Assembly: GCA_030538155.1 (NCBI GenBank)
Contig: JAUNUN010000001.1
Span: forward strand, 18,654-82,653
Length of the DNA: 64,000 nt
From: a bacterium
GTDB taxonomy: Bacteria; Desulfobacterota; Desulfobulbia; Desulfobulbales; Desulfobulbaceae
Direction: 5' to 3'
The notes beneath the pieces were generated by a model. The model was given only the letters and a program-made list of their open reading frames with translations. It ran no database searches and was not told the DNA's origin. A program made the position numbers and the translations under genes. Below are positions 1 through 64,000 of the stretch, in pieces. The first letter of the stretch is position 1. The number at the start of each line of letters is the position of its first letter.

Positions 1-1761
1 TGGTTTCCGGAACGCGAGGACGCGGAACACAGGGTTGAAACGGCCCAGCGACAAACAGCCGAATTGTTTCTCCAGGCACAGCAATTTGAGGAAGAAGGCC
101 GATACGGCAAGGCCCTGGAATGCACCCAAGCCGTCCTTGCCCTCATTCCAGACGAGCCTGCGGCCAAAGCCATGGTCCAGCGCCTGCAGCAGTCCTCTTT
201 TATAACCGACTCCCTCACCGATGCGCTCAACGACCAGGAGGATCTCGGCATTGACCTGGAAAGCGTCGCCACTCAGCCGGCTCCGGCTGCAACACCTGCG
301 CCTGAAGAAAAGACCAAAAAAGGCCCCCGTAAACCGCTCCTGCCGGAAGGTTTTCCCGTAAGACGGGTGTTGCTTGTCATCTTCTCCGTATCTGCGCTGC
401 TCTGGCTGGGCATGCAGGGGATGAACGACTGGATTGTCCTCGACCGTATACAGAAAGGCATTCGCGAAGGCCAGGCGCAATTGCAGGCAAAAGATTATTT
501 CGTCGCGAAGGACACCCTGGAAAGAACGCGTCAGGGTATAAGCGGCCTGAGCCTGCTCTGGTTTCGCGAATCTGCCCTGCAAAAGGAAGTTGACGCCCTG
601 CTCAACTCGCCCGAGTTGAAGGAAGGCGCACAGGGGCGTGTACTGTATCAGGGCAAGTATATGGATGAGGCGGCCGTCCAGGCCCTGGAAGACTTGGCCC
701 GGCTTGAAAAGAATGCGCAGGAATTTGCAGGCAAAAAAGACTACGAAGCTGCCCTGCTCAGCTACAATAAGGCCCTGCAGCGCATTGAGGCCCTGCCTCT
801 CTTGCAGGAGAAAGAACGGCTCAGCGGCGAAATCCGCACCCTGGAGGTGGAAAGGGTGCTGGCCCTTGCAAGCCGGGCAGAGGAAGAGCATAAATGGGAT
901 GAGGCCATGACGTTCTACCGGCAGGCCGAATCTTTCTTGCAGACCACTCCTGCATTGACGCAGCAATTCGGTGCGGAGCTCAAGCATCGCCTTGGCGGTC
1001 TGAGCCTGCGACAAACTGTAGCTAAGGCCCTTGTTGCCATGGAAAACGATCAGTTGGAAGCAGCCCGTACCCATGTACGTGCAGCGGAGCAAAAGCTGGC
1101 CGCAAACCCGCAAGGCGCTTCAGCTCAGGATATGCTCCAACTGAATTCAGCCCGTGTGCAGTTGCAGATGTACGCCATCCTGCCCGAGGCAAAAAAAGCT
1201 TTCGAAAAGCAGCAGTGGCAGCAGGCCGCAGCCCAGTATCAAGAGGCCATTGATCTTTTGGCAAAGAGCAGACCTGAGGTGCAGCGTTCGCTTCAGGCAG
1301 TGCGAAACAAGCTGCAAGGTGCCTTTGAGCTCAGCCGCCTCAACCAGACCCTTGATGAAGCGCTTGCAGCGGAGAGGAAAAAAGACTGGGCAACAGTTGT
1401 CCGCCTGGAAAATGCGGCCCTTGCCCGCCTGGCCAGAGGAGGCGGCATGGCCGATGATCCGGAACTTGCCGGGTTGAAACGCAGACTGGAAGACCAACTC
1501 GCTCAGCACAAACAGGAGCTTGATCTGCTGGAAAAGGGTAAATGGCTGGAGACGCGCGGTCTTGACTATTTCCGCACCAACTATCCCACCTTCAAAGAGT
1601 CTAGCCTGAGCGCCCCCAAAGCCGTCTTTCTGCGCCGGGAAGGCTCAAGGCAGATCTTTGAACTCAGCTCCATGGACAGCAGTGGCGGTAGGCCCTCCAA
1701 ACTGGTACTGCTCTACGCCTTTGATGAACGAACCGGACAATGGGCCATTTTCAGAGAATAG
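1..1761 (+). CDS. TPR-like/coiled-coil membrane protein of unknown function (5' end probably outside the window)
   Basis: Frame 1 is open from nt 1, with no stop and no ATG before the TTG at 64, so the N-terminus may lie left of the window. One predicted TM helix (VLLVIFSVSALLWLGMQGM) is followed by about 450 aa of A/L/Q/E-rich helical, TPR-like repeats. No catalytic motif recognised. Confidence 0.6.
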   Translation, partial: WFPEREDAEHRVETAQRQTAELFLQAQQFEEEGRYGKALECTQAVLALIPDEPAAKAMVQRLQQSSFITDSLTDALNDQEDLGIDLESVATQPAPAATPAPEEKTKKGPRKPLLPEGFPVRRVLLVIFSVSALLWLGMQGMNDWIVLDRIQKGIREGQAQLQAKDYFVAKDTLERTRQGISGLSLLWFRESALQKEVDALLNSPELKEGAQGRVLYQGKYMDEAAVQALEDLARLEKNAQEFAGKKDYEAALLSYNKALQRIEALPLLQEKERLSGEIRTLEVERVLALASRAEEEHKWDEAMTFYRQAESFLQTTPALTQQFGAELKHRLGGLSLRQTVAKALVAMENDQLEAARTHVRAAEQKLAANPQGASAQDMLQLNSARVQLQMYAILPEAKKAFEKQQWQQAAAQYQEAIDLLAKSRPEVQRSLQAVRNKLQGAFELSRLNQTLDEALAAERKKDWATVVRLENAALARLARGGGMADDPELAGLKRRLEDQLAQHKQELDLLEKGKWLETRGLDYFRTNYPTFKESSLSAPKAVFLRREGSRQIFELSSMDSSGGRPSKLVLLYAFDERTGQWAIFRE

Positions 1762-1842
1762 CGCTGGCGCTGAGCCATGTGGAGCTGAGGCACTACGGCA
1801 AAATAAGGGTGGATGCAGAAAACGCTTGCTACGAAAATCAAT

Positions 1843-2814
1843 TCATACCAGAAAGCGAAATTCGCCCTTACCCAGCAGATTGTGCAGATGAACTATTCCC
1901 AGCAGGCGATTGTCCTTGTCTACAACCGCAAGCACTGTAATCTCATGCTGCTGCATGAGGCTGAGCGCGTCTGCAGCAAGAAGATCACTGGCAATGGCAA
2001 GGGGGCTTGCGGTCATGATCTCTCCCAGACTCAAGGCGTCAAAGGATTTTCCGGAAGACAGGGCCCTACGTATATCACCATCGGTTACGATGCCAGCTAG
2101 TTCAGACTGAGCGCCCACCACAAAGACCGCACCAAGGTTTTTCTCATTTAGCTCGGAAACGGCCGCCGCCAGACTCGTGTTCATATCTACCTGCGGCACA
2201 TTTGTGTCGGTGAGCATCACTTCACGGATGGCCACCTTAAGCCGAGCACCCAAGCTGCCGCCGGGATGGTTGCGGCGAAAGTCCTCTTCCTGGAATTGCT
2301 TGCGCTCCAGCAGAACCACTGCAAGCGCATCGCCCAGGGCCAGCATGGCCGTGGTCGACGCGGTTGGCGCTAGACCCAGCGGACAGGCTTCTCGCGGCAC
2401 GGCGCAGTTGAGCATGATCCGGGCCAACTGCCCCAAAGTGGAATCCGGCCGACCGCAAATGGCGATGATGGGCACCTTCCGTTGCTGCACACTGTGCAGC
2501 AACTGGTTGAGTTCAGCGGTTTCTCCGGAATAGGACAAAGCCAGGACCGTATCGGTGTCAGCCACCAGCCCCAGATCACCGTGCATCGCTTCAACCGGAT
2601 GCAGAAAAAAGGCTGGTGTGCCGGTCGAATTGAGGGTTGCGGCTATTTTTTGGCCAACCAGGCCTGATTTGCCGATGCCGGTTACCACCAGGCGGCTCGG
2701 GCAGGCCAAAATCAGCTCGATTGCCGCTTCAAACTCCTGCCCCAGCCGGTCATGCACGGCGCGCAGCCCTTCGGCTTCGACCGCCAGTACCCTTTTTGCC
2801 TCTGAAACGCTCAT
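1843..2814 (-). CDS. kpsF: Arabinose-5-phosphate isomerase, KpsF/GutQ family (SIS domain plus CBS pair)
   Basis: SIS motif VVTGIGKSGLVGQKIAATLNSTGTPAFFLHPVEAMHGDLG and a C-terminal CBS pair. I chose the start at MSVSEAKR (ATG 2814..2812), which overlaps the TGA of the upstream gene by 1 nt. The ORF-track extension to 2961 overlaps that gene and looks non-coding. Confidence 0.9.
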   Translation of the reverse strand: MSVSEAKRVLAVEAEGLRAVHDRLGQEFEAAIELILACPSRLVVTGIGKSGLVGQKIAATLNSTGTPAFFLHPVEAMHGDLGLVADTDTVLALSYSGETAELNQLLHSVQQRKVPIIAICGRPDSTLGQLARIMLNCAVPREACPLGLAPTASTTAMLALGDALAVVLLERKQFQEEDFRRNHPGGSLGARLKVAIREVMLTDTNVPQVDMNTSLAAAVSELNEKNLGAVFVVGAQSELAGIVTDGDIRRALSSGKSFDALSLGEIMTASPLAIASDLLAADALSLMQQHEITVLAVVDKDNRLLGIVHLHNLLGKGEFRFLV

Positions 2815-3818
2815 CAATCCTCCTGCACATCCACGACAACGCGGCCCTTTCCCTGTCCTGCCAGCATGGCGTCCATCTCGGTAGAAACCTGCCCCAAGGG
2901 GATGACCCTGCTCAATTGCGCTATTTTCGGCAATTTCCATTCTCCAGCCAGTTTCTCCCACACCCTGAGCCGCTTGTCCATGGGCGTATCTGCTGAATAG
3001 ATGCCGATCAGATGGACGCCACGAAGAATGAAGGGGTAGACGTTGAGCGCTATTTCGTGGGAAGCGGCGTTGCCGCAGATGGCAACCACACCATCAAAAC
3101 GGGTGCTTTTGACCGCTGTGGCCAGGATATCGCCGCCAACCGTATCTATCACGCCAGCCCAACGGGCTGAGAGGAGCAGCCTGTCCTTGTTGGCCAGAAA
3201 TTGCTGCGGCGATTCGATCCCGCTTGCGCCTAGATCGTTTAGATATGGTTTCGCATGCGCTTTGCTGGTCAGGGCGATTACCCGGTAGCCCAACTGGCTG
3301 AGCAGATGAACCGCAATGCTGCCCACACCACCGGTGGCGCCGCTCACCAGTACTTCACCTTTGTCGGGCCGTACCCCGTTGTCCTGCAGGGTAAGAACGC
3401 TAAGCGCGGCAGTATATCCAGCTGTGCCTAACTGCATGGTTTCAAGAAAAGACAAGGATTCGGGCTTGCGCACCAGCCATTCGGCAGGCACACGAATATA
3501 CTGTGCCAGACCGCCGGAAGTGTTCATGCCCAAATCATAGCCTGTGCATAGCACCTCATCGCCTTCCTTGAAGGCGGAATCGGTGGAATAGGCCACCACA
3601 CCAGCGGCATCAATTCCAGGAGTATGGGGATAGTGTTTGCTGACACCGGTATTGCCGCTGCCCGAAAGTGCATCTTTATAATTCAGGGAGGAATACAAGA
3701 CTCGAACCAAGACTGTACCTGCGGGCAGATCGCCCACCTGACGCTCTTCAATAGCCCGTGTGCAGGTGCCATCCGCATGTTTGCGAACCACTAGGGCGCG
3801 AAAAGATTGATCTGCCAT
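2814..3818 (-). CDS. NADPH:quinone oxidoreductase-like MDR, YhdH/YhfP (AcuI acrylyl-CoA reductase) family
   Basis: The N-terminus (RALVVRK...VLVRVLYSSLNYKDALSGSGNTGVSKHYPHTPGIDAAGVV) and the GATGGVGS nucleotide-binding loop are typical of the YhdH subfamily of medium-chain dehydrogenases. Confidence 0.85.
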   Translation of the reverse strand: MADQSFRALVVRKHADGTCTRAIEERQVGDLPAGTVLVRVLYSSLNYKDALSGSGNTGVSKHYPHTPGIDAAGVVAYSTDSAFKEGDEVLCTGYDLGMNTSGGLAQYIRVPAEWLVRKPESLSFLETMQLGTAGYTAALSVLTLQDNGVRPDKGEVLVSGATGGVGSIAVHLLSQLGYRVIALTSKAHAKPYLNDLGASGIESPQQFLANKDRLLLSARWAGVIDTVGGDILATAVKSTRFDGVVAICGNAASHEIALNVYPFILRGVHLIGIYSADTPMDKRLRVWEKLAGEWKLPKIAQLSRVIPLGQVSTEMDAMLAGQGKGRVVVDVQED

Positions 3819-3853
3819 ACTAACCTCCTTCGTATAAAAAGTGCCGGCCCAAG

Positions 3854-4588
3854 CTAGAGCAGCCTGAGTTGTCCGCCGAGTACGGTACGCACCTGACCAT
3901 CGTCCTGACGAAACAGGTAACGGCCGCGCTCATCAATGCCAAGGCCAATTCCAGTGCCCAGCGTCGTATCGCGTAACAGATGCTGAATCCTTCGCCCAGA
4001 AAGATAATCCGCCTCCTGCCATTGGGCAAGGAAGGTGGCGCGTTCTGCAAGCAGTTGATCAACCCGGCGATTAATGCCTGCCACAGCGGCCCACAGAAGA
4101 GCAGCCATGTTCTGCACGGCTCCGCTACAGTCGCGCACGGTGCTGATAATCTCATACAACTCAGGCGGAAAATCACTGGTGTGGCTGTTCACATTCAAGC
4201 CAACCCCAACAACAACAGCAGCCTTGGCTTCTGCGCGGATGGGCATGCAGTACTCGCTTAAAATACCGGCAATCTTCTTACCAGAGCAGTAGAGATCATT
4301 AGGCCATTTAATGTGCACCCCAAGACCGCATTGTTCCCTTAGAGCATCACGGCAACCCAGACCGGCGGCCAAGGTCATCATGGCAATTTCTTGCGGCAGG
4401 AGCGCTGGATTCAGGATCAGAGAAAAATACAAACCGCCTGGAGGAGAGAGAAAAGAACGGTCATACTGCCCCCTGCCAGCGCTCTGCTGACCGGCCTGAA
4501 TGACCGTCCCTGGAAGGATGCCCTGCTGAACCAGCTCTTTTGCCAGCCGATTGGTTGAATCAAGCCGGTCGTGATAGATTAGCTGCAT
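3854..4588 (-). CDS. birA: Biotin--[acetyl-CoA-carboxylase] ligase (class I, no N-terminal HTH)
   Basis: LDSTN, the QSAGRGQYDRSF biotin-binding loop, GGLYFSLIL and KWPNDL motifs. At 244 aa there is no DNA-binding domain. Confidence 0.85.
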   Translation of the reverse strand: MQLIYHDRLDSTNRLAKELVQQGILPGTVIQAGQQSAGRGQYDRSFLSPPGGLYFSLILNPALLPQEIAMMTLAAGLGCRDALREQCGLGVHIKWPNDLYCSGKKIAGILSEYCMPIRAEAKAAVVVGVGLNVNSHTSDFPPELYEIISTVRDCSGAVQNMAALLWAAVAGINRRVDQLLAERATFLAQWQEADYLSGRRIQHLLRDTTLGTGIGLGIDERGRYLFRQDDGQVRTVLGGQLRLL

Positions 4589-4771
4589 GACGAATAGGAA
4601 AGAGTTGCCGCGTCAACTTCCTGATTCCATTGATACACCAGACTTCGTGAGTATCGGCCCCAGCAAGTGCTTGCTGAACGTACGGGTATTATTTCGACAG
4701 CCTCACTTCTCTGATACTTTTGCGCTGATCTGTAAATGGAATGACACTGCCAATATGAATAAAAATAGAAC

Positions 4772-4803
4772 AAAAAAAGCAGAGACCTGTCACGATCTCT
4801 GCT
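4772..4803 (-). terminator. Rho-independent terminator of the dsrABD operon
   Basis: Minus strand reads GCAGAGA-tcgtgacagg-TCTCTGC followed by TTTTTTT, 29 nt after the dsrD TAA. Confidence 0.8.
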
Positions 4804-4831
4804 TCAGCGCGGCGTAGCGCAAAAAATACTA

Positions 4832-5062
4832 TTATTTTTCTTCGTTCTGAATCCGATCGGGACGGGCATACATGGTGGTGGAACCTGAAGACCAGAACAT
4901 CAGTTCACCTTCAGTAACCAATTGATTGGCAACTTTTTTGATGTCACGTGGCTTGGCATCTGGATCGCACTCGTAAAAATCTTTGATGTACAACTGAGGT
5001 TTCGGGGATTTTTTGGCCTTTTCAATTATGGCTTTTTTCAGGTCTTCAGTGCTTAATGCCAT
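4832..5062 (-). CDS. dsrD: Dissimilatory sulfite reductase-associated protein DsrD (76 aa)
   Basis: MALSTEDLKKAIIEKAKKSPKPQLYIKDFY...KKVANQLVTEGELMFWSSGSTTMY is a typical DsrD winged-helix sequence. ATG at 5062..5060. The longer ORF-track call to 5551 overlaps dsrB and was rejected. Confidence 0.9.
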   Translation of the reverse strand: MALSTEDLKKAIIEKAKKSPKPQLYIKDFYECDPDAKPRDIKKVANQLVTEGELMFWSSGSTTMYARPDRIQNEEK

Positions 5063-5087
5063 GAGGAACTCCTTGTGAGAATAAGAT

Positions 5088-5129
5088 AAAAAACAATCCG
5101 GCCAGCCCCCAAAATTGAGAGCCGGCCGG
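5088..5129 (-). terminator. Intercistronic GC-rich hairpin with T-tract between dsrB and dsrD (attenuator or processing/stability element)
   Basis: Minus strand reads CCGGCCGGCTCT-caattttg-GGGGCTGGCCGG (about 12 bp including G.U pairs) followed by ATTGTTTTTT. It starts 13 nt after the dsrB stop. Confidence 0.5.
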
Positions 5130-5141
5130 TGGGAATCAGAA

Positions 5142-6281
5142 TTACTTGGTGTATGCGTCGGTGTGGGTGGTGTACTTGAACAGGGTGCTGGTACGCCACG
5201 TGTTATAGGCCAAACGGTAGTCGTCAATGGATTTTTCAGTGAAGGGGATACCCGTCTTCTCGAAAAATTTTTCCCAACCGATCCGCTCTGCCCATTCGCC
5301 AACCCGCTCATACTTGCGAGCATCCTTGGCGTATGCTTCCAGAATCTGGCGCACACAGGCCACGGTTTCCGGCCAGCGCGGGGTGTTGTTCGGCAGGAAC
5401 GGCACCACCAGCTTGGAGAACTTCGGCGCAGATTTGGAGTTCGACACCTTACCGCCAACCAGGATGGCAATACCGTCACCTTCCGGATCTGAGAGGGGCA
5501 TGGCCGGGCACATGGTGTAGCAGTTACCGCAGAACATACAACGCTCTGCATTGACCTTAACCGTCTTCACCTCTTCGCCCTTTACAGTGGCCTTTGCCGG
5601 CCGTACCGCACCCAGCGGACAGGAAGCAATGGCCAGCGGCAGCTCGCACACGCCGGTGATGCGCTCGTGGTCGATCATCGGCGGCTTGCGGTGGATACCC
5701 AGAATGGCGATATCAGAGGCATGTACAGCACCGCACATGTTCAGACAGCAGGCCAGGGCAATGCGCACCTGAGCCGGCAGGGTCATGCTGCCGAAATACT
5801 CGAACAGATCATCCATTACCGCCTTAACCGGGCCGGAGGCGTCGGTTGCCGGGGTGTGGCAGTGGACCCATCCCTGGGTGTGAACAATGTTGGTCACACA
5901 GGCGCCAGTGCCGCCGATGGGGAACTTGTTGCCGTAGCTTTTGATGGTCTCTTTCAGGGGGGCAACCTTGTCTTCGGCATCCACCATGAATTCGATGTTG
6001 TTCCGGGTGGTGAAGCGCACAAAGCCGTCACAGTGCTTGTCGGCGATATCACAGATATCACGTACATAGTTTACCGTTACAAGACGGGGGGAACCGCAGC
6101 GAACAGTAAAGACCTTGGCTCCGCTCTCTGCCACGTGCACCAGCACGCCCGGCTCCAGAATCTCGTGATACAGCCATTTGCCTTTATTTTCCTTGATTAC
6201 CGGCGGGAGGAAATCACCAAAATAGTGCGGCCCCAAGTCGGTAATACGGCCTTCCATTGGATTTTTCGGATCGTAGCCCAT
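5142..6281 (-). CDS. dsrB: Dissimilatory sulfite reductase beta subunit
   Basis: Full-length match in character to DsrB, with siroheme/[4Fe-4S] Cys clusters (CGNCYTMCP ferredoxin insert, [11 protein letters not shown]). AAGGAGA SD upstream. Directly follows dsrA. Confidence 0.95.
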
Positions 6282-6333
6282 GCTTATCTCCTTAGCTTAA
6301 GATATCAATAAATGGAGTTTTTCTCGGTAATCA

Positions 6334-7623
6334 TCAGGCCGCGTGACGCTTGCGGAACTCGACGATATCACGCTCCCAGCCGCCGGGCACTTCTTCTTCC
6401 TTCCAGAACACGTACGGATTGGAGCGCGGCTCCTGAACATGCTGCGGAATGGGCTCAATCTCCATAACGCTCAGGAAGGTGGGCAGGCCGACGCGCTGCA
6501 TGGTTTCACCCACACGCTCGCGGTTCTTGCCGACTTCCATCCACCAGTCCCAAACCTTCTCGATTACGTCGATCAGATCCTGGAAGTCGTTGTCCTTGGT
6601 AACCGGGAGGAACGGAATGACCAGGGTACCGAACTGAGCGCCGTCCAGAATCGGAGCCTTGGCGCCGATGCAGATGCTTGCGCCTTTCTGCTCGCCGGGA
6701 CGAAGCGCGCGCGGCATTACGTTGATGCAGTGCATACAGCGGTTGCACTCGGCATCATCAATTTTCAGCTCGTCCCCTTCCATCCACATGCAGCGGGTCG
6801 GGCACAGGTTGAGCACTTCCTTGCGGATGTCGAACTTACCCCAGTCGCCGCCCTTGTGGGCGCCGGCGCAGGAAGGATAGGCCGGATCGTTGGCCACATA
6901 CTTCTTCACGGCGTCCTGATCAATGCGGATTTTGTCCTTCCAGGTACCAATAACGGCGAAATCGGAACGGGCAATCGCGGCCACGCAGTCGTTCGGGCAA
7001 CCGGAGAATTTAAATTTGAACTTGTAGGGGAAGGCAGGACGATGGATTTCATCCTGATAGTGCATGGTCAGGCTGTGGCAGGCTTCCTGTGCATCGTAGC
7101 AGGACCACTCACAGCGAGAATCACCAAGACAGCAGGAAGGTGTGCGCAGGTTGGAGCCGGAGCCGCCGAGATCCTGGCCCAGGTCATGGGTCAGGTCCCA
7201 GAACAGAGGCTCAAGATTTTCAGTACGGGTGCCGAGGAAAATCAGGTCGCCGGTGGAACCATGGATATTGGTTACGCCGGAGCCGTATTTCTCCCACAGA
7301 TCCATCAGCGCGCGCAGATTCTCGGTGCTGTAGTACATGCCCGAAGGCTGGGCAATACGTACGGTGTGAAAGTGTTCAACACCGGGGAACTGCTCAGGCA
7401 CATCCGAATAACGACCGACAATACCGCCGCCGTATCCGAAAACGCCAACGATACCGCCGTGTTTCCAGTGGGTAATACGGTCTTTGTAGGAGAGCTCAAG
7501 CTGGCCAAGGATATCCCAGCACTCCGGCTTGGTCGCTGCCTGCTGTTTAAGGTCGGTGACGAAACTCGGCCAAGGGCCTTTTTCCAGCTCGTCCAGTAGA
7601 GGCGTTTTGTGCTGCTTTGCCAT
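6334..7623 (-). CDS. dsrA: Dissimilatory sulfite reductase alpha subunit
   Basis: N-terminus MAKQHKTPLLDELEKGPWPSFVTDLK, HWKHGGIVGVFGYGGG, Cys clusters and a ferredoxin-like insert (CNRCMHCINVMP). Strong AGGAGG SD 7 nt upstream. Confidence 0.95.
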   Translation of the reverse strand: MAKQHKTPLLDELEKGPWPSFVTDLKQQAATKPECWDILGQLELSYKDRITHWKHGGIVGVFGYGGGIVGRYSDVPEQFPGVEHFHTVRIAQPSGMYYSTENLRALMDLWEKYGSGVTNIHGSTGDLIFLGTRTENLEPLFWDLTHDLGQDLGGSGSNLRTPSCCLGDSRCEWSCYDAQEACHSLTMHYQDEIHRPAFPYKFKFKFSGCPNDCVAAIARSDFAVIGTWKDKIRIDQDAVKKYVANDPAYPSCAGAHKGGDWGKFDIRKEVLNLCPTRCMWMEGDELKIDDAECNRCMHCINVMPRALRPGEQKGASICIGAKAPILDGAQFGTLVIPFLPVTKDNDFQDLIDVIEKVWDWWMEVGKNRERVGETMQRVGLPTFLSVMEIEPIPQHVQEPRSNPYVFWKEEEVPGGWERDIVEFRKRHAA

Positions 7624-7740
7624 CAGTGTTCCTCCTAGAAGAAGTGTGGGTGAAAAAACGAGACCTCATAGTCTCTGCCTGCGTGATGAACAAACAGGCA
7701 AAATTACGATAGTCTATATTGAATGCTCATTCATTGGCGG

Positions 7741-7769
7741 AGCATAAACGCCTGCAAAATCTTTGTCAA
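7741..7769 (-). promoter_or_regulatory. Candidate sigma-70 promoter of dsrA
   Basis: Minus strand reads TTGACA, a 17-nt spacer, then TATGCT. It lies about 115 nt upstream of the dsrA ATG. Pattern match only. Confidence 0.35.
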
Positions 7770-7820
7770 CTAAAATTCAAGATCCTGTAATTACCGGAAA
7801 AGGGTTCAATCTCCGCGGAG

Positions 7821-9434
7821 TTATCGGAGTATCCCGGCCTGTTCCAGCAGTACCTCCTCAACCGATGTCGCCACCGTGGCTCCCTGACCCTTTGTACCTG
7901 AATGAGCGACAATGTGCAGCAGCTTCGTGGCCAGCACCTTGCCCAGTTGCACCCCTTCCTGGTCAAAGGAGTTGATATTCCAGCAGAAGCCTTGAAAGGC
8001 GATACGATGCTCGTAGAGGGCCAGCAAAGCGCCCATCTGGCAGGGAGTGAGCTGCTCGGCAATGAGAACCAGATTGGGCCGGTTGCCGGGAAAACGCCTG
8101 GCAGGGTTATCGTCTTCCTTGCCCTGGGCCAGGGCTAGTGACTGGGCCAGCATATTGACGACCAGTTTTTCTTGCGAAGTGGTCTTTGAGACTTCTATAT
8201 CAAGCCCGCGCTGATTGCGGCGGAAACCGATGAATTCAGCCGGAATAATCTCGGTACCCTGATGGATGAGTTGGTAGAAGGCATGTTGTCCATTGGTGCC
8301 GGGCTCCCCCCAGATAATGGGCCCGGTCTTCCAGTCGACCGCCCTGCCCTGGCGAGTGACTGATTTGCCGTTACTCTCCATGTCGCACTGCTGCAGATGC
8401 GCCGGAAAACGGGACAACGCCTGACTATAGGGCAGGATGGCACAGGTGGGACAGCCGAGAAAATTCCGGTTCCAGATGCCGATCAGAGCCATGAGCAGGG
8501 GCAGGTTGCTGCGGATATCCACCTTTTCGCCCACCACATCCATCTCCCAGGCACCACGCAGGAACTCCATGAGGGCACCGTAACCCAAGGTGAAACCAAG
8601 GGTGACCGCCCCCACCATGGAGGTAGCGGAATAGCGGCCGCCAATATAATCGTACATGTAAAAGGAGGCGAGATAGCGGCCGGTATCGTCCATGGGCCCG
8701 CCTTCACCGGTTACCGCCAGTAGATGTTGTTTTGGTTCCAGCCCGGCCTGGGTCAGGGCACTGCGTACCAGTTCTTCGTTGGTCAGGGTTTCCAGGGTGG
8801 TGCCGCTTTTGGAAACAATCACAAAAAGGCTGCGGCTCAAGTCCAGGCCTGCAAGCACGGCAGCGGTGTCGTCAGGATCCACGTTGGCGATGAAACGAGC
8901 CTCTCTGCCCGGAAGCGTATAGGCCTGCAAGGCGAGCGAGATTGCCCTTGGCCCCAGATCCGAACCGCCGATACCCACCTGCACCAGAGTGGTGAAAGAC
9001 TCGCCCTTGGCGTTGACAAGCCTGCCCTGTGCCAGATCATCCAGGAAAAGGCGCAGCTTTTCCAGTTCCTGTTTGGCCTTGGTAGTGGCCTCGGGAGCCT
9101 GGGGCTCCTCTGTGAACACATCACGGCTGGCGGTGTGCAGGACTTGGCGCTCTTCGCCGGCATAGCCCTCTATCCGGTTGAGCACCGCCCCTCTTTTCAT
9201 AGCCATGAACTGCTCGACCAATTTGGCCTCATCCGCGAGTTCCTGCAGGGCGTCGAGTACCGCCTCGTCCAGCCGCTCGGTTGCAAAAAGCAGATCAAAA
9301 CCGCAGGCGCTACTCTTCAGGGTCTTGAAACGGTCCACATTGAGAGCATCCGGCCGGGTCAGATCGTAGGGAATTCCGGCAAGCTCTGCCAGCCTTGTAG
9401 TTGCATTCAATGCTGAAAAGTCTTTATACGGCAT
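7821..9434 (-). CDS. pgi: Glucose-6-phosphate isomerase
   Basis: [25 protein letters not shown] and [19 protein letters not shown] motifs. Overlaps the rpe stop by 11 nt. Confidence 0.9.
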
Positions 9435-10131
9435 AGCTCTTACCTCCTGCTTGTAGACGGATGGTTTCCTTCATGACACTGATTACCTTTTCATAGGAAA
9501 CTTGCCCGTAAATCGCTGAACCAGCAACAAAAATATTGGCCCCTGCGGCTGTAACCGCACCGATGGTAGCAGGGCTGATGCCGCCATCCACCTCGATACC
9601 GGCAGTGGGGTTGTGTTCATCCAGCCGCGTCCGCAGTCTGCTGATTTTTTCCAGCGAGGAATGGATAAAAGACTGACCGCCGAAGCCGGGATTGACGGTC
9701 ATGAGCATGACAAAATCAACCATATCCAGCACATGATCCAGGCTGCACAGTGGCGTTGCCGGGTTGAGCACCACGCCGGCCTTCTTACCCGCATCCCGAA
9801 TGAGGGACAAGCTGCGGTGCAGGTGGATGCAGGCCTCCACGTGTACACTCACCCAGTCTGCTCCGGCGGCGATAAAATCACCAATATATTTGTCAGGATC
9901 GGTGATCATCAGATGCACATCCAGCGGCAGGCGGGTCACTTTGCGGGCAGCAGCCACCACCAGGGGGCCGATGGTGATGTTGGGCACAAAATGCCCATCC
10001 ATCACATCGATATGAATGCAATCAGCGCCCGCCTTTTCAACCGCACGGATTTCCTCGCCCAAACGGGAAAAATCAGCAGAAAGGATGGAGGGGGCGATCA
10101 TAGTTTGTCTCATTTCCGGCATTTCGGGCAT
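9424..10131 (-). CDS. rpe: Ribulose-phosphate 3-epimerase
   Basis: [10 protein letters not shown]...[16 protein letters not shown]...VNPGFGGQ...GGI motifs. The start is either ATG 10131 (GAGG about 10 nt upstream) or ATG 10101 (MIAPSIL). Confidence 0.9.
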
Positions 10132-10233
10132 ATCAGCGACCTCGAGTTAGAGCCATTTCTAGTGCACCACGCATGAATGCAGCAGAAGATATTGTAAAAA
10201 ACTGAGGATTGGCGGCCTGACTCGGCTTCTTCC

Positions 10234-10352
10234 ATTCCAAGATTAATGGAAACATACCAAAAAGGTGAGGCAAATGCGACGCAAGCGCACCTGCACTCCT
10301 GCAAGCATGCGGAGAACTCGACACAGATAAGGCTTGGACACAGTGGTGGAAT
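10234..10352 (-). repeat. Copy D (diverged) of the ~120-nt imperfect-palindrome intergenic repeat
   Basis: The minus strand starts at the dprA stop codon. It shares ATCTGTGTCG with copy A and TGCGTCGCATTTGCCT (16/16) with copy B. Terminal arms ATTCCA/TGGAAT pair, and the length (119 nt) matches the other copies. Confidence 0.6.
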
Positions 10353-11518
10353 TACCCTCGCACCTTCTCATACAACTGGCCGGGCAGTTGCCGTACCAGG
10401 CCCTGTAGTTCCAAGGTTAAGAGCAGAGGTTGCAAAGTGGCAAGAGGCATATTTGTTTTCCGGGTCAGGCTGTCGATATCAGCGGGATACACATCAAGCG
10501 CCCGCAAAACCTGCTGGGCGGGCGGCGGTAAGTCCTGCTCGGCCTCCTGGATCTCGCCTACCGTGGCGGCACTTGCAGCAACAGGCCAGGATAGTGCTTC
10601 GAACACATCCTCAACCCGTTGCACCAGGATGGCCCCCTGTTGGATAAGCCAGTGAGCGCCGCTGCTTTTAAGGGAATCGATGCGGCCCGGAATGGCCAAC
10701 ACCTCCCGGCCCTGATCCAAGGCCAGGCGGGCGGTAATAAGCGAGCCCGATTTTTCGCCGGCCTCAACCACCAGTACCGCCTGGGCAAGGCCGCTAATGA
10801 TGCGGTTGCGGATAGGGAAGCGGAAGGCCTCGGGCCTGGTTCCTAAAGGAAATTCCGAAACAACCGCGCCGTTTGCGGCAATGTCGTCCAGAAGCCGCCG
10901 GTGCGTTGCCGGATAGGCCACATCCACCCCGCAGCCGAGCACGGCCACGGTTTTGCCGTGCACCTGGAGCGCGCCCTGATGGGCGGCGGCGTCAATGCCG
11001 TAGGCTGCGCCGGAAACAATCACCAGCCCGCGCTGCGCCGCAGTCTGGGCAAAGTGGCGCGCAATTCTGCGGCCGTAGTCGCTGGCGCTTCTGGCGCCAA
11101 TCACCGCCAACATAGGCTCGTGCAAAAACTCGACCTGCCCCCGCACGTAGAGCAATACCGGTTTATCGGCAATATCGCGTAGTACGGGCGGATATTCAGG
11201 GCAGGTACAGGAAAGGAGGGAAATGTTGTGACGGAAAAGCGCTTCCAACTCTCGCAGGGCACGCTCTCCGGCGGTGGCTATGGCCTTGTCGTCACTGAGC
11301 AGGGCAGCCAGCCCAGGCCCCAAGCCGGGACAAGGCTCTGTCGCCTCTTTTTTGTGTTCCAGCACGGCGCGGGCAGAACCCCAAGCTGTTACCAGCCGGG
11401 CAATGCGGGTGCAGCCTAGTCCCGGCAGGAATTGCAAGGTCAGCCACTGTTCCGCGTCCGGACAAATCAAAGGCGCTCTTTTCAAATCTGTTCCCTGGCT
11501 GCCAGAAGTATTCGTCAA
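10352..11518 (-). CDS. dprA: DNA-processing protein DprA/Smf
   Basis: VIVSGAAYGIDAAAHQGAL Rossmann-like core, SGSLITAR, and a C-terminal winged-helix tail. Confidence 0.9.
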   Translation of the reverse strand: MTNTSGSQGTDLKRAPLICPDAEQWLTLQFLPGLGCTRIARLVTAWGSARAVLEHKKEATEPCPGLGPGLAALLSDDKAIATAGERALRELEALFRHNISLLSCTCPEYPPVLRDIADKPVLLYVRGQVEFLHEPMLAVIGARSASDYGRRIARHFAQTAAQRGLVIVSGAAYGIDAAAHQGALQVHGKTVAVLGCGVDVAYPATHRRLLDDIAANGAVVSEFPLGTRPEAFRFPIRNRIISGLAQAVLVVEAGEKSGSLITARLALDQGREVLAIPGRIDSLKSSGAHWLIQQGAILVQRVEDVFEALSWPVAASAATVGEIQEAEQDLPPPAQQVLRALDVYPADIDSLTRKTNMPLATLQPLLLTLELQGLVRQLPGQLYEKVRG

Positions 11519-11567
11519 AAAAGCCTGCCCGCTGCCCGGTTTTATCTCAGCCCAGCCGCACTAGTCT

Positions 11568-13115
11568 TTACTCCAGATAGGACTCCTGCAACTCACTGCT
11601 GCGGGAGGGGTGGCGCAGTTTATTCAGGGCCTGCACCTCGATCTGGCGGATGCGTTCCCTGGTAACACTGAAACAACGGCCAACCTCCTCAAGGGTGTAG
11701 TCGGTTTCCAGTTCGATGCCGTAACGCATGCGCAGCACCTGTTCTTCCCGGGGAGTCAGGGTGCGCATCACCTTGGCCAGACAGCGCTTGAGGCTTTCTG
11801 CCATGGACAATTCCTGCGGGTCAGGATAGGCGTTGCTCTGGATAAAATCACCAAGCATGGCGCTTTCCTCGTCATCGATGGGGGCATCCAAGGAAATGGC
11901 GTCCTGGGCGGTCTTCAGGGTAGCGGCCACCGTTTCCACCGGCAGTTCAAGCCGCTGGGCCAACTCCTCCACCGTGGGTTCGCGCTGCTCACTCTGCTGA
12001 AATTCCCGTGACATGCGAAACATGCGGTTGATCATCTCCAGCACGTGCACCGGCAAGCGGATGGTGCGGCCATGGTCGGCCACGGCCCGGTGGATGGACT
12101 GGCGGATCCACCAGGTGGCATAGGTGGAAAACCGGAAACCACGGGAATAATCGTAGCGGTCCACTGCCTTGAGCAGACCCATATTGCCTTCCTGGATAAG
12201 GTCGGTCAAAGGAAGGCCCCGCTGCAGGTATTTCCGTGCCACCGAAACCACCAGCCGCAAATTCGCCTGTACCAGCATGTCCTTCGCCTGTTTGGCCATC
12301 TCCCGGCCCATCTCGATTTCCTGCTGCACCTCGGTAAAGGCAGGCCAGGTCACACCGACGGTTTCAGCCAGTTCCAGACTGATGCGCCGATCCAAGGTAT
12401 TGACATCCGGCAGCGAGCCATTCGCCTGACCCAACTTGCGCGCCGCAGCCAAAAGCTCCCGCTGCTGGGCGGCAATGCGCACCTTGGCAAACTTCAGCCC
12501 TATCTCCTTGACCGCATCGGCAACGTTGAGCAGGCCCTGGGCACGGAGGCGGTAAGGGTCAAAGAGGGCGGCAATGGCCTGGCCCAGGGAGAGGATCTCA
12601 TCAACGACCGTCTGCTGCTCCTCACTGTCCTCGGTCGTCTTTTTCAGGCCGACAAAGAGTTGGGCCCGCTCTTGCGACAGGTCTCTGGCATCCTGAATGC
12701 GCGCCAGCAAATCTTCCTGCGCCAAGGTGATTTCATCGCCTTCGTTGTCGGGCAAACCCTTGAGGATGGTGGTAATCTTCACTGCACCGCGCTCGATATC
12801 CGCAGCTAGATCTTCTAGGGCGGTCACGCCCAGAGTGAGACGGAGAACGGCGGTCTGAATCCGCTTCTCCCCCTCTTCCACCATGCAGGCCAGGCCAAGC
12901 TCTTCCTCCTGGCTGAGGAGATTCAGATCGCCCATGTCCCTCAGGTAGAGGTTCATAGGATCGTCGCTGCCGCCAAGGCCGCGGCGGTCTCCCTGACGCC
13001 GGTCGTTGCTGATGCGCCGGTCATACTGAACCCGGCGGCGTTCAATGCCGTCCCAAAGAGGGGCTGCTCCACGATTGCCGTCCTGCGCCTGCATTTTTTT
13101 TGTGTGTGGATTCAC
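11568..13115 (-). CDS. rpoD: RNA polymerase primary sigma factor (sigma-70)
   Basis: Region 2 ([37 protein letters not shown]) and region 4.2 ([24 protein letters not shown]). Sits in the classical dnaG-rpoD arrangement. Confidence 0.95.
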
Positions 13116-13403
13116 CTGTTCTCCCTTGGTTATGCCTGAGTTTCAGTTGCCTTGTCGATCTTTACGCGCCGACCCTTGGCCTGTACGTCTAAATTCATCT
13201 CAAGATGCAGGCCGTGCCCGGCCACGGCACATACCCACAGAACACAGCTCCAGGTACGCCGATATTGCCTTACGCCTAATCCTTTGATTTCATTTTTGAC
13301 TGGAAAATAAAATCAAAACCGTTCGCATAAAAAGCTACATTATTTTCAGTATATTGCAATATTTGATACCAATGGTGCCGACAGAAAACTCACCCATTTG
13401 TAT

Positions 13404-15215
13404 CTAGCCCGAAAGTTTGCTGCGCAAAAGCTCCAAGGCCCGCCTGCTGTCTCCGCTTCGCTCGGCCTCCTGCAGTTCGCGTTGCAGCTTGGCCGCGCTT
13501 TGCCGCTGCCGCTGCCGGCGCAGCCAGGCAAGCAGCTGTTCAAACATGAGTTTCGCCCCAGGGCCGCCTTCAGTACCCGCCCAGGCCGGCTGTCGCATCA
13601 GACGGGCGACCAGATAGGCTCGTTCATCGGCCTCAAGCGGTGCGGCGAGTATGTATTCCGGCTGTTTGGCTGTTGTGGCCGCTCCCTGGCTCTTCATCAG
13701 TTCCAGCAAGCGCCGCAGCACGGGACTGCGCACCACCTCGGCCAGCCCTTCCTCTTGCAAGGGCAAAAGATATTCAGGCCAGAAAAGAAGAAAATCAAGC
13801 AGCTGCGCCTCCTGCCTGGTAAGAGTCTGCAGGCCGGAAGGGGTGCTTTGTCCTGTTTCTCCTTCGGGCGGGGGCGATGGGGGCGGAGGCTGCTCCGGCG
13901 CAGCCTTGTTTCCACTGAAAAAACTCAGGGAAACGCCAAGTTTTGCGGCAAAATGGGCGCCCATCAATTCGCGCTGCTCGCGGCCGGCCGCAGCCTGGAG
14001 CAACGGTTTCAACTCCTGAACAATGCGCGCCTTGCCGTCCAGGGTCAGGCCATGCTCAGCCATGAGCCGGTCCAGGGCAAACTCGGCCAAAGGCAGGGCC
14101 TTTGCGGCCAGTTCCTCAATCGCGGCCCGACCCTGTTCGCGCACAAAGGAATCCGGATCGTGCCCTCTGGGCAACATGGCCACCCGCCCCTCCAGGGATT
14201 CCTCCAAAAAAAAGGGGATACTACGCATGGCCGCTTTGAGCCCGGCAGCATCGGCGTCAAAGAGTAGAATCACTTCGTCGCAGTACTTGCCAAGTGCGTG
14301 CACATGCTCCTTGGTCAGGGCAGTGCCCAATGGGGCGACCACGTTCTCTATCCCGTGCACGGCCAAGAGCAAAAGATCAAAATTGCCTTCCACCACCAAG
14401 GCCTGACGCAGTTTGCGAATGCGATCCCGATGCGGATAGAGACCGAACAGCTGGCGGCTCTTACTAAAAACCAGGCTTTCCGGCGAGTTCATGTATTTGG
14501 GCCGGCCTTCGCCCAGGATACGGCCGCCAAAACCGGTGATGCGGCCGCTCATGTCCTGAAGCGGAAAAAGAACCCGGCTGCGGAAGCGGTCGTAGTGACC
14601 GCCTTTTTTGCCGACAGCACTCAGCCCAGCCTGTACGAGCAGATCTTCGGCAAAGCCCTGGCTCGTCAAGTTGCGGGTCAGATAATCCCAACCTGACGCA
14701 CCAGGGTCGGGCGCACAACCTAAACGATAGCGGGTAATCGCCTCATCGGGCACGCCGCGCCCTTGCAAATACTCTCGCGCCTGCAGGCCCAGCCGAGTAT
14801 CTGCCAGGGTCTTTTCATAGCATCGGGCCGCAGCTTCGAGCGCCGCATACAGGCGCTCCCGCTGCTGGATGCGTTCCTGCTCGGCAGCGCTCATCTGCCG
14901 TTCGGGCAAATCAATCTGATAGCGGCCGGCCAGTTGTTTCAGCGCCTCGGGAAAATCAACATGAAGGTATTCCATGAGAAAGGTGAAGACATCCCCGGAA
15001 GCGCCGCAGCCAAAGCAGTAATAAAACTGTTCCTGTGGATTGACCGAAAAGGAAGGGGTCTTTTCCCCGTGGAAGGGACAGAGGCCGGTATAGCGCAGCC
15101 CGGCCCGCTTTAAGGCCACGTGCTCGCCAATTACCTCAACAATGTCGGCAGCGTCCTTGACGGCATTTTTGACCGTCTCCTGCAGGGTAAGCGAAGTCAT
15201 GTGAGCGGCAAGCAC
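13404..15215 (-). CDS. dnaG: DNA primase
   Basis: Zinc ribbon CPFHGEKTPSFSVNPQEQFYYCFGCGASGD, a TOPRIM region (VVEGNFDLLLL, LFDADAAG) and a C-terminal helicase-interaction region. Confidence 0.95.
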   Translation of the reverse strand: MLAAHMTSLTLQETVKNAVKDAADIVEVIGEHVALKRAGLRYTGLCPFHGEKTPSFSVNPQEQFYYCFGCGASGDVFTFLMEYLHVDFPEALKQLAGRYQIDLPERQMSAAEQERIQQRERLYAALEAAARCYEKTLADTRLGLQAREYLQGRGVPDEAITRYRLGCAPDPGASGWDYLTRNLTSQGFAEDLLVQAGLSAVGKKGGHYDRFRSRVLFPLQDMSGRITGFGGRILGEGRPKYMNSPESLVFSKSRQLFGLYPHRDRIRKLRQALVVEGNFDLLLLAVHGIENVVAPLGTALTKEHVHALGKYCDEVILLFDADAAGLKAAMRSIPFFLEESLEGRVAMLPRGHDPDSFVREQGRAAIEELAAKALPLAEFALDRLMAEHGLTLDGKARIVQELKPLLQAAAGREQRELMGAHFAAKLGVSLSFFSGNKAAPEQPPPPSPPPEGETGQSTPSGLQTLTRQEAQLLDFLLFWPEYLLPLQEEGLAEVVRSPVLRRLLELMKSQGAATTAKQPEYILAAPLEADERAYLVARLMRQPAWAGTEGGPGAKLMFEQLLAWLRRQRQRQSAAKLQRELQEAERSGDSRRALELLRSKLSG

Positions 15216-15257
15216 TGAAACTGCTGTGAGTGATGAGTATGCGACACAGGCTCCATC

Positions 15258-16700
15258 TCAGGCCACCCACTGCTCCAAGGTGCTGAGCTGGTATGCGCCC
15301 GCGCTCGGGTTCCGCCGCCAGGAGCAGACCCCTTCCATGTCCATGCCCCGAAACAGCACCGAAACAGGCATGTCGGCGGAAACCACCACCACAATCACGT
15401 TCCGGTGCTCATGGCTGTAACGCAGGGCGGAGTTATAGCGCGCTCCCCGGGCCCGGTCTTCTCCGTCATAGGTGCGGCCATCGAGCAGGGTGGCAAAACC
15501 GTGCAAGTGCAAATCCGCGCCGATATGCAGGGCCCCGTCCACCTTGGCGAGCGATTTGGCCATGTGCAACATGGCGGGCTTGCTCAGATCGAGCGGCGGT
15601 TTGAGTGCATAACCCGCAATGTTTTCCGGTTCCTTGTTCAAATCCAGCACCAGGGTGCAGCCATGTTTGTTGCGCTGGGCGTGATAAACCATGGCTGTGA
15701 CCACGCGGAACAGGAAAAAGCGCTGCGACTGTTCCAGATCCTGCTCCAAGAGCAGTTCCTCAAGCTGCACCAGGGTGGGCCGGTAATTGGTGGAAGAAAA
15801 GCGGCCGTCTGAGAAGCTGCAGATCTTGTCGTTATTTACTTTGAGAAAACCCCTGCGGCCGAAAAACTCCGCACATACGGAAAAGGCCGGCCGCTTGCCG
15901 CCGCAAATGCCCAGGATGCAGCGGCCGTCGCTGACCAGGAAGCGGTTGGCATGCTCCACACTCTGCAGCATCTTGCGCACATGGCGATAGTGGGAAAGCT
16001 GGGGCCGCGCATCGTGGTCAAATTCAATCAGATATTCTACTTCATGGGTCATACGCGGGTCAATGAACAGGAGCTGCCCTTCGGGCCAGGAGCCTTCTTC
16101 CCTGGTTTCCGAGATCATGAGGATGGCGTCCAGCACCGGGTAAATCCTAAGCGGCGTATCCCAGCCGATGAGGCGGTTCATGCGGTCTATGATGTGGTCG
16201 CGCACCGCATGGGTGGCATATTCCTTCAAGAAATAGCCGGAAATGCCCGAGTAGCGCTCTACCCCGTTGGCCACATCATGGGCGAAACGCCAAAGCGCAT
16301 GCTCAAGCCAGCATTCCGTGGGCCCTGGGGAACAGAGGTTTGGGTGGTGATCGGTGAACCAGTGCTGATAAAAGACTGGGCTTGAATAGCCGCCGCTGGA
16401 GAGAAGCCCGGCCAGGCCCAAACTCGGCACGGACAGCACATCGATAAATTTTCTGTCGGTGATCCTGGCTTTGTCGTGGTAGCGCCAGGACTCATCCTGC
16501 AGGAAAAGTTGCTTGAAGATGGGCTCATGCCCCTGCAGGAGATTTTGCGGATCGCAGATCATCAGCGGGCTGTCTGCAGTCAGGGCGAACATGGCTGCAG
16601 CCCGGCTTGCGCCGGAAAAGTGGGTGAACCCTTCACTCAAACCGTTGATGATATCACTGACGCAACGCCGGATAAAGGAGTACTGTGCTTTATCGATCAT
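15258..16700 (-). CDS. Uncharacterised 480-aa protein with a C-terminal DisA_N/DAC (diadenylate cyclase)-like domain
   Basis: The C-terminal ~120 aa align by eye to the DAC fold: HGCTLVLD ... VDGALHI (DGA motif, codons 15539..15531) ... RGARYNSALRYS (RYN at the RHR position, 15440..15432) ... VIVVVVSADMPVSVL (SEETG position). I did not recognise the N-terminal ~330 aa. Confidence 0.75.
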   Translation of the reverse strand: MIDKAQYSFIRRCVSDIINGLSEGFTHFSGASRAAAMFALTADSPLMICDPQNLLQGHEPIFKQLFLQDESWRYHDKARITDRKFIDVLSVPSLGLAGLLSSGGYSSPVFYQHWFTDHHPNLCSPGPTECWLEHALWRFAHDVANGVERYSGISGYFLKEYATHAVRDHIIDRMNRLIGWDTPLRIYPVLDAILMISETREEGSWPEGQLLFIDPRMTHEVEYLIEFDHDARPQLSHYRHVRKMLQSVEHANRFLVSDGRCILGICGGKRPAFSVCAEFFGRRGFLKVNNDKICSFSDGRFSSTNYRPTLVQLEELLLEQDLEQSQRFFLFRVVTAMVYHAQRNKHGCTLVLDLNKEPENIAGYALKPPLDLSKPAMLHMAKSLAKVDGALHIGADLHLHGFATLLDGRTYDGEDRARGARYNSALRYSHEHRNVIVVVVSADMPVSVLFRGMDMEGVCSWRRNPSAGAYQLSTLEQWVA

Positions 16701-16992
16701 AAGAGAGGCTCCTCACCCTTCAGGGCACACCGTATCACGCTGAAGATGCAAACAAAATATAGAAAACGACTATCCTGTCAGGGTACAGGTAAGGCAGTGG
16801 AGCGTCAAGCTGATTTCAGGTCGCATCCGCGCAGGGATACGGGCGTACATGAAGGTAAGTCCTACAACTGTATGTCCAAGCCGCCACTGGTAGGGCGCTG
16901 AAAGGGAGATGGCATTGCAGGAAAAGCACTGTCAGCAGCTGCACAGGCATGGTAGATTGGCGGCATTATTTTATTCGTGAGGAGACCGAGGT

Positions 16993-17187
16993 ATGGATGA
17001 CCAGATATCCCAGGAATTGATCCGCATTCTGCGTAAAAATGAGCAGTCCGACTTTGAAGAGAGCTTTGAACGCGCCTTTGAGCTGACCAAGGCCTATGCG
17101 GGCTCGGCCAATGCCCAGGCCTCGGCCATCCCCTTTGTCTTTGAAAAACTCTTTGAACTGTTTGTTACCGGTAAAACCAGAAATTAG
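16993..17187 (+). CDS. Hypothetical small acidic helical protein (64 aa)
   Basis: ATG preceded by GAGGAGACCGAGG. No homology recognised. Only ORF shape and the SD support it. Confidence 0.4.
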   Translation: MDDQISQELIRILRKNEQSDFEESFERAFELTKAYAGSANAQASAIPFVFEKLFELFVTGKTRN

Positions 17188-17205
17188 ACCGGCTTTAGCC
17201 TAGTA

Positions 17206-17832
17206 TTATCTCGTACCGAAGATCTTGTCGCCGGCATCGCCCAAGCCCGGCAGGATGTAGCTGTTCTTGTCGAGGCAGTGATCCACAGCAGCCACATAGA
17301 TATCCACATCCGGGTGCTTTTCCTGCAGCTTGGCAATGCCCTCCGGCGCTGCCACCAGAAAGATGCCGATGATGTCCTTGCAGCCCGCCTCCTTCAACAT
17401 GTCGATGGTGGCAATCAGGGTACCGCCTGTGGCCAGCATGGGGTCCAAGATCACGGCCTTGCGCTGGTCAATGTCCTGCACCAGTTTTTTAAAATAGGTC
17501 ACCGGCTGCATGGTGGATTCGTCCCGGTAGATGCCCACCACCGAAATCCGTGCCGTGGGCACTGCCCGCAAAACCCCTTCCATCATGCCGATGCCTGCCC
17601 GCAGGATGGGCACGATGGTAAACTTCTTCCCCTTGATGCGCTCCACCTCAACCGGTCCTGCCCAGGACTCAATCCACACCTTTTCCGCCGGCAGATTGCG
17701 GGTCGCTTCATAGGTAAGGAGCATACCGACCTCTGAGGCCAGCTCGCGAAAGTCCTTAGTGGAAATATCTTTCTCACGCAATATTCCCAACTTATGGCGC
17801 ACCAGCGGGTGCTTTATCTCAAATACTGCCAT
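17206..17832 (-). CDS. upp: Uracil phosphoribosyltransferase
   Basis: HPLVRHKL..., RAGIGM and the [15 protein letters not shown]-binding loop. AAGGAGG SD upstream. Confidence 0.95.
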
Positions 17833-17874
17833 CGCTGCCTCCTTGTCTCATGGAGCTCGCTGCCCAAATGTTCG

Positions 17875-18831
17875 TTATTCCGGCCGTTTCCTGCCGCCTT
17901 GCTTGAGCAGCTTCTGCATCTGCTGCAGATCCTGCCAGGCTGCTGCTTTCATATCTATAACCTGCAGCAGAAAACGGGGATGATAGGTCACCATGACCGA
18001 ATAGTTTGTCATCGATTCTCCTCCTGCCTGCAGGCTGTGCACACGACCACGCAGACGCGCCACCGGTTCGCTTCCGCCCAAGAGTACGGCTGCAGCCACT
18101 TCGCCCATGGCGCAGATCAGGCGCGGCCGTACACTTTTGATTTCATCTACCAGATGCAAGCGACACTGTCGCAGCCAGGCCGCTTCCGGCGTCTCACCTG
18201 TCGCCGACCGGCACTTCAGCGCATTGGTGACGTACACATCCTTTGGCCCCAGCTGAATGGCCTGCATCATCTTCCAAAAGAGGAGGTCTTCCTCCACGCC
18301 AAAAGAAAGTTGATCCGGCTCCGGTTGCGGCCCTTGAAGTGCGGCATAGTCACCCACCACCATGAAAGCAGCATGGGCCGGGCCTCTCCCTAAAACGCGA
18401 CCTGAGGCATGCGCCGCCCCCAAAGGACAACGATTGCAGGCCTGCAAGGCCTTGTTGACCTGGACCAGGCTGCCTGTGGCCGGGATCTGGGCCTGGGTTT
18501 GAGTTGAGGCTTGGGTTGAGGCCTTGGTTTGAGCTTGTTTCGTTTCCCTGTCCCGCCCTGCTGCGCTGCCTGGAGCCGGTACTTCTTTGGCCTGGATCGC
18601 TTGCCGCACAAGCTGGGGTCCGGCAATGTAGGGGTAGCTTGTAATACCGCATTGCTGATGAAAAGAGAGTCGGGCGCGCAGGGCTGCAGCCAGCCGCCGC
18701 AGCTCTTCAGGCTGGGCCGCGGGATTAGCGGCACTCGTGGCACTCACATCATTCGCGCCATTACCGTGTTCCTCTCTTCTTATCAAATCGTGCATGGGTG
18801 TTCTACCTACAGGCGATGCGCTACTGGGCAT
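17875..18831 (-). CDS. Uracil-DNA glycosylase, family 4, with a low-complexity N-terminal extension
   Basis: The C-terminal ~190 aa carry CNRCPL, GRGPAHAAFMVVGDYA, VYVTNALKCR and TYHPRFLL motifs. The N-terminal ~120 aa are A/Q/T-rich. Confidence 0.8.
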   Translation of the reverse strand: MPSSASPVGRTPMHDLIRREEHGNGANDVSATSAANPAAQPEELRRLAAALRARLSFHQQCGITSYPYIAGPQLVRQAIQAKEVPAPGSAAGRDRETKQAQTKASTQASTQTQAQIPATGSLVQVNKALQACNRCPLGAAHASGRVLGRGPAHAAFMVVGDYAALQGPQPEPDQLSFGVEEDLLFWKMMQAIQLGPKDVYVTNALKCRSATGETPEAAWLRQCRLHLVDEIKSVRPRLICAMGEVAAAVLLGGSEPVARLRGRVHSLQAGGESMTNYSVMVTYHPRFLLQVIDMKAAAWQDLQQMQKLLKQGGRKRPE

Positions 18832-19042
18832 TCTAAATTGATGCGCTCTATGTACCGGTATTTATATTGCTTCTCTCTATCGGCCATCTCTTGTGGCAGA
18901 GGGCGGGCAGTATTGACGAAAGCGCTGTCATGGCTACAATACCTTCAGTTGCACTCAGGCTTGAACCAAGTGCTACTAACAAAGCAGGGCGCAGCCTTTG
19001 CTGCCCCGCATCAAGCCATCCCACCCTTACCTGGAAAGCCCC

Positions 19043-19246
19043 ATGCCGCTCTACGAATACCGGTGCCGCTCCTGCGGCGCAGATTTTGAGCATCTCACCA
19101 CCTCGATCAGTCAGCAGCACAGCGTACACTGCCCGCGCTGCGGCGGAAAAGAGGTGCAGAAGCAGATCTCGGCCTCAAGCTCGCTGCGCTCCACAGCTCA
19201 ACAGGCAGGCGCGCCCAGCTGCCGGCCCAGAGGGGCCTTCCGCTGA
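19043..19246 (+). CDS. FmdB-family zinc-ribbon protein
   Basis: MPLYEYRCRSCGADFE...HCPRCGGKEVQKQIS is the canonical CxxC...CxxC FmdB signature. ATG at 19043. Confidence 0.8.
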   Translation: MPLYEYRCRSCGADFEHLTTSISQQHSVHCPRCGGKEVQKQISASSSLRSTAQQAGAPSCRPRGAFR

Positions 19247-19308
19247 GGATGACGGCAGGGAACCCGTGCGGTTCCCCCTTAACAAGATAACGACCCACGG
19301 TAACGGCC

Positions 19309-19668
19309 TCACTTGCCGCCTGGCCGGTTGAATTCATAGACCCGTTCGTCTTTCTTCAAAAGGCCGTGTTTTTCCCGCGCCACCTTTTCGATATAGGCTT
19401 CGTCGGTTTTAAGGCGCTCGATCTCCCGGCGCAGGGCTGCATTGTTTTGCTCAAGTCTGGCATTTTCCTGCTGGATAGCGGCAAGCTCCTTCCGGCTGCT
19501 GCGGTAATACAGGTAACCGCTGCCCGGCGCAAAGAGCAGCCAGAGCAGCAGCAGCAGTAAAACAAGACCCGTCAGCACCCAGAAGCCGCCGCGCGAACCC
19601 TTATCGCCATAACGCGGCCGTGTTGTGCCCACGGTGCTCCGCCTCTTATTCCTTTTCAACCACTTCAC
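19309..19668 (-). CDS. ftsB: Cell division protein FtsB/DivIC (septum formation initiator)
   Basis: A single TM helix (FWVLTGLVLLLLLLWLLF) followed by a coiled coil and the EKVAREKHGL motif typical of FtsB. Confidence 0.75.
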   Translation of the reverse strand: MKWLKRNKRRSTVGTTRPRYGDKGSRGGFWVLTGLVLLLLLLWLLFAPGSGYLYYRSSRKELAAIQQENARLEQNNAALRREIERLKTDEAYIEKVAREKHGLLKKDERVYEFNRPGGK

Positions 19669-19679
19669 TGCACGCCCCC

Positions 19680-20093
19680 ATGCCGCCTAAACCACTGTGT
19701 CTTGTCAGTTCCTGCCTTCTTGGTCTGTGTACCCGCTACGACGGAAAAGGCAAACAAAATGAGGAATGCCTGCGCCTGCTCAAGGCATACCGCTTTCTTC
19801 CCATCTGCCCGGAACAGCTTGGCGGGCTCCCCACGCCACGGCCTCCGGCCTCGATTATGGGCGGCGATGGACATGCCGTTTTAGATGGCCGTGCCCGGGT
19901 GCTGGACACCCATGGCCGTGATCTTTCCGCTGCCTTTATCAGAGGCGCATCCATGGTGCTGGCCATTGCCCGCCTGCAGGAAGTGCAGGTGGCTCTGCTG
20001 AAATCAGGCAGCCCTTCCTGCGGCAGCATGCCCACTGCCGGGGTAACCGCTGCCCTGCTGCAGCGCGCGGGCATACATGTACGCTCATTGTAG
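19680..20093 (+). CDS. DUF523 (YbbK-like) family protein
   Basis: CLVSSCLLGLCTRYDG...ICPEQLGGLPTPRPP...LKSGSPSCG is the conserved Cys pattern of DUF523. ATG at 19680. Confidence 0.8.
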   Translation: MPPKPLCLVSSCLLGLCTRYDGKGKQNEECLRLLKAYRFLPICPEQLGGLPTPRPPASIMGGDGHAVLDGRARVLDTHGRDLSAAFIRGASMVLAIARLQEVQVALLKSGSPSCGSMPTAGVTAALLQRAGIHVRSL

Positions 20094-20124
20094 CACCGGC
20101 TTGCAGGCATAGAACGCGCGGAAC

Positions 20125-20141
20125 GTGCAGTATGCACTTTT
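20125..20141 (+). terminator. Weak stem-loop with a T-run in the convergent DUF523/tatC gap
   Basis: GTGCA-gta-TGCAC followed by TTTT, nested inside an outer GCGCG/CGCGC pairing. The stem is short. Confidence 0.3.
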
Positions 20142-20147
20142 GCGCGC

Positions 20148-20882
20148 TCACTCTTCCTGCCTGTCCTCCTGCGGCTCGGGCCGTTTCTCCAGCCTGAAGA
20201 CGCGAATCAGGACTATGCCCGTTTCATAGAGAAAATAAAGGGGCAGGCCCATCAAGCCCATGTTGACCACATCCGGCGTCGGGGTCAGCACTGCCGCCAG
20301 AATGGCAATGGCCAGGATGGCATAGCGCCGGTTACGCTCAAAGGCCCTACGGCTGATGAGGCCCACGCGTGTGCAGAAAATCATGAAAACCGGCAGTTCA
20401 AAGACCAGGCCGAAGACCAGCACAAAGACACTGATAAAGTTGGCAAAGCGGTTGATCGCAATGACTGCCGCAAGCGTCCGGCCCTCAAAACCCAATAAAA
20501 ACTGAATACCAAAGGGTAGGGTCACAAGATAGCAGAAGGTGGCGCCGCCATAGAACAGCAGGCTGGTGGCCAGTACAAAACTGAAACGCTGACCCGCGCT
20601 CATGCCGAAGGGTGCTGCCAACGCCCGCCAGAGCACGTGCAGCAGCAGGGGCATGAGGACAAACAGCGCACCGAAAAAGGCCAGCTTGACATGGGCCAGA
20701 AAGGGTTCGGCCACGGAGAAGAAATGCAACCGGCCGCCGATGTGCTCCTGCACGACTCGTAAAAGATCCCCGGAAAAGAGAAACAGGAGCAGCGTCAGGC
20801 CGATGAGCGACACGCCTAAAAGGCGCAACGAGCGCCTCAGTTCGGTGAGGAAAAGAACGATAGCGCTCCGGTTGATGTGCAT
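20148..20882 (-). CDS. tatC: Twin-arginine translocase subunit TatC
   Basis: LTELRRSL N-terminus and six hydrophobic segments. Start placed at MHINRS (ATG 20882, GAGG 5 nt upstream). The ORF-track start at 20969 is probably too long. Confidence 0.85.
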   Translation of the reverse strand: MHINRSAIVLFLTELRRSLRLLGVSLIGLTLLLFLFSGDLLRVVQEHIGGRLHFFSVAEPFLAHVKLAFFGALFVLMPLLLHVLWRALAAPFGMSAGQRFSFVLATSLLFYGGATFCYLVTLPFGIQFLLGFEGRTLAAVIAINRFANFISVFVLVFGLVFELPVFMIFCTRVGLISRRAFERNRRYAILAIAILAAVLTPTPDVVNMGLMGLPLYFLYETGIVLIRVFRLEKRPEPQEDRQEE

Positions 20883-21118
20883 GATACCTCTGTCCTTCGT
20901 AGTGGGCTGATTTGCCTTGAAAATAGCAAAAGAGCCCGAGGGCTGCAAGGCTTCCCTGTAGAATCGCATGTGGGCCGGCTCGGCAAAAGATATCCGCCGA
21001 AGCCGTAACCTGCATAGGAGTAGCGGGGCCGGGGTGCCGGGATTACGCCTTGCGCTCCCCCAAGCGGCATGCTAATTTTTTAGGTTCTTAACAGGAAGAA
21101 CCACTCCTTCAACCTTTC

Positions 21119-21149
21119 ACACCTATACATCACCTATAAACCACCTATA
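21119..21149 (+). repeat. Three tandem CACCTATA direct repeats (11-12 nt period) abutting the serS start
   Basis: CACCTATAcat CACCTATAaac CACCTATAact, ending 5 nt before the ATG at 21155. Confidence 0.6.
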
Positions 21150-21154
21150 ACTCC

Positions 21155-22438
21155 ATGCTTGAACTACGCTTTGTCCGCGAAAATATGGAACTGGTGCGGC
21201 AGAAATGCGAGCTGCGCCGTCTTGATCCCAGCCTGCTCGAACGCTTCGGCGAGAGTGATGGTCGACGTTTGGAGCTGCTCTCCCAGGTAGAGGGCCTGAA
21301 GAATAAGCGCAACACGGTTTCTAAAGAGATTGCCCATCTGAAGAAGGAAGGGGCACAGCAGGAGGCCGAGGCCCGCATTCAGGAGATGAAGGCGGTCTCT
21401 GAAGAGATCAAGGAACTGGACACCCGGCTGGCCCAGATTGAGGAAGAGTTGCAGGCCGTGATCATGTCCATCCCAAATCTCTGCGACGACAGTGTTCCGG
21501 CAGGCACCGGCGAGGTCGACAACGTAGAGATCAAGCGCTGGGGCGAGCCGCCGGACTTTTCCTTTGAGGCCCTGCCCCACTGGGAACTGGGGGAGAAGCT
21601 CGACATCCTGGACTTTGAAACCGCAGCCCAACTTGCCGGTGCGCGCTTTGCCGTGCTCAAGGGTTTCGGCGCGCGGCTCTCGCGGGCCCTGGTCAACTTT
21701 TTTCTGGATCTGCATACCCAGCGCCACGGTTACAGCGAAGTCCTGCCGCCCTTTCTCGTCAATTCCGCCGCCATGACCGGCACGGGCCAGTTACCCAAGT
21801 TCAGCGAAGATCTGTTCCGCATCGAAGGCTGGGATCTCTGGCTCATCCCCACGGCAGAGGTGCCGGTTACCAACCTCTATGCCAATCAGACCCTGGCCGA
21901 GGAGCAGCTCCCGCTCAAACACACCGCCTATACGCCCTGCTTTCGCTCCGAGGCGGGCTCCTACGGCAAAGACACCCGTGGCCTCATCCGCCAGCATCAG
22001 TTTGAGAAGGTGGAACTGGTGAAATTCACCACGCCCGAGCAATCGGCCCAAGAGCTGGAATCACTTTTGGCCGATGCGGAAGAGGTGCTGCAACTGCTGG
22101 AGCTGCCCTACCGGGTGGTGAGCCTGTGCAGCGGCGATCTCGGCTTTTCCGCTGCCAAAACCTATGATATCGAGGTCTGGTTGCCCGGCCAGAACACCTA
22201 CCGGGAGATTTCCTCCTGCTCCAACTTCATGGACTTCCAGGCCAGACGGGCCGGTATCAGGTACCGGCCCAAGGGCAGTCAGAAGAGCAGGCTGGTGCAT
22301 ACCTTAAACGGCTCCGGCCTGGCTGTGGGCCGCACCCTGCTCGCCATCCTGGAAAATTACCAGCAGGCAGACGGCAGCATTGCCCTGCCCAAGGTGCTTG
22401 AGCCGTACTTTAGCGAGCGTTTTGCGCCCAAGAGCTGA
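21155..22438 (+). CDS. serS: Seryl-tRNA synthetase
   Basis: N-terminal coiled-coil arm and class II motifs ([43 protein letters not shown]). Confidence 0.97.
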
Positions 22439-22462
22439 TTGCCCTGATTCCGGCCCGCCGCT

Positions 22463-23410
22463 CTATTCTTTCTGCTCCCTGCCTGCGAGCGCAAGCTCGA
22501 TCAGTTTGTCGAGGAGGGCCGCAAACGGGTAGCCGGCCGCAGCCGCAGCCTGGGGAAAGAGGCTGGTTGGGGTCATGCCGGGGATGGTGTTGGTTTCTAG
22601 AAGATAGAGCTGGTTATCGCGGGAGAGCATCATATCCGTGCGGCTGTAGCCCTTCAGGCCCAGGCAGCGGTGCGCAGTCAGGGCATATTCCTGCGCCTTG
22701 ATGCGGATGGTCTCATCCACCTCCGCCGGGCAGACCTCCTTGGTTGCCCCCGGCTGGTACTTGGCCTCGTAGTTGAAAAAGGCGTAGCGGCTATCCGGGA
22801 TGATTTCTATAAGCGGCAGGGCCTGCAGATCTTCATTGCCGAGCACGGCTGCGGTCAGCTCACGGCCCTGGATATACTGCTCAACCATCACCTGGCTATC
22901 GTGTTCAAAGGCCAGAGCTAGGGCCGACCCCAGTTCCTCTTCTTTATGCACAATGGACATACCGATGGAGGAACCCTGACGCACGGGTTTGACCACACAG
23001 GGCAGGCCCACTCCGCCGAGCAGGCGCGCAGGCTTGTCGATATCGGCTTGTTCCGCCATCAGCCAGCCGGCAACCGGCAAACCGCTCTCCCGGTACAGGG
23101 TCTTGGCCAGATTCTTGTCCATGGCAGCGGCACTGCCCAGTACACCCGCGCCCTGATAGGGAATATCCAGCAGTTCAAGAAAACCCTGAATAGTGCCGTC
23201 CTCGCCATACAGGCCGTGGAGCAAAATAAAGGCGGCGTCAAGCCTGTCTGCATCTGCGGCCAGGCGGGCGAGATCTGTTGCCGGATCGTAGCGGGTGACC
23301 GCATATTTCTCCGCATCAAGCGCGGCAGCCACGCCGACCGCCCCTTTTAAGGAAACCTCCCGCTCATCAGACTTGCCGCCGGCAATAAGGGCCAAACGAA
23401 TTTTTTTCAT
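22463..23410 (-). CDS. ddl: D-alanine--D-alanine ligase
   Basis: MKKIRLALIAGGKSDEREVS..., LHGLYGEDGTIQGFLELLDIPYQG and ETNTIPGMT motifs. ATG 23410 is preceded by AAAGGAGG at 5 nt. The frame stays open upstream to 23836 (next feature). Confidence 0.9.
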   Translation of the reverse strand: MKKIRLALIAGGKSDEREVSLKGAVGVAAALDAEKYAVTRYDPATDLARLAADADRLDAAFILLHGLYGEDGTIQGFLELLDIPYQGAGVLGSAAAMDKNLAKTLYRESGLPVAGWLMAEQADIDKPARLLGGVGLPCVVKPVRQGSSIGMSIVHKEEELGSALALAFEHDSQVMVEQYIQGRELTAAVLGNEDLQALPLIEIIPDSRYAFFNYEAKYQPGATKEVCPAEVDETIRIKAQEYALTAHRCLGLKGYSRTDMMLSRDNQLYLLETNTIPGMTPTSLFPQAAAAAGYPFAALLDKLIELALAGREQKE

Positions 23411-23836
23411 CACGTCCTCCTTTGGGTTCATGGGCTGATTGACTGGCTGTTTGGACGGCGTCCTTGGTGCTGCTCGGCCGTTTGACAGGTTAAAATCCGC
23501 CTGCAGCTGGCGCTCCTGCCGCCGGCCCAGCTGTTGGAGCAGCAGATACCAGCCAGCCGTTGCCAGCACTGCCGTCAGGGTGGCTAGGCCAAGCTGCCAG
23601 GCCATGCTGAGTTTTTTTAAAAGAGCAATATTTTCCACCAGCCAAAAGCTCAGCACCAAAAAGCAGACATGGAAAAAGCTGAATATTCCCCACAGATACA
23701 CCAAACGCCACCACAGCCAGGGATGGGTTTCGGGCGGCCTGAGGCCCACCCTTTCGTAGGGCAAAAAGGCGATGCTCCCGCCAATAAGAGCGGCAAGCAG
23801 CAGGTAGGCAACGGAGAAGTTCACAACATATCCCAC
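23411..23836 (-). other. In-frame upstream extension of ddl encoding three predicted TM helices (coding status uncertain)
   Basis: 142 codons with no stop, in the ddl frame. The F/W/L/I-rich segments (VVNFSVAYLLLAALIGGSIAFL, LWWRLVYLWGIFSFFHVCFLVLSFWLV, LGLATLTAVLATAGWYLLL) are unlike chance GC-rich ORFs. The only start is a GTG at 23836 with no obvious SD. Confidence 0.4.
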
Positions 23837-23881
23837 AAAGAGGCCAAAAGTTGCGCTGAAGGGCTGCAGCCTTGCGGCCTG

Positions 23882-25132
23882 CTACGGCTCCGGTGTGCGG
23901 CCGGCTCTGGATTTTTTCGTTCCCCTGCTCTTTTCGGCCCCCGGGGCTGGCAGCCAGGCATGGAGAAACCAAAGAACGAGGGCCAGGGCAGCCACCAGCA
24001 TGGTCATTATGGCCAGCACCTGTTGCTTATCCTGCCAGTTGTGGGAAAAAACCCAGATTCCGGCAGCGCCGAAGACAAAGTAAAAAAACACCATCAAGGA
24101 CGAGGCCGAGCCCACATCCGTACTCACCTCTTCTAAAATGAGGTTGTTGCCTGCCGGTCTGCAAAAGGAAAAACAAAAGGTGGTCCAGAGCATGGGCAGG
24201 GCCAGCCGCCAGGGAACGGGCAAGACCGGCAGTAAAAGCGCCAGCCCACCCGAGAACATACCGCAAAAGGCCAGGGGGATGAGCAGCCGCACACTGTAGT
24301 GGCGCGAAACCCTGGCAAAGGTGAGTGGGGCAAGAATGAAGGCTGCGGAGTTGAAGGCAAAGAAATACCCGTACTGCTGGGCGCTATACCCCATGGTGTT
24401 CATGTACAGGTCTGCCGAGCCGCCGATAAAGGCGAAAAGCGGCATGCCTATAAGCGAGAAGAGCAGAAGCTGGCGCACATAGCCCTGATTGATGAGCAGG
24501 CGCGCATAACCGAGAAACACCGAATCCAGGCCCGCGTTGCTCTTTTCGGGCAGGGTTTCCCGCATGAAGTAGACCCCGACCAGGGCAATGCAGCCCAAGA
24601 GGGCCTGGAACACAAAGATCCAGTGCCAGGACAGGATTTTGAGGAGCCAGCCGCCCAAAACCGGGGCCAGCATGGGGGCTGCGGCCACAATGGCACCGAT
24701 CTGCACAAAGACCTTCTGCCGCTCCGTGCCGCTGAAGCGATCCTTGCTGGTGGCAAAGACCACTGCAGAGGAGGCCGAAGCGCCCGCGCCCTGCAAAAAA
24801 CGGCCGACAATCATCATCTCCACACTCGTGGCCAGGGCGCAGAGCAGGGAGGCAGCCACAAAGATGCTTATACCGGCAAATAAAGGCGGTTTTCTGCCGA
24901 AACGGTCGGACAGCGGCCCATGGATGAGGAGAAAGCAGCAGTAGGATAGAAAGAAGACTACCAGGCTCAGGTTGACCTGGGCAAAAGAAACGCCCCACTC
25001 CTCCTGCAACTGCGGCAGGGCCGGCAGGTACATATCCGTTGCCAGCGGCGGAAAGGCGGACAAAAGCGAGAGCAAAAGGATGATGGGTGGGAAACGTCGG
25101 CGCAGGCCGTTGTGGAAACTACGAAGGCTCAT
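23882..25132 (-). CDS. MFS transporter, Bcr/CflA drug-resistance subfamily
   Basis: 12 hydrophobic segments, LATDMYLPALP and the GPLSDRFGRKP motif A. Confidence 0.9.
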   Translation of the reverse strand: MSLRSFHNGLRRRFPPIILLLSLLSAFPPLATDMYLPALPQLQEEWGVSFAQVNLSLVVFFLSYCCFLLIHGPLSDRFGRKPPLFAGISIFVAASLLCALATSVEMMIVGRFLQGAGASASSAVVFATSKDRFSGTERQKVFVQIGAIVAAAPMLAPVLGGWLLKILSWHWIFVFQALLGCIALVGVYFMRETLPEKSNAGLDSVFLGYARLLINQGYVRQLLLFSLIGMPLFAFIGGSADLYMNTMGYSAQQYGYFFAFNSAAFILAPLTFARVSRHYSVRLLIPLAFCGMFSGGLALLLPVLPVPWRLALPMLWTTFCFSFCRPAGNNLILEEVSTDVGSASSLMVFFYFVFGAAGIWVFSHNWQDKQQVLAIMTMLVAALALVLWFLHAWLPAPGAEKSRGTKKSRAGRTPEP

Positions 25133-25166
25133 AGAAGCTCAACCTGTGGCAAAAGAGCGGCCCGCT

Positions 25167-26669
25167 TCAAGCCTGCGGTGCATCTTCAGGCACCTGGGAC
25201 TGGGGAGACGGCAAGGGCAGGGTAATGGTGAAGCAACTGCCCGCGCCCACCAGGCTTGCCACTTCAATCTTGCCGCCATGCTTTTCGACGATGCTGCGGG
25301 CAATGGCCAAACCCAGACCGGTGCCGCGGTTTTTATCGGTGTAAAAGGGGTTGAATATCTGGCTCAAGGCCTCCGGCGCGATGCCGCAGCCGGTATCGGT
25401 GATGGAAAGGGAAACGCCTTCACCCGGCAGCGCAAGCTGGGTTTCCAGGTGCAGCCGTCCTCCCTGGAGCATGGCCTGGCCGGCGTTGAAGATAATATTG
25501 AAGACCACCTGGTAAATATGCTCGCTATCCAGGAGAACATCCGGCAGATCCGGGCTGAACTGGACGTCGACCTCGATATTCTTGCGCTCAAGCTCAGAGT
25601 GCAGAAAACGGATCGCCCGTTCAGCCGGTTCCTGTAACTGCCCCAAAATCATTTTCGCTTCGCGCGGCCGGGCAAAATCGAGAAATTCCCGCACTATCCT
25701 GTCAAGCCTAGTGGTCTCTTCCACGATGATGGTTGCCAGGCGCTCATTGCCTGGGGCCAATTTGCCGATGCGGCCGGCCAGAATTTCCGCGGTTGAGTGC
25801 ACAATCCCCAAAGGGTTTTTGATCTCATGGGAAACCGAGGCTACCATCTTCCCCAGCGAGGCCAGGCGTTGGGCTTCGTTGAGTTCTTCCTCAAGGCGCA
25901 GACGTTCTGCCGCGCGGCGCGCCATGGTGCGGTTTGCCTGCACCACAATCATGCTCAAAATGGCAAAGAGCAGCGACATAATGGCCAAAGACAAAACAAT
26001 CACCTTGGCCTGGAGCACAATAATGGCGTGCAGATCTTCGGAGATATCCTGCTCCACTTCGATCACGCCCATGATGTCGTCGGTCTGCTGGGCCAGGCGG
26101 GTTTCCTGGCGAAAGGGCACAAAGGTTTTCATAGAGCAGAAAATGGCGTCGCTGCCCGGCAGCAGGCTCAAAATAGAACCACTTGAAATAACGACGGAAT
26201 TTTTCTCTCCCCTGGCCGCCTTGCTGTACTCCAGCCCGCCCAGGCCGCGCCTGCCCATCAGGGGTTGCACCGTGGAATAGGCCACGATGTTTTCCACCGA
26301 GTCATAGATGGTGACCTCCTTGATGTGCATGCCCCTGGTCAGGTTTCTGACGATCTGATCCAGACGCTCGTACTGATCCTGGTTGGAGATGGCAATGCGG
26401 CCGTAGCGCACCACGGTCGGCAGCACAAACTGGACAAAGACCTGGCGGTTCAGGTTATCGGCAAAGAGCTGGGAATAGGCCTCGCTGCGCCGCAAGAGAG
26501 TGTTGCGGGCATTATCGGCAATCAGCCAGGACAGGGCAAAGGCTGCCAGCATGATGAGGACAAAGGAACTGAAGGCGAAATACTTGACCAGTGCAAAGGG
26601 TAAGAGACCGTCGTTGGTGCTCCTTTCTTTCAGGGAGCGCAGAAACTCGCGCAGATCAGGCATCGGCAT
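25167..26669 (-). CDS. Sensor histidine kinase (two TM helices, periplasmic sensor domain, HisKA plus HATPase_c)
   Basis: H-box SHEIKNPLG, N-box IIFNAGQA, and G-boxes DTGCGI and GTGLGLAIA. Start chosen at MPMPDLREF (26669), overlapping the radical SAM stop. No response regulator is adjacent. Confidence 0.88.
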   Translation of the reverse strand: MPMPDLREFLRSLKERSTNDGLLPFALVKYFAFSSFVLIMLAAFALSWLIADNARNTLLRRSEAYSQLFADNLNRQVFVQFVLPTVVRYGRIAISNQDQYERLDQIVRNLTRGMHIKEVTIYDSVENIVAYSTVQPLMGRRGLGGLEYSKAARGEKNSVVISSGSILSLLPGSDAIFCSMKTFVPFRQETRLAQQTDDIMGVIEVEQDISEDLHAIIVLQAKVIVLSLAIMSLLFAILSMIVVQANRTMARRAAERLRLEEELNEAQRLASLGKMVASVSHEIKNPLGIVHSTAEILAGRIGKLAPGNERLATIIVEETTRLDRIVREFLDFARPREAKMILGQLQEPAERAIRFLHSELERKNIEVDVQFSPDLPDVLLDSEHIYQVVFNIIFNAGQAMLQGGRLHLETQLALPGEGVSLSITDTGCGIAPEALSQIFNPFYTDKNRGTGLGLAIARSIVEKHGGKIEVASLVGAGSCFTITLPLPSPQSQVPEDAPQA

Positions 26670-28428
26670 GGCAGACCCCGCAGCGGCGGCAGCGTTCAGG
26701 TTCACAGGCAGCAGTGGCCAGGCCGCGCATGGACCGGCTGTACTCCTGCCACATATAGCCGGGGCTAAACCCGTGGTCAATCACACCCCAGGGAAAGAGT
26801 TCATCCCGGCTGCGCGGCCGCAGGGCATAGTCCCAAATACCAAAACCGGGCCGTGCCTGATCGATATATCGCTTCATCGCCATCTTGAAGGAGAGTTTAC
26901 CCGCGCCGCGGGCCAGAAGCACCGGTGCGATGCGCCGATCCGCCCTGGCATAGACCGCCTGTTCCAGGGCCTGTTCCGGTGAGTCACAGATGAAGTGCAG
27001 ATTTGCCTCGTCTTTGAGCAGGCGACGCAGAAGCCTGGTCTTTTCCTTGAGCGAGCTCAGGGCCAGACTGAGCTGGTCTGCCGGGCGTAGATCCGAGTAC
27101 GCTTCAGGGCTCAGCCCGCCAAAGGCGCAGTATTGAAAAGGTGTCCAGGCCTTGGGCACAAAACAGTTGAGTGAAAGGCTCAGGGTGGTTAGCCTGCCGC
27201 GTGCCCTGCCCAGAGGCAGAATAGCGGCCCGGATGCTGCGGATCAATTCCGCAAACTCCGCCAGATCCGCCTCGGTTTCGCTTGGCAGGCCGATCATCAC
27301 ATAGACTTTCAGATGAAAAATGCCCGCCTCAACCAGCTGGACTGCAGCATTAAGCAGATCTTGGGCCTGGATGTTCTTGTTGATTATGCGGCGCAAACGC
27401 TCGGATGCGCCGTCTGCTGCAATGGCAGCACTCTTCAACTCCGATTTTCCAAGCACACTCAAAAGCTGGGGTGAGAGGCGATCGGCCCTGAGTGAAGAAA
27501 AGCTGAGCATGCAGCCGCTTGCCTGCACCTCTTGTGCAAGGCGGGCCGTATCCAGGCCTTCGCTCATCTCCATGCCCAAAAGCCCGATACGCCGCACATG
27601 TTCAGGCCTGTGTTGCAAGGCTTGCGCCACCGCATCCTGGGGCCAGAGCCGGGGCGGCCGGTAAACATATCCTGCCGCGCAGAAACGGCAGGCCTGGCTG
27701 CAGCCGCGGCCGAGTTCCACCATGTGCATATCCAGTTCAGCCTTAGGGGAATAGAGGCCGGAATGACCGGCAATCCGGGTCTTTTCCAGCACCGCCTTTT
27801 TTACCCTGTCCGGCAGTCCCTGCTCCGGCCTGATATGTTGCAGGCGACCGTTGTCGCCATACTCGAAATGATACAGGGCCGGGGCATAACAGCCATCAAG
27901 AGTGACTGCGATCCGGTAGAGCAGTTCCGGCCGCGAGTGTTCTGCATACTGCTTTAAAAAGACCATCAACTGCGGCAGGATCGCCTCTGCCTCGCCCAGG
28001 GCAACAAGATCGGCAAAGGCGGCCAGGGGCTCGGGGTTGATGAACATGGCCACCCCGCCGATCAACACCAGGGGCCTGCCGGGCTCAATCCGACCGCCCC
28101 GTTCTGCAGCCAAGGGAGGAATGCCGCCTGCTGCCAGCATGGCTGCCAGACGCGGATAGTCGTGTTCAAAACTGATGGAGGCAAAAACCAGGGGGAAATC
28201 CGTAAGCGGCCGGGAAGATTCCAGCGAACGCAAAGGCGCACCCTTGTCCGGATAGACAAAGCGCTCACAGACCAGGTCTTCATCTGCGTTCAGCAGGCCA
28301 TACACGAGCTGCAAGCCCAGATTGGATACCGCTACCGGGTAAAGGTTCGGATAGAGCAGGGCAACAGGCAAACGGCCTGTCCATTTTTTCCGGATGGTTC
28401 CGGCTTCATCGTCTAACGGTGTCGGCAC
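26656..28428 (-). CDS. B12-binding-domain radical SAM protein, uncharacterised family (TIGR03960-like)
   Basis: N-terminal Rossmann-like B12-type domain and the CX3CX2C motif GRGCSQACRFCAAGYVYRP. Substrate unknown. Confidence 0.85.
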   Translation of the reverse strand: MPTPLDDEAGTIRKKWTGRLPVALLYPNLYPVAVSNLGLQLVYGLLNADEDLVCERFVYPDKGAPLRSLESSRPLTDFPLVFASISFEHDYPRLAAMLAAGGIPPLAAERGGRIEPGRPLVLIGGVAMFINPEPLAAFADLVALGEAEAILPQLMVFLKQYAEHSRPELLYRIAVTLDGCYAPALYHFEYGDNGRLQHIRPEQGLPDRVKKAVLEKTRIAGHSGLYSPKAELDMHMVELGRGCSQACRFCAAGYVYRPPRLWPQDAVAQALQHRPEHVRRIGLLGMEMSEGLDTARLAQEVQASGCMLSFSSLRADRLSPQLLSVLGKSELKSAAIAADGASERLRRIINKNIQAQDLLNAAVQLVEAGIFHLKVYVMIGLPSETEADLAEFAELIRSIRAAILPLGRARGRLTTLSLSLNCFVPKAWTPFQYCAFGGLSPEAYSDLRPADQLSLALSSLKEKTRLLRRLLKDEANLHFICDSPEQALEQAVYARADRRIAPVLLARGAGKLSFKMAMKRYIDQARPGFGIWDYALRPRSRDELFPWGVIDHGFSPGYMWQEYSRSMRGLATAACEPERCRRCGVCHADA

Positions 28429-28620
28429 AGGCGAATCCCCTGCGGCAAATAGGGGGCAGAATCACGAACTCCCGGTCGCCGGCAGCAACCGGACTTGCCG
28501 GGCTCGGCAGGAACAGCTTGGAAGAGGAGGAAAAGAGACGCTTTGCAGCAGGTCTTGCAAACACCGGAGCAAAACGAATGTTTTGCCCCGGTATCACCAG
28601 GTTAAGTCCTGCTCCAACAA

Positions 28621-29940
28621 TCAGTTGGCACGCTTGCGCAAATAGGCAGGCGCATCCAGATCTTCGGTGTCGCGCGGCTCATCGAAAATGGGCTTGGGCA
28701 TCCGCGCCAGTCCCTTGGGCAGCTGGTTGGGCTGGGCCTGGGCCTCGGTTCCGTTTGGAGAACGTCCAGCGGGAACCGGCACGTTGTCGAAAGAATTTCT
28801 ACGGCTGCGCAAACGGGCGAGCGGAGAAGCCGTTGTGCCCACTGTGCGACGGCCAGGAAGGGTAGGCTCCATTTCAGTCTCTTCCTTGCTGCTGATGCCC
28901 GTGGCAATAACGGTGACCCGCATTTCATCGCCAAGGGATTCATCGTAGAGCACACCCACAATCACGGTGGCGTCTTCGTGCGCCTTTTCCTGAATCAGGG
29001 CGGCGGCTTCCTGGAATTCGGTCAGGGTGAGCGATTCCCTGGATGCCGACACATTGATCAGAAGCGCTCTTGCGCCGTCAATGCCCACATCCTCCAGCAA
29101 CTGGTTGTCAATGGCACGCTTGGCTGCCTCGACCGCGCGGTTTTCTCCATCAGCCACGCCTGTGCCCATGATGGCCGGGCCGACTTCGCGCATGACTGTT
29201 TTCAGGTCTTCAAAATCCACGTTGATCAGACCAGGCAGTTTGATCAGGTCGGTAATGCCGCGCACGGCCTGCAAAAGGACCTGATCCACCTGCAGCAGCA
29301 TGTCATGCATGCTGGAATTTTTATTCATCAGGCTGAGCAGGCGATCATTGGGCACGGTGATGATGGTGTCGGCATGCTCGCGCAGGGTCTGCCAGCCGAC
29401 CTCGGCATTGCGCATCCGCTTTTTGCCCTCAAAGTAGAAGGGCTTGCTCACCACGGCAACGGTCAGCGCTCCCACCTCCTTGCATGCCCTGGCAATGACC
29501 GGCACGGCACCGGTGCCGGTGCCGCCGCCAAGACCGGCGGTAATAAACACCATGTTCGCGCCATCCAGCATGGCGAGCAATTCGTCGTAACTTTCCTGGG
29601 CGGCATCCCGGCCACGATCCGGATCCGCACCCGCGCCCATGCCCTTGGTGATGTTTGAGCCCAGCTGCATCAGTTTGGGTGCGCGCGACAGGGCCAGGGC
29701 CTGCATATCGGTATTGGCGGCAATGAATTCCACTCCGGTCAGGTTGCTTTCCACCATGGTGTTGATGGCATTGCCGCCGCCGCCGCCGACGCCGATCACC
29801 TTGATGATGATATCCCCGCCCTGCTCTTCCGCCATCCTGTAGCCAGATGTCTTTTCCATGGATGCGCCGTCATTGTATGGATTATCGATGTCCTGTCCGC
29901 CTACCTCGTCAACAGGCTGCACGTTTTTTGTATCCGTCAT
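28621..29940 (-). CDS. ftsZ: Cell division GTPase FtsZ
   Basis: GVGGGGGNAINTM, the GGGTGTGAVPVIA tubulin signature, a long linker and a C-terminal DLDAPAYLRKR peptide. The start is ambiguous: GTG 29994, ATG 29940 (GAGG upstream), ATG 29859 or ATG 29835. Confidence 0.95.
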   Translation of the reverse strand: MTDTKNVQPVDEVGGQDIDNPYNDGASMEKTSGYRMAEEQGGDIIIKVIGVGGGGGNAINTMVESNLTGVEFIAANTDMQALALSRAPKLMQLGSNITKGMGAGADPDRGRDAAQESYDELLAMLDGANMVFITAGLGGGTGTGAVPVIARACKEVGALTVAVVSKPFYFEGKKRMRNAEVGWQTLREHADTIITVPNDRLLSLMNKNSSMHDMLLQVDQVLLQAVRGITDLIKLPGLINVDFEDLKTVMREVGPAIMGTGVADGENRAVEAAKRAIDNQLLEDVGIDGARALLINVSASRESLTLTEFQEAAALIQEKAHEDATVIVGVLYDESLGDEMRVTVIATGISSKEETEMEPTLPGRRTVGTTASPLARLRSRRNSFDNVPVPAGRSPNGTEAQAQPNQLPKGLARMPKPIFDEPRDTEDLDAPAYLRKRAN

Positions 29941-30016
29941 ATCCCGCCTCGCTTTCTTGTGGAGTTTGCTCGCATGCTTTTTAGTATTTCGCACAACACA
30001 CCTAAAACGCTCTTAT

Positions 30017-31297
30017 TCAAATAATGCCCCGCAGCCAGTGCTTCAATTTGCTGACAACACCGCCCTGCTCCTTGACCGCAAAGTTTTTCGTGCGGCTGCC
30101 GTAGAGCACCAGGCCCACGGCAGTGGTGGTACGCGGAGTATTGATCTGCTCCAGAAGACCACCCACATTGCGCGGATAGCCGATGCGCACCGGCATGTCG
30201 AAAACCTGCTCCGCCAGTTCAACCACATTGGGCAAAAGCGCGGTGCCGCCGGTCAGCACCAGGCCGGCGTTGATGCGGTTACGGCTGCCGGAGGTGGTGA
30301 TATTTTTATCCACCAGTTGAAAGATCTCCTCCATGCGCGCCTCAAGGATGCCGACCAGGCTTTTCTGGGAAATTTTCCTGTCTTTCCGCTCGCCCACAGT
30401 CGGCACATCGATCATCTGGTTTTCCTTGATCATGGAGGAAAGCGCCCCGCCGTACATGTACTTCAGCTCCTCGGCCTCCTGCAGGGGTGTACGCAAAACC
30501 GTGGAAAGGTCACTGGTGAGGTTGTTGCCGCCCAGGGCCAATTCCCAGGAATGCTTAATGGAGCCATTGCTGAAAATGGCCAGATCCGTAGTGCCGCCGC
30601 CGATATCGATCAGCCCCACGCCCTGGTCTTTTTCTTCAGGGGTGAGCACCGCCTCGGATGCGGCTATCGACTCCAGCACCACCTCAACCGCAGTCAAGCC
30701 GGCCTGGTTGCAGCAGGCAATCAGGTTATGCAGCGCGGTCATATCGGCGGTAACGATGTGCACATTGGTGACCAGCCGCACCCCGGTCATGCCCAGAGGG
30801 CTCTGGATGCCGGTGTGGTCATCCACCATGAATTCCTGCGGCAGCACGTGGATGATGCGCTGATTATCGGAAATCTTGACGGTTCTTGCCGCCTCGATCA
30901 CCGCCTCGATATCCTTTTCCCGTACTTCCTGGTTGTTGATGGCAATGATACCCGGTGAATTGAAGCCCTTGATATGGCTGCCGGCAATGCCCACATAGAC
31001 CTGGTTGATATCGCAGCCGGCCATGTCGGAAGCCTTTTTCACCGCATTCTTGATGGCCTCCACCGTGGACTGGATATTGACCACTACCCCTTTGCGCATA
31101 CCGGAAGAGGGGCTGGTGCCCACTCCGATGATATCCACCCGGTCAGGAAAGACTTCGCCGATCATGGTGCAGATCTTGGTGGAGCCGATATCCAGGCCGG
31201 CGACCAGAAGGCCGGGCTCCCGTTCATCAATCTGCACTCGCTCCTCCACCTCTTCCTCAGCAGACTGTTCCCGTTCCGTCATCCATGATTTTATCAT
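30017..31297 (-). CDS. ftsA: Cell division protein FtsA
   Basis: Actin-fold motifs GLDIGSTKICTMIGEV and DIGGGTTD, and a C-terminal amphipathic helix. Confidence 0.95.
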   Translation of the reverse strand: MIKSWMTEREQSAEEEVEERVQIDEREPGLLVAGLDIGSTKICTMIGEVFPDRVDIIGVGTSPSSGMRKGVVVNIQSTVEAIKNAVKKASDMAGCDINQVYVGIAGSHIKGFNSPGIIAINNQEVREKDIEAVIEAARTVKISDNQRIIHVLPQEFMVDDHTGIQSPLGMTGVRLVTNVHIVTADMTALHNLIACCNQAGLTAVEVVLESIAASEAVLTPEEKDQGVGLIDIGGGTTDLAIFSNGSIKHSWELALGGNNLTSDLSTVLRTPLQEAEELKYMYGGALSSMIKENQMIDVPTVGERKDRKISQKSLVGILEARMEEIFQLVDKNITTSGSRNRINAGLVLTGGTALLPNVVELAEQVFDMPVRIGYPRNVGGLLEQINTPRTTTAVGLVLYGSRTKNFAVKEQGGVVSKLKHWLRGII

Positions 31298-31364
31298 TAC
31301 AAAACCTGTTACATTTGTGTTCTATCAGTCGATTGATACAGCCAAACCAGGGCCTGCTTCGGCC

Positions 31365-32321
31365 TCATCTCGGTTGCTGCAAACGACATAACATTTTATT
31401 AGGATTTTCTCCATAGGTCAGTTCAAGGCCGGCGATCTGACTGATTTCGCCACTGTCATACAATTTTTTGAGTAATTGCAATAGATTGTTGAATTTATTC
31501 TGCAAACGGTCATTGCCGAAGTAGATAGGAAAGGGATGATCCGCCAAATAGAGAATAAGAGCCTTTTCCTGGGTGATACGCACCTCGGAGACGGATTGCA
31601 AGGGCAGGAGCGCATTTCCCCTGGCAGCAAAATGCAATATCTGCAGGGCCCCTTGCGCGCTGCCGCCCTGAACCAGACGGTCATCGGCTATATCATCCGC
31701 GCCGGCACCGCTGATCACAGGGAAATCGAGGGAAGCGCCCTCCTGCACAGCGGCAATGACATGACCGTCATAGTCAAGATAGCGCAGGCTGTACTCACCA
31801 GGGGCCGTCTCCAGGTTGATCATGGCAAAAGGCGCGAATTCCCGCACCTGCACCAAGACGCCGGACGGCCACTGTTTTTTGATCTGGGCATCCGCCACCC
31901 AGGGATGCTGGGCAATCTTTTTTTCTGCAGCCCTGGTGCTGAAGGTGATGAGGTTTAAGCCCTGCCGCAGGCCGGTTAGCTCCAAGGCCTGGCGTTCGGT
32001 AATGAAACGGGCCCCAGACACACGAAGATCGGTAACCCTGAAGATATTTAGGGTATTGATCAGTTGAACTCCGACCCAAGCTGTGGCGCACAGCACCGCC
32101 ACCATGAAGACTAAAAGGGCCTTGGCTGGGGAGAACTTCTTTTGGGGCGGTTTGGGCTGGCTCACCCCGGCCAGGCCGATTAGGGGCTGGGCCGGGCCTG
32201 TCCGCTTGCGCCCTTGCATGAACGGCAGTTGGGGCAGCCAGGCCGGTAGTTGCGCCCACAGACTCGCCTTCTTCTTCCGCCGCTTTAGTTCACGCGGGCT
32301 GTATGATTTTCTGTAGGCCAC
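31365..32321 (-). CDS. ftsQ: Cell division protein FtsQ (POTRA domain)
   Basis: TM helix (LLVFMVAVLCATAWVGV) and a POTRA domain (FRVTDLRVSGARFITERQALELTGL). GTG 32321 avoids overlap with murB. The ATG at 32408 would overlap murB by 80 nt. Confidence 0.8.
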   Translation of the reverse strand: MAYRKSYSPRELKRRKKKASLWAQLPAWLPQLPFMQGRKRTGPAQPLIGLAGVSQPKPPQKKFSPAKALLVFMVAVLCATAWVGVQLINTLNIFRVTDLRVSGARFITERQALELTGLRQGLNLITFSTRAAEKKIAQHPWVADAQIKKQWPSGVLVQVREFAPFAMINLETAPGEYSLRYLDYDGHVIAAVQEGASLDFPVISGAGADDIADDRLVQGGSAQGALQILHFAARGNALLPLQSVSEVRITQEKALILYLADHPFPIYFGNDRLQNKFNNLLQLLKKLYDSGEISQIAGLELTYGENPNKMLCRLQQPR

Positions 32322-32328
32322 GGCTGCA

Positions 32329-33312
32329 TCACTCCTCTGTACACTCGAAAAACCGTACCTCTGGTTCCAGCATGATCCCATGGCGCTCATAAATGCGCTT
32401 CTGGACAAATCGCATCAGGGAAAGGATATCTTCCGGCCTGGCTCCGCCACGGTTAATAATAAAATTTCCATGCATGGCCGAAACCATGGCCTGACCGTGT
32501 CTGTAGCCCTTGAGTCCCGCCTCTTCAATGAGACGGCCGGCATAGTCGCCGGGCGGGTTTTTAAAAAAAGAACCGGCACTGGCAACACCTGCGGGGTGTT
32601 TTGCCTTTCTCTGGGCAAACACCTCGTGCATGGCCTCTTTGATGCGTGCTGCAGGCGCGGGCTTAAGGTGCAGGCTTGCGCCGGTAATCAGACATTTTTC
32701 CCGGCAACACTCCGGCGGCAGCGTAGTTTTGCGGTACTGGAAACGCAGGGCGCTTGCCGGTACCTCCATGGCATTGCCCTGCCAATCCAGAAGCTGCACA
32801 GCCGCCAGACGATCACCCATGCTGCCGCCATAGGCACCTGCGTTCATGGCAACGGCTCCGCCCACGGTGCCTGGAATGCCAGCCATGAACTCAAGGCCGC
32901 TTAAACCCTGACGTAAACACCAGGCCACAAGCAGGCTCATGCTCACTCCGGCCTGTACCTCGACTGACTGCTCCCCTGCTTCGCCGTCTGTACCGGAAGC
33001 TTGGCTGAGAACAATATCATCCAGGCCGCCCCGCAGGCGGATGAACAGGCCCTGGTGGAGTCCGCTGGTGAAGAGGATATTGGAACCGCCGCCAAGAACC
33101 TGCCAGGTGATCTCTTCCTGGGCGAGCCAGCCCAGCAATCCGGGCAGTGAACCGCAGTCATCCACCTCGACCAGGGCCTCGACCGTGCCGCCGGTCCGAA
33201 GCGAGGAAAAACGGGCCATATCGACCTGCCACTGCACCGAGGGGCAGAGGCGTGCAAGCTCCTTTTTCTGGGCGCTGTTCATGAGACCCGCCCCTGTATC
33301 GGGCCGTAGCAT
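32329..33312 (-). CDS. murB: UDP-N-acetylenolpyruvoylglucosamine reductase
   Basis: FAD-binding LGGGSNILF and C-terminal SAGSFFKNP motifs. Confidence 0.9.
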   Translation of the reverse strand: MLRPDTGAGLMNSAQKKELARLCPSVQWQVDMARFSSLRTGGTVEALVEVDDCGSLPGLLGWLAQEEITWQVLGGGSNILFTSGLHQGLFIRLRGGLDDIVLSQASGTDGEAGEQSVEVQAGVSMSLLVAWCLRQGLSGLEFMAGIPGTVGGAVAMNAGAYGGSMGDRLAAVQLLDWQGNAMEVPASALRFQYRKTTLPPECCREKCLITGASLHLKPAPAARIKEAMHEVFAQRKAKHPAGVASAGSFFKNPPGDYAGRLIEEAGLKGYRHGQAMVSAMHGNFIINRGGARPEDILSLMRFVQKRIYERHGIMLEPEVRFFECTEE

Positions 33313-33339
33313 TGGTATACACCTGCCCTGGTCATGATC

Positions 33340-34725
33340 TTACGGCTCTCCGGCAGACAGAAGAGAGAGCAGGTCATCGCCCAAACGGCCAATACTGCCC
33401 GCACCCAAAGTCAGCACCAGATCACCCGGTTCCAGCAGTGCCAGAAGCGAATCCGGTTGCTCGATCAAATCCGGCAGATGATAGGTTTGGCGCTGGCCGT
33501 GCTGCTTGATGGCCTCGTGCAGGATGGCGCTGGTAACATCTTCCCTGGGCTCCTCTCCGGCTGCGTAGATATCTGTGAGCACCAGCAGGTCTGAACGCCT
33601 GAAGGCGGTCAGGAAACCTTCAAAGAGGCCTGCGGTACGGCTGTAGCGGTGCGGCTGGAACACGGTCACTACCCGCCGCTCCGGCCAGCCCTCGCGAATG
33701 GCTTCCAAAGTAGCCCGTATTTCCGTGGGATGATGACCGTAGTCATCCACCAGCAGGATGTCGCCGGCCTCGCCCTTGACCTGGAGCCGCCGCTGTACCC
33801 CCTGAAAATTCTCCAGAGCACGGGCAATCACCGCAAAATCAATATCCAGTTCCAGGGCCACACCCACTGCGGCCAAACTGTTATAGACCAGATGTCGGCC
33901 TGGCCGATTCAGGCTGATCTCTCCCAATTCCTTGTCGCGGAAGCGCACGGTAAAGATATTGCGGCCATCCTCCCGCCTGAGTTTGACTGCCTGCAGATCG
34001 GCCTGTTCGGTGAGGCCGTAGGTGAGTACCCGCTTGCGGATATGGGGCAGGAGCTGGGCCACGTGGTCATTGTCCAAACAGAGCACGGCCACGCCGTAAA
34101 AGGGCAGCCGGTTGACGAATTCCAGAAAAACCAACTTCACATGTTCAATATCGCGGTAGTAATCCAGGTGCTCCAGATCGATATTGGTCACCACCTCGAT
34201 TACCGGAGAAAGCTTCAGAAAAGAGCCGTCGCTCTCGTCGGCCTCGGCCACCAGAAATTCTCCGCTGCCCAGACGGGCATTGCTGCCCAGGCTGTGCACC
34301 TTGCCGCCCACCACCACGGCCGGATCGAGCCCTGCCTCGGCCAGCACCGCCGCTACCATGGAAGTGGTCGAAGTTTTGCCATGGCTGCCGGCAACGGCAA
34401 TACCGTATTTTTTCAGGCGCATCAGCTCAGCGAGCATCTCTGCCCGCTGGATGATGGGAATCTTCTCGTCCAGGGCGGCCTTGACCTCGGGGTTCGTTTC
34501 CTGCACCGCGCTTGATACCACCACCACATCCGCTCCCTCGATCCAGCGGGCATCATGGCCGATATGCACCACTCCGCCAAGCTCTTCCAAACGCCTGGTC
34601 AGGTCGCTTGCACGCAAATCAGAACCACTCACCTTGTAGTGCAGACTCAAGAGCAGCTCAGCTATGCCGGACATACCGATACCGCCGATGCCGACAAAAT
34701 GGATATGTTGGTTTTGCTTGTACAT
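33340..34725 (-). CDS. murC: UDP-N-acetylmuramate--L-alanine ligase
   Basis: VGIGGIGMSGIAELL and AVAGSHGKTSTTSM P-loop. Mur ligase architecture. Confidence 0.95.
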   Translation of the reverse strand: MYKQNQHIHFVGIGGIGMSGIAELLLSLHYKVSGSDLRASDLTRRLEELGGVVHIGHDARWIEGADVVVVSSAVQETNPEVKAALDEKIPIIQRAEMLAELMRLKKYGIAVAGSHGKTSTTSMVAAVLAEAGLDPAVVVGGKVHSLGSNARLGSGEFLVAEADESDGSFLKLSPVIEVVTNIDLEHLDYYRDIEHVKLVFLEFVNRLPFYGVAVLCLDNDHVAQLLPHIRKRVLTYGLTEQADLQAVKLRREDGRNIFTVRFRDKELGEISLNRPGRHLVYNSLAAVGVALELDIDFAVIARALENFQGVQRRLQVKGEAGDILLVDDYGHHPTEIRATLEAIREGWPERRVVTVFQPHRYSRTAGLFEGFLTAFRRSDLLVLTDIYAAGEEPREDVTSAILHEAIKQHGQRQTYHLPDLIEQPDSLLALLEPGDLVLTLGAGSIGRLGDDLLSLLSAGEP

Positions 34726-34734
34726 GTTCCAGCC

Positions 34735-35838
34735 TCACTCTTTGGCTCTAGCCTTTGCCGCCACAAGCGCCAGGCATTCATCCACCAGCAGCTCCGCTGC
34801 CTCGGGCTGGGCAAGCGCGTGCATGGCTGCGCCCATGCGCTCCAGTTGTATATGGTCTTCCAAGAGGGCCTGTATCGTTTGCGCCAGCAGTTCCGGGTTG
34901 AGATCCTTTTCCTGAAACACCTTTACCCCGCCGCCCTGGGCATAGTAGGCGGCATTGGTGGCCTGATGGTCATCCGCGGCATAGGGATAGGGCACAAGGA
35001 CGGCAGGCAGCCCCATGACGGCAAGCTCGGCCAAACTCGTTGCCCCTGCCCTCGACACAGCCAGATCGGCTGCACTGTAGGCGGCGGCCATATCCGTAAT
35101 AAAGGGCAGAACCTCTGCCTCCACGCCCGCCTGCTCGTAACCTGCCTGCACCATGGCCGCATCGGCGCTGCCGGTCTGATGCCGCAACCGCAGCCGGATG
35201 CCTTCATTGTGCAGGAGAGTCATGGCCTGCACCATACGCTCGTTCAAGGCATGCGCGCCCTGACTGCCGCCTATGACCAGGAGAGAGGGCACAGTGCTCG
35301 GCTGCACTTCCCGTTTCTTCTCTTGCCCTGCGGCCACAATTTCCGCCCGCACCGGATTGCCGGTTTGCACGGTTTTGACAGCAGGGAAGGCCGGCTTGCA
35401 GGGGATGGAGATGCAGATTCTATCCACCAGGCGACCGGCAAGGCGGTTGGCCAGGCCGGGCACGGAGTTTTGCTCGTGGATGGCCGTGGCGATACCGAGC
35501 ATTCTCGCGGCCAGCAAGACCGGGCCGGTAACATAGCCGCCCACGCCAAAGACCAGATCCGGCTTAAAACGTTTCAGCATGCGCCAGGCCTGCCGAATTG
35601 CCGCTGGCTGCGACACGATACTCTGCAACTGCGCTCCCAGGCCCAAACCCTTGACGCCGCTGCTGTCCAAGGCAGCAACCTGGAAACCCCGGTTCTGCAG
35701 GGCCTTTTGATCAACCAGACGCCGCGTGCCGATAAACAGGATCTCACTGCCGGGCAGCCGCTGTTGTATGGCCGTTGCCAAGGCAATGCCGGGAAAGAGA
35801 TGGCCGCCGGTGCCGCCGCCGGTAATTACCGCGCGCAT
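34735..35838 (-). CDS. murG: Undecaprenyl-PP-MurNAc-pentapeptide GlcNAc transferase
   Basis: GGGTGGHLFPGIALA G-loop. The start overlaps the murD stop by 13 nt. Confidence 0.95.
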   Translation of the reverse strand: MRAVITGGGTGGHLFPGIALATAIQQRLPGSEILFIGTRRLVDQKALQNRGFQVAALDSSGVKGLGLGAQLQSIVSQPAAIRQAWRMLKRFKPDLVFGVGGYVTGPVLLAARMLGIATAIHEQNSVPGLANRLAGRLVDRICISIPCKPAFPAVKTVQTGNPVRAEIVAAGQEKKREVQPSTVPSLLVIGGSQGAHALNERMVQAMTLLHNEGIRLRLRHQTGSADAAMVQAGYEQAGVEAEVLPFITDMAAAYSAADLAVSRAGATSLAELAVMGLPAVLVPYPYAADDHQATNAAYYAQGGGVKVFQEKDLNPELLAQTIQALLEDHIQLERMGAAMHALAQPEAAELLVDECLALVAAKARAKE

Positions 35839-37253
35839 GAGCCTAACTCCGCTGTTTGTGCTGCACCGCTTCTTTGCTGCAGAGCCAGCACCGCCCGACT
35901 AAAAATATTGCCGCGCTCGGCATAACCGCTGAACATGTCAAAGCTCGAACAGCCGGGCGCAAGCAGGACCGTATCACCGGGCCTGGCAGCAGCACCTGCA
36001 GCCTGCACCGCCTGGGCCATGTCCGTCGCGCGTTCGCATGTAACCAGTTTAGCCAAAACCTTTTCCATCAGGGGCGCTGCCTCGCCGATCAGCACCAGGT
36101 GACGCAGCTTCCGAGATACAATCTCGCGCAAAAGTCCATAGTCGCCGCCCTTGTCGCGACCGCCGGCAATGAGCACCACCTGGGCAGGGCAGGCAGAAAG
36201 GGCTGCAGCCAGAGCGCCGATATTGGTGGCCTTGGAATCATCTATATAGCGGACACCGTTTATCACCGCCACTTCCGCCATGCGGTGAGCCGGAGGCTCA
36301 AAACCAGCCAAGCCTTGGGCGATTGCCTCATTGCTGCAGCTTGCCAGTTTGGCGGCCAGAATCGCCGCAGCCGCGTTGAGCCGGTTCACCGAAGAGGCAA
36401 GCCTGGTTCCGCCAAGGGGAAAGAAAAACTCTTCGGCCCCTAGGCGCAGACGCACACCCTCTTCTTCAACCCGGCAGGCAGCGCCCTCATCCGTGCCAAA
36501 GCAGAGACGCTGTACGCCTGCATTGAGCCGGATCTGGGCTACCAGGGCATCATCACAACCAAGAATGGCTGCATCCGCCTCGTGCTGGGCTGCAAAGAGC
36601 TGCATCTTGGCATTGGCATAGGCCTGTAACGATCCATGCCGGTCCAGGTGGTCGGGCGTGATGTTGAGCAGGATACCGATCTCCGGACGGAAGGAACCGG
36701 CAAGATCGAGCTGAAAGCTGGACAGCTCCAGCACCACCCAGTCGTATCGCACCTGATCAAGACAATACTCTAAAAGCGGTGTGCCGATATTGCCGCCGAC
36801 AAAAGGGTTTTTCCCTGCGGTTTGCAAAAGATGGCCGATCAGCCCGGTTACCGTTGTTTTGCCGTTGGAGCCGGTAATGGCAATGACCGGTGCGGCAAAA
36901 TGCCCGGCTGCCAGGGCCAGTTCTCCGGCAAGAGGAATCTCTTGTTTGCGTGCCTCCACAATCAAGGGGCTCTGCAGGGGCACACCCGGTGCCGGCACAA
37001 GCACATCAAGGCCATCCAGAAAATCCGACCCATGGCTGCCGAACTCGCTGTACACGCCATGTTGGGCCAGGAAATCGAGGAAACCCGGCTCTTCCAGCTC
37101 CACCTCCTGCTGCGGCCTGAGATCACTTACCTTGAGGCGCAGGCCCTGGTCTAGAAGAAAACGCACCGTAGCCCGACCGGCCACACCCAGACCAAGGATG
37201 CCCGCAGTCTTGCCCGGTTTAAACTGCACCTTATCTTCCACTTTGCTCTCCAC
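35826..37253 (-). CDS. murD: UDP-N-acetylmuramoylalanine--D-glutamate ligase
   Basis: GLGVAGRA and ITGSNGKTTVTGLI. Mur ligase domains. Confidence 0.93.
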   Translation of the reverse strand: MESKVEDKVQFKPGKTAGILGLGVAGRATVRFLLDQGLRLKVSDLRPQQEVELEEPGFLDFLAQHGVYSEFGSHGSDFLDGLDVLVPAPGVPLQSPLIVEARKQEIPLAGELALAAGHFAAPVIAITGSNGKTTVTGLIGHLLQTAGKNPFVGGNIGTPLLEYCLDQVRYDWVVLELSSFQLDLAGSFRPEIGILLNITPDHLDRHGSLQAYANAKMQLFAAQHEADAAILGCDDALVAQIRLNAGVQRLCFGTDEGAACRVEEEGVRLRLGAEEFFFPLGGTRLASSVNRLNAAAAILAAKLASCSNEAIAQGLAGFEPPAHRMAEVAVINGVRYIDDSKATNIGALAAALSACPAQVVLIAGGRDKGGDYGLLREIVSRKLRHLVLIGEAAPLMEKVLAKLVTCERATDMAQAVQAAGAAARPGDTVLLAPGCSSFDMFSGYAERGNIFSRAVLALQQRSGAAQTAELGSCAR

Positions 37254-37255
37254 TG

Positions 37256-38335
37256 CTACCTCAGCTTCAGCGTGGCCAAGGCAATCAGGCCCAGGATGAT
37301 GGAAATAATCCAGAAGCGAATCACCACCTTGGATTCAGGCCAGCCCTTTTTCTCGAAATGGTGATGAAAAGGAGCCATGAGGAAGATGCGTTTGCCGCCG
37401 CTCATCTTGAAATAGCCGACCTGCAGGATGACGGAGAGCGCCTCCATGACAAAGAGACCGCCCACAATCACCAACAGAAACTCCTGCTTGGTGATTGTGG
37501 CAATCGCACCCAAGGTGCCGCCCAGGGAAAGCGAGCCCACATCGCCCATGAAGATCTGCGCCGGGTAGCAGTTGAACCAGAGGAAACCCAGGCAGGCCCC
37601 TACCATGGCCCCGCAAAATACTGTGACCTCGCCCGCGCCCTGCACGTATGGAATCTGCAAATAGCTGGACACCACCGCGTTTCCAGCCACATAAGAGAAG
37701 ATAAGATAGGTAGAGGCGGTGATGACAATGGGCCCGGTGGCCAGGCCGTCCAGGCCGTCGGTCAGGTTGACCGCATTGGATGCGCCCACAATCACCAGAA
37801 TCGCAAAAGGTAGATACCACCAGCCCAAGTCTGGGTGAAATCCCTTGAGAAAGGGCAGGCTGAGCACACCGTCGTAGTGCAGATGCGCCAAAAGGATATA
37901 TCCGGCAACAGCTGCCCCCAGAACCTGCAGCACCAGTTTTTCCTTGGGCCTGAGGCCGCGGGCATTGCCCTTGCGGATCTTTTTCCAGTCATCGGCCGCA
38001 CCGATAGCACCGTAGTACACACTGATGGTGATGAGCAGCCAGACCAGTCCGCTGAGCAGGTTGCACCACAGGAGGCTGGAGGCAATCATGGCACCCAGGA
38101 TGAGCATGCCGCCCATGGTGGGTACGCCGCGCTTGCTGAAATGGGTCTCCGGGCCGTCATCCCGCACCACCTGGCCGATCTGCTTACTCCTGAGCCAGGC
38201 AATGAAGCTGGGGCCGACCAGCATCACCACCAAAAAGGCGGTGACCGCGCTGCCGATGGAACGGAAGGTGATATAGCGAAAGACGTTGAGCCAGCTATAC
38301 TCGGTGTGGAAGGCGTAGAGCAGGTTATACAGCAT
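37256..38335 (-). CDS. mraY: Phospho-N-acetylmuramoyl-pentapeptide transferase
   Basis: 10 TM segments, NAVNLTDGLDGLA and HHHFE motifs. Confidence 0.95.
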   Translation of the reverse strand: MLYNLLYAFHTEYSWLNVFRYITFRSIGSAVTAFLVVMLVGPSFIAWLRSKQIGQVVRDDGPETHFSKRGVPTMGGMLILGAMIASSLLWCNLLSGLVWLLITISVYYGAIGAADDWKKIRKGNARGLRPKEKLVLQVLGAAVAGYILLAHLHYDGVLSLPFLKGFHPDLGWWYLPFAILVIVGASNAVNLTDGLDGLATGPIVITASTYLIFSYVAGNAVVSSYLQIPYVQGAGEVTVFCGAMVGACLGFLWFNCYPAQIFMGDVGSLSLGGTLGAIATITKQEFLLVIVGGLFVMEALSVILQVGYFKMSGGKRIFLMAPFHHHFEKKGWPESKVVIRFWIISIILGLIALATLKLR

Positions 38336-41300
38336 GGCGTGCTCCCGGCTGATCCGCAGTGTGCAGCAAACGCTCCAGTTCTTCGATAAAACGCTCCATG
38401 CGCATGCCGCGCGAGCCCTTGACCAGAATCCAATCTCCCTGACTCAACTCACCCTTCTGCATCAGCCCTGCGCACCACCGGCCGATCGCGGCGGGATTGT
38501 CGAAGAGGTGGATCTGGTCTGCCCGCATACCCTGGGCCTGCGCTGCCTGGGCTGTTTCTTGGGCATACAGACCGCTCAGGGCAAGATAGTCTAAGCCCAG
38601 CTCTGCCGCCAGCCTGCCGATACCCTGGTGCTGAGCCGAGCTTGCTGCACCCAGCTCCAGCATGTCGCCGAGCACGGCCATGCTCTTTCCCTTTACTTTT
38701 CCTGCAGCGGCCAGGGCCGCCAGGGTGCGCAGACCGGCCGCCATGGAGGCGGGGTTGGCGTTATAGGCGTCATTGACCAATTTTACTCCACCGGGCAGGG
38801 TTTGCACCGCCATGCGCTTATCCATGGGCCGGTACAGACAGAGCCCGGCCGCGATGGCCCCCGCAGCTATGCCCATGGCATGGGCAATGGCCGCAGCAGC
38901 AGCACAGTTGTGCGCATTGTGCTCGCCCAAAGCCGGAACACTCAGCCGCTTAGACCAATCGCCTATATGGAGCGTGAAACGAATGCCTGTCTCACCAAGA
39001 TTCTGCAGGCGAGTTACCCGTACAACTGGATTACGGCGGCGTCCGGCCTCGGTAACGGCAAAACCGATACGTGGCCCCTCGCTTGCATAGGCACGTCGGT
39101 AGATGCGAGGATCATCCTCGTTGACTACCCGGATAGCGCTTGGCCGCATCTCGGCAAAGAGTTCCGCCTTGGCCTCGGCCACACCATCCAAGCTGCCCAG
39201 GCCCTGCAGATGCGCCGGATGCACCGCGCTGACGCAGCCGATATCCGGGTCGGCAATGCGGGTGAGCTGCGCGATTTCTCCAGGCGCGTTCATACCCATT
39301 TCCAGGATCGCCACCCGATGACCTGCCTGCAGGGGCAAAAGCGAAAGGGGGAGGCCGATCAGATTGTTGAAATTACCGCTGGTCTTGAGCACCGGTTCCT
39401 GATGGGCCCAGCTATCGCTCAGCGCTGCAGTGCAGATGGCAGACACCATCTCCTTGACCGTGGTTTTACCGGAACTGCCGGTAATGGCCGCTACCTGCAG
39501 CGGCCCGCTAAAGAGCTGCCTGCGAAATCTTGCCAGATTGCCCAAAGCGGCAAGGGAATCAGGCACCTGAATGCAGAGCGCCCTTTCCTGCGTCAGCACG
39601 CTTTCCGGAAACTCCTCGGCAATAACCGCGCCCGCTCCACTTGCTAGGCTCTGTTCAATAAAGCTGTGGCCGTCGAAACGCTCACCCCTGAACGCCAGAA
39701 AAATATCGCCTTGCTCCAGGCTGCGGCTGTCGGTGCATATTTTGCCCAAAAGCGCTCTTTGCCCTGCCTCTGCCAGGTCGCATGTCTTGCCGCCGGTTGC
39801 GGCAAGGAGCAAACGCTCATTCCACCGGGCCAGGGCATTGGCCGCCTCAACCCGGTCATCAAAGTACTGCTTCTCTCGGCCAAGGATCTGGTAGTCCTCA
39901 TGGCCCTTACCGGCTATCAGCACCGTATCTTGAGGCGAACTGAGCGAGCAGGCCTTGGCAATGGCTGCGCGCCGGTCAGCCAGGCGGCCGTAGCGCGGCA
40001 TGGGCCCGGCTTGAGTAAAAAGATCTTCCATAGCACAAAAAACGACATGCTCTGCTGCCAGGCCGGGGATGATATCATCCAGAATACGCTCAGCCTCCTC
40101 GGTGCGAGGGTTGTCGGAGGTCACCACTGCGATATCACTCTGAGTGGCCGCCACCTGAGCCATGAGCGGCCGCTTGCCCCGATCCCGGTCGCCGCCGCAA
40201 CCAAACACACAAATGAGCCGCCCGCTCCCCACCGCGCGCAGGGTGCGCAGCACATTGTCCAAGGCATCGGGAGTATGGGCATAGTCCACAAAGACAGAGG
40301 GAAAAAGCGAAGCATCCGCACCTGGAGGCAAAACCCGCTCCAAACGACCGGGCACGGCCTTCACTGTGGCAATACCCGCGCAGATGTGCTCAAGCGGCAG
40401 GCCAAGTGCCAGGCCCGCGCCCACGCAACTGAGCACATTGCGCACATTGTACTCGCCCACGAGCGGTGAATGCAGGTGCGCGTGCCGGCCACAAGTATCA
40501 AGTTCGCAAGAAAATCCATCTAGCCCCTGTTTGAGTGAGACGGCCCTGATATCACACCGGCTGTCCAGCCCAGTGCGCAGTATCCGTGCATCCTGCACCA
40601 GCCAGGCAAGCCGTTCCCCCCAGGACTGTTCCTCGCTCGGAACATCCGCAGCAATGACCGCTGTCGCGCCTGCAGCAAGGTGAGCGCTGAACAGGAGCGC
40701 CTTGGCGGCAAAATACTGTTCCATATCCTGGTGGTAGTCGAGATGATCCCGGGTGAGGTTGGTGAAAACAGCCGCATGAAAGCGCATGCTGCCAATGCGC
40801 TCCTGCACCAGGGCGTGCGAGGACAGTTCCATGACGACATGGCTCACGCCTGCATCGACCATCCGCCGCAGCAGCGCCTGCAGGGTGAGGGCATCCGGCG
40901 TGGTCAGGGAGGCTTCCTGCACCACCTGTACACCCTCTGGGCTGTGGTAGCGGTAATTGACCGTGCCGATCACCCCAAGGCGGATACCGGCATGGGCAAG
41001 CATGCCCTCGATCAGCCAGGAGGTAGTGGTTTTGCCGTTGGTGCCGGTGATGCCGATGCACTGCATCTGCCGGGCCGGATAACCGTACCAGGCCTCGGCG
41101 AGCGCATTCAAGGCCCGCTGGGCATTGGCCACTGGAATGCACTGTGCCGCCAAGGCAGGGTCGAGCAGTCCCTGTTCCACCACTGCCTGCTCAACTACCA
41201 CGGTGCGACAACCCCTTGCAACGGCGTCTTCCACATAGAGATGGCCGGCGGTGGCATGGCCGGGCAGGGCCACGAACAAACTGCCGGGCGCAGCCTTGCG

Positions 41301-48998: not shown

Positions 48999-50549
48999 TC
49001 AGCCTCCTGAATTCTCACCCTGTGCGGCCATGGTTCTTGCCAGTTGCAGGGCCTCGTCGCGGCTCAGGATTACACCCTCCATGCGTTCCAGTTCCACTTG
49101 GGCAAGGATGGTCTTGAAAAGCGGCCCCGGCTGCAAGCCCAGTTCTTCAATCAAGTCCCTGCCGCTCAGAAGCGGCGGGCTGGTCTGCACCGGCAGCACC
49201 CGCTCACGGCGCACCTCTTCCAAACGCAGGGCAAGCCCTGCCACCTCGTTTTCCATGTCTTCGGGCCGCTGCTCCCCCTTACCGGCCAGGGCATCCGCCT
49301 GGGCCAGCACCAGCAGGCCCATCAGCTCATCTCCCAGGGCCTGAATCAGGCGAATGCAGGCCTTGAGGCTCAGTTCTCCCTGGCGGGCCACATTCAAGAG
49401 ATGAAAAGGCCGCATGTGCTGGCTGACCAGCAAACTGACCCGTTCGCACTGTTTCGTACTCCAGCGCAGGCGCTGCGCCAGCCTTTTCACCAGTTCCACC
49501 CCGGCCCGTTCGTGCTGATAAAAGGTGATGCGGCCATCGCCGCTGCTGTCCTGGGCCCAGGTGGCGGGCTTGCCCAAATCGTGCAGAAGGGCCGCCCATT
49601 TAAGCACCAGGATATTGCCCACCTCGGCCAGATAGGCGCCCATGGCCGGGCTGCAGGCCGGAAAACCGGATTCCGGCCGGGCAATGAGCTGTTCAACCTG
49701 ATGCAGGGCCTCAAGGCTGTGGCCCAGCACATCCAGGTGATGGCTCTTGGGCTGGACAAGGCCTGCACCCGCAGCCAGTTCAGGAATCACCTGAAAAAGC
49801 AGGCCATTGGCGGCCATGGCCGAAATGGCGGCATGGGCTCCTGATGAGAGCATAATGCCGTTCAACTCGGCGGCCACCCGTTCGGCGGCTGAGCGGGCAA
49901 TCAGTTTATGCTCGCGGCGGATTGTTTCGCTGGTGGTCGCATCTACAGTGCAGCCCAGAGAGGCTGCAAGACGATAGGCCCGCAGCATGCGCAAAGGGTC
50001 GCTCTTAAAGGCACCGGCGTGGGTCATACGGATCAGACGCTCGCTGATATCAGCCAGGCCCCCGGTGGGGTCAAGACAGGCAAGGGGCTCATCACTATCC
50101 TTTCCCTCCCCCTCAAGCAGACCTTCAAGTGAAAGGGCCAGGGCATTGATGGTGAAATCCCGCAGCCGCAGATCCTCTTCAATAGTGGATGCACCTTCAC
50201 GAAAGGCGGCTATATCAATGACGATGCCCTTACACACCACCCGGGCCACATCTTCTTCCGCATCCAGACAGATAAAGGTGCCGCCGCTTGCCTCGGCAAG
50301 CCTGCGTGCGCATGCTACCCCGTGCCGCGCCACGGTCAGGTCGATATCGTGTGGCTCGCGCCCCAGCAGCAAGTCGCGCAGACTGCCACCGCTGAGGTAG
50401 AATTCCCCGCCGCAATCCTGACGCAATACCGTAAGGCCGGTCCGCAACCAAGGCGGCAGCAGGGGCTGCACCTGGCCCCGGCTCAGGGTTGGGGTGTTTT
50501 CTTGATTCTCGCGCACTGCTGTCACCGCCATCGCCGCCATCGCTACCAT
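48999..50549 (-). CDS. cca: CCA-adding enzyme / poly(A) polymerase-family tRNA nucleotidyltransferase with HD domain
   Basis: GGSLRDLLLGREPHDIDL nucleotidyltransferase head and LLHDLGKP HD motif. The ATG shares 1 nt with the upstream TAA. Confidence 0.85.
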   Translation of the reverse strand: MVAMAAMAVTAVRENQENTPTLSRGQVQPLLPPWLRTGLTVLRQDCGGEFYLSGGSLRDLLLGREPHDIDLTVARHGVACARRLAEASGGTFICLDAEEDVARVVCKGIVIDIAAFREGASTIEEDLRLRDFTINALALSLEGLLEGEGKDSDEPLACLDPTGGLADISERLIRMTHAGAFKSDPLRMLRAYRLAASLGCTVDATTSETIRREHKLIARSAAERVAAELNGIMLSSGAHAAISAMAANGLLFQVIPELAAGAGLVQPKSHHLDVLGHSLEALHQVEQLIARPESGFPACSPAMGAYLAEVGNILVLKWAALLHDLGKPATWAQDSSGDGRITFYQHERAGVELVKRLAQRLRWSTKQCERVSLLVSQHMRPFHLLNVARQGELSLKACIRLIQALGDELMGLLVLAQADALAGKGEQRPEDMENEVAGLALRLEEVRRERVLPVQTSPPLLSGRDLIEELGLQPGPLFKTILAQVELERMEGVILSRDEALQLARTMAAQGENSGG

Positions 50550-51589
50550 TACACCATGAGTTCCTTGACCTGTTCTTCCGTCAGCGGCTGAAACAGAGCC
50601 TCCCGCGCACCTTCATCCCCTTCGATGCGCACCAGGCCCTCTGCTGCCCTGCCCTCCACCTTCTTGGCGTAGCGCAAGATCAGTCCTGCCAAGGTGGCCT
50701 CAAGTGCGCCTTCGTCTGCCGGGCCATGAATGGCAGATGCGCCCCGACGCAAGAGGCCGACAGGGCCGGGTCGATCCACCATGTGCAGGAGCCGGTCTCC
50801 AGGCTTCCGCAGGGCCATGATGCGCTCGTTATCTTTGTGATCGCGGCCCAGGATGAACCACAGACCCGGCAGGGGTTCAAAGTGCCTGCCAAAAAGGAGC
50901 AGACGAAAGTCGTCCACCAGATTCTCGCCATCGGCAACGGCAAAAATCCCCGGTGAAAAATGGCGGAAACGGACCGCCAAGTTCACGTCTGCCAGCAAGC
51001 AACCACCGGCCGGGGCCGGATAATCAACGATATTGAACTGTTCCGCCAGGGCCTGCTGCTCACTGCGGCCCCGGCCGGAGATGCGACAGAGGCGCTCGCG
51101 CTCGACAAGGCCCTCCTCTTCAGCCGCGGTGGGCGGCATGAGTTGGGCGCAGAGCGGCCGCAAGAGAATGCCTTCACAGCCGGATTCCCGCTCGATGATG
51201 CGCAACGTGTCGCGACGCTGCGACATGGGCCTTTGCCCGATCACCTCGCCGGTAATGAGAAAACTGGCCCCGTACTTCGGCATAAGCGCACGTGCCTGAC
51301 GCAGCATAAAGATTTTGCAGTCGATGCAGGGGTTAAAGTGGCGGCCGAAACCGTGCTGCGGCGCTTTGAGCATGCTGATGTAGTCATGGCCGACATCAAT
51401 CACCTCAACCTCGATGCCGTATTTTTCCCGCACACTCAGAGTGTAACGCGCGAGATCGCCCACATCCGCCTCAAAAAAAGGGGTGATGAAGCGCAGGGCC
51501 ACCACCTTCACGCCCTGGGCCATTACCATCCGGCTGGCCAGGATGGAATCCAGACCGCCTGAAAAAAGGGCAAGTGCCGTGACACTCAT
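50549..51589 (-). CDS. PP-loop ATP pyrophosphatase family protein (ThiI/MnmA-like, probable tRNA thiolation enzyme)
   Basis: LFSGGLDS PP-loop at the N-terminus and Cys motifs (NPCIDCK). The exact function cannot be assigned by eye. ATGA overlap with the recN stop. Confidence 0.8.
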   Translation of the reverse strand: MSVTALALFSGGLDSILASRMVMAQGVKVVALRFITPFFEADVGDLARYTLSVREKYGIEVEVIDVGHDYISMLKAPQHGFGRHFNPCIDCKIFMLRQARALMPKYGASFLITGEVIGQRPMSQRRDTLRIIERESGCEGILLRPLCAQLMPPTAAEEEGLVERERLCRISGRGRSEQQALAEQFNIVDYPAPAGGCLLADVNLAVRFRHFSPGIFAVADGENLVDDFRLLLFGRHFEPLPGLWFILGRDHKDNERIMALRKPGDRLLHMVDRPGPVGLLRRGASAIHGPADEGALEATLAGLILRYAKKVEGRAAEGLVRIEGDEGAREALFQPLTEEQVKELMV

Positions 51590-53298
51590 GAATCAGCGCT
51601 CCGGTGTTTGCGCGCCATCAGCTCGCGCACATAGGCATGGGTTTGGGCGTTTGCCTGCTCGCCATCGAGCATGCGCGCCAGCTCGGCATGGCGGGCAGCC
51701 TCGTCAAGCAGGCTGATGCCGGTGCTGGTACGGCCCTCGTTTACCTGTTTTTCCACCTTGAAGTGGAGATCGGCCCGGGCCGCGATCTGGGGCAGATGGG
51801 TGATGCAGATCACCTGGTGGTGGCCGGCCAGCTCGCTGATTTTGGCCGCCACCGCCTCGGCTGTCTGGCCGCCGATGCCTGCATCCACCTCGTCGAAGAT
51901 GACGGTTGCCACCTCGTCCCGACGGGCAAGCAGGCACTTCATGGCAAGCATCATGCGCGACAGCTCGCCGCCGGAGACAATACGGCTCAGCGGCTTGGGC
52001 GGTTCGCCCGGATTGGCGGAGAACAGAAACTCAACCTCATCCGTGCCGCTTGGCCGCAGGTTCTCGCCTTCTTCCGCATCTTTTTTCTGCAGGCCCACTT
52101 TCTGCAGGCCAACCACAAAGGAGGCCTGGGGGAAATTGAGCGAGGCCAGCTCTGCCTCCATCTGCACCGCCATCCTTTCACCCGCCGCTGCCCTCGCCCG
52201 GCTAAGGGCCACGGCGCTCTGCTCGGCCTGGTGCAGCAACTTGGCCGCTTCCCTTTCCGCCCGGCGAATCTGCTCTTCCATGTTGTCCAAGAGTTCAAGC
52301 TCCTGGGCCGCGCTTTCTGCAAAGCTGAGTACATCCTCCAAGCTGGGCCCGTACTTACGTTGCAGTTGCTTCAAATCCGCGAGTCGGCCTGCAATCAGCT
52401 CCAAACGGCTGGTGTCGGTGGGCAGATCGGCCAGATATTTGGCTGCAAGGGCGGCTATGTCTTCCAACTCAAAGCCCGCCGCAGTGACTCGCTCGGCCAG
52501 GGGTGCAAGTTCTGCATCAAGGAGAACCGCCTGATCCAGCTTTTTCTTAATCTCCACCAAAAGGTCCTGGGCCGCGTTCAACCGGCGCTCGGCCGCACCC
52601 ACGCCCTGCAGCAGCATTTCAGAGGATTTGAGCTGGTCGCGCTCGCGGATCAGGGCCTCATCCTCCTGGGGTCGGGGCTTGATTTTCGCAATTTCCTCTA
52701 CCTGCAGGCGCAAAAACTCGTGCTGCTGCTCCTTGTCGGCCTCGCGCTCGCGCAAAGCTTTTAAGGCCTCGGCCGCCTGCCGCCAGCGCTGATAGTCGGC
52801 GCTGTAGCTCTGGCGCAGTTCCCACAGTTCGCCGTAGCTGTCGAGAAAATCCAGATGGCTGCGGGCGTTGAGCAATTGCTGCTGATCGTGCTGACTGGCA
52901 ATGTTGACCAGATGGCTGCTCAGCTCTGCCGCCAGTTTAGCGGTCACGCCCTGGTCATTGACAAAGAGGCGGGAACGGCCATCCTTGTGCAAAAGCCTGC
53001 GGATCATGCACTGACCACTGGCCTCATCCTGTAGGCCATGCTCCGCAAGCAGGTCTTGCGCTGCCTGATTCGAAGCAGCCAAAGTAAAGATGGCCTCGAT
53101 CACTGCCTGGTCGCGGTCGCTGCGCACCCAGGTGCTCGAACCGCGGCCGCCGGTGAGCAGGTTGACCGCCTGCAGGATGATGGATTTGCCCGCGCCGGTC
53201 TCGCCGGTGAGCACGGTCAGGCCGCAGTGTCGCGCGGACAGATCAAGATGCAACTCGTCGATGAGTGCAAGGCTATGGATGCGCAACTCGTGCAACAT
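51586..53298 (-). CDS. recN: DNA repair protein RecN
   Basis: Walker A LTGETGAGKSII, a long coiled coil, the SMC signature LSRIVSGGELSR and Walker B VIFDEVD. Confidence 0.95.
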   Translation of the reverse strand: MLHELRIHSLALIDELHLDLSARHCGLTVLTGETGAGKSIILQAVNLLTGGRGSSTWVRSDRDQAVIEAIFTLAASNQAAQDLLAEHGLQDEASGQCMIRRLLHKDGRSRLFVNDQGVTAKLAAELSSHLVNIASQHDQQQLLNARSHLDFLDSYGELWELRQSYSADYQRWRQAAEALKALREREADKEQQHEFLRLQVEEIAKIKPRPQEDEALIRERDQLKSSEMLLQGVGAAERRLNAAQDLLVEIKKKLDQAVLLDAELAPLAERVTAAGFELEDIAALAAKYLADLPTDTSRLELIAGRLADLKQLQRKYGPSLEDVLSFAESAAQELELLDNMEEQIRRAEREAAKLLHQAEQSAVALSRARAAAGERMAVQMEAELASLNFPQASFVVGLQKVGLQKKDAEEGENLRPSGTDEVEFLFSANPGEPPKPLSRIVSGGELSRMMLAMKCLLARRDEVATVIFDEVDAGIGGQTAEAVAAKISELAGHHQVICITHLPQIAARADLHFKVEKQVNEGRTSTGISLLDEAARHAELARMLDGEQANAQTHAYVRELMARKHRSADS

Positions 53299-53303
53299 GG
53301 CTA

Positions 53304-53426
53304 TTCCATTTCCGTATCAAAGCCCTATCTGTGTCGGCTCCGGCAAATACTCCTCGGAGTACCATATGTACACCTGTGTCGTATTTGCCTCGCCTCCTTG
53401 ATATCTTCTTTGATCTGGAAATGGAA
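53304..53426 (+). repeat. Copy A of the ~120-nt imperfect-palindrome intergenic repeat
   Basis: Nested stems: TTCCATTTCC/GGAAATGGAA (53304-13 with 53417-26), GTATCAA/TTGATAT, GGCAAATAC/GTATTTGCC (53342-50 with 53381-89), and an apical ACTCCTCGGAGT hairpin. Confidence 0.85.
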
Positions 53427-53477
53427 CACTCCCAAAGCAAAGCAAGATAGGCAAGAGATCCGCCGGACCAATTTCCC

Positions 53478-53506
53478 TTGACCCGACCCTGGGGCGTCGG
53501 TATCTT
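53478..53506 (+). promoter_or_regulatory. Candidate sigma-70 promoter of gspF
   Basis: TTGACC, a 17-nt spacer, then TATCTT, about 130 nt upstream of the gspF ATG. Pattern match only. Confidence 0.3.
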
Positions 53507-53636
53507 CCCAGCTTATGCAGCAACCCGCAGTTCCGACTGCCCACCGCGTACCCGTCCCTGTCATACCACAATTTCACCCAGATGAACACCCCTGCCCCTG
53601 GCCGGATCCACTTCACAGCGCACCAGAGCCTCTGCC

Positions 53637-54890
53637 ATGCCCGTCTATGAATATACCGCTCTCGATGCCCGAGGTAAGCAGGTACAGGGTATTGTCGATG
53701 CCGACTCACCGGGCGCCGCCCGCCAAAAAATCCGCAGCCAGGGCAAGTATCCGGTCACAATCGAGGAAACGGCGACAAGGGCACACTTCAGCATCAGAGG
53801 CCTTTCCCTGCCGTTTTCCGGTGCAAGTTGGGCAGGTTCTACGAGTTGGACCAGCTGGATCAGGGTACAAGATATCCACCTCATCACCCGCCAACTGGCC
53901 ACCCTGCTGGCAGCGGGCATTCCCCTGGCCCCGGCCCTGGGCGCTCTCATCGAGCAGGGCGAACAGCGGAGCCTGAAAACGGTTCTGGCCCAACTGCGCG
54001 CGGCCGTGCATGAAGGCCAGTCCTTCAGCAGCGCGCTCAGTGCCCATCCCCGGCTCTTTTCCCCCATCTATATCAATATGGTACGGGCCGGCGAGGCCTC
54101 CGGCACCCTGCACCTGGTCCTGGAGCAACTGGCCGAGTTCGGCGAACGTCAGCAGGCACTCCAAGCCCGCATCCGCGGCGCCATGCTCTACCCGGTCTTC
54201 ATGGCCCTGGTCGGCGTGGCGGTGCTGGCCTTCCTCATCACCTTTATCCTGCCCAGCATAACCAGTGTCTTTGCGGGCAGCGAAAAGGCCCTGCCCCTGC
54301 CCACCACTTTGCTCATGGGCCTAAGCGGCCTGCTGCGCGCCTACCGGCTGCCGCTGCTCCTGCTGATCTTTGCCCTCATTGCCGGGCTGCGCCATTTTCT
54401 GCACACGCCTCAAGGCGAAGAGCGCTGGCACAAGGTGCAGCTCTCCTTGCCTCTTTTCAAAGGGCTGATCCGCAAACAGGCTGCGGCCCGTTTCGCGCGC
54501 GGCCTGGCCGGCCTGCTTCACTCGGGCGTGCCCTTGGTGGATGCACTCGCCATTGTCGAAAACCTCGTTGGCAATGTGCACATTGCCCGCTTGGTTGCGG
54601 ATGCCCGCGTTGAGTTGGAAAAGGGTCGGAGCCTGGCTGCACATTTCCGAGGCAATCCGTATTTTCCGCCCATGCTGGTACAGATGATGGCCGTGGGCGA
54701 GCAGAGCGGCGAGCTGGATACCATGCTGGCCCGCGCCGCCGACAGCTACGAGCGGGAATTGGAAACCAAGATCATGGCCTTAACCTCCATGATCGAACCG
54801 CTCATGATTCTGCTCATGGGTGCTGCCGTGGCCTTTATCGTGGTGGCCGTGCTCTTGCCCATTTTTGAGATGAATCAGCTCATCAGGTAG
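53637..54890 (+). CDS. gspF: Type II secretion system inner-membrane platform protein GspF
   Basis: MPVYEYTALDARGKQVQG N-terminus, a duplicated T2SSF domain and three TM segments. Confidence 0.92.
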   Translation: MPVYEYTALDARGKQVQGIVDADSPGAARQKIRSQGKYPVTIEETATRAHFSIRGLSLPFSGASWAGSTSWTSWIRVQDIHLITRQLATLLAAGIPLAPALGALIEQGEQRSLKTVLAQLRAAVHEGQSFSSALSAHPRLFSPIYINMVRAGEASGTLHLVLEQLAEFGERQQALQARIRGAMLYPVFMALVGVAVLAFLITFILPSITSVFAGSEKALPLPTTLLMGLSGLLRAYRLPLLLLIFALIAGLRHFLHTPQGEERWHKVQLSLPLFKGLIRKQAAARFARGLAGLLHSGVPLVDALAIVENLVGNVHIARLVADARVELEKGRSLAAHFRGNPYFPPMLVQMMAVGEQSGELDTMLARAADSYERELETKIMALTSMIEPLMILLMGAAVAFIVVAVLLPIFEMNQLIR

Positions 54891-54891
54891 C

Positions 54892-55011
54892 TCCAATGCC
54901 ATATCAAAGCGCCCTCTGTGTCGGTTTCGGAAAATGCTCCTCGGAGTACGGTATTAGGCCTGCGTCGCATTTGCCTGGCCTCCTTGATATCATCTTTGAT
55001 CCGACATTGGA
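54892..55011 (+). repeat. Copy B of the ~120-nt imperfect-palindrome intergenic repeat
   Basis: Begins 2 nt after the gspF TAG, and its last 22 nt overlap the gspE 3' end on the other strand. Stems are TCCAATG/CATTGGA, ATATCAA/TTGATAT and GGAAAATGC/GCATTTGCC (one mismatch). Confidence 0.85.
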
Positions 55012-56756
55012 CTCACCCTGAACACTTCCTCCAGGGTGGTGATGCCGGCCAAAACCTTGGCGATGCCGTCGTCGCGCAGGCTGCGCATGCCGCCATCCGG
55101 TTCGGCCAGGGCCGCCTCCTTGATCTTCCCCGCCTCAGAGGTCGTCAAGAGCAGATTCTTGATGACCGGGCTCAGGGGCATAAGCTCAAAAATGCCGATG
55201 CGCCCCCGGTAGCCGGTTTGCCGGCAGGCGCTGCAACCACAGCCGCGGTAAAACTGCAGCTCACTGTTCGCGACAGCGGCAGGCGGCAGCCCGGCCAGTT
55301 GCAGCAGTTCAGCCGAGGGCTGGTAGGGCTCGCGGCACTGCGGGCAGATGGTGCGCACCAGGCGCTGGGCCATGATGGCATTGACCGAGGAGGCCACCAG
55401 AAAGGGCTCCACCCCCATGTCGATCAGGCGGGTGACGGCGCCGGCCGCGTCGTTGGTATGCAGGGTCGAAAAGACCAGATGCCCGGTCAGGGCCGATTGA
55501 ATGGCAATCTGCGCGGTCTCGCCGTCGCGAATCTCCCCCACCAGAATCACATCCGGGTCCTGGCGCACAATGGTGCGCAACCCGCTCGCAAAACTCAGGC
55601 CGATACGCGCATTGACCTGCATTTGACTGATGCCGTTGATCTGGTATTCAATCGGGTCTTCAATGGTGATGATGTTGATATCCGGCGTGTTGAGCACATT
55701 GAGCGCCGAATACAGGGTAGTGGTCTTGCCGCTGCCCGTGGGCCCGGTCACCAGGATGATGCCGTGGGGCGCGGCAATGAGCCTGCGAAAGAGCTGAAAA
55801 TCCGCCGCGCTCAGGCCCAGGTCGCCAAGGGGCAGGAGGGTATTGGCCTTATCGAGCAGGCGCATCACCACCCGCTCGCCAAAGGCGGTGGGCAGGGTGG
55901 AGATGCGGATATCCACATTGCGCTGGGCTATGCGGATTTCGATACGGCCATCCTGGGGCAGGCGCTTTTCGGCAATATCCATGCCCGCCATGATCTTGAT
56001 GCGGGAAACCAGCCGGGCCTGGGAGTGCCGGGGCGGGGTGTACATGTCGTAGAGGATGCCGTCCACCCGTTTGCGGATCTTGACCCGGTCACGATAGGGT
56101 TCTATGTGGATGTCGCTGGCCCCTTCGCGCACCGCCTGCGTTAAAACCAGGTTGACCAGCTTGATCACCGGCGCGTCGCTGGTGTCGTCAAGTAAATCTG
56201 CCGTCTCCTCGATGGCGGTGAGGATACTGGCCGGGTCTTCCTCGTCCATATCCTGCATGACCTGATCCGCCACCTGGGCACTGGTCTGGTCGTAGGCGGC
56301 ATTGATGGCCTTCACTATCTCCGCCTCGGGTGCCAGCACCCAGGCCACGCCTTCCCACTCGAGCAGGCGGGCAAGGTCATCGGCCTGTTGGAAAAAGGCC
56401 GGGTCGGCCAGGGCCAGCCATGAACCTTGCGGGGTGGCCACCGGTATCATCTTGAACTTTTTGAGGCCGGCGATACTCACCCTGGAGACAAAGAAGGGGC
56501 TGATGCCTTCAGGCAGGCGCTCCATAAGGGGCAGGTCGAACTGCTGTCCAAGTGCCCCGGCAAGCTCGGCCGCACTGATCGCCCCCTGCCGCAGCAAAAT
56601 CTCACCCAATCTGCCGCCCTTTTCCGCCTGCAGGGCCAGGGCCGCCTGCAGGGCGCTCTCCTCAAGGCCGCAGCTCTTTTGCAGCAACTCACCCAAAAGG
56701 GGAAAATCTACAGCGGGTGGTACGGCCGCAGATTCCTGCGCTGTTCCCGGCTGCAT
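54990..56756 (-). CDS. gspE: Type II secretion ATPase GspE
   Basis: T2SSE_N domain, Walker A VTGPTGSGKTTTL, Asp/His boxes and a tetracysteine motif (CPQC...CSAC). ATG 56756 lies 1 nt after the gspD TAA. The ORF-track extension to 56963 overlaps gspD and was rejected. Confidence 0.93.
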   Translation of the reverse strand: MQPGTAQESAAVPPAVDFPLLGELLQKSCGLEESALQAALALQAEKGGRLGEILLRQGAISAAELAGALGQQFDLPLMERLPEGISPFFVSRVSIAGLKKFKMIPVATPQGSWLALADPAFFQQADDLARLLEWEGVAWVLAPEAEIVKAINAAYDQTSAQVADQVMQDMDEEDPASILTAIEETADLLDDTSDAPVIKLVNLVLTQAVREGASDIHIEPYRDRVKIRKRVDGILYDMYTPPRHSQARLVSRIKIMAGMDIAEKRLPQDGRIEIRIAQRNVDIRISTLPTAFGERVVMRLLDKANTLLPLGDLGLSAADFQLFRRLIAAPHGIILVTGPTGSGKTTTLYSALNVLNTPDINIITIEDPIEYQINGISQMQVNARIGLSFASGLRTIVRQDPDVILVGEIRDGETAQIAIQSALTGHLVFSTLHTNDAAGAVTRLIDMGVEPFLVASSVNAIMAQRLVRTICPQCREPYQPSAELLQLAGLPPAAVANSELQFYRGCGCSACRQTGYRGRIGIFELMPLSPVIKNLLLTTSEAGKIKEAALAEPDGGMRSLRDDGIAKVLAGITTLEEVFRVSPMSDQR

Positions 56757-56757
56757 C

Positions 56758-59055
56758 TTAATTGCCCCTGGTCGGGCCGCGCTGCACCCGGCGCAGATGC
56801 GCCGCCGCACTCTCGCGCAGGCTCTGTTCACCGGCCACGGATGTTGTACCGGGCGCACCCGGCGGCAGCGGCTGGGCCAGGGCCTGTTCATACAAGGCGG
56901 CCGCATCCCGGCCTTTGCCCTCGCGCTCAAGCACAAGCCCCATATTGACCAGAGCCGCCACATTGTCCGGATCAGTGGCCAGGGCCTGCTGCAAATACCT
57001 GCGCGCCCCGCTTAGTTGTCGCTGCTGCAATTTGACAAAGCCCATATCCGCCAAAACGGCAGCCTCCTGCGAAGGCTTGGGCTTGTTCAGAAAACGGTCG
57101 GCCACATCGCCGGGCTTTTTGTGCATGGCCTCCACCTCGGCCCGCTTCTCTTCAAACACCCGGCTTAATTCCGCAGGATTTTCCATGATATGCGGGGTGA
57201 TGAAGATAAAGAGGTTGGTCTTTTTCTCCAGATCGCCCTTGGACTTGAAGAGCCAGCCCAGCCCTGGAATATCCCCCAGAAGCGGCACCTTGTATTCACC
57301 GGTGGAAGTATCTTGGCCGATCATGCCGCCGATGACCACGGTCTGCTCATTGCGCACCACAACAGTGGTATCGGCGGTGCGGGTGAAGGTGGTGGGGTTG
57401 CCGTTGTTCAGCTCTTTGAGCTTGATCACCTCCACCCCGATATCCATGCGCACCACATCCGCCTGATTGATCTGCGGGGTAATGGCCAGGGTGGTGGCCA
57501 CATCCTTGTACTCGTAGTTGGTGTAGTCCTGCAGGGCCTCCGAGGTATTCTTACTGACAATATAGGGCACATTCTCACCCACCTTGATGGAGGCCTTTTT
57601 ATTGTCCGTGGTGAGGATCTGCGGGGTGGCGATCACGTTGATGTCTTTGTCGTGCTTGTAGGCATTGAGCACCGCGCCCAGGTTGGGAAAGGTGATTCCG
57701 CCGATCTCGATGCCCTGCTTGAGCACACCCAGGGTAAAGCCGGCGGGCAGGATGGCGGGGTTGGCGTTTACGCCCCGAATAATGTTGTAGGGATTGTCCG
57801 GATTGCCGCTGAAACCCGTATGCAGGGTGCCGTCGCCGCCGTCAAAGGTGCCGGTGCCGCCCCACTGCACGCCGATACTGAAATCCTTGTCCGCCTGCAC
57901 CTCCATTATGAGCGCTTCCAAATAGATCATGCGGCGGGGCACATCGAGTTGCTTGACGATCGCGGCCACTGCTTCAAACTCTTCGCGCGGGCCATTGATG
58001 ACCAGAGAATTGGTTTCCACATCAGCAACGATGTTGATATCGCCGGTCAGAACAGGTCTGCCCAGGGCCTTATCGGCTCCTGCAGCATTCTGAGCCGCTG
58101 CGGCGCTCGCACTATCTTGTCGGGGCAGATCCATCAAGACCTTGACCAGTTCTTCTGCACGGGCATGCTGCAGGGTAAGCACCTGCACCTGCTCGGGTTG
58201 GGCGCTTGCATCCACATCCAGCTTGGCCACCGCCGCCCGGATGCGGCTGATGGTGGCGGGCGGGGCATAGACCACCAGCGAATTGGCGCGGTCATAGGGC
58301 GTCACCTTGATAAGGCCTGGCCGTCGACCGGGCTGGGCCTGGCCATCCTGGGCAAAGAGCTGTTCCACCACCCTGGCCGCACTGGCTGCCGAGGCATGCT
58401 TGAGGGGGATGATGGCCAGTTCTTCTGCGCGTGCAGGCACATCCACCGAACGGATGATTTCGAGCAGACGCTTGATGTTGGACTGGTAGTCGGTGATGGT
58501 GATGGTGCCCGAATCCGCATGGGAGACCATGACGCTGGTTTTGGGCACCAGCGGGGTGAGCATGGCGCGCACCTCGTCTGCGCCTGCATGTTTGAGGCGC
58601 ACAATGCGGGTGATGATCCGGTCTTCAGCGGGCAGCAGTTCGCCATCGCGGTAGGTGGCGATGTTTTTTGAGCGGGCCTGCACCGAGGGCACGATCTTCA
58701 CCACCGAGCCGCTGGGCACGGCGGCATAGCCGTTCACCTCCAAAACCGATTCAAAGATACGGTAGGCCTCAGCACTGGAGACCCCCACCGGCGAGATGAT
58801 GGTTACCCGGCCCTTGACCTCGCGGTCAACCACAAAGTTTTTCCCGGTCAATTCGCTGATATATTTGATGAAGACATTGATATCCACATCGTTGAAATCC
58901 ATGGTCACAGCCTCGCCGCCCGCCTGGACGGAAGCCGCGGGCGAGGCAGCAGGGGAGGTCGCATACGGATCCGGGCCCTGCGCCCACAGGTGACCCACAC
59001 CGGGCTGCCCGGCGAGAAGAACAAGGGTAAGAGCGAAAAATGAAATTCTGCGCAT
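56758..59055 (-). CDS. gspD: Type II secretion secretin GspD with a C-terminal TPR extension
   Basis: Signal peptide MRRISFFALTLVLLAGQP, N0 domain (FNDVDINVFIKYISELTGKNFVV), secretin core (VPLLGDIPGLGWLFK), then a ~100-aa TPR-like tail. Confidence 0.92.
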   Translation of the reverse strand: MRRISFFALTLVLLAGQPGVGHLWAQGPDPYATSPAASPAASVQAGGEAVTMDFNDVDINVFIKYISELTGKNFVVDREVKGRVTIISPVGVSSAEAYRIFESVLEVNGYAAVPSGSVVKIVPSVQARSKNIATYRDGELLPAEDRIITRIVRLKHAGADEVRAMLTPLVPKTSVMVSHADSGTITITDYQSNIKRLLEIIRSVDVPARAEELAIIPLKHASAASAARVVEQLFAQDGQAQPGRRPGLIKVTPYDRANSLVVYAPPATISRIRAAVAKLDVDASAQPEQVQVLTLQHARAEELVKVLMDLPRQDSASAAAAQNAAGADKALGRPVLTGDINIVADVETNSLVINGPREEFEAVAAIVKQLDVPRRMIYLEALIMEVQADKDFSIGVQWGGTGTFDGGDGTLHTGFSGNPDNPYNIIRGVNANPAILPAGFTLGVLKQGIEIGGITFPNLGAVLNAYKHDKDINVIATPQILTTDNKKASIKVGENVPYIVSKNTSEALQDYTNYEYKDVATTLAITPQINQADVVRMDIGVEVIKLKELNNGNPTTFTRTADTTVVVRNEQTVVIGGMIGQDTSTGEYKVPLLGDIPGLGWLFKSKGDLEKKTNLFIFITPHIMENPAELSRVFEEKRAEVEAMHKKPGDVADRFLNKPKPSQEAAVLADMGFVKLQQRQLSGARRYLQQALATDPDNVAALVNMGLVLEREGKGRDAAALYEQALAQPLPPGAPGTTSVAGEQSLRESAAAHLRRVQRGPTRGN

Positions 59056-59110
59056 ATCAGTTATGAAAAAGGAATGAAGGGCATGGGGGGGTATCGGTGC
59101 AATGAGCAAT

Positions 59111-59893
59111 TCAGGGCCCATCCCGGCCGGAAGCGGGGGCATCGGGCTCTTCCCAGGGCACCTCCAGGGGCTGGAGGGCAGCCGCGCCCGTGCGTACCGG
59201 CACGCCTCCGGCGGCCTCGGCCTGATTGGGTTGAGAACTTTGCCCGCTGGTATTGATGCGTCGACCGGGCAGGGCCTGGGGAACAATACGGTTACTGTTG
59301 AACTGTTCTTGTGGAGGGTTAAACAGCGAATTTTCCTCCAGCAGGGCGGCAGCCTCTGTTGAGTCTGGTGCAGAAGGCGCTGCCGAGCCGGCTTCCCGCT
59401 CCTTCAAGAGGAGCAGCTCAGGCCCGGTGCTGGTGGCAAGGGCCACCCGGCCACGTTCGATGCGCACGATCTGCGCGCCGTGCACTGTATCGCCCAGACG
59501 GTAGATCTGCTCGCGCGCATCTGCACCGGCGCGGATAATGGCGCGGGCATCGCTGTCGCTGCCGCTGACCGTGCCCAGCAGTTCCAGCGGGCCGCTATTT
59601 GCGGCCAGTTCACTTAAACGAAAATCCTGAGCAGCCTGCGGCGGCCCGGCCTCCAAGGCCGCATTGAAAATATTGTGGGCCAGAATCTGCTGAATCGCGG
59701 CTTCATGGGTAAAAAGCGTGTTTTCCTGGTCGGAATCCTGCCCATCAAAAGGTCGTGCCGTGCTTTCCGGGCCCAGCACCGCATCCACCTTAGCCTGCAT
59801 CCACTGGTAGCCAAGGTAGACGGCTCCGTAGAGGATGAGGGCCGGCAGAGCCAGCTGCAAAAGCCGCTTCTGTATCGTACTTGTCGTACTCAC
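59111..59893 (-). CDS. gspC: GspC-like (PilP-fold HR domain) T2SS protein
   Basis: N-terminal TM helix and a central LELLGTVSGSDSDARAIIRAGADAREQIYRLGDTVHGAQIVRIERGRVAL block typical of the GspC HR / PilP domain. No PDZ domain seen. The name rests on position and this motif. Confidence 0.6.
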   Translation of the reverse strand: MSTTSTIQKRLLQLALPALILYGAVYLGYQWMQAKVDAVLGPESTARPFDGQDSDQENTLFTHEAAIQQILAHNIFNAALEAGPPQAAQDFRLSELAANSGPLELLGTVSGSDSDARAIIRAGADAREQIYRLGDTVHGAQIVRIERGRVALATSTGPELLLLKEREAGSAAPSAPDSTEAAALLEENSLFNPPQEQFNSNRIVPQALPGRRINTSGQSSQPNQAEAAGGVPVRTGAAALQPLEVPWEEPDAPASGRDGP

Positions 59894-60882
59894 GGCGCGG
59901 CACCTTGCTCCAGCTTGGGAAGGCTGGGAGGAAATTCGGCCGGGGGCAGGGCCGCGCGCTCAAAGGCCAGGGCCGGGTCATGCAGGGTGCCGGAGAGCAT
60001 CACCACCAGCAACCCTTGCGCGGCCTGCAGCCTGAGGGCTTGTAAATCCTGCTGATCGCGCACATGCTGGAAGAGTTCCGGCCGGGCCTGGAGAGTTCCC
60101 TGCACCGAGATCAAACTCTCCGCCATGGGCCGGGCCGGCACAACCTGGCCTGTAAACTCGCCCAGGCCCAAAGGCGAATCCAGCTTACCGTTTTTCAGCA
60201 TCAAATTCCTGCCCTCCTGTGCAACCAGCACGCTCAAGTGGGCAAAGGGAAGCTGCTCATGGCCCAAGACCGGGTTGCGCAGGGGAATAGTACCGTCCGC
60301 AATCCGCAGGCTCGCCTGCAAGTCGGTGAGCATGGCATTCTTTAAGGCAAGGCGGGTGTCGATAGTGCCGGAAAGCCTGCCCTGCACCTGCCGCTCCAGC
60401 ATCTGCGAAAGCGAGCCCAGGGTGGCCAGATTAAGCGTTTCCATGGAGGCGGAAACGGCAAGTTCCTGCTGCTCATTCACTGTCTGCATCGTCCCCTGCC
60501 CTTGGAGAGTGCCGCCTGCCAGTTCGGCAATAAAGGAGCCGCGCCACTGTCGTTCGCGCAGATACAAGAAGAGATCGGGCCGCAGAGTGAGGCTGTCTAT
60601 AAAGAGGACTGCGGCCTTGTCTGTGGCCCCTGTGCTCCGGCCGGAAGGCCGGGCCTCTACCCGCTCCAGCCGCAAGGCCAAAGGCCGGTGGTAGTGGACC
60701 GCGCCAACCTGCCACTGGAATTGGGGCAGAGCGCGGTTCAAGGCCTTTTCCGGCACATCCCGCACAAAATCACGCGGGAAAAGCAGCCAGGCAAAGAAAA
60801 AGAGCAGGGCCGACACCAGGATGCCGCCGGCCAAGGCCATGAAAAGGAAGCGCAGCACTTTTCCCAGGGCTTTCATGGACAT
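59890..60882 (-). CDS. gspN: GspN-like T2SS protein (assignment tentative)
   Basis: N-terminal TM anchor and a periplasmic beta-rich domain. Lies between gspM and gspC, with an ATGA overlap with gspC. The CDS itself is confident; the family name is a guess. Confidence 0.55.
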   Translation of the reverse strand: MSMKALGKVLRFLFMALAGGILVSALLFFFAWLLFPRDFVRDVPEKALNRALPQFQWQVGAVHYHRPLALRLERVEARPSGRSTGATDKAAVLFIDSLTLRPDLFLYLRERQWRGSFIAELAGGTLQGQGTMQTVNEQQELAVSASMETLNLATLGSLSQMLERQVQGRLSGTIDTRLALKNAMLTDLQASLRIADGTIPLRNPVLGHEQLPFAHLSVLVAQEGRNLMLKNGKLDSPLGLGEFTGQVVPARPMAESLISVQGTLQARPELFQHVRDQQDLQALRLQAAQGLLVVMLSGTLHDPALAFERAALPPAEFPPSLPKLEQGAAP

Positions 60883-60949
60883 ACTCCCTGCTGCGCCGAA
60901 AACGCTATATCGTTTGCAATGTCTATGCCGAACATGCCGGAACAGTTCC

Positions 60950-61540
60950 TCATGGCTTCACCCCACCTGGTGCTACCGGTGTTACTGGTGCTACACTGGG
61001 CACTTCATCTGTCATTTCTACAGTGCGCACCCGCAAAGAGGCATTCAAAAACGCGCCCTTCCTGCCTCCGCCCTGAATACTGAGCCGCTCAACGGCAACC
61101 AGATTTTGCGGCGACTCCACTAGGTCAAGAAAATGCACCAACCGGCTCAGGCTCACATTCTGCACCTGCAATTCAACAATGCTGCCGCCTGCGCCTTCGT
61201 CCTCTTCCGGCCCGGCCTGCACCGGCTGCATGGCCTCGATATGACCCTTTACCCGGCTTTGGGCCGCAGCCTGCTCCAGAAAGGAGAAGAGGGTAAAATC
61301 CCTACCCCGCTGCTTAAGCGCCTCGCTCATGGCACTCTGGGAGTGCGCCTGACCGGAGGAGCCGGCCTGACCCTCTGCGATGAGCCGGCGCATCTCGGCA
61401 AGCCGGCCTTCCTGGGTGGCGATGTTCTTCTTCAAGCGCCTGCCCTCTGCCAGCATGGGCAGCAGCAAAAACTGCAGAAAAAGAAAGGCCAAGAGTGCTG
61501 CTACGGCCAAAGTGACCGCTTTTTTTCCCCTGGGCGTCAT
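60950..61540 (-). CDS. gspM: GspM-like (PilO-like) T2SS protein
   Basis: TM anchor, a coiled coil, then a ferredoxin-like periplasmic domain (IVELQVQNVSLSRLVHFLDLVES). 4-nt overlap with the gspL stop. Confidence 0.6.
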   Translation of the reverse strand: MTPRGKKAVTLAVAALLAFLFLQFLLLPMLAEGRRLKKNIATQEGRLAEMRRLIAEGQAGSSGQAHSQSAMSEALKQRGRDFTLFSFLEQAAAQSRVKGHIEAMQPVQAGPEEDEGAGGSIVELQVQNVSLSRLVHFLDLVESPQNLVAVERLSIQGGGRKGAFLNASLRVRTVEMTDEVPSVAPVTPVAPGGVKP

Positions 61541-63120
61541 TGCCTGCCTCCGGCCAGACTGCGCTTGAGGCGCAGTTCAAAACGAATCCGGCTTTCCTGT
61601 CCGCTTCTCTCCGCCGTGGAGGAGAGGATGCGTACCTCGCTGAACAGTGGCGAGGCGGCAAGAAGGTTGCGGATCTGGTCCACATTCTTGAAGCTCGCGG
61701 TTTCACCCCGCAAAAGCACCAGTTCCTGGTCCAGGCTGAAGCGGTTGACACTCAGCGCCACCTCCTCGGGAATGCGGGAGGAGATGTCTGCCAGCAGGCT
61801 GAGCACGCTTTCCCTGTCTGGGCTGAAGAGCAGGAGCGCACCGGCAGCAGTTTCGCTTCTCAGCGCGGCCTGCATCTCCATATAGGGGTCGCGCACTACC
61901 TGCACCTGGGGGAAGGCGCTGCGGTAGACCTGGGTCATTTCCCGGCGCAACTGCTCGTTTTTCAATTTGAGCGAACGCAGCTCAACCGCCGAAAAGACAA
62001 CGAGAGCCACGCAGGCCGCCAGGGCCAGCGCTGCCGTGATCTTGGCATTTTTGCGCTGCCACAGCCGCGAACTTGTTTTGGCAAAGGCACCTGTGCGGAA
62101 GTTAAGGGGCTGTGCACCGCTTTTACTCGCTTGCAGACCCAGCAGGGCGCAGGCCAGGGCGGCGTCAAAAGATGGTGAAAGCCGGCCCAGACCGGCACTG
62201 TCGCTGGGTGCGCGTAAACGCTCCACCGGCATCTGCAGCATCTCTCTCAGCACTGTGTGCAGTACTTCGGCCTCAGCCAAGGGCCCACAGAGGTAGAGAC
62301 GAGAGGGAGCAGCAGGCCTGGCTTCATCCCGTGCTATCCTCCCGGCGCCTTGCTGCCGGCCAAACAGGGCCAGACTTTGCCGAATCGCGGCTGCAAGCGC
62401 CTGGGCTGACTCTCTGGACACCTGCCCCTCGGGCACATCCGGCTGCTCATCTGCAGGTTCAGCATCTCTCGCTAGGGGTAATTGACGGCAGGCCTGCAGC
62501 GTCCCGGCCTGCACCAGCGCAAGCGTGGCGCTGTGCAGATCCGCATGCAGGAGCACAAAGCAGGAACGGCCTAGGGAGGCGCTTGCCTGCTGGGCCAGGG
62601 CCTGGACTGAGGGGCAGATGCTGTCCGGATCAAAAATCCATTCGCGGCCCCGATTTTCAGGCAGGAGGCCCCGCAAAAAGGCCTTATCGAGCGCAAAGGC
62701 CAAGAGCTCTGCGCCGCCGGTGCTACTCGCACCGTTCGTAGCGTTCGCCCCGCTTGCCGTGACCTGATAGACGCTTTTCACCTGTTCGGCAGGCCGCAGC
62801 AGCCGCTCCTCCATCTCAAAGGGTAAGGCCTGGGCCTGCTGTCTGGCCCCTGTAAAGGGCAGGTGCAGGTTGTGCACGCTGAGCACGGAGAGCGGCAGAC
62901 CCAGCACCAGGGAAGTGGAGGGCTGCCGGTTGAGATCGGCGCAGAGGCGGTTGAGGGCACGTGCCGCATCCGCCTGGCCCCCAGCTGAATCAGGAGACTC
63001 AGGCGCAAGCGGCAGGGCCGCGGTAGCGACCACGCTTGTTGCCCGGCCGGAAACCTGCAGGAGTACCGCACTTAGCCCGCTATCACCGAGGGCTATGCCA
63101 AGAGACTGCCTGCCATCCAT
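61537..63120 (-). CDS. gspL: GspL-like T2SS protein (actin-like cytoplasmic domain, TM helix, periplasmic domain)
   Basis: The N-terminus (SLGIALGDSGLSAVLLQV) resembles the PilM/GspL cytoplasmic domain. A central TM helix (ITAALALAACVALVVFSAV) is followed by a PilN/GspL-like periplasmic domain. Confidence 0.65.
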   Translation of the reverse strand: MDGRQSLGIALGDSGLSAVLLQVSGRATSVVATAALPLAPESPDSAGGQADAARALNRLCADLNRQPSTSLVLGLPLSVLSVHNLHLPFTGARQQAQALPFEMEERLLRPAEQVKSVYQVTASGANATNGASSTGGAELLAFALDKAFLRGLLPENRGREWIFDPDSICPSVQALAQQASASLGRSCFVLLHADLHSATLALVQAGTLQACRQLPLARDAEPADEQPDVPEGQVSRESAQALAAAIRQSLALFGRQQGAGRIARDEARPAAPSRLYLCGPLAEAEVLHTVLREMLQMPVERLRAPSDSAGLGRLSPSFDAALACALLGLQASKSGAQPLNFRTGAFAKTSSRLWQRKNAKITAALALAACVALVVFSAVELRSLKLKNEQLRREMTQVYRSAFPQVQVVRDPYMEMQAALRSETAAGALLLFSPDRESVLSLLADISSRIPEEVALSVNRFSLDQELVLLRGETASFKNVDQIRNLLAASPLFSEVRILSSTAERSGQESRIRFELRLKRSLAGGRQ

Positions 63121-63171
63121 ATTGGTTCTTTATCGTGCTGATACATCATACTATTCATTCCTCTATCGTAT

Positions 63172-63294
63172 TCCGGTTCCAGACCAAAAAAATGTATCAA
63201 GGAGGCAAAGAAAATACGACGCAAGTGTACAGAGAGGCACTCCGAGAAGTATTTTCCGATGTCGACACAGGTAGCGTTTTGATATGGAATCGGA
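63172..63294 (-). repeat. Copy C of the ~120-nt imperfect-palindrome intergenic repeat
   Basis: The minus strand begins 14 nt after the gspK TAG and ends 51 nt before the gspL ATG. Stems are TCCGATTCC/GGAACCGGA (one mismatch), TATCAA/TTGATA and GGAAAATAC/GTATTTTCT (terminal G.U). Confidence 0.85.
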
Positions 63295-63308
63295 CTTATT
63301 CAATCCGC

Positions 63309-64000
63309 CTAGTCAATCCGCCACCAGAGCAGGCCCTGTTCGCCCGTATCCCTGCGCTCTATCAGGCCGGTGCCCACACGCTGCATACGGTCGCCCCGCG
63401 CCGCTACCTGCACTGCAAAGTACCGGCTCTTTACGCTGAAAGACGGCAAATCTCCGCGCAGATCCGCAGGCAGGCCCCGCACCTGGTGCAGCCAATCCGG
63501 CGAGGCCAGGGCCGCCCTGTTTTCCCGATTGCTGCGAAAGGCCTGCAGATCCCGGCCGTTTTCTTCGCTCATCTCGGGCAACAGGGCCAGCAGCACCGGC
63601 AGGGGCGCGGTGTTGGGGTTGAGTCTCGCGTCAGTGCCTGCAACCGTGATATAGGGCAGGATGCCCTCGTGCTCGGCATCGCCGTAGAGCAGCGCCCTGG
63701 TCATGCCGCGCACCAAAAGCAGCTCCTCCTCAAAGCGAATGGGCGCGTTCGCCGGGCTGTAGGGTGGATCCTGGGCCTGGTAGTAGCCGTCTTCCGCGCC
63801 CAGGGGCCTCTCGTTCTGATCCCTGTCCACCCAGTCAGCTAGGGCATCGAGGAGCGGATCGATCTCCTCCGGGCTGACGGCAAAGCGGCCTGAGCCGAGA
63901 AAGCGCCGCCACAGACCCCGGTAGCGCTCAAAGACCTTTGCCTCTTGGGGAGAAAGCCCGCTTGTGCCCGCAGCCCCCCTGCCTGTCTGCGCTAGGGCAT
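63309..64000 (-). CDS. gspK: T2SS minor pseudopilin GspK (N-terminus beyond the right edge)
   Basis: My hand translation shows the frame open to nt 64000. ...LLDALADWVDRDQNERPLGAEDGYY... and RLNPNTAPLPVLLAL are GspK hallmarks. Confidence 0.8.
   Translation of the reverse strand, partial: ALAQTGRGAAGTSGLSPQEAKVFERYRGLWRRFLGSGRFAVSPEEIDPLLDALADWVDRDQNERPLGAEDGYYQAQDPPYSPANAPIRFEEELLLVRGMTRALLYGDAEHEGILPYITVAGTDARLNPNTAPLPVLLALLPEMSEENGRDLQAFRSNRENRAALASPDWLHQVRGLPADLRGDLPSFSVKSRYFAVQVAARGDRMQRVGTGLIERRDTGEQGLLWWRID

Follow-up and report, generated by a model that had tools for sequence, protein, structure and literature searches.

A ~125-bp palindromic sequence in the divergent spacer between recN and gspF recurs at several other places in the window (the whole stretch of 64 kb of Desulfobulbaceae DNA analysed here), and raises the question of what kind of element it is: a structured RNA, as was proposed from a sequence-only reading of four copies, or a mobile repeat. 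The copies in the window and the parts of copy A referred to below are as follows.

Copy A, 53304-53426, plus strand: covariance model (CM) score 142 bits; in the divergent recN/gspF spacer; flanking triplets CTA (53301-53303) and CAC (53427-53429)
Left terminal inverted repeat (TIR) of copy A, 53304-53322, plus strand: TTCCATTTCCGTATCAAAG; match to the TIR pattern
Box 1 of copy A, 53329-53336, plus strand: CTGTGTCG; unpaired conserved block in the 5' arm
Box 2 region of copy A, 53375-53399, plus strand: TGTGTCG, then GTATTTGCC (inner stem, 3' side), then CCTCCTT
Right TIR of copy A, 53408-53426, plus strand: CTTTGATCTGGAAATGGAA; match to the TIR pattern
Copy B, 54891-55012, plus strand: CM score 112 bits; directly 3' of the gspF stop codon (TAG, 54888-54890), with TCA (55013-55015) on the right
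Copy C, 63171-63295, minus strand: CM score 118 bits; in the gspK-gspL spacer, in the orientation of both genes; flanking triplets TAA (63296-63298) and TAC (63168-63170)
Copy D, 10230-10351, minus strand: CM score 73 bits; between dprA and rpe; the most diverged copy; dprA stop codon (TAA, 10352-10354) on the left, GAA (10227-10229) on the right
Probable fifth copy, 4625-4741, plus strand: strongly decayed; TTCCATTGATAC...CTGTAAATGGAA; CM score 18.9 bits, E = 0.03

A lineage-restricted repeat family

The four copies A to D lie at the places and on the strands given by the sequence-only reading, our own boundaries shifting by no more than 4 nt, and the computed pairwise identity is 56–78%, compared with its estimate by eye of 65–75%. 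Copy A is located in the divergent recN/gspF spacer as described, and the start codon of recN (ATG, 53298, minus strand) lies 5 nt away from its 5' end. The box CTGTGTCG is indeed present in all four copies and is followed 35–39 nt later by a second TG(T/C)GTCG, a two-box pattern with four matches against 0.01 expected. The CCTCCTT run is found in A, B, and C but not in D, which has CACCTTTTT. The two boxes were described as invariant; they are conserved in young copies but decay in old copies, which were found without the boxes as search pattern. The match at 4625–4741 is the same with CM filters on and off and is flanked by TGA on either side (4622–4624 and 4742–4744); it is probably a fifth member of the family, although the assignment is marginal.

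The CM scan and copy count called for in the sequence-only reading yield a family of at least 45 copies, with the orientations tallied below, seen only in a few related Desulfobulbaceae metagenome-assembled genomes (MAGs) and in metagenome contigs. Strong CM matches number 40, in the window and in 26 loci of three Desulfobulbaceae MAGs, which corresponds to 40 in 232 kb of related loci and to four or five in the 64-kb window. Twelve metagenome contigs carry the element, and every match in them is a full copy. In a scan of 185,579 species genomes the remaining matches are isolated singles in unrelated taxa, which we judge to be chance. The copies are 119–134 bp long with a GC content of 0.40–0.52, compared with ~0.59 for the window.

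The repeats were not recognized as a named family, and the searches bear this out. An Rfam 15 scan, also called for previously, returned nothing at gathering scores on any copy and nothing up to E = 5 overlapping one, and blastn against plasmids and phages gave no match to the element. Complete E. coli genomes are expected to carry ERIC copies, and blastn (word size 11) against 5,426 of them also gave no match to the element. The RecN sequence encoded in the window has no exact match on record.

Termini, empty sites, and the target-site duplication

The elements are bounded by 19-nt terminal inverted repeats (TTCCAnTTCCAnATCAAAG). In copy A the two 19-nt arms (inverted repeat I14) are 89% complementary with 85 nt between them, and across 28 copies the corresponding terminal helix (helix 1) is 85% paired. 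The ends read TTCCA...TGGAA, with the terminal GGAA followed by T-N-A. A MITE with terminal inverted repeats was named beforehand as an outcome that would refute the proposed RNA element, and in form this is what we find, in the inverted repeats and in the 3-bp duplication and empty sites described here.

Sister species provide clean empty sites for each of the window loci A, B, C, and D. Site A is empty in loci L062 and L066, where the recN/gspF spacer is 215 and 253 nt compared with 338 nt in the window, whereas the more closely related loci L082 and L084 carry the element there; at site B, L044 and L082 contain an orthologous copy. Site C is empty in L068, with a gspK-gspL spacer of 54 nt rather than the 188 nt of the window. 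A species whose RecN is 84% identical lacks A, B, and C, and JABMJC lacks A and B, its locus stopping short of site C; the CM found no copy in ~120 kb of loci (much of it redundant) from these two.

Comparison of filled and empty sites reveals how the element is joined to its target. At site D the empty locus (L086) reads GGGA TGA GTTG and the filled one (L085) reads GGGA TGA[element]TGA GCTG, such that a single TGA in the former appears on both sides of the element in the latter, corresponding to a 3-bp duplication of the dprA stop codon. At site B the empty sequence (L062, L066) is GGG TTA CCTGATG with a single TTA, and the filled sequence is GGG TGA[element]CTA or TTA CCTGATG. The flanks of sites A and C are too diverged for a duplication to be read, and it is site D that settles the question: the target-site duplication is 3 bp and of the form T-N-A. 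Within the family the flanks are TAA/TAA in 11 copies and TTA/TTA in two. Identical flanking triplets are present in only 13 of 39 copies, a point against a MITE. From one flank to the other, the middle bases are correlated (Fisher p = 0.004; permutation p = 0.026).

The insertions have altered the genes around them. Immediately upstream of recN, copy A has taken the place of the 5' leader, and copy C occupies an operon junction, that of gspK and gspL. Copy B has separated gspF from gspE, two convergent genes whose ends overlapped, and contains the last seven codons and the stop codon (54990–54992) of gspE; GspE thereby gains a seven-residue tail, ending in ...RVSPMSDQR* in the window and in ...RVT* at the empty site. 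Orthologous B copies are 73–77% identical, and the adjacent gspF is 66% identical at third codon positions and 83.5% overall; the copies decay at a near-neutral rate, and base pairs have been lost from them without compensation.

Folding and covariation

The predicted rod is only partly retained when more copies are considered. The outer and inner stems are present as described, and inner-stem positions 3 and 8 do covary, with GC in 18 copies and AU in six at position 8, and AU in 10, CG in five, and GC in three at position 3 in the larger family. The middle stem TATCAA/TTGATA is rejected, as the partner of the 5' ATCAAAG is a distal CTTTGAT: in three copies a C-G pair has become T-A together with the distal CTTTGAT, while the TTGATA within CCTCCTTGATA is unchanged. 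An apical ACTC/GAGT hairpin is present in one subfamily but not in the other (CTCGCAGGACGTAC), which extends a GTAC-centred hairpin instead. All four copies were proposed to fold into the same rod; by minimum free energy (MFE), A (z = −6.9) and C (z = −2.7) form the complete rod, B (z about −1) forms its outer part only with a different interior, and D (z about −1) forms no rod. RNAalifold applied to a 28-copy alignment recovers the inner and apical helices only, together with a spurious 3' hairpin, and the rod was therefore written by hand and its pairs counted.

These counts do not identify a sense strand. G.T pairs were previously taken to mark the strand that is read, but a count across 28 copies and 43 pairs gives 60 G.U and 69 A.C, and the fold of the complementary strand is as good or better in A, B, and C (for A, −56.9 versus −45.4 kcal/mol) and slightly worse in D. 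The proposal that the consensus orientation is read as an RNA structure is thus not supported, there being no G.U excess, no better fold on that strand in three of the four copies, no terminator signature, and near-neutral drift of orthologous copies without compensation. We do not regard the element as a dedicated structured RNA. A terminator role is similarly not borne out: copies A to D have no terminator-like site, which would be a GC-rich hairpin with a T run behind it, either internally or at their ends.

There are nonetheless 44 double-change cells compared with 16.4 in shuffles, and none of 500 shuffles reaches 44; a neutral palindrome alone would not automatically predict this excess. 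The double changes follow a few subfamilies. At two orthologous loci the apex has switched subfamily with both sides of the stem changed together, which looks like gene conversion or templated repair, and if so the apparent compensation needs no selection on RNA. The rod itself would follow from the near-palindromic arrangement of two similar ends joined together, and is no evidence of a dedicated RNA gene.

Origin of the element and its placement at stop codons

We conclude that the repeats are very probably a non-autonomous DNA transposon, i.e. a bacterial MITE of ~125 bp that is non-coding and restricted to a small Desulfobulbaceae lineage. The terminal inverted repeats, 3-bp duplication, empty sites, lineage-restricted multi-copy spread, and near-neutral decay all support this, and the defining features of bacterial MITEs are listed by Delihas (PMC2229807). 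The family is previously undescribed, although the kind of element is already known. In such a model a transposase supplied in trans would bind both 19-nt inverted repeats and make a cut with a 3-nt stagger at T-N-A (usually TAA or TTA, and sometimes TGA), after which the element would be joined and the target triplet duplicated by gap repair.

The 3-bp T-N-A duplication is the single feature that points to the transposase, which is presumably of the IS5 family (IS427/IS1031-type) or PIF/Harbinger-like. Members of the IS427 and IS1031 groups, such as IS1237, and PIF/Harbinger elements share the T-N-A duplication, mostly TAA or TTA; IS1237 duplicates TTA/TAA, members of the IS1031 group typically use three-nucleotide targets (PMC2516522), and duplications of 3 bp are also made by canonical Harbinger elements, relatives of IS5 (PMC12730594). 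The new element differs from IS5-family members in having no transposase gene, and its inverted repeats (TTCCAnTTCC...) are unlike the ends of IS1237 (GAGGTGGTTTCAGTAGTCG, PMC2516522). Neither the window, nor ~0.6 Mb of retrieved loci, nor the metagenome matches yielded an autonomous element whose ends match. Solo TIR-like sites in related loci are only truncated or internally deleted copies, a metagenome scan with a one-arm pattern gave 12 loci that are all full MITE copies, and the window contains no inverted repeats on the scale of an IS.

Comparison with described repeats places the family closest in kind to ERIC, and the earlier description as REP/ERIC-like is apt to this extent, the ERIC-like palindromic repeat being a MITE, but not as regards REP, from which it differs in size and architecture. 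ERIC (IRU, 127 bp) is similarly non-coding, mostly intergenic, and a multi-copy imperfect palindrome with one long stem-loop transcript; it too has terminal inverted repeats, T..A at its termini, a target-site duplication, a composition richer in AT than the host, and filled and empty sites. Both can be transcribed or translated together with adjacent genes, and here the GspE tail derives from the element. The two have no sequence similarity, however, the host here is one of the Desulfobulbaceae, and half of the new element's copies are exactly on a stop codon. A TA duplication is typical of ERIC, RUP, and Correia elements, in contrast to the 3-bp T-N-A of the new element, whose 19-nt inverted repeats are also longer than the seven contiguous pairs listed for ERIC. 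The Correia/NEMIS elements of Neisseria are likewise abundant MITEs of ~100–155 bp with long inverted repeats that are co-transcribed with their neighbours, carry incidental expression signals, and fuse to open reading frames; they also have an IHF site and undergo RNase III processing, and their sequence and host are unrelated to the new family.

The position of the copies relative to genes is not random. A stop codon is adjoined by 21 of 42 copies compared with ~14% expected (p = 4e-8), and 18 of these are in the sense orientation and three antisense (p = 0.0015). TAA and TTA flanks are roughly balanced among copies away from stops in a tally of listed flanks, and all copies between co-directional genes taken together include 12 sense and 10 antisense. 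TAA and TGA stops are themselves T-N-A sites, and duplication of the target would restore the stop, leaving the upstream gene intact, such that insertions exactly on stops would be preferentially kept; a target of this type offers a transposon a way to enter gene ends harmlessly. Both the enrichment at stops and the sense bias are presumably the result of selection rather than of target choice. A symmetric T-N-A insertion does not explain the 18:3 ratio, which points to some orientation-dependent constraint and hints at an ERIC-like effect on mRNA; such an effect of the element on RNA is possible.

This bias is one reason for considering that a sequence of mobile origin has been co-opted as a cis-acting RNA in the manner of ERIC and Correia elements. 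When co-transcribed with the upstream gene, the sense rod directly after a stop would protect the 3' end of the mRNA or lead to its processing, or alternatively the CCUCC run would affect the translation of neighbouring genes, and antisense insertions would be selected against for yielding a transcript with a strong Shine-Dalgarno (SD) sequence and AUG. The 18:3 ratio at stops together with the rough balance elsewhere, the stable rods of A and C, the excess of compensatory changes over shuffles, and the precedent of ERIC, whose effects on mRNA stability depend on orientation (PMC2229807), all fit this. We consider it unlikely, however, as G.U is not above A.C, three of the four copies fold no worse on the opposite strand, B and D do not adopt the full rod in their MFE folds, the orthologous B copies have lost pairs without compensation at about the neutral rate, copies in co-directional gene pairs are 12 sense to 10 antisense overall, the apical changes at orthologous loci look like conversion or templated repair, and there are no terminator-like sites. 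Less likely again is a stronger version in which the family is a domesticated, stop-codon-anchored regulatory module with the rod acting at the RNA level and the copies homogenizing each other. Were this true, the rod would protect 3' ends or set expression ratios within operons, antisense copies would be harmful through their strong SD and AUG, and the switching of apices within a genome would reflect concerted evolution that keeps the palindrome intact.

Two further explanations are much less likely. Movement as single-stranded DNA by an HUH (Y1) transposase or RAYT, as for REP/REPINs or IS200/IS605-type elements, would involve recognition of the hairpin and insertion 3' of a short target without duplication, and would account for a hairpin palindrome with complementarity kept while sequence varies and for the TAA on the 5' side of 23 of 39 copies; site B taken alone fits either insertion 3' of TAA or a 3-bp duplication. 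The true TGA duplication at site D contradicts this, and the co-varying middle bases of the flanks are expected for a duplication rather than for a fixed element end. The long terminal repeats moreover pair with each other with no separate subterminal hairpins, the conserved GTAG-type head is absent, and the length of ~125 bp far exceeds the ~20–40 nt of REPs. We therefore reject a REP/RAYT origin on end sequences, size, and target duplication, and regard movement of this type as very improbable. Integron attC sites match in size (~125 bp), in imperfect dyad symmetry, in their position directly after stops in the sense orientation, and in a structure that is more conserved than sequence, but the ends lack RYYYAAC/GTTRRRY core sites, the copies are scattered among housekeeping genes (recN, the gsp operon, dprA/rpe) rather than in cassette arrays, and there is a 3-bp target duplication. 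Empty and filled sites differ by the element alone and not by an ORF plus its site, a structure that already contradicts attC, and the probability of such an origin is negligible.

With the repeats regarded as a MITE family, annotation of these Desulfobulbaceae MAGs should mask the ~125-bp rods as mobile repeats rather than list them as small RNAs or terminators. The element accounts for contig breaks and for variable spacer length, and its pattern of presence and absence can serve to mark strains or species of this uncultured lineage.

The opposite strand of most family members contains the sequence AAGGAGG-N7-ATG, with ATA in place of ATG in copy A. The SD-like motif is present in 28 of 40 copies and is accompanied by the ATG in 20 of 40. 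The only recurring open reading frame is on this reverse strand and is ~22 codons long, with frameshifts and stops between copies; a conserved micro-peptide is rejected since the reading frame is not conserved. The motif is presumably a relic of the start of the parent transposase gene.

A repeat family of about 125 bp in Desulfobulbaceae

The four-copy repeat family proposed by a sequence-only reading of this DNA is real in its essentials, and its four members can be aligned along about 125 nt with pairwise identities of 56–78%. Their positions in the window are:

53304-53426, plus strand: copy A, in the spacer between the divergent genes recN and gspF
54891-55012, plus strand: copy B, in the spacer between the convergent genes gspF and gspE
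63171-63295, minus strand: copy C, in the gspK–gspL spacer
10230-10351, minus strand: copy D, in the dprA–rpe spacer

The sequence CTGTGTCG (box 1) followed 35–39 nt on by TG(C/T)GTCG (box 2) gives four matches in the window, where 0.01 would be expected, and copies A–D reach 73–142 bits under a covariance model of the family. With filters on or off, the model also reports positions 4622-4745 (18.9 bits, E = 0.03), whose assignment to the family is marginal; this stretch is strongly decayed (TTCCATTGATAC...CTGTAAATGGAA) and has a TGA flank on each side. RecN and DprA homologues place the host as an uncultured Desulfobulbaceae bacterium, and the GC content of the elements is 0.40–0.52 compared with about 0.59 for the window.

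Scanning 185,579 species genomes for the two-box pattern returned 61 loci. The genuine matches are 26 loci in three Desulfobulbaceae/Desulfobulbus MAGs (CAZEIT01, JAAYIE01, and JABMJC01); the others, each single and isolated in an unrelated taxon, were judged to be chance. Extra copies without exact boxes were recovered in those 26 loci with the covariance model, which gives 40 strong matches in the 232 kb of the window and related loci, and a metagenome scan added 12 further contigs, each with full-length copies. The family consensus is TTCCAnTTCCATATCAAAGCCCTATCTGTGTCGGCTTCGGAAAATGCTCCTCGGAGTACCnnTATGTACGCCTGCGTCGCATTTnCCTCGCCTCCTTGATATCATCTTTGATCTGGAAnTGGAA with TAA on either side. It includes, at about 29-58 and again at 75-103, a CTG(T/C)GTCG box followed 12–14 nt on by a CTCCT(C/T)GA-like box, and there is thus an internal direct repeat of about 30 nt on top of the dyad symmetry. 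No Rfam family matches the elements, either at gathering scores or with the limit relaxed to E = 5; plasmids, phages, and 5,426 E. coli genomes likewise gave no match, and our literature search found no paper mentioning MITEs (non-autonomous DNA transposons) in Desulfobulbaceae. The element is very probably a MITE, and represents a new family of an already known kind of element in a narrow Desulfobulbaceae lineage.

Empty sites, target duplication, and proposed mobilisation

Empty sites are present in sister genomes for all four window loci (L numbers denote loci from related genomes). Between recN and gspF the window has a 338-nt spacer, compared with 215 nt in L062 (RecN 84% identical) and 253 nt in L066 (from JABMJC), and the element accounts for the whole difference. 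The same two loci are empty at site B, where gspE and gspF overlap at ...GGG TTA CCTGATG..., whereas the filled sites in the window and L044 read GGG TGA[element]CTA or TTA CCTGATG. At site C, gspK and gspL are 188 nt apart in the window and 54 nt apart in L068. Site D is decisive: the empty site in L086 (DprA 81% identical) reads ...GGGA TGA GTTGTTCC, in which TGA is the dprA stop, and the filled site in L085 (DprA 88% identical) reads ...GGGA TGA[ATTCA...GGAACTGGAA]TGA GCTGCTTC, a 3-bp target-site duplication of the dprA stop codon itself. Across the family, 11 copies lie between TAA triplets and two between TTA triplets, identical triplets flank 13 of 39 copies (permutation p = 0.026), and the middle bases of left and right triplets correlate (Fisher p = 0.004). 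In closer relatives (RecN 89–91% identical), A and B occupy the same positions, and the loci of species without A, B, and C, about 120 kb in total and in good part redundant, contain no copy at all. With 19-nt terminal inverted repeats, small size, no conserved ORF, a base composition AT-richer than the host, and many dispersed copies, the element has the features that define a bacterial MITE (Delihas review, PMC2229807).

The IS427/IS1031 type of IS5-family element also makes T-N-A duplications of 3 bp. In IS1237 the duplicated triplet is TTA/TAA, and a three-nucleotide target is called typical of the IS1031 group (PMC2516522); PIF/Harbinger transposons, which are related to the IS5 family, also make 3-bp duplications (PMC12730594). 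Judging solely from this duplication, a DDE transposase of the IS427/IS1031 (IS5-family) kind would mobilise the element in trans. Searches of the window, about 0.6 Mb of related loci, and the metagenome matches turned up no parent element. On their reverse strand most copies have AAGGAGG-N7-ATG, located in box 2 and the inner stem (28/40 copies have an SD-like motif and 20/40 SD plus ATG), which is probably a relic of the start of the parent element's transposase. About 22 codons (MRRRRT...) follow it, as in the copy with the motif at window positions 54961-54990; the reading frame after the ATG is not conserved between copies. In antisense insertions this SD-ATG could start spurious translation.

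Fold, covariation, and the RNA reading

The element is a near-palindrome, and its stems had been described as maintained by compensatory changes. A rod of 43 pairs was written by hand and the pairs counted on 28 copies. Standard pairs fill 86.2% of cells, against 82.8% after shuffling and 32–43% with the register slid by 1–3 columns, and 44 cells are changed on both sides, against 16.4 and 9–25, respectively; for neither measure did any of 500 shuffles match the observed value. The stems and some covariation are therefore real, but the middle-stem partner and the apical hairpin require correction. The true middle stem pairs 5' ATCAAAG with a distal CTTTGAT, in which three copies have changed C-G to T-A with TTGATA unaltered, and the apical ACTC/GAGT is present in one subfamily only; in the other (CTCGCAGGACGTAC) a hairpin with GTAC...GTAC at its centre is extended.

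The strand argument, that the non-standard pairs are G.T on the consensus strand and point to an RNA structure read in that orientation, does not survive a count of 60 G.U versus 69 A.C, and the complementary strand folds as well or better in A (−56.9 vs −45.4 kcal/mol), B (−37.9 vs −35.2), and C (−37.6 vs −33.4), and slightly worse in D (−31.9 vs −34.8). Nor do all four copies fold into the same rod, as the minimum-free-energy structure of B contains only its outer part and that of D does not form it (z about −1 for each). In copies that only the covariance model recovered, the boxes described as invariant decay in step with the remainder of the element, and their apparent invariance is partly an effect of how the copy set was collected. 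No terminator-like site coincides with an element, and an RNA-specific reading is not supported.

Orthologous copies bear on what the covariation means. Shared unusual flanks (for A, CTA on the left; for B, a CTCC start, a GGAC end, and TCA on the right) indicate that window A is orthologous to L082:3532-3662 and L084:521-651, and window B to L044:6973-7105, such that the apex changed after insertion. At both sites the window copies have CTCCTCGGA-GTAC and the CAZEIT-lineage copies a CTCGCAGGACGTAC-type apex, differences that hit both sides of the apical stem at once. This switch suggests gene conversion between dispersed copies or hairpin-templated repair, either of which makes 'compensatory' pairs without RNA selection, and covariation here is thus not proof of an RNA. 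The window and CAZEIT B copies are 73–77% identical, the adjoining gspF is 66% identical at third codon positions (83.5% overall), and the outer and middle stems of the CAZEIT copy show uncompensated losses of pairs.

Stop codons and neighbouring genes

Of 42 copies, 18 are flanked on the left by a triplet that serves as stop codon for a co-oriented upstream ORF (149–1314 aa), and three others have a convergent gene's stop as their right triplet. The same 232 kb contain 83 TAA stop codons and 501 non-coding TAA/TTA triplets, from which about 14% of insertions are expected on stop codons, compared with 50% observed (p = 4e-8). Because the duplication restores the stop codon, the upstream gene is not harmed by such an insertion. 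A symmetric T-N-A target leaves the sense bias of 18:3 (p = 0.0015) unexplained, and in our own tally TAA and TTA flanks are roughly balanced in copies away from stop codons. The earlier comparison with ERIC was apt, and this bias, from a small sample of a few related genomes, is the best remaining hint, and a hint only, of an orientation-dependent ERIC-like mRNA effect; that the element has an RNA-level role in addition to being a MITE is nonetheless unlikely.

Two insertions have altered the ends of adjacent genes:

53299-53330, minus strand: the element's terminal purine-rich GGAAATGGAA, 6–15 nt upstream of the recN ATG
54990-55012, minus strand: the last 7 codons and stop of gspE, inside copy B

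The end of copy A lies 5 nt from the recN ATG, which puts GGAAATGGAA at the position of a ribosome-binding site, and from this placement it may now serve as that of recN; L062 and L066, which are without copy A, have an unrelated native leader there. Copy B pulled apart the overlapping ends of gspF and gspE (8 nt in empty-site relatives), and the GspE C-terminus is ...RVSPMSDQR* in the window and ...RVT* in those relatives.

At L010:844-1025 the 3' arm of a family member is interrupted by a different element of about 170 bp with perfect 13-bp inverted repeats (CCTGAATCCGTGA...TCACGGATTCAGG) and a 5–6-bp duplication ((G)ATTAT), apparently a second MITE-like family, unrelated to the present one and nested inside it. 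Truncated copies occur as solo left arms (L003:173, L005:823, L030:2856, and L053:5521), and L001:2078-2137 contains a mini-palindrome of about 55 bp consisting of just the two terminal repeats (TTCCGGTTCTCAATCAAAG...CTTTGATATGGAACCAGTA), an internal-deletion derivative of the element.
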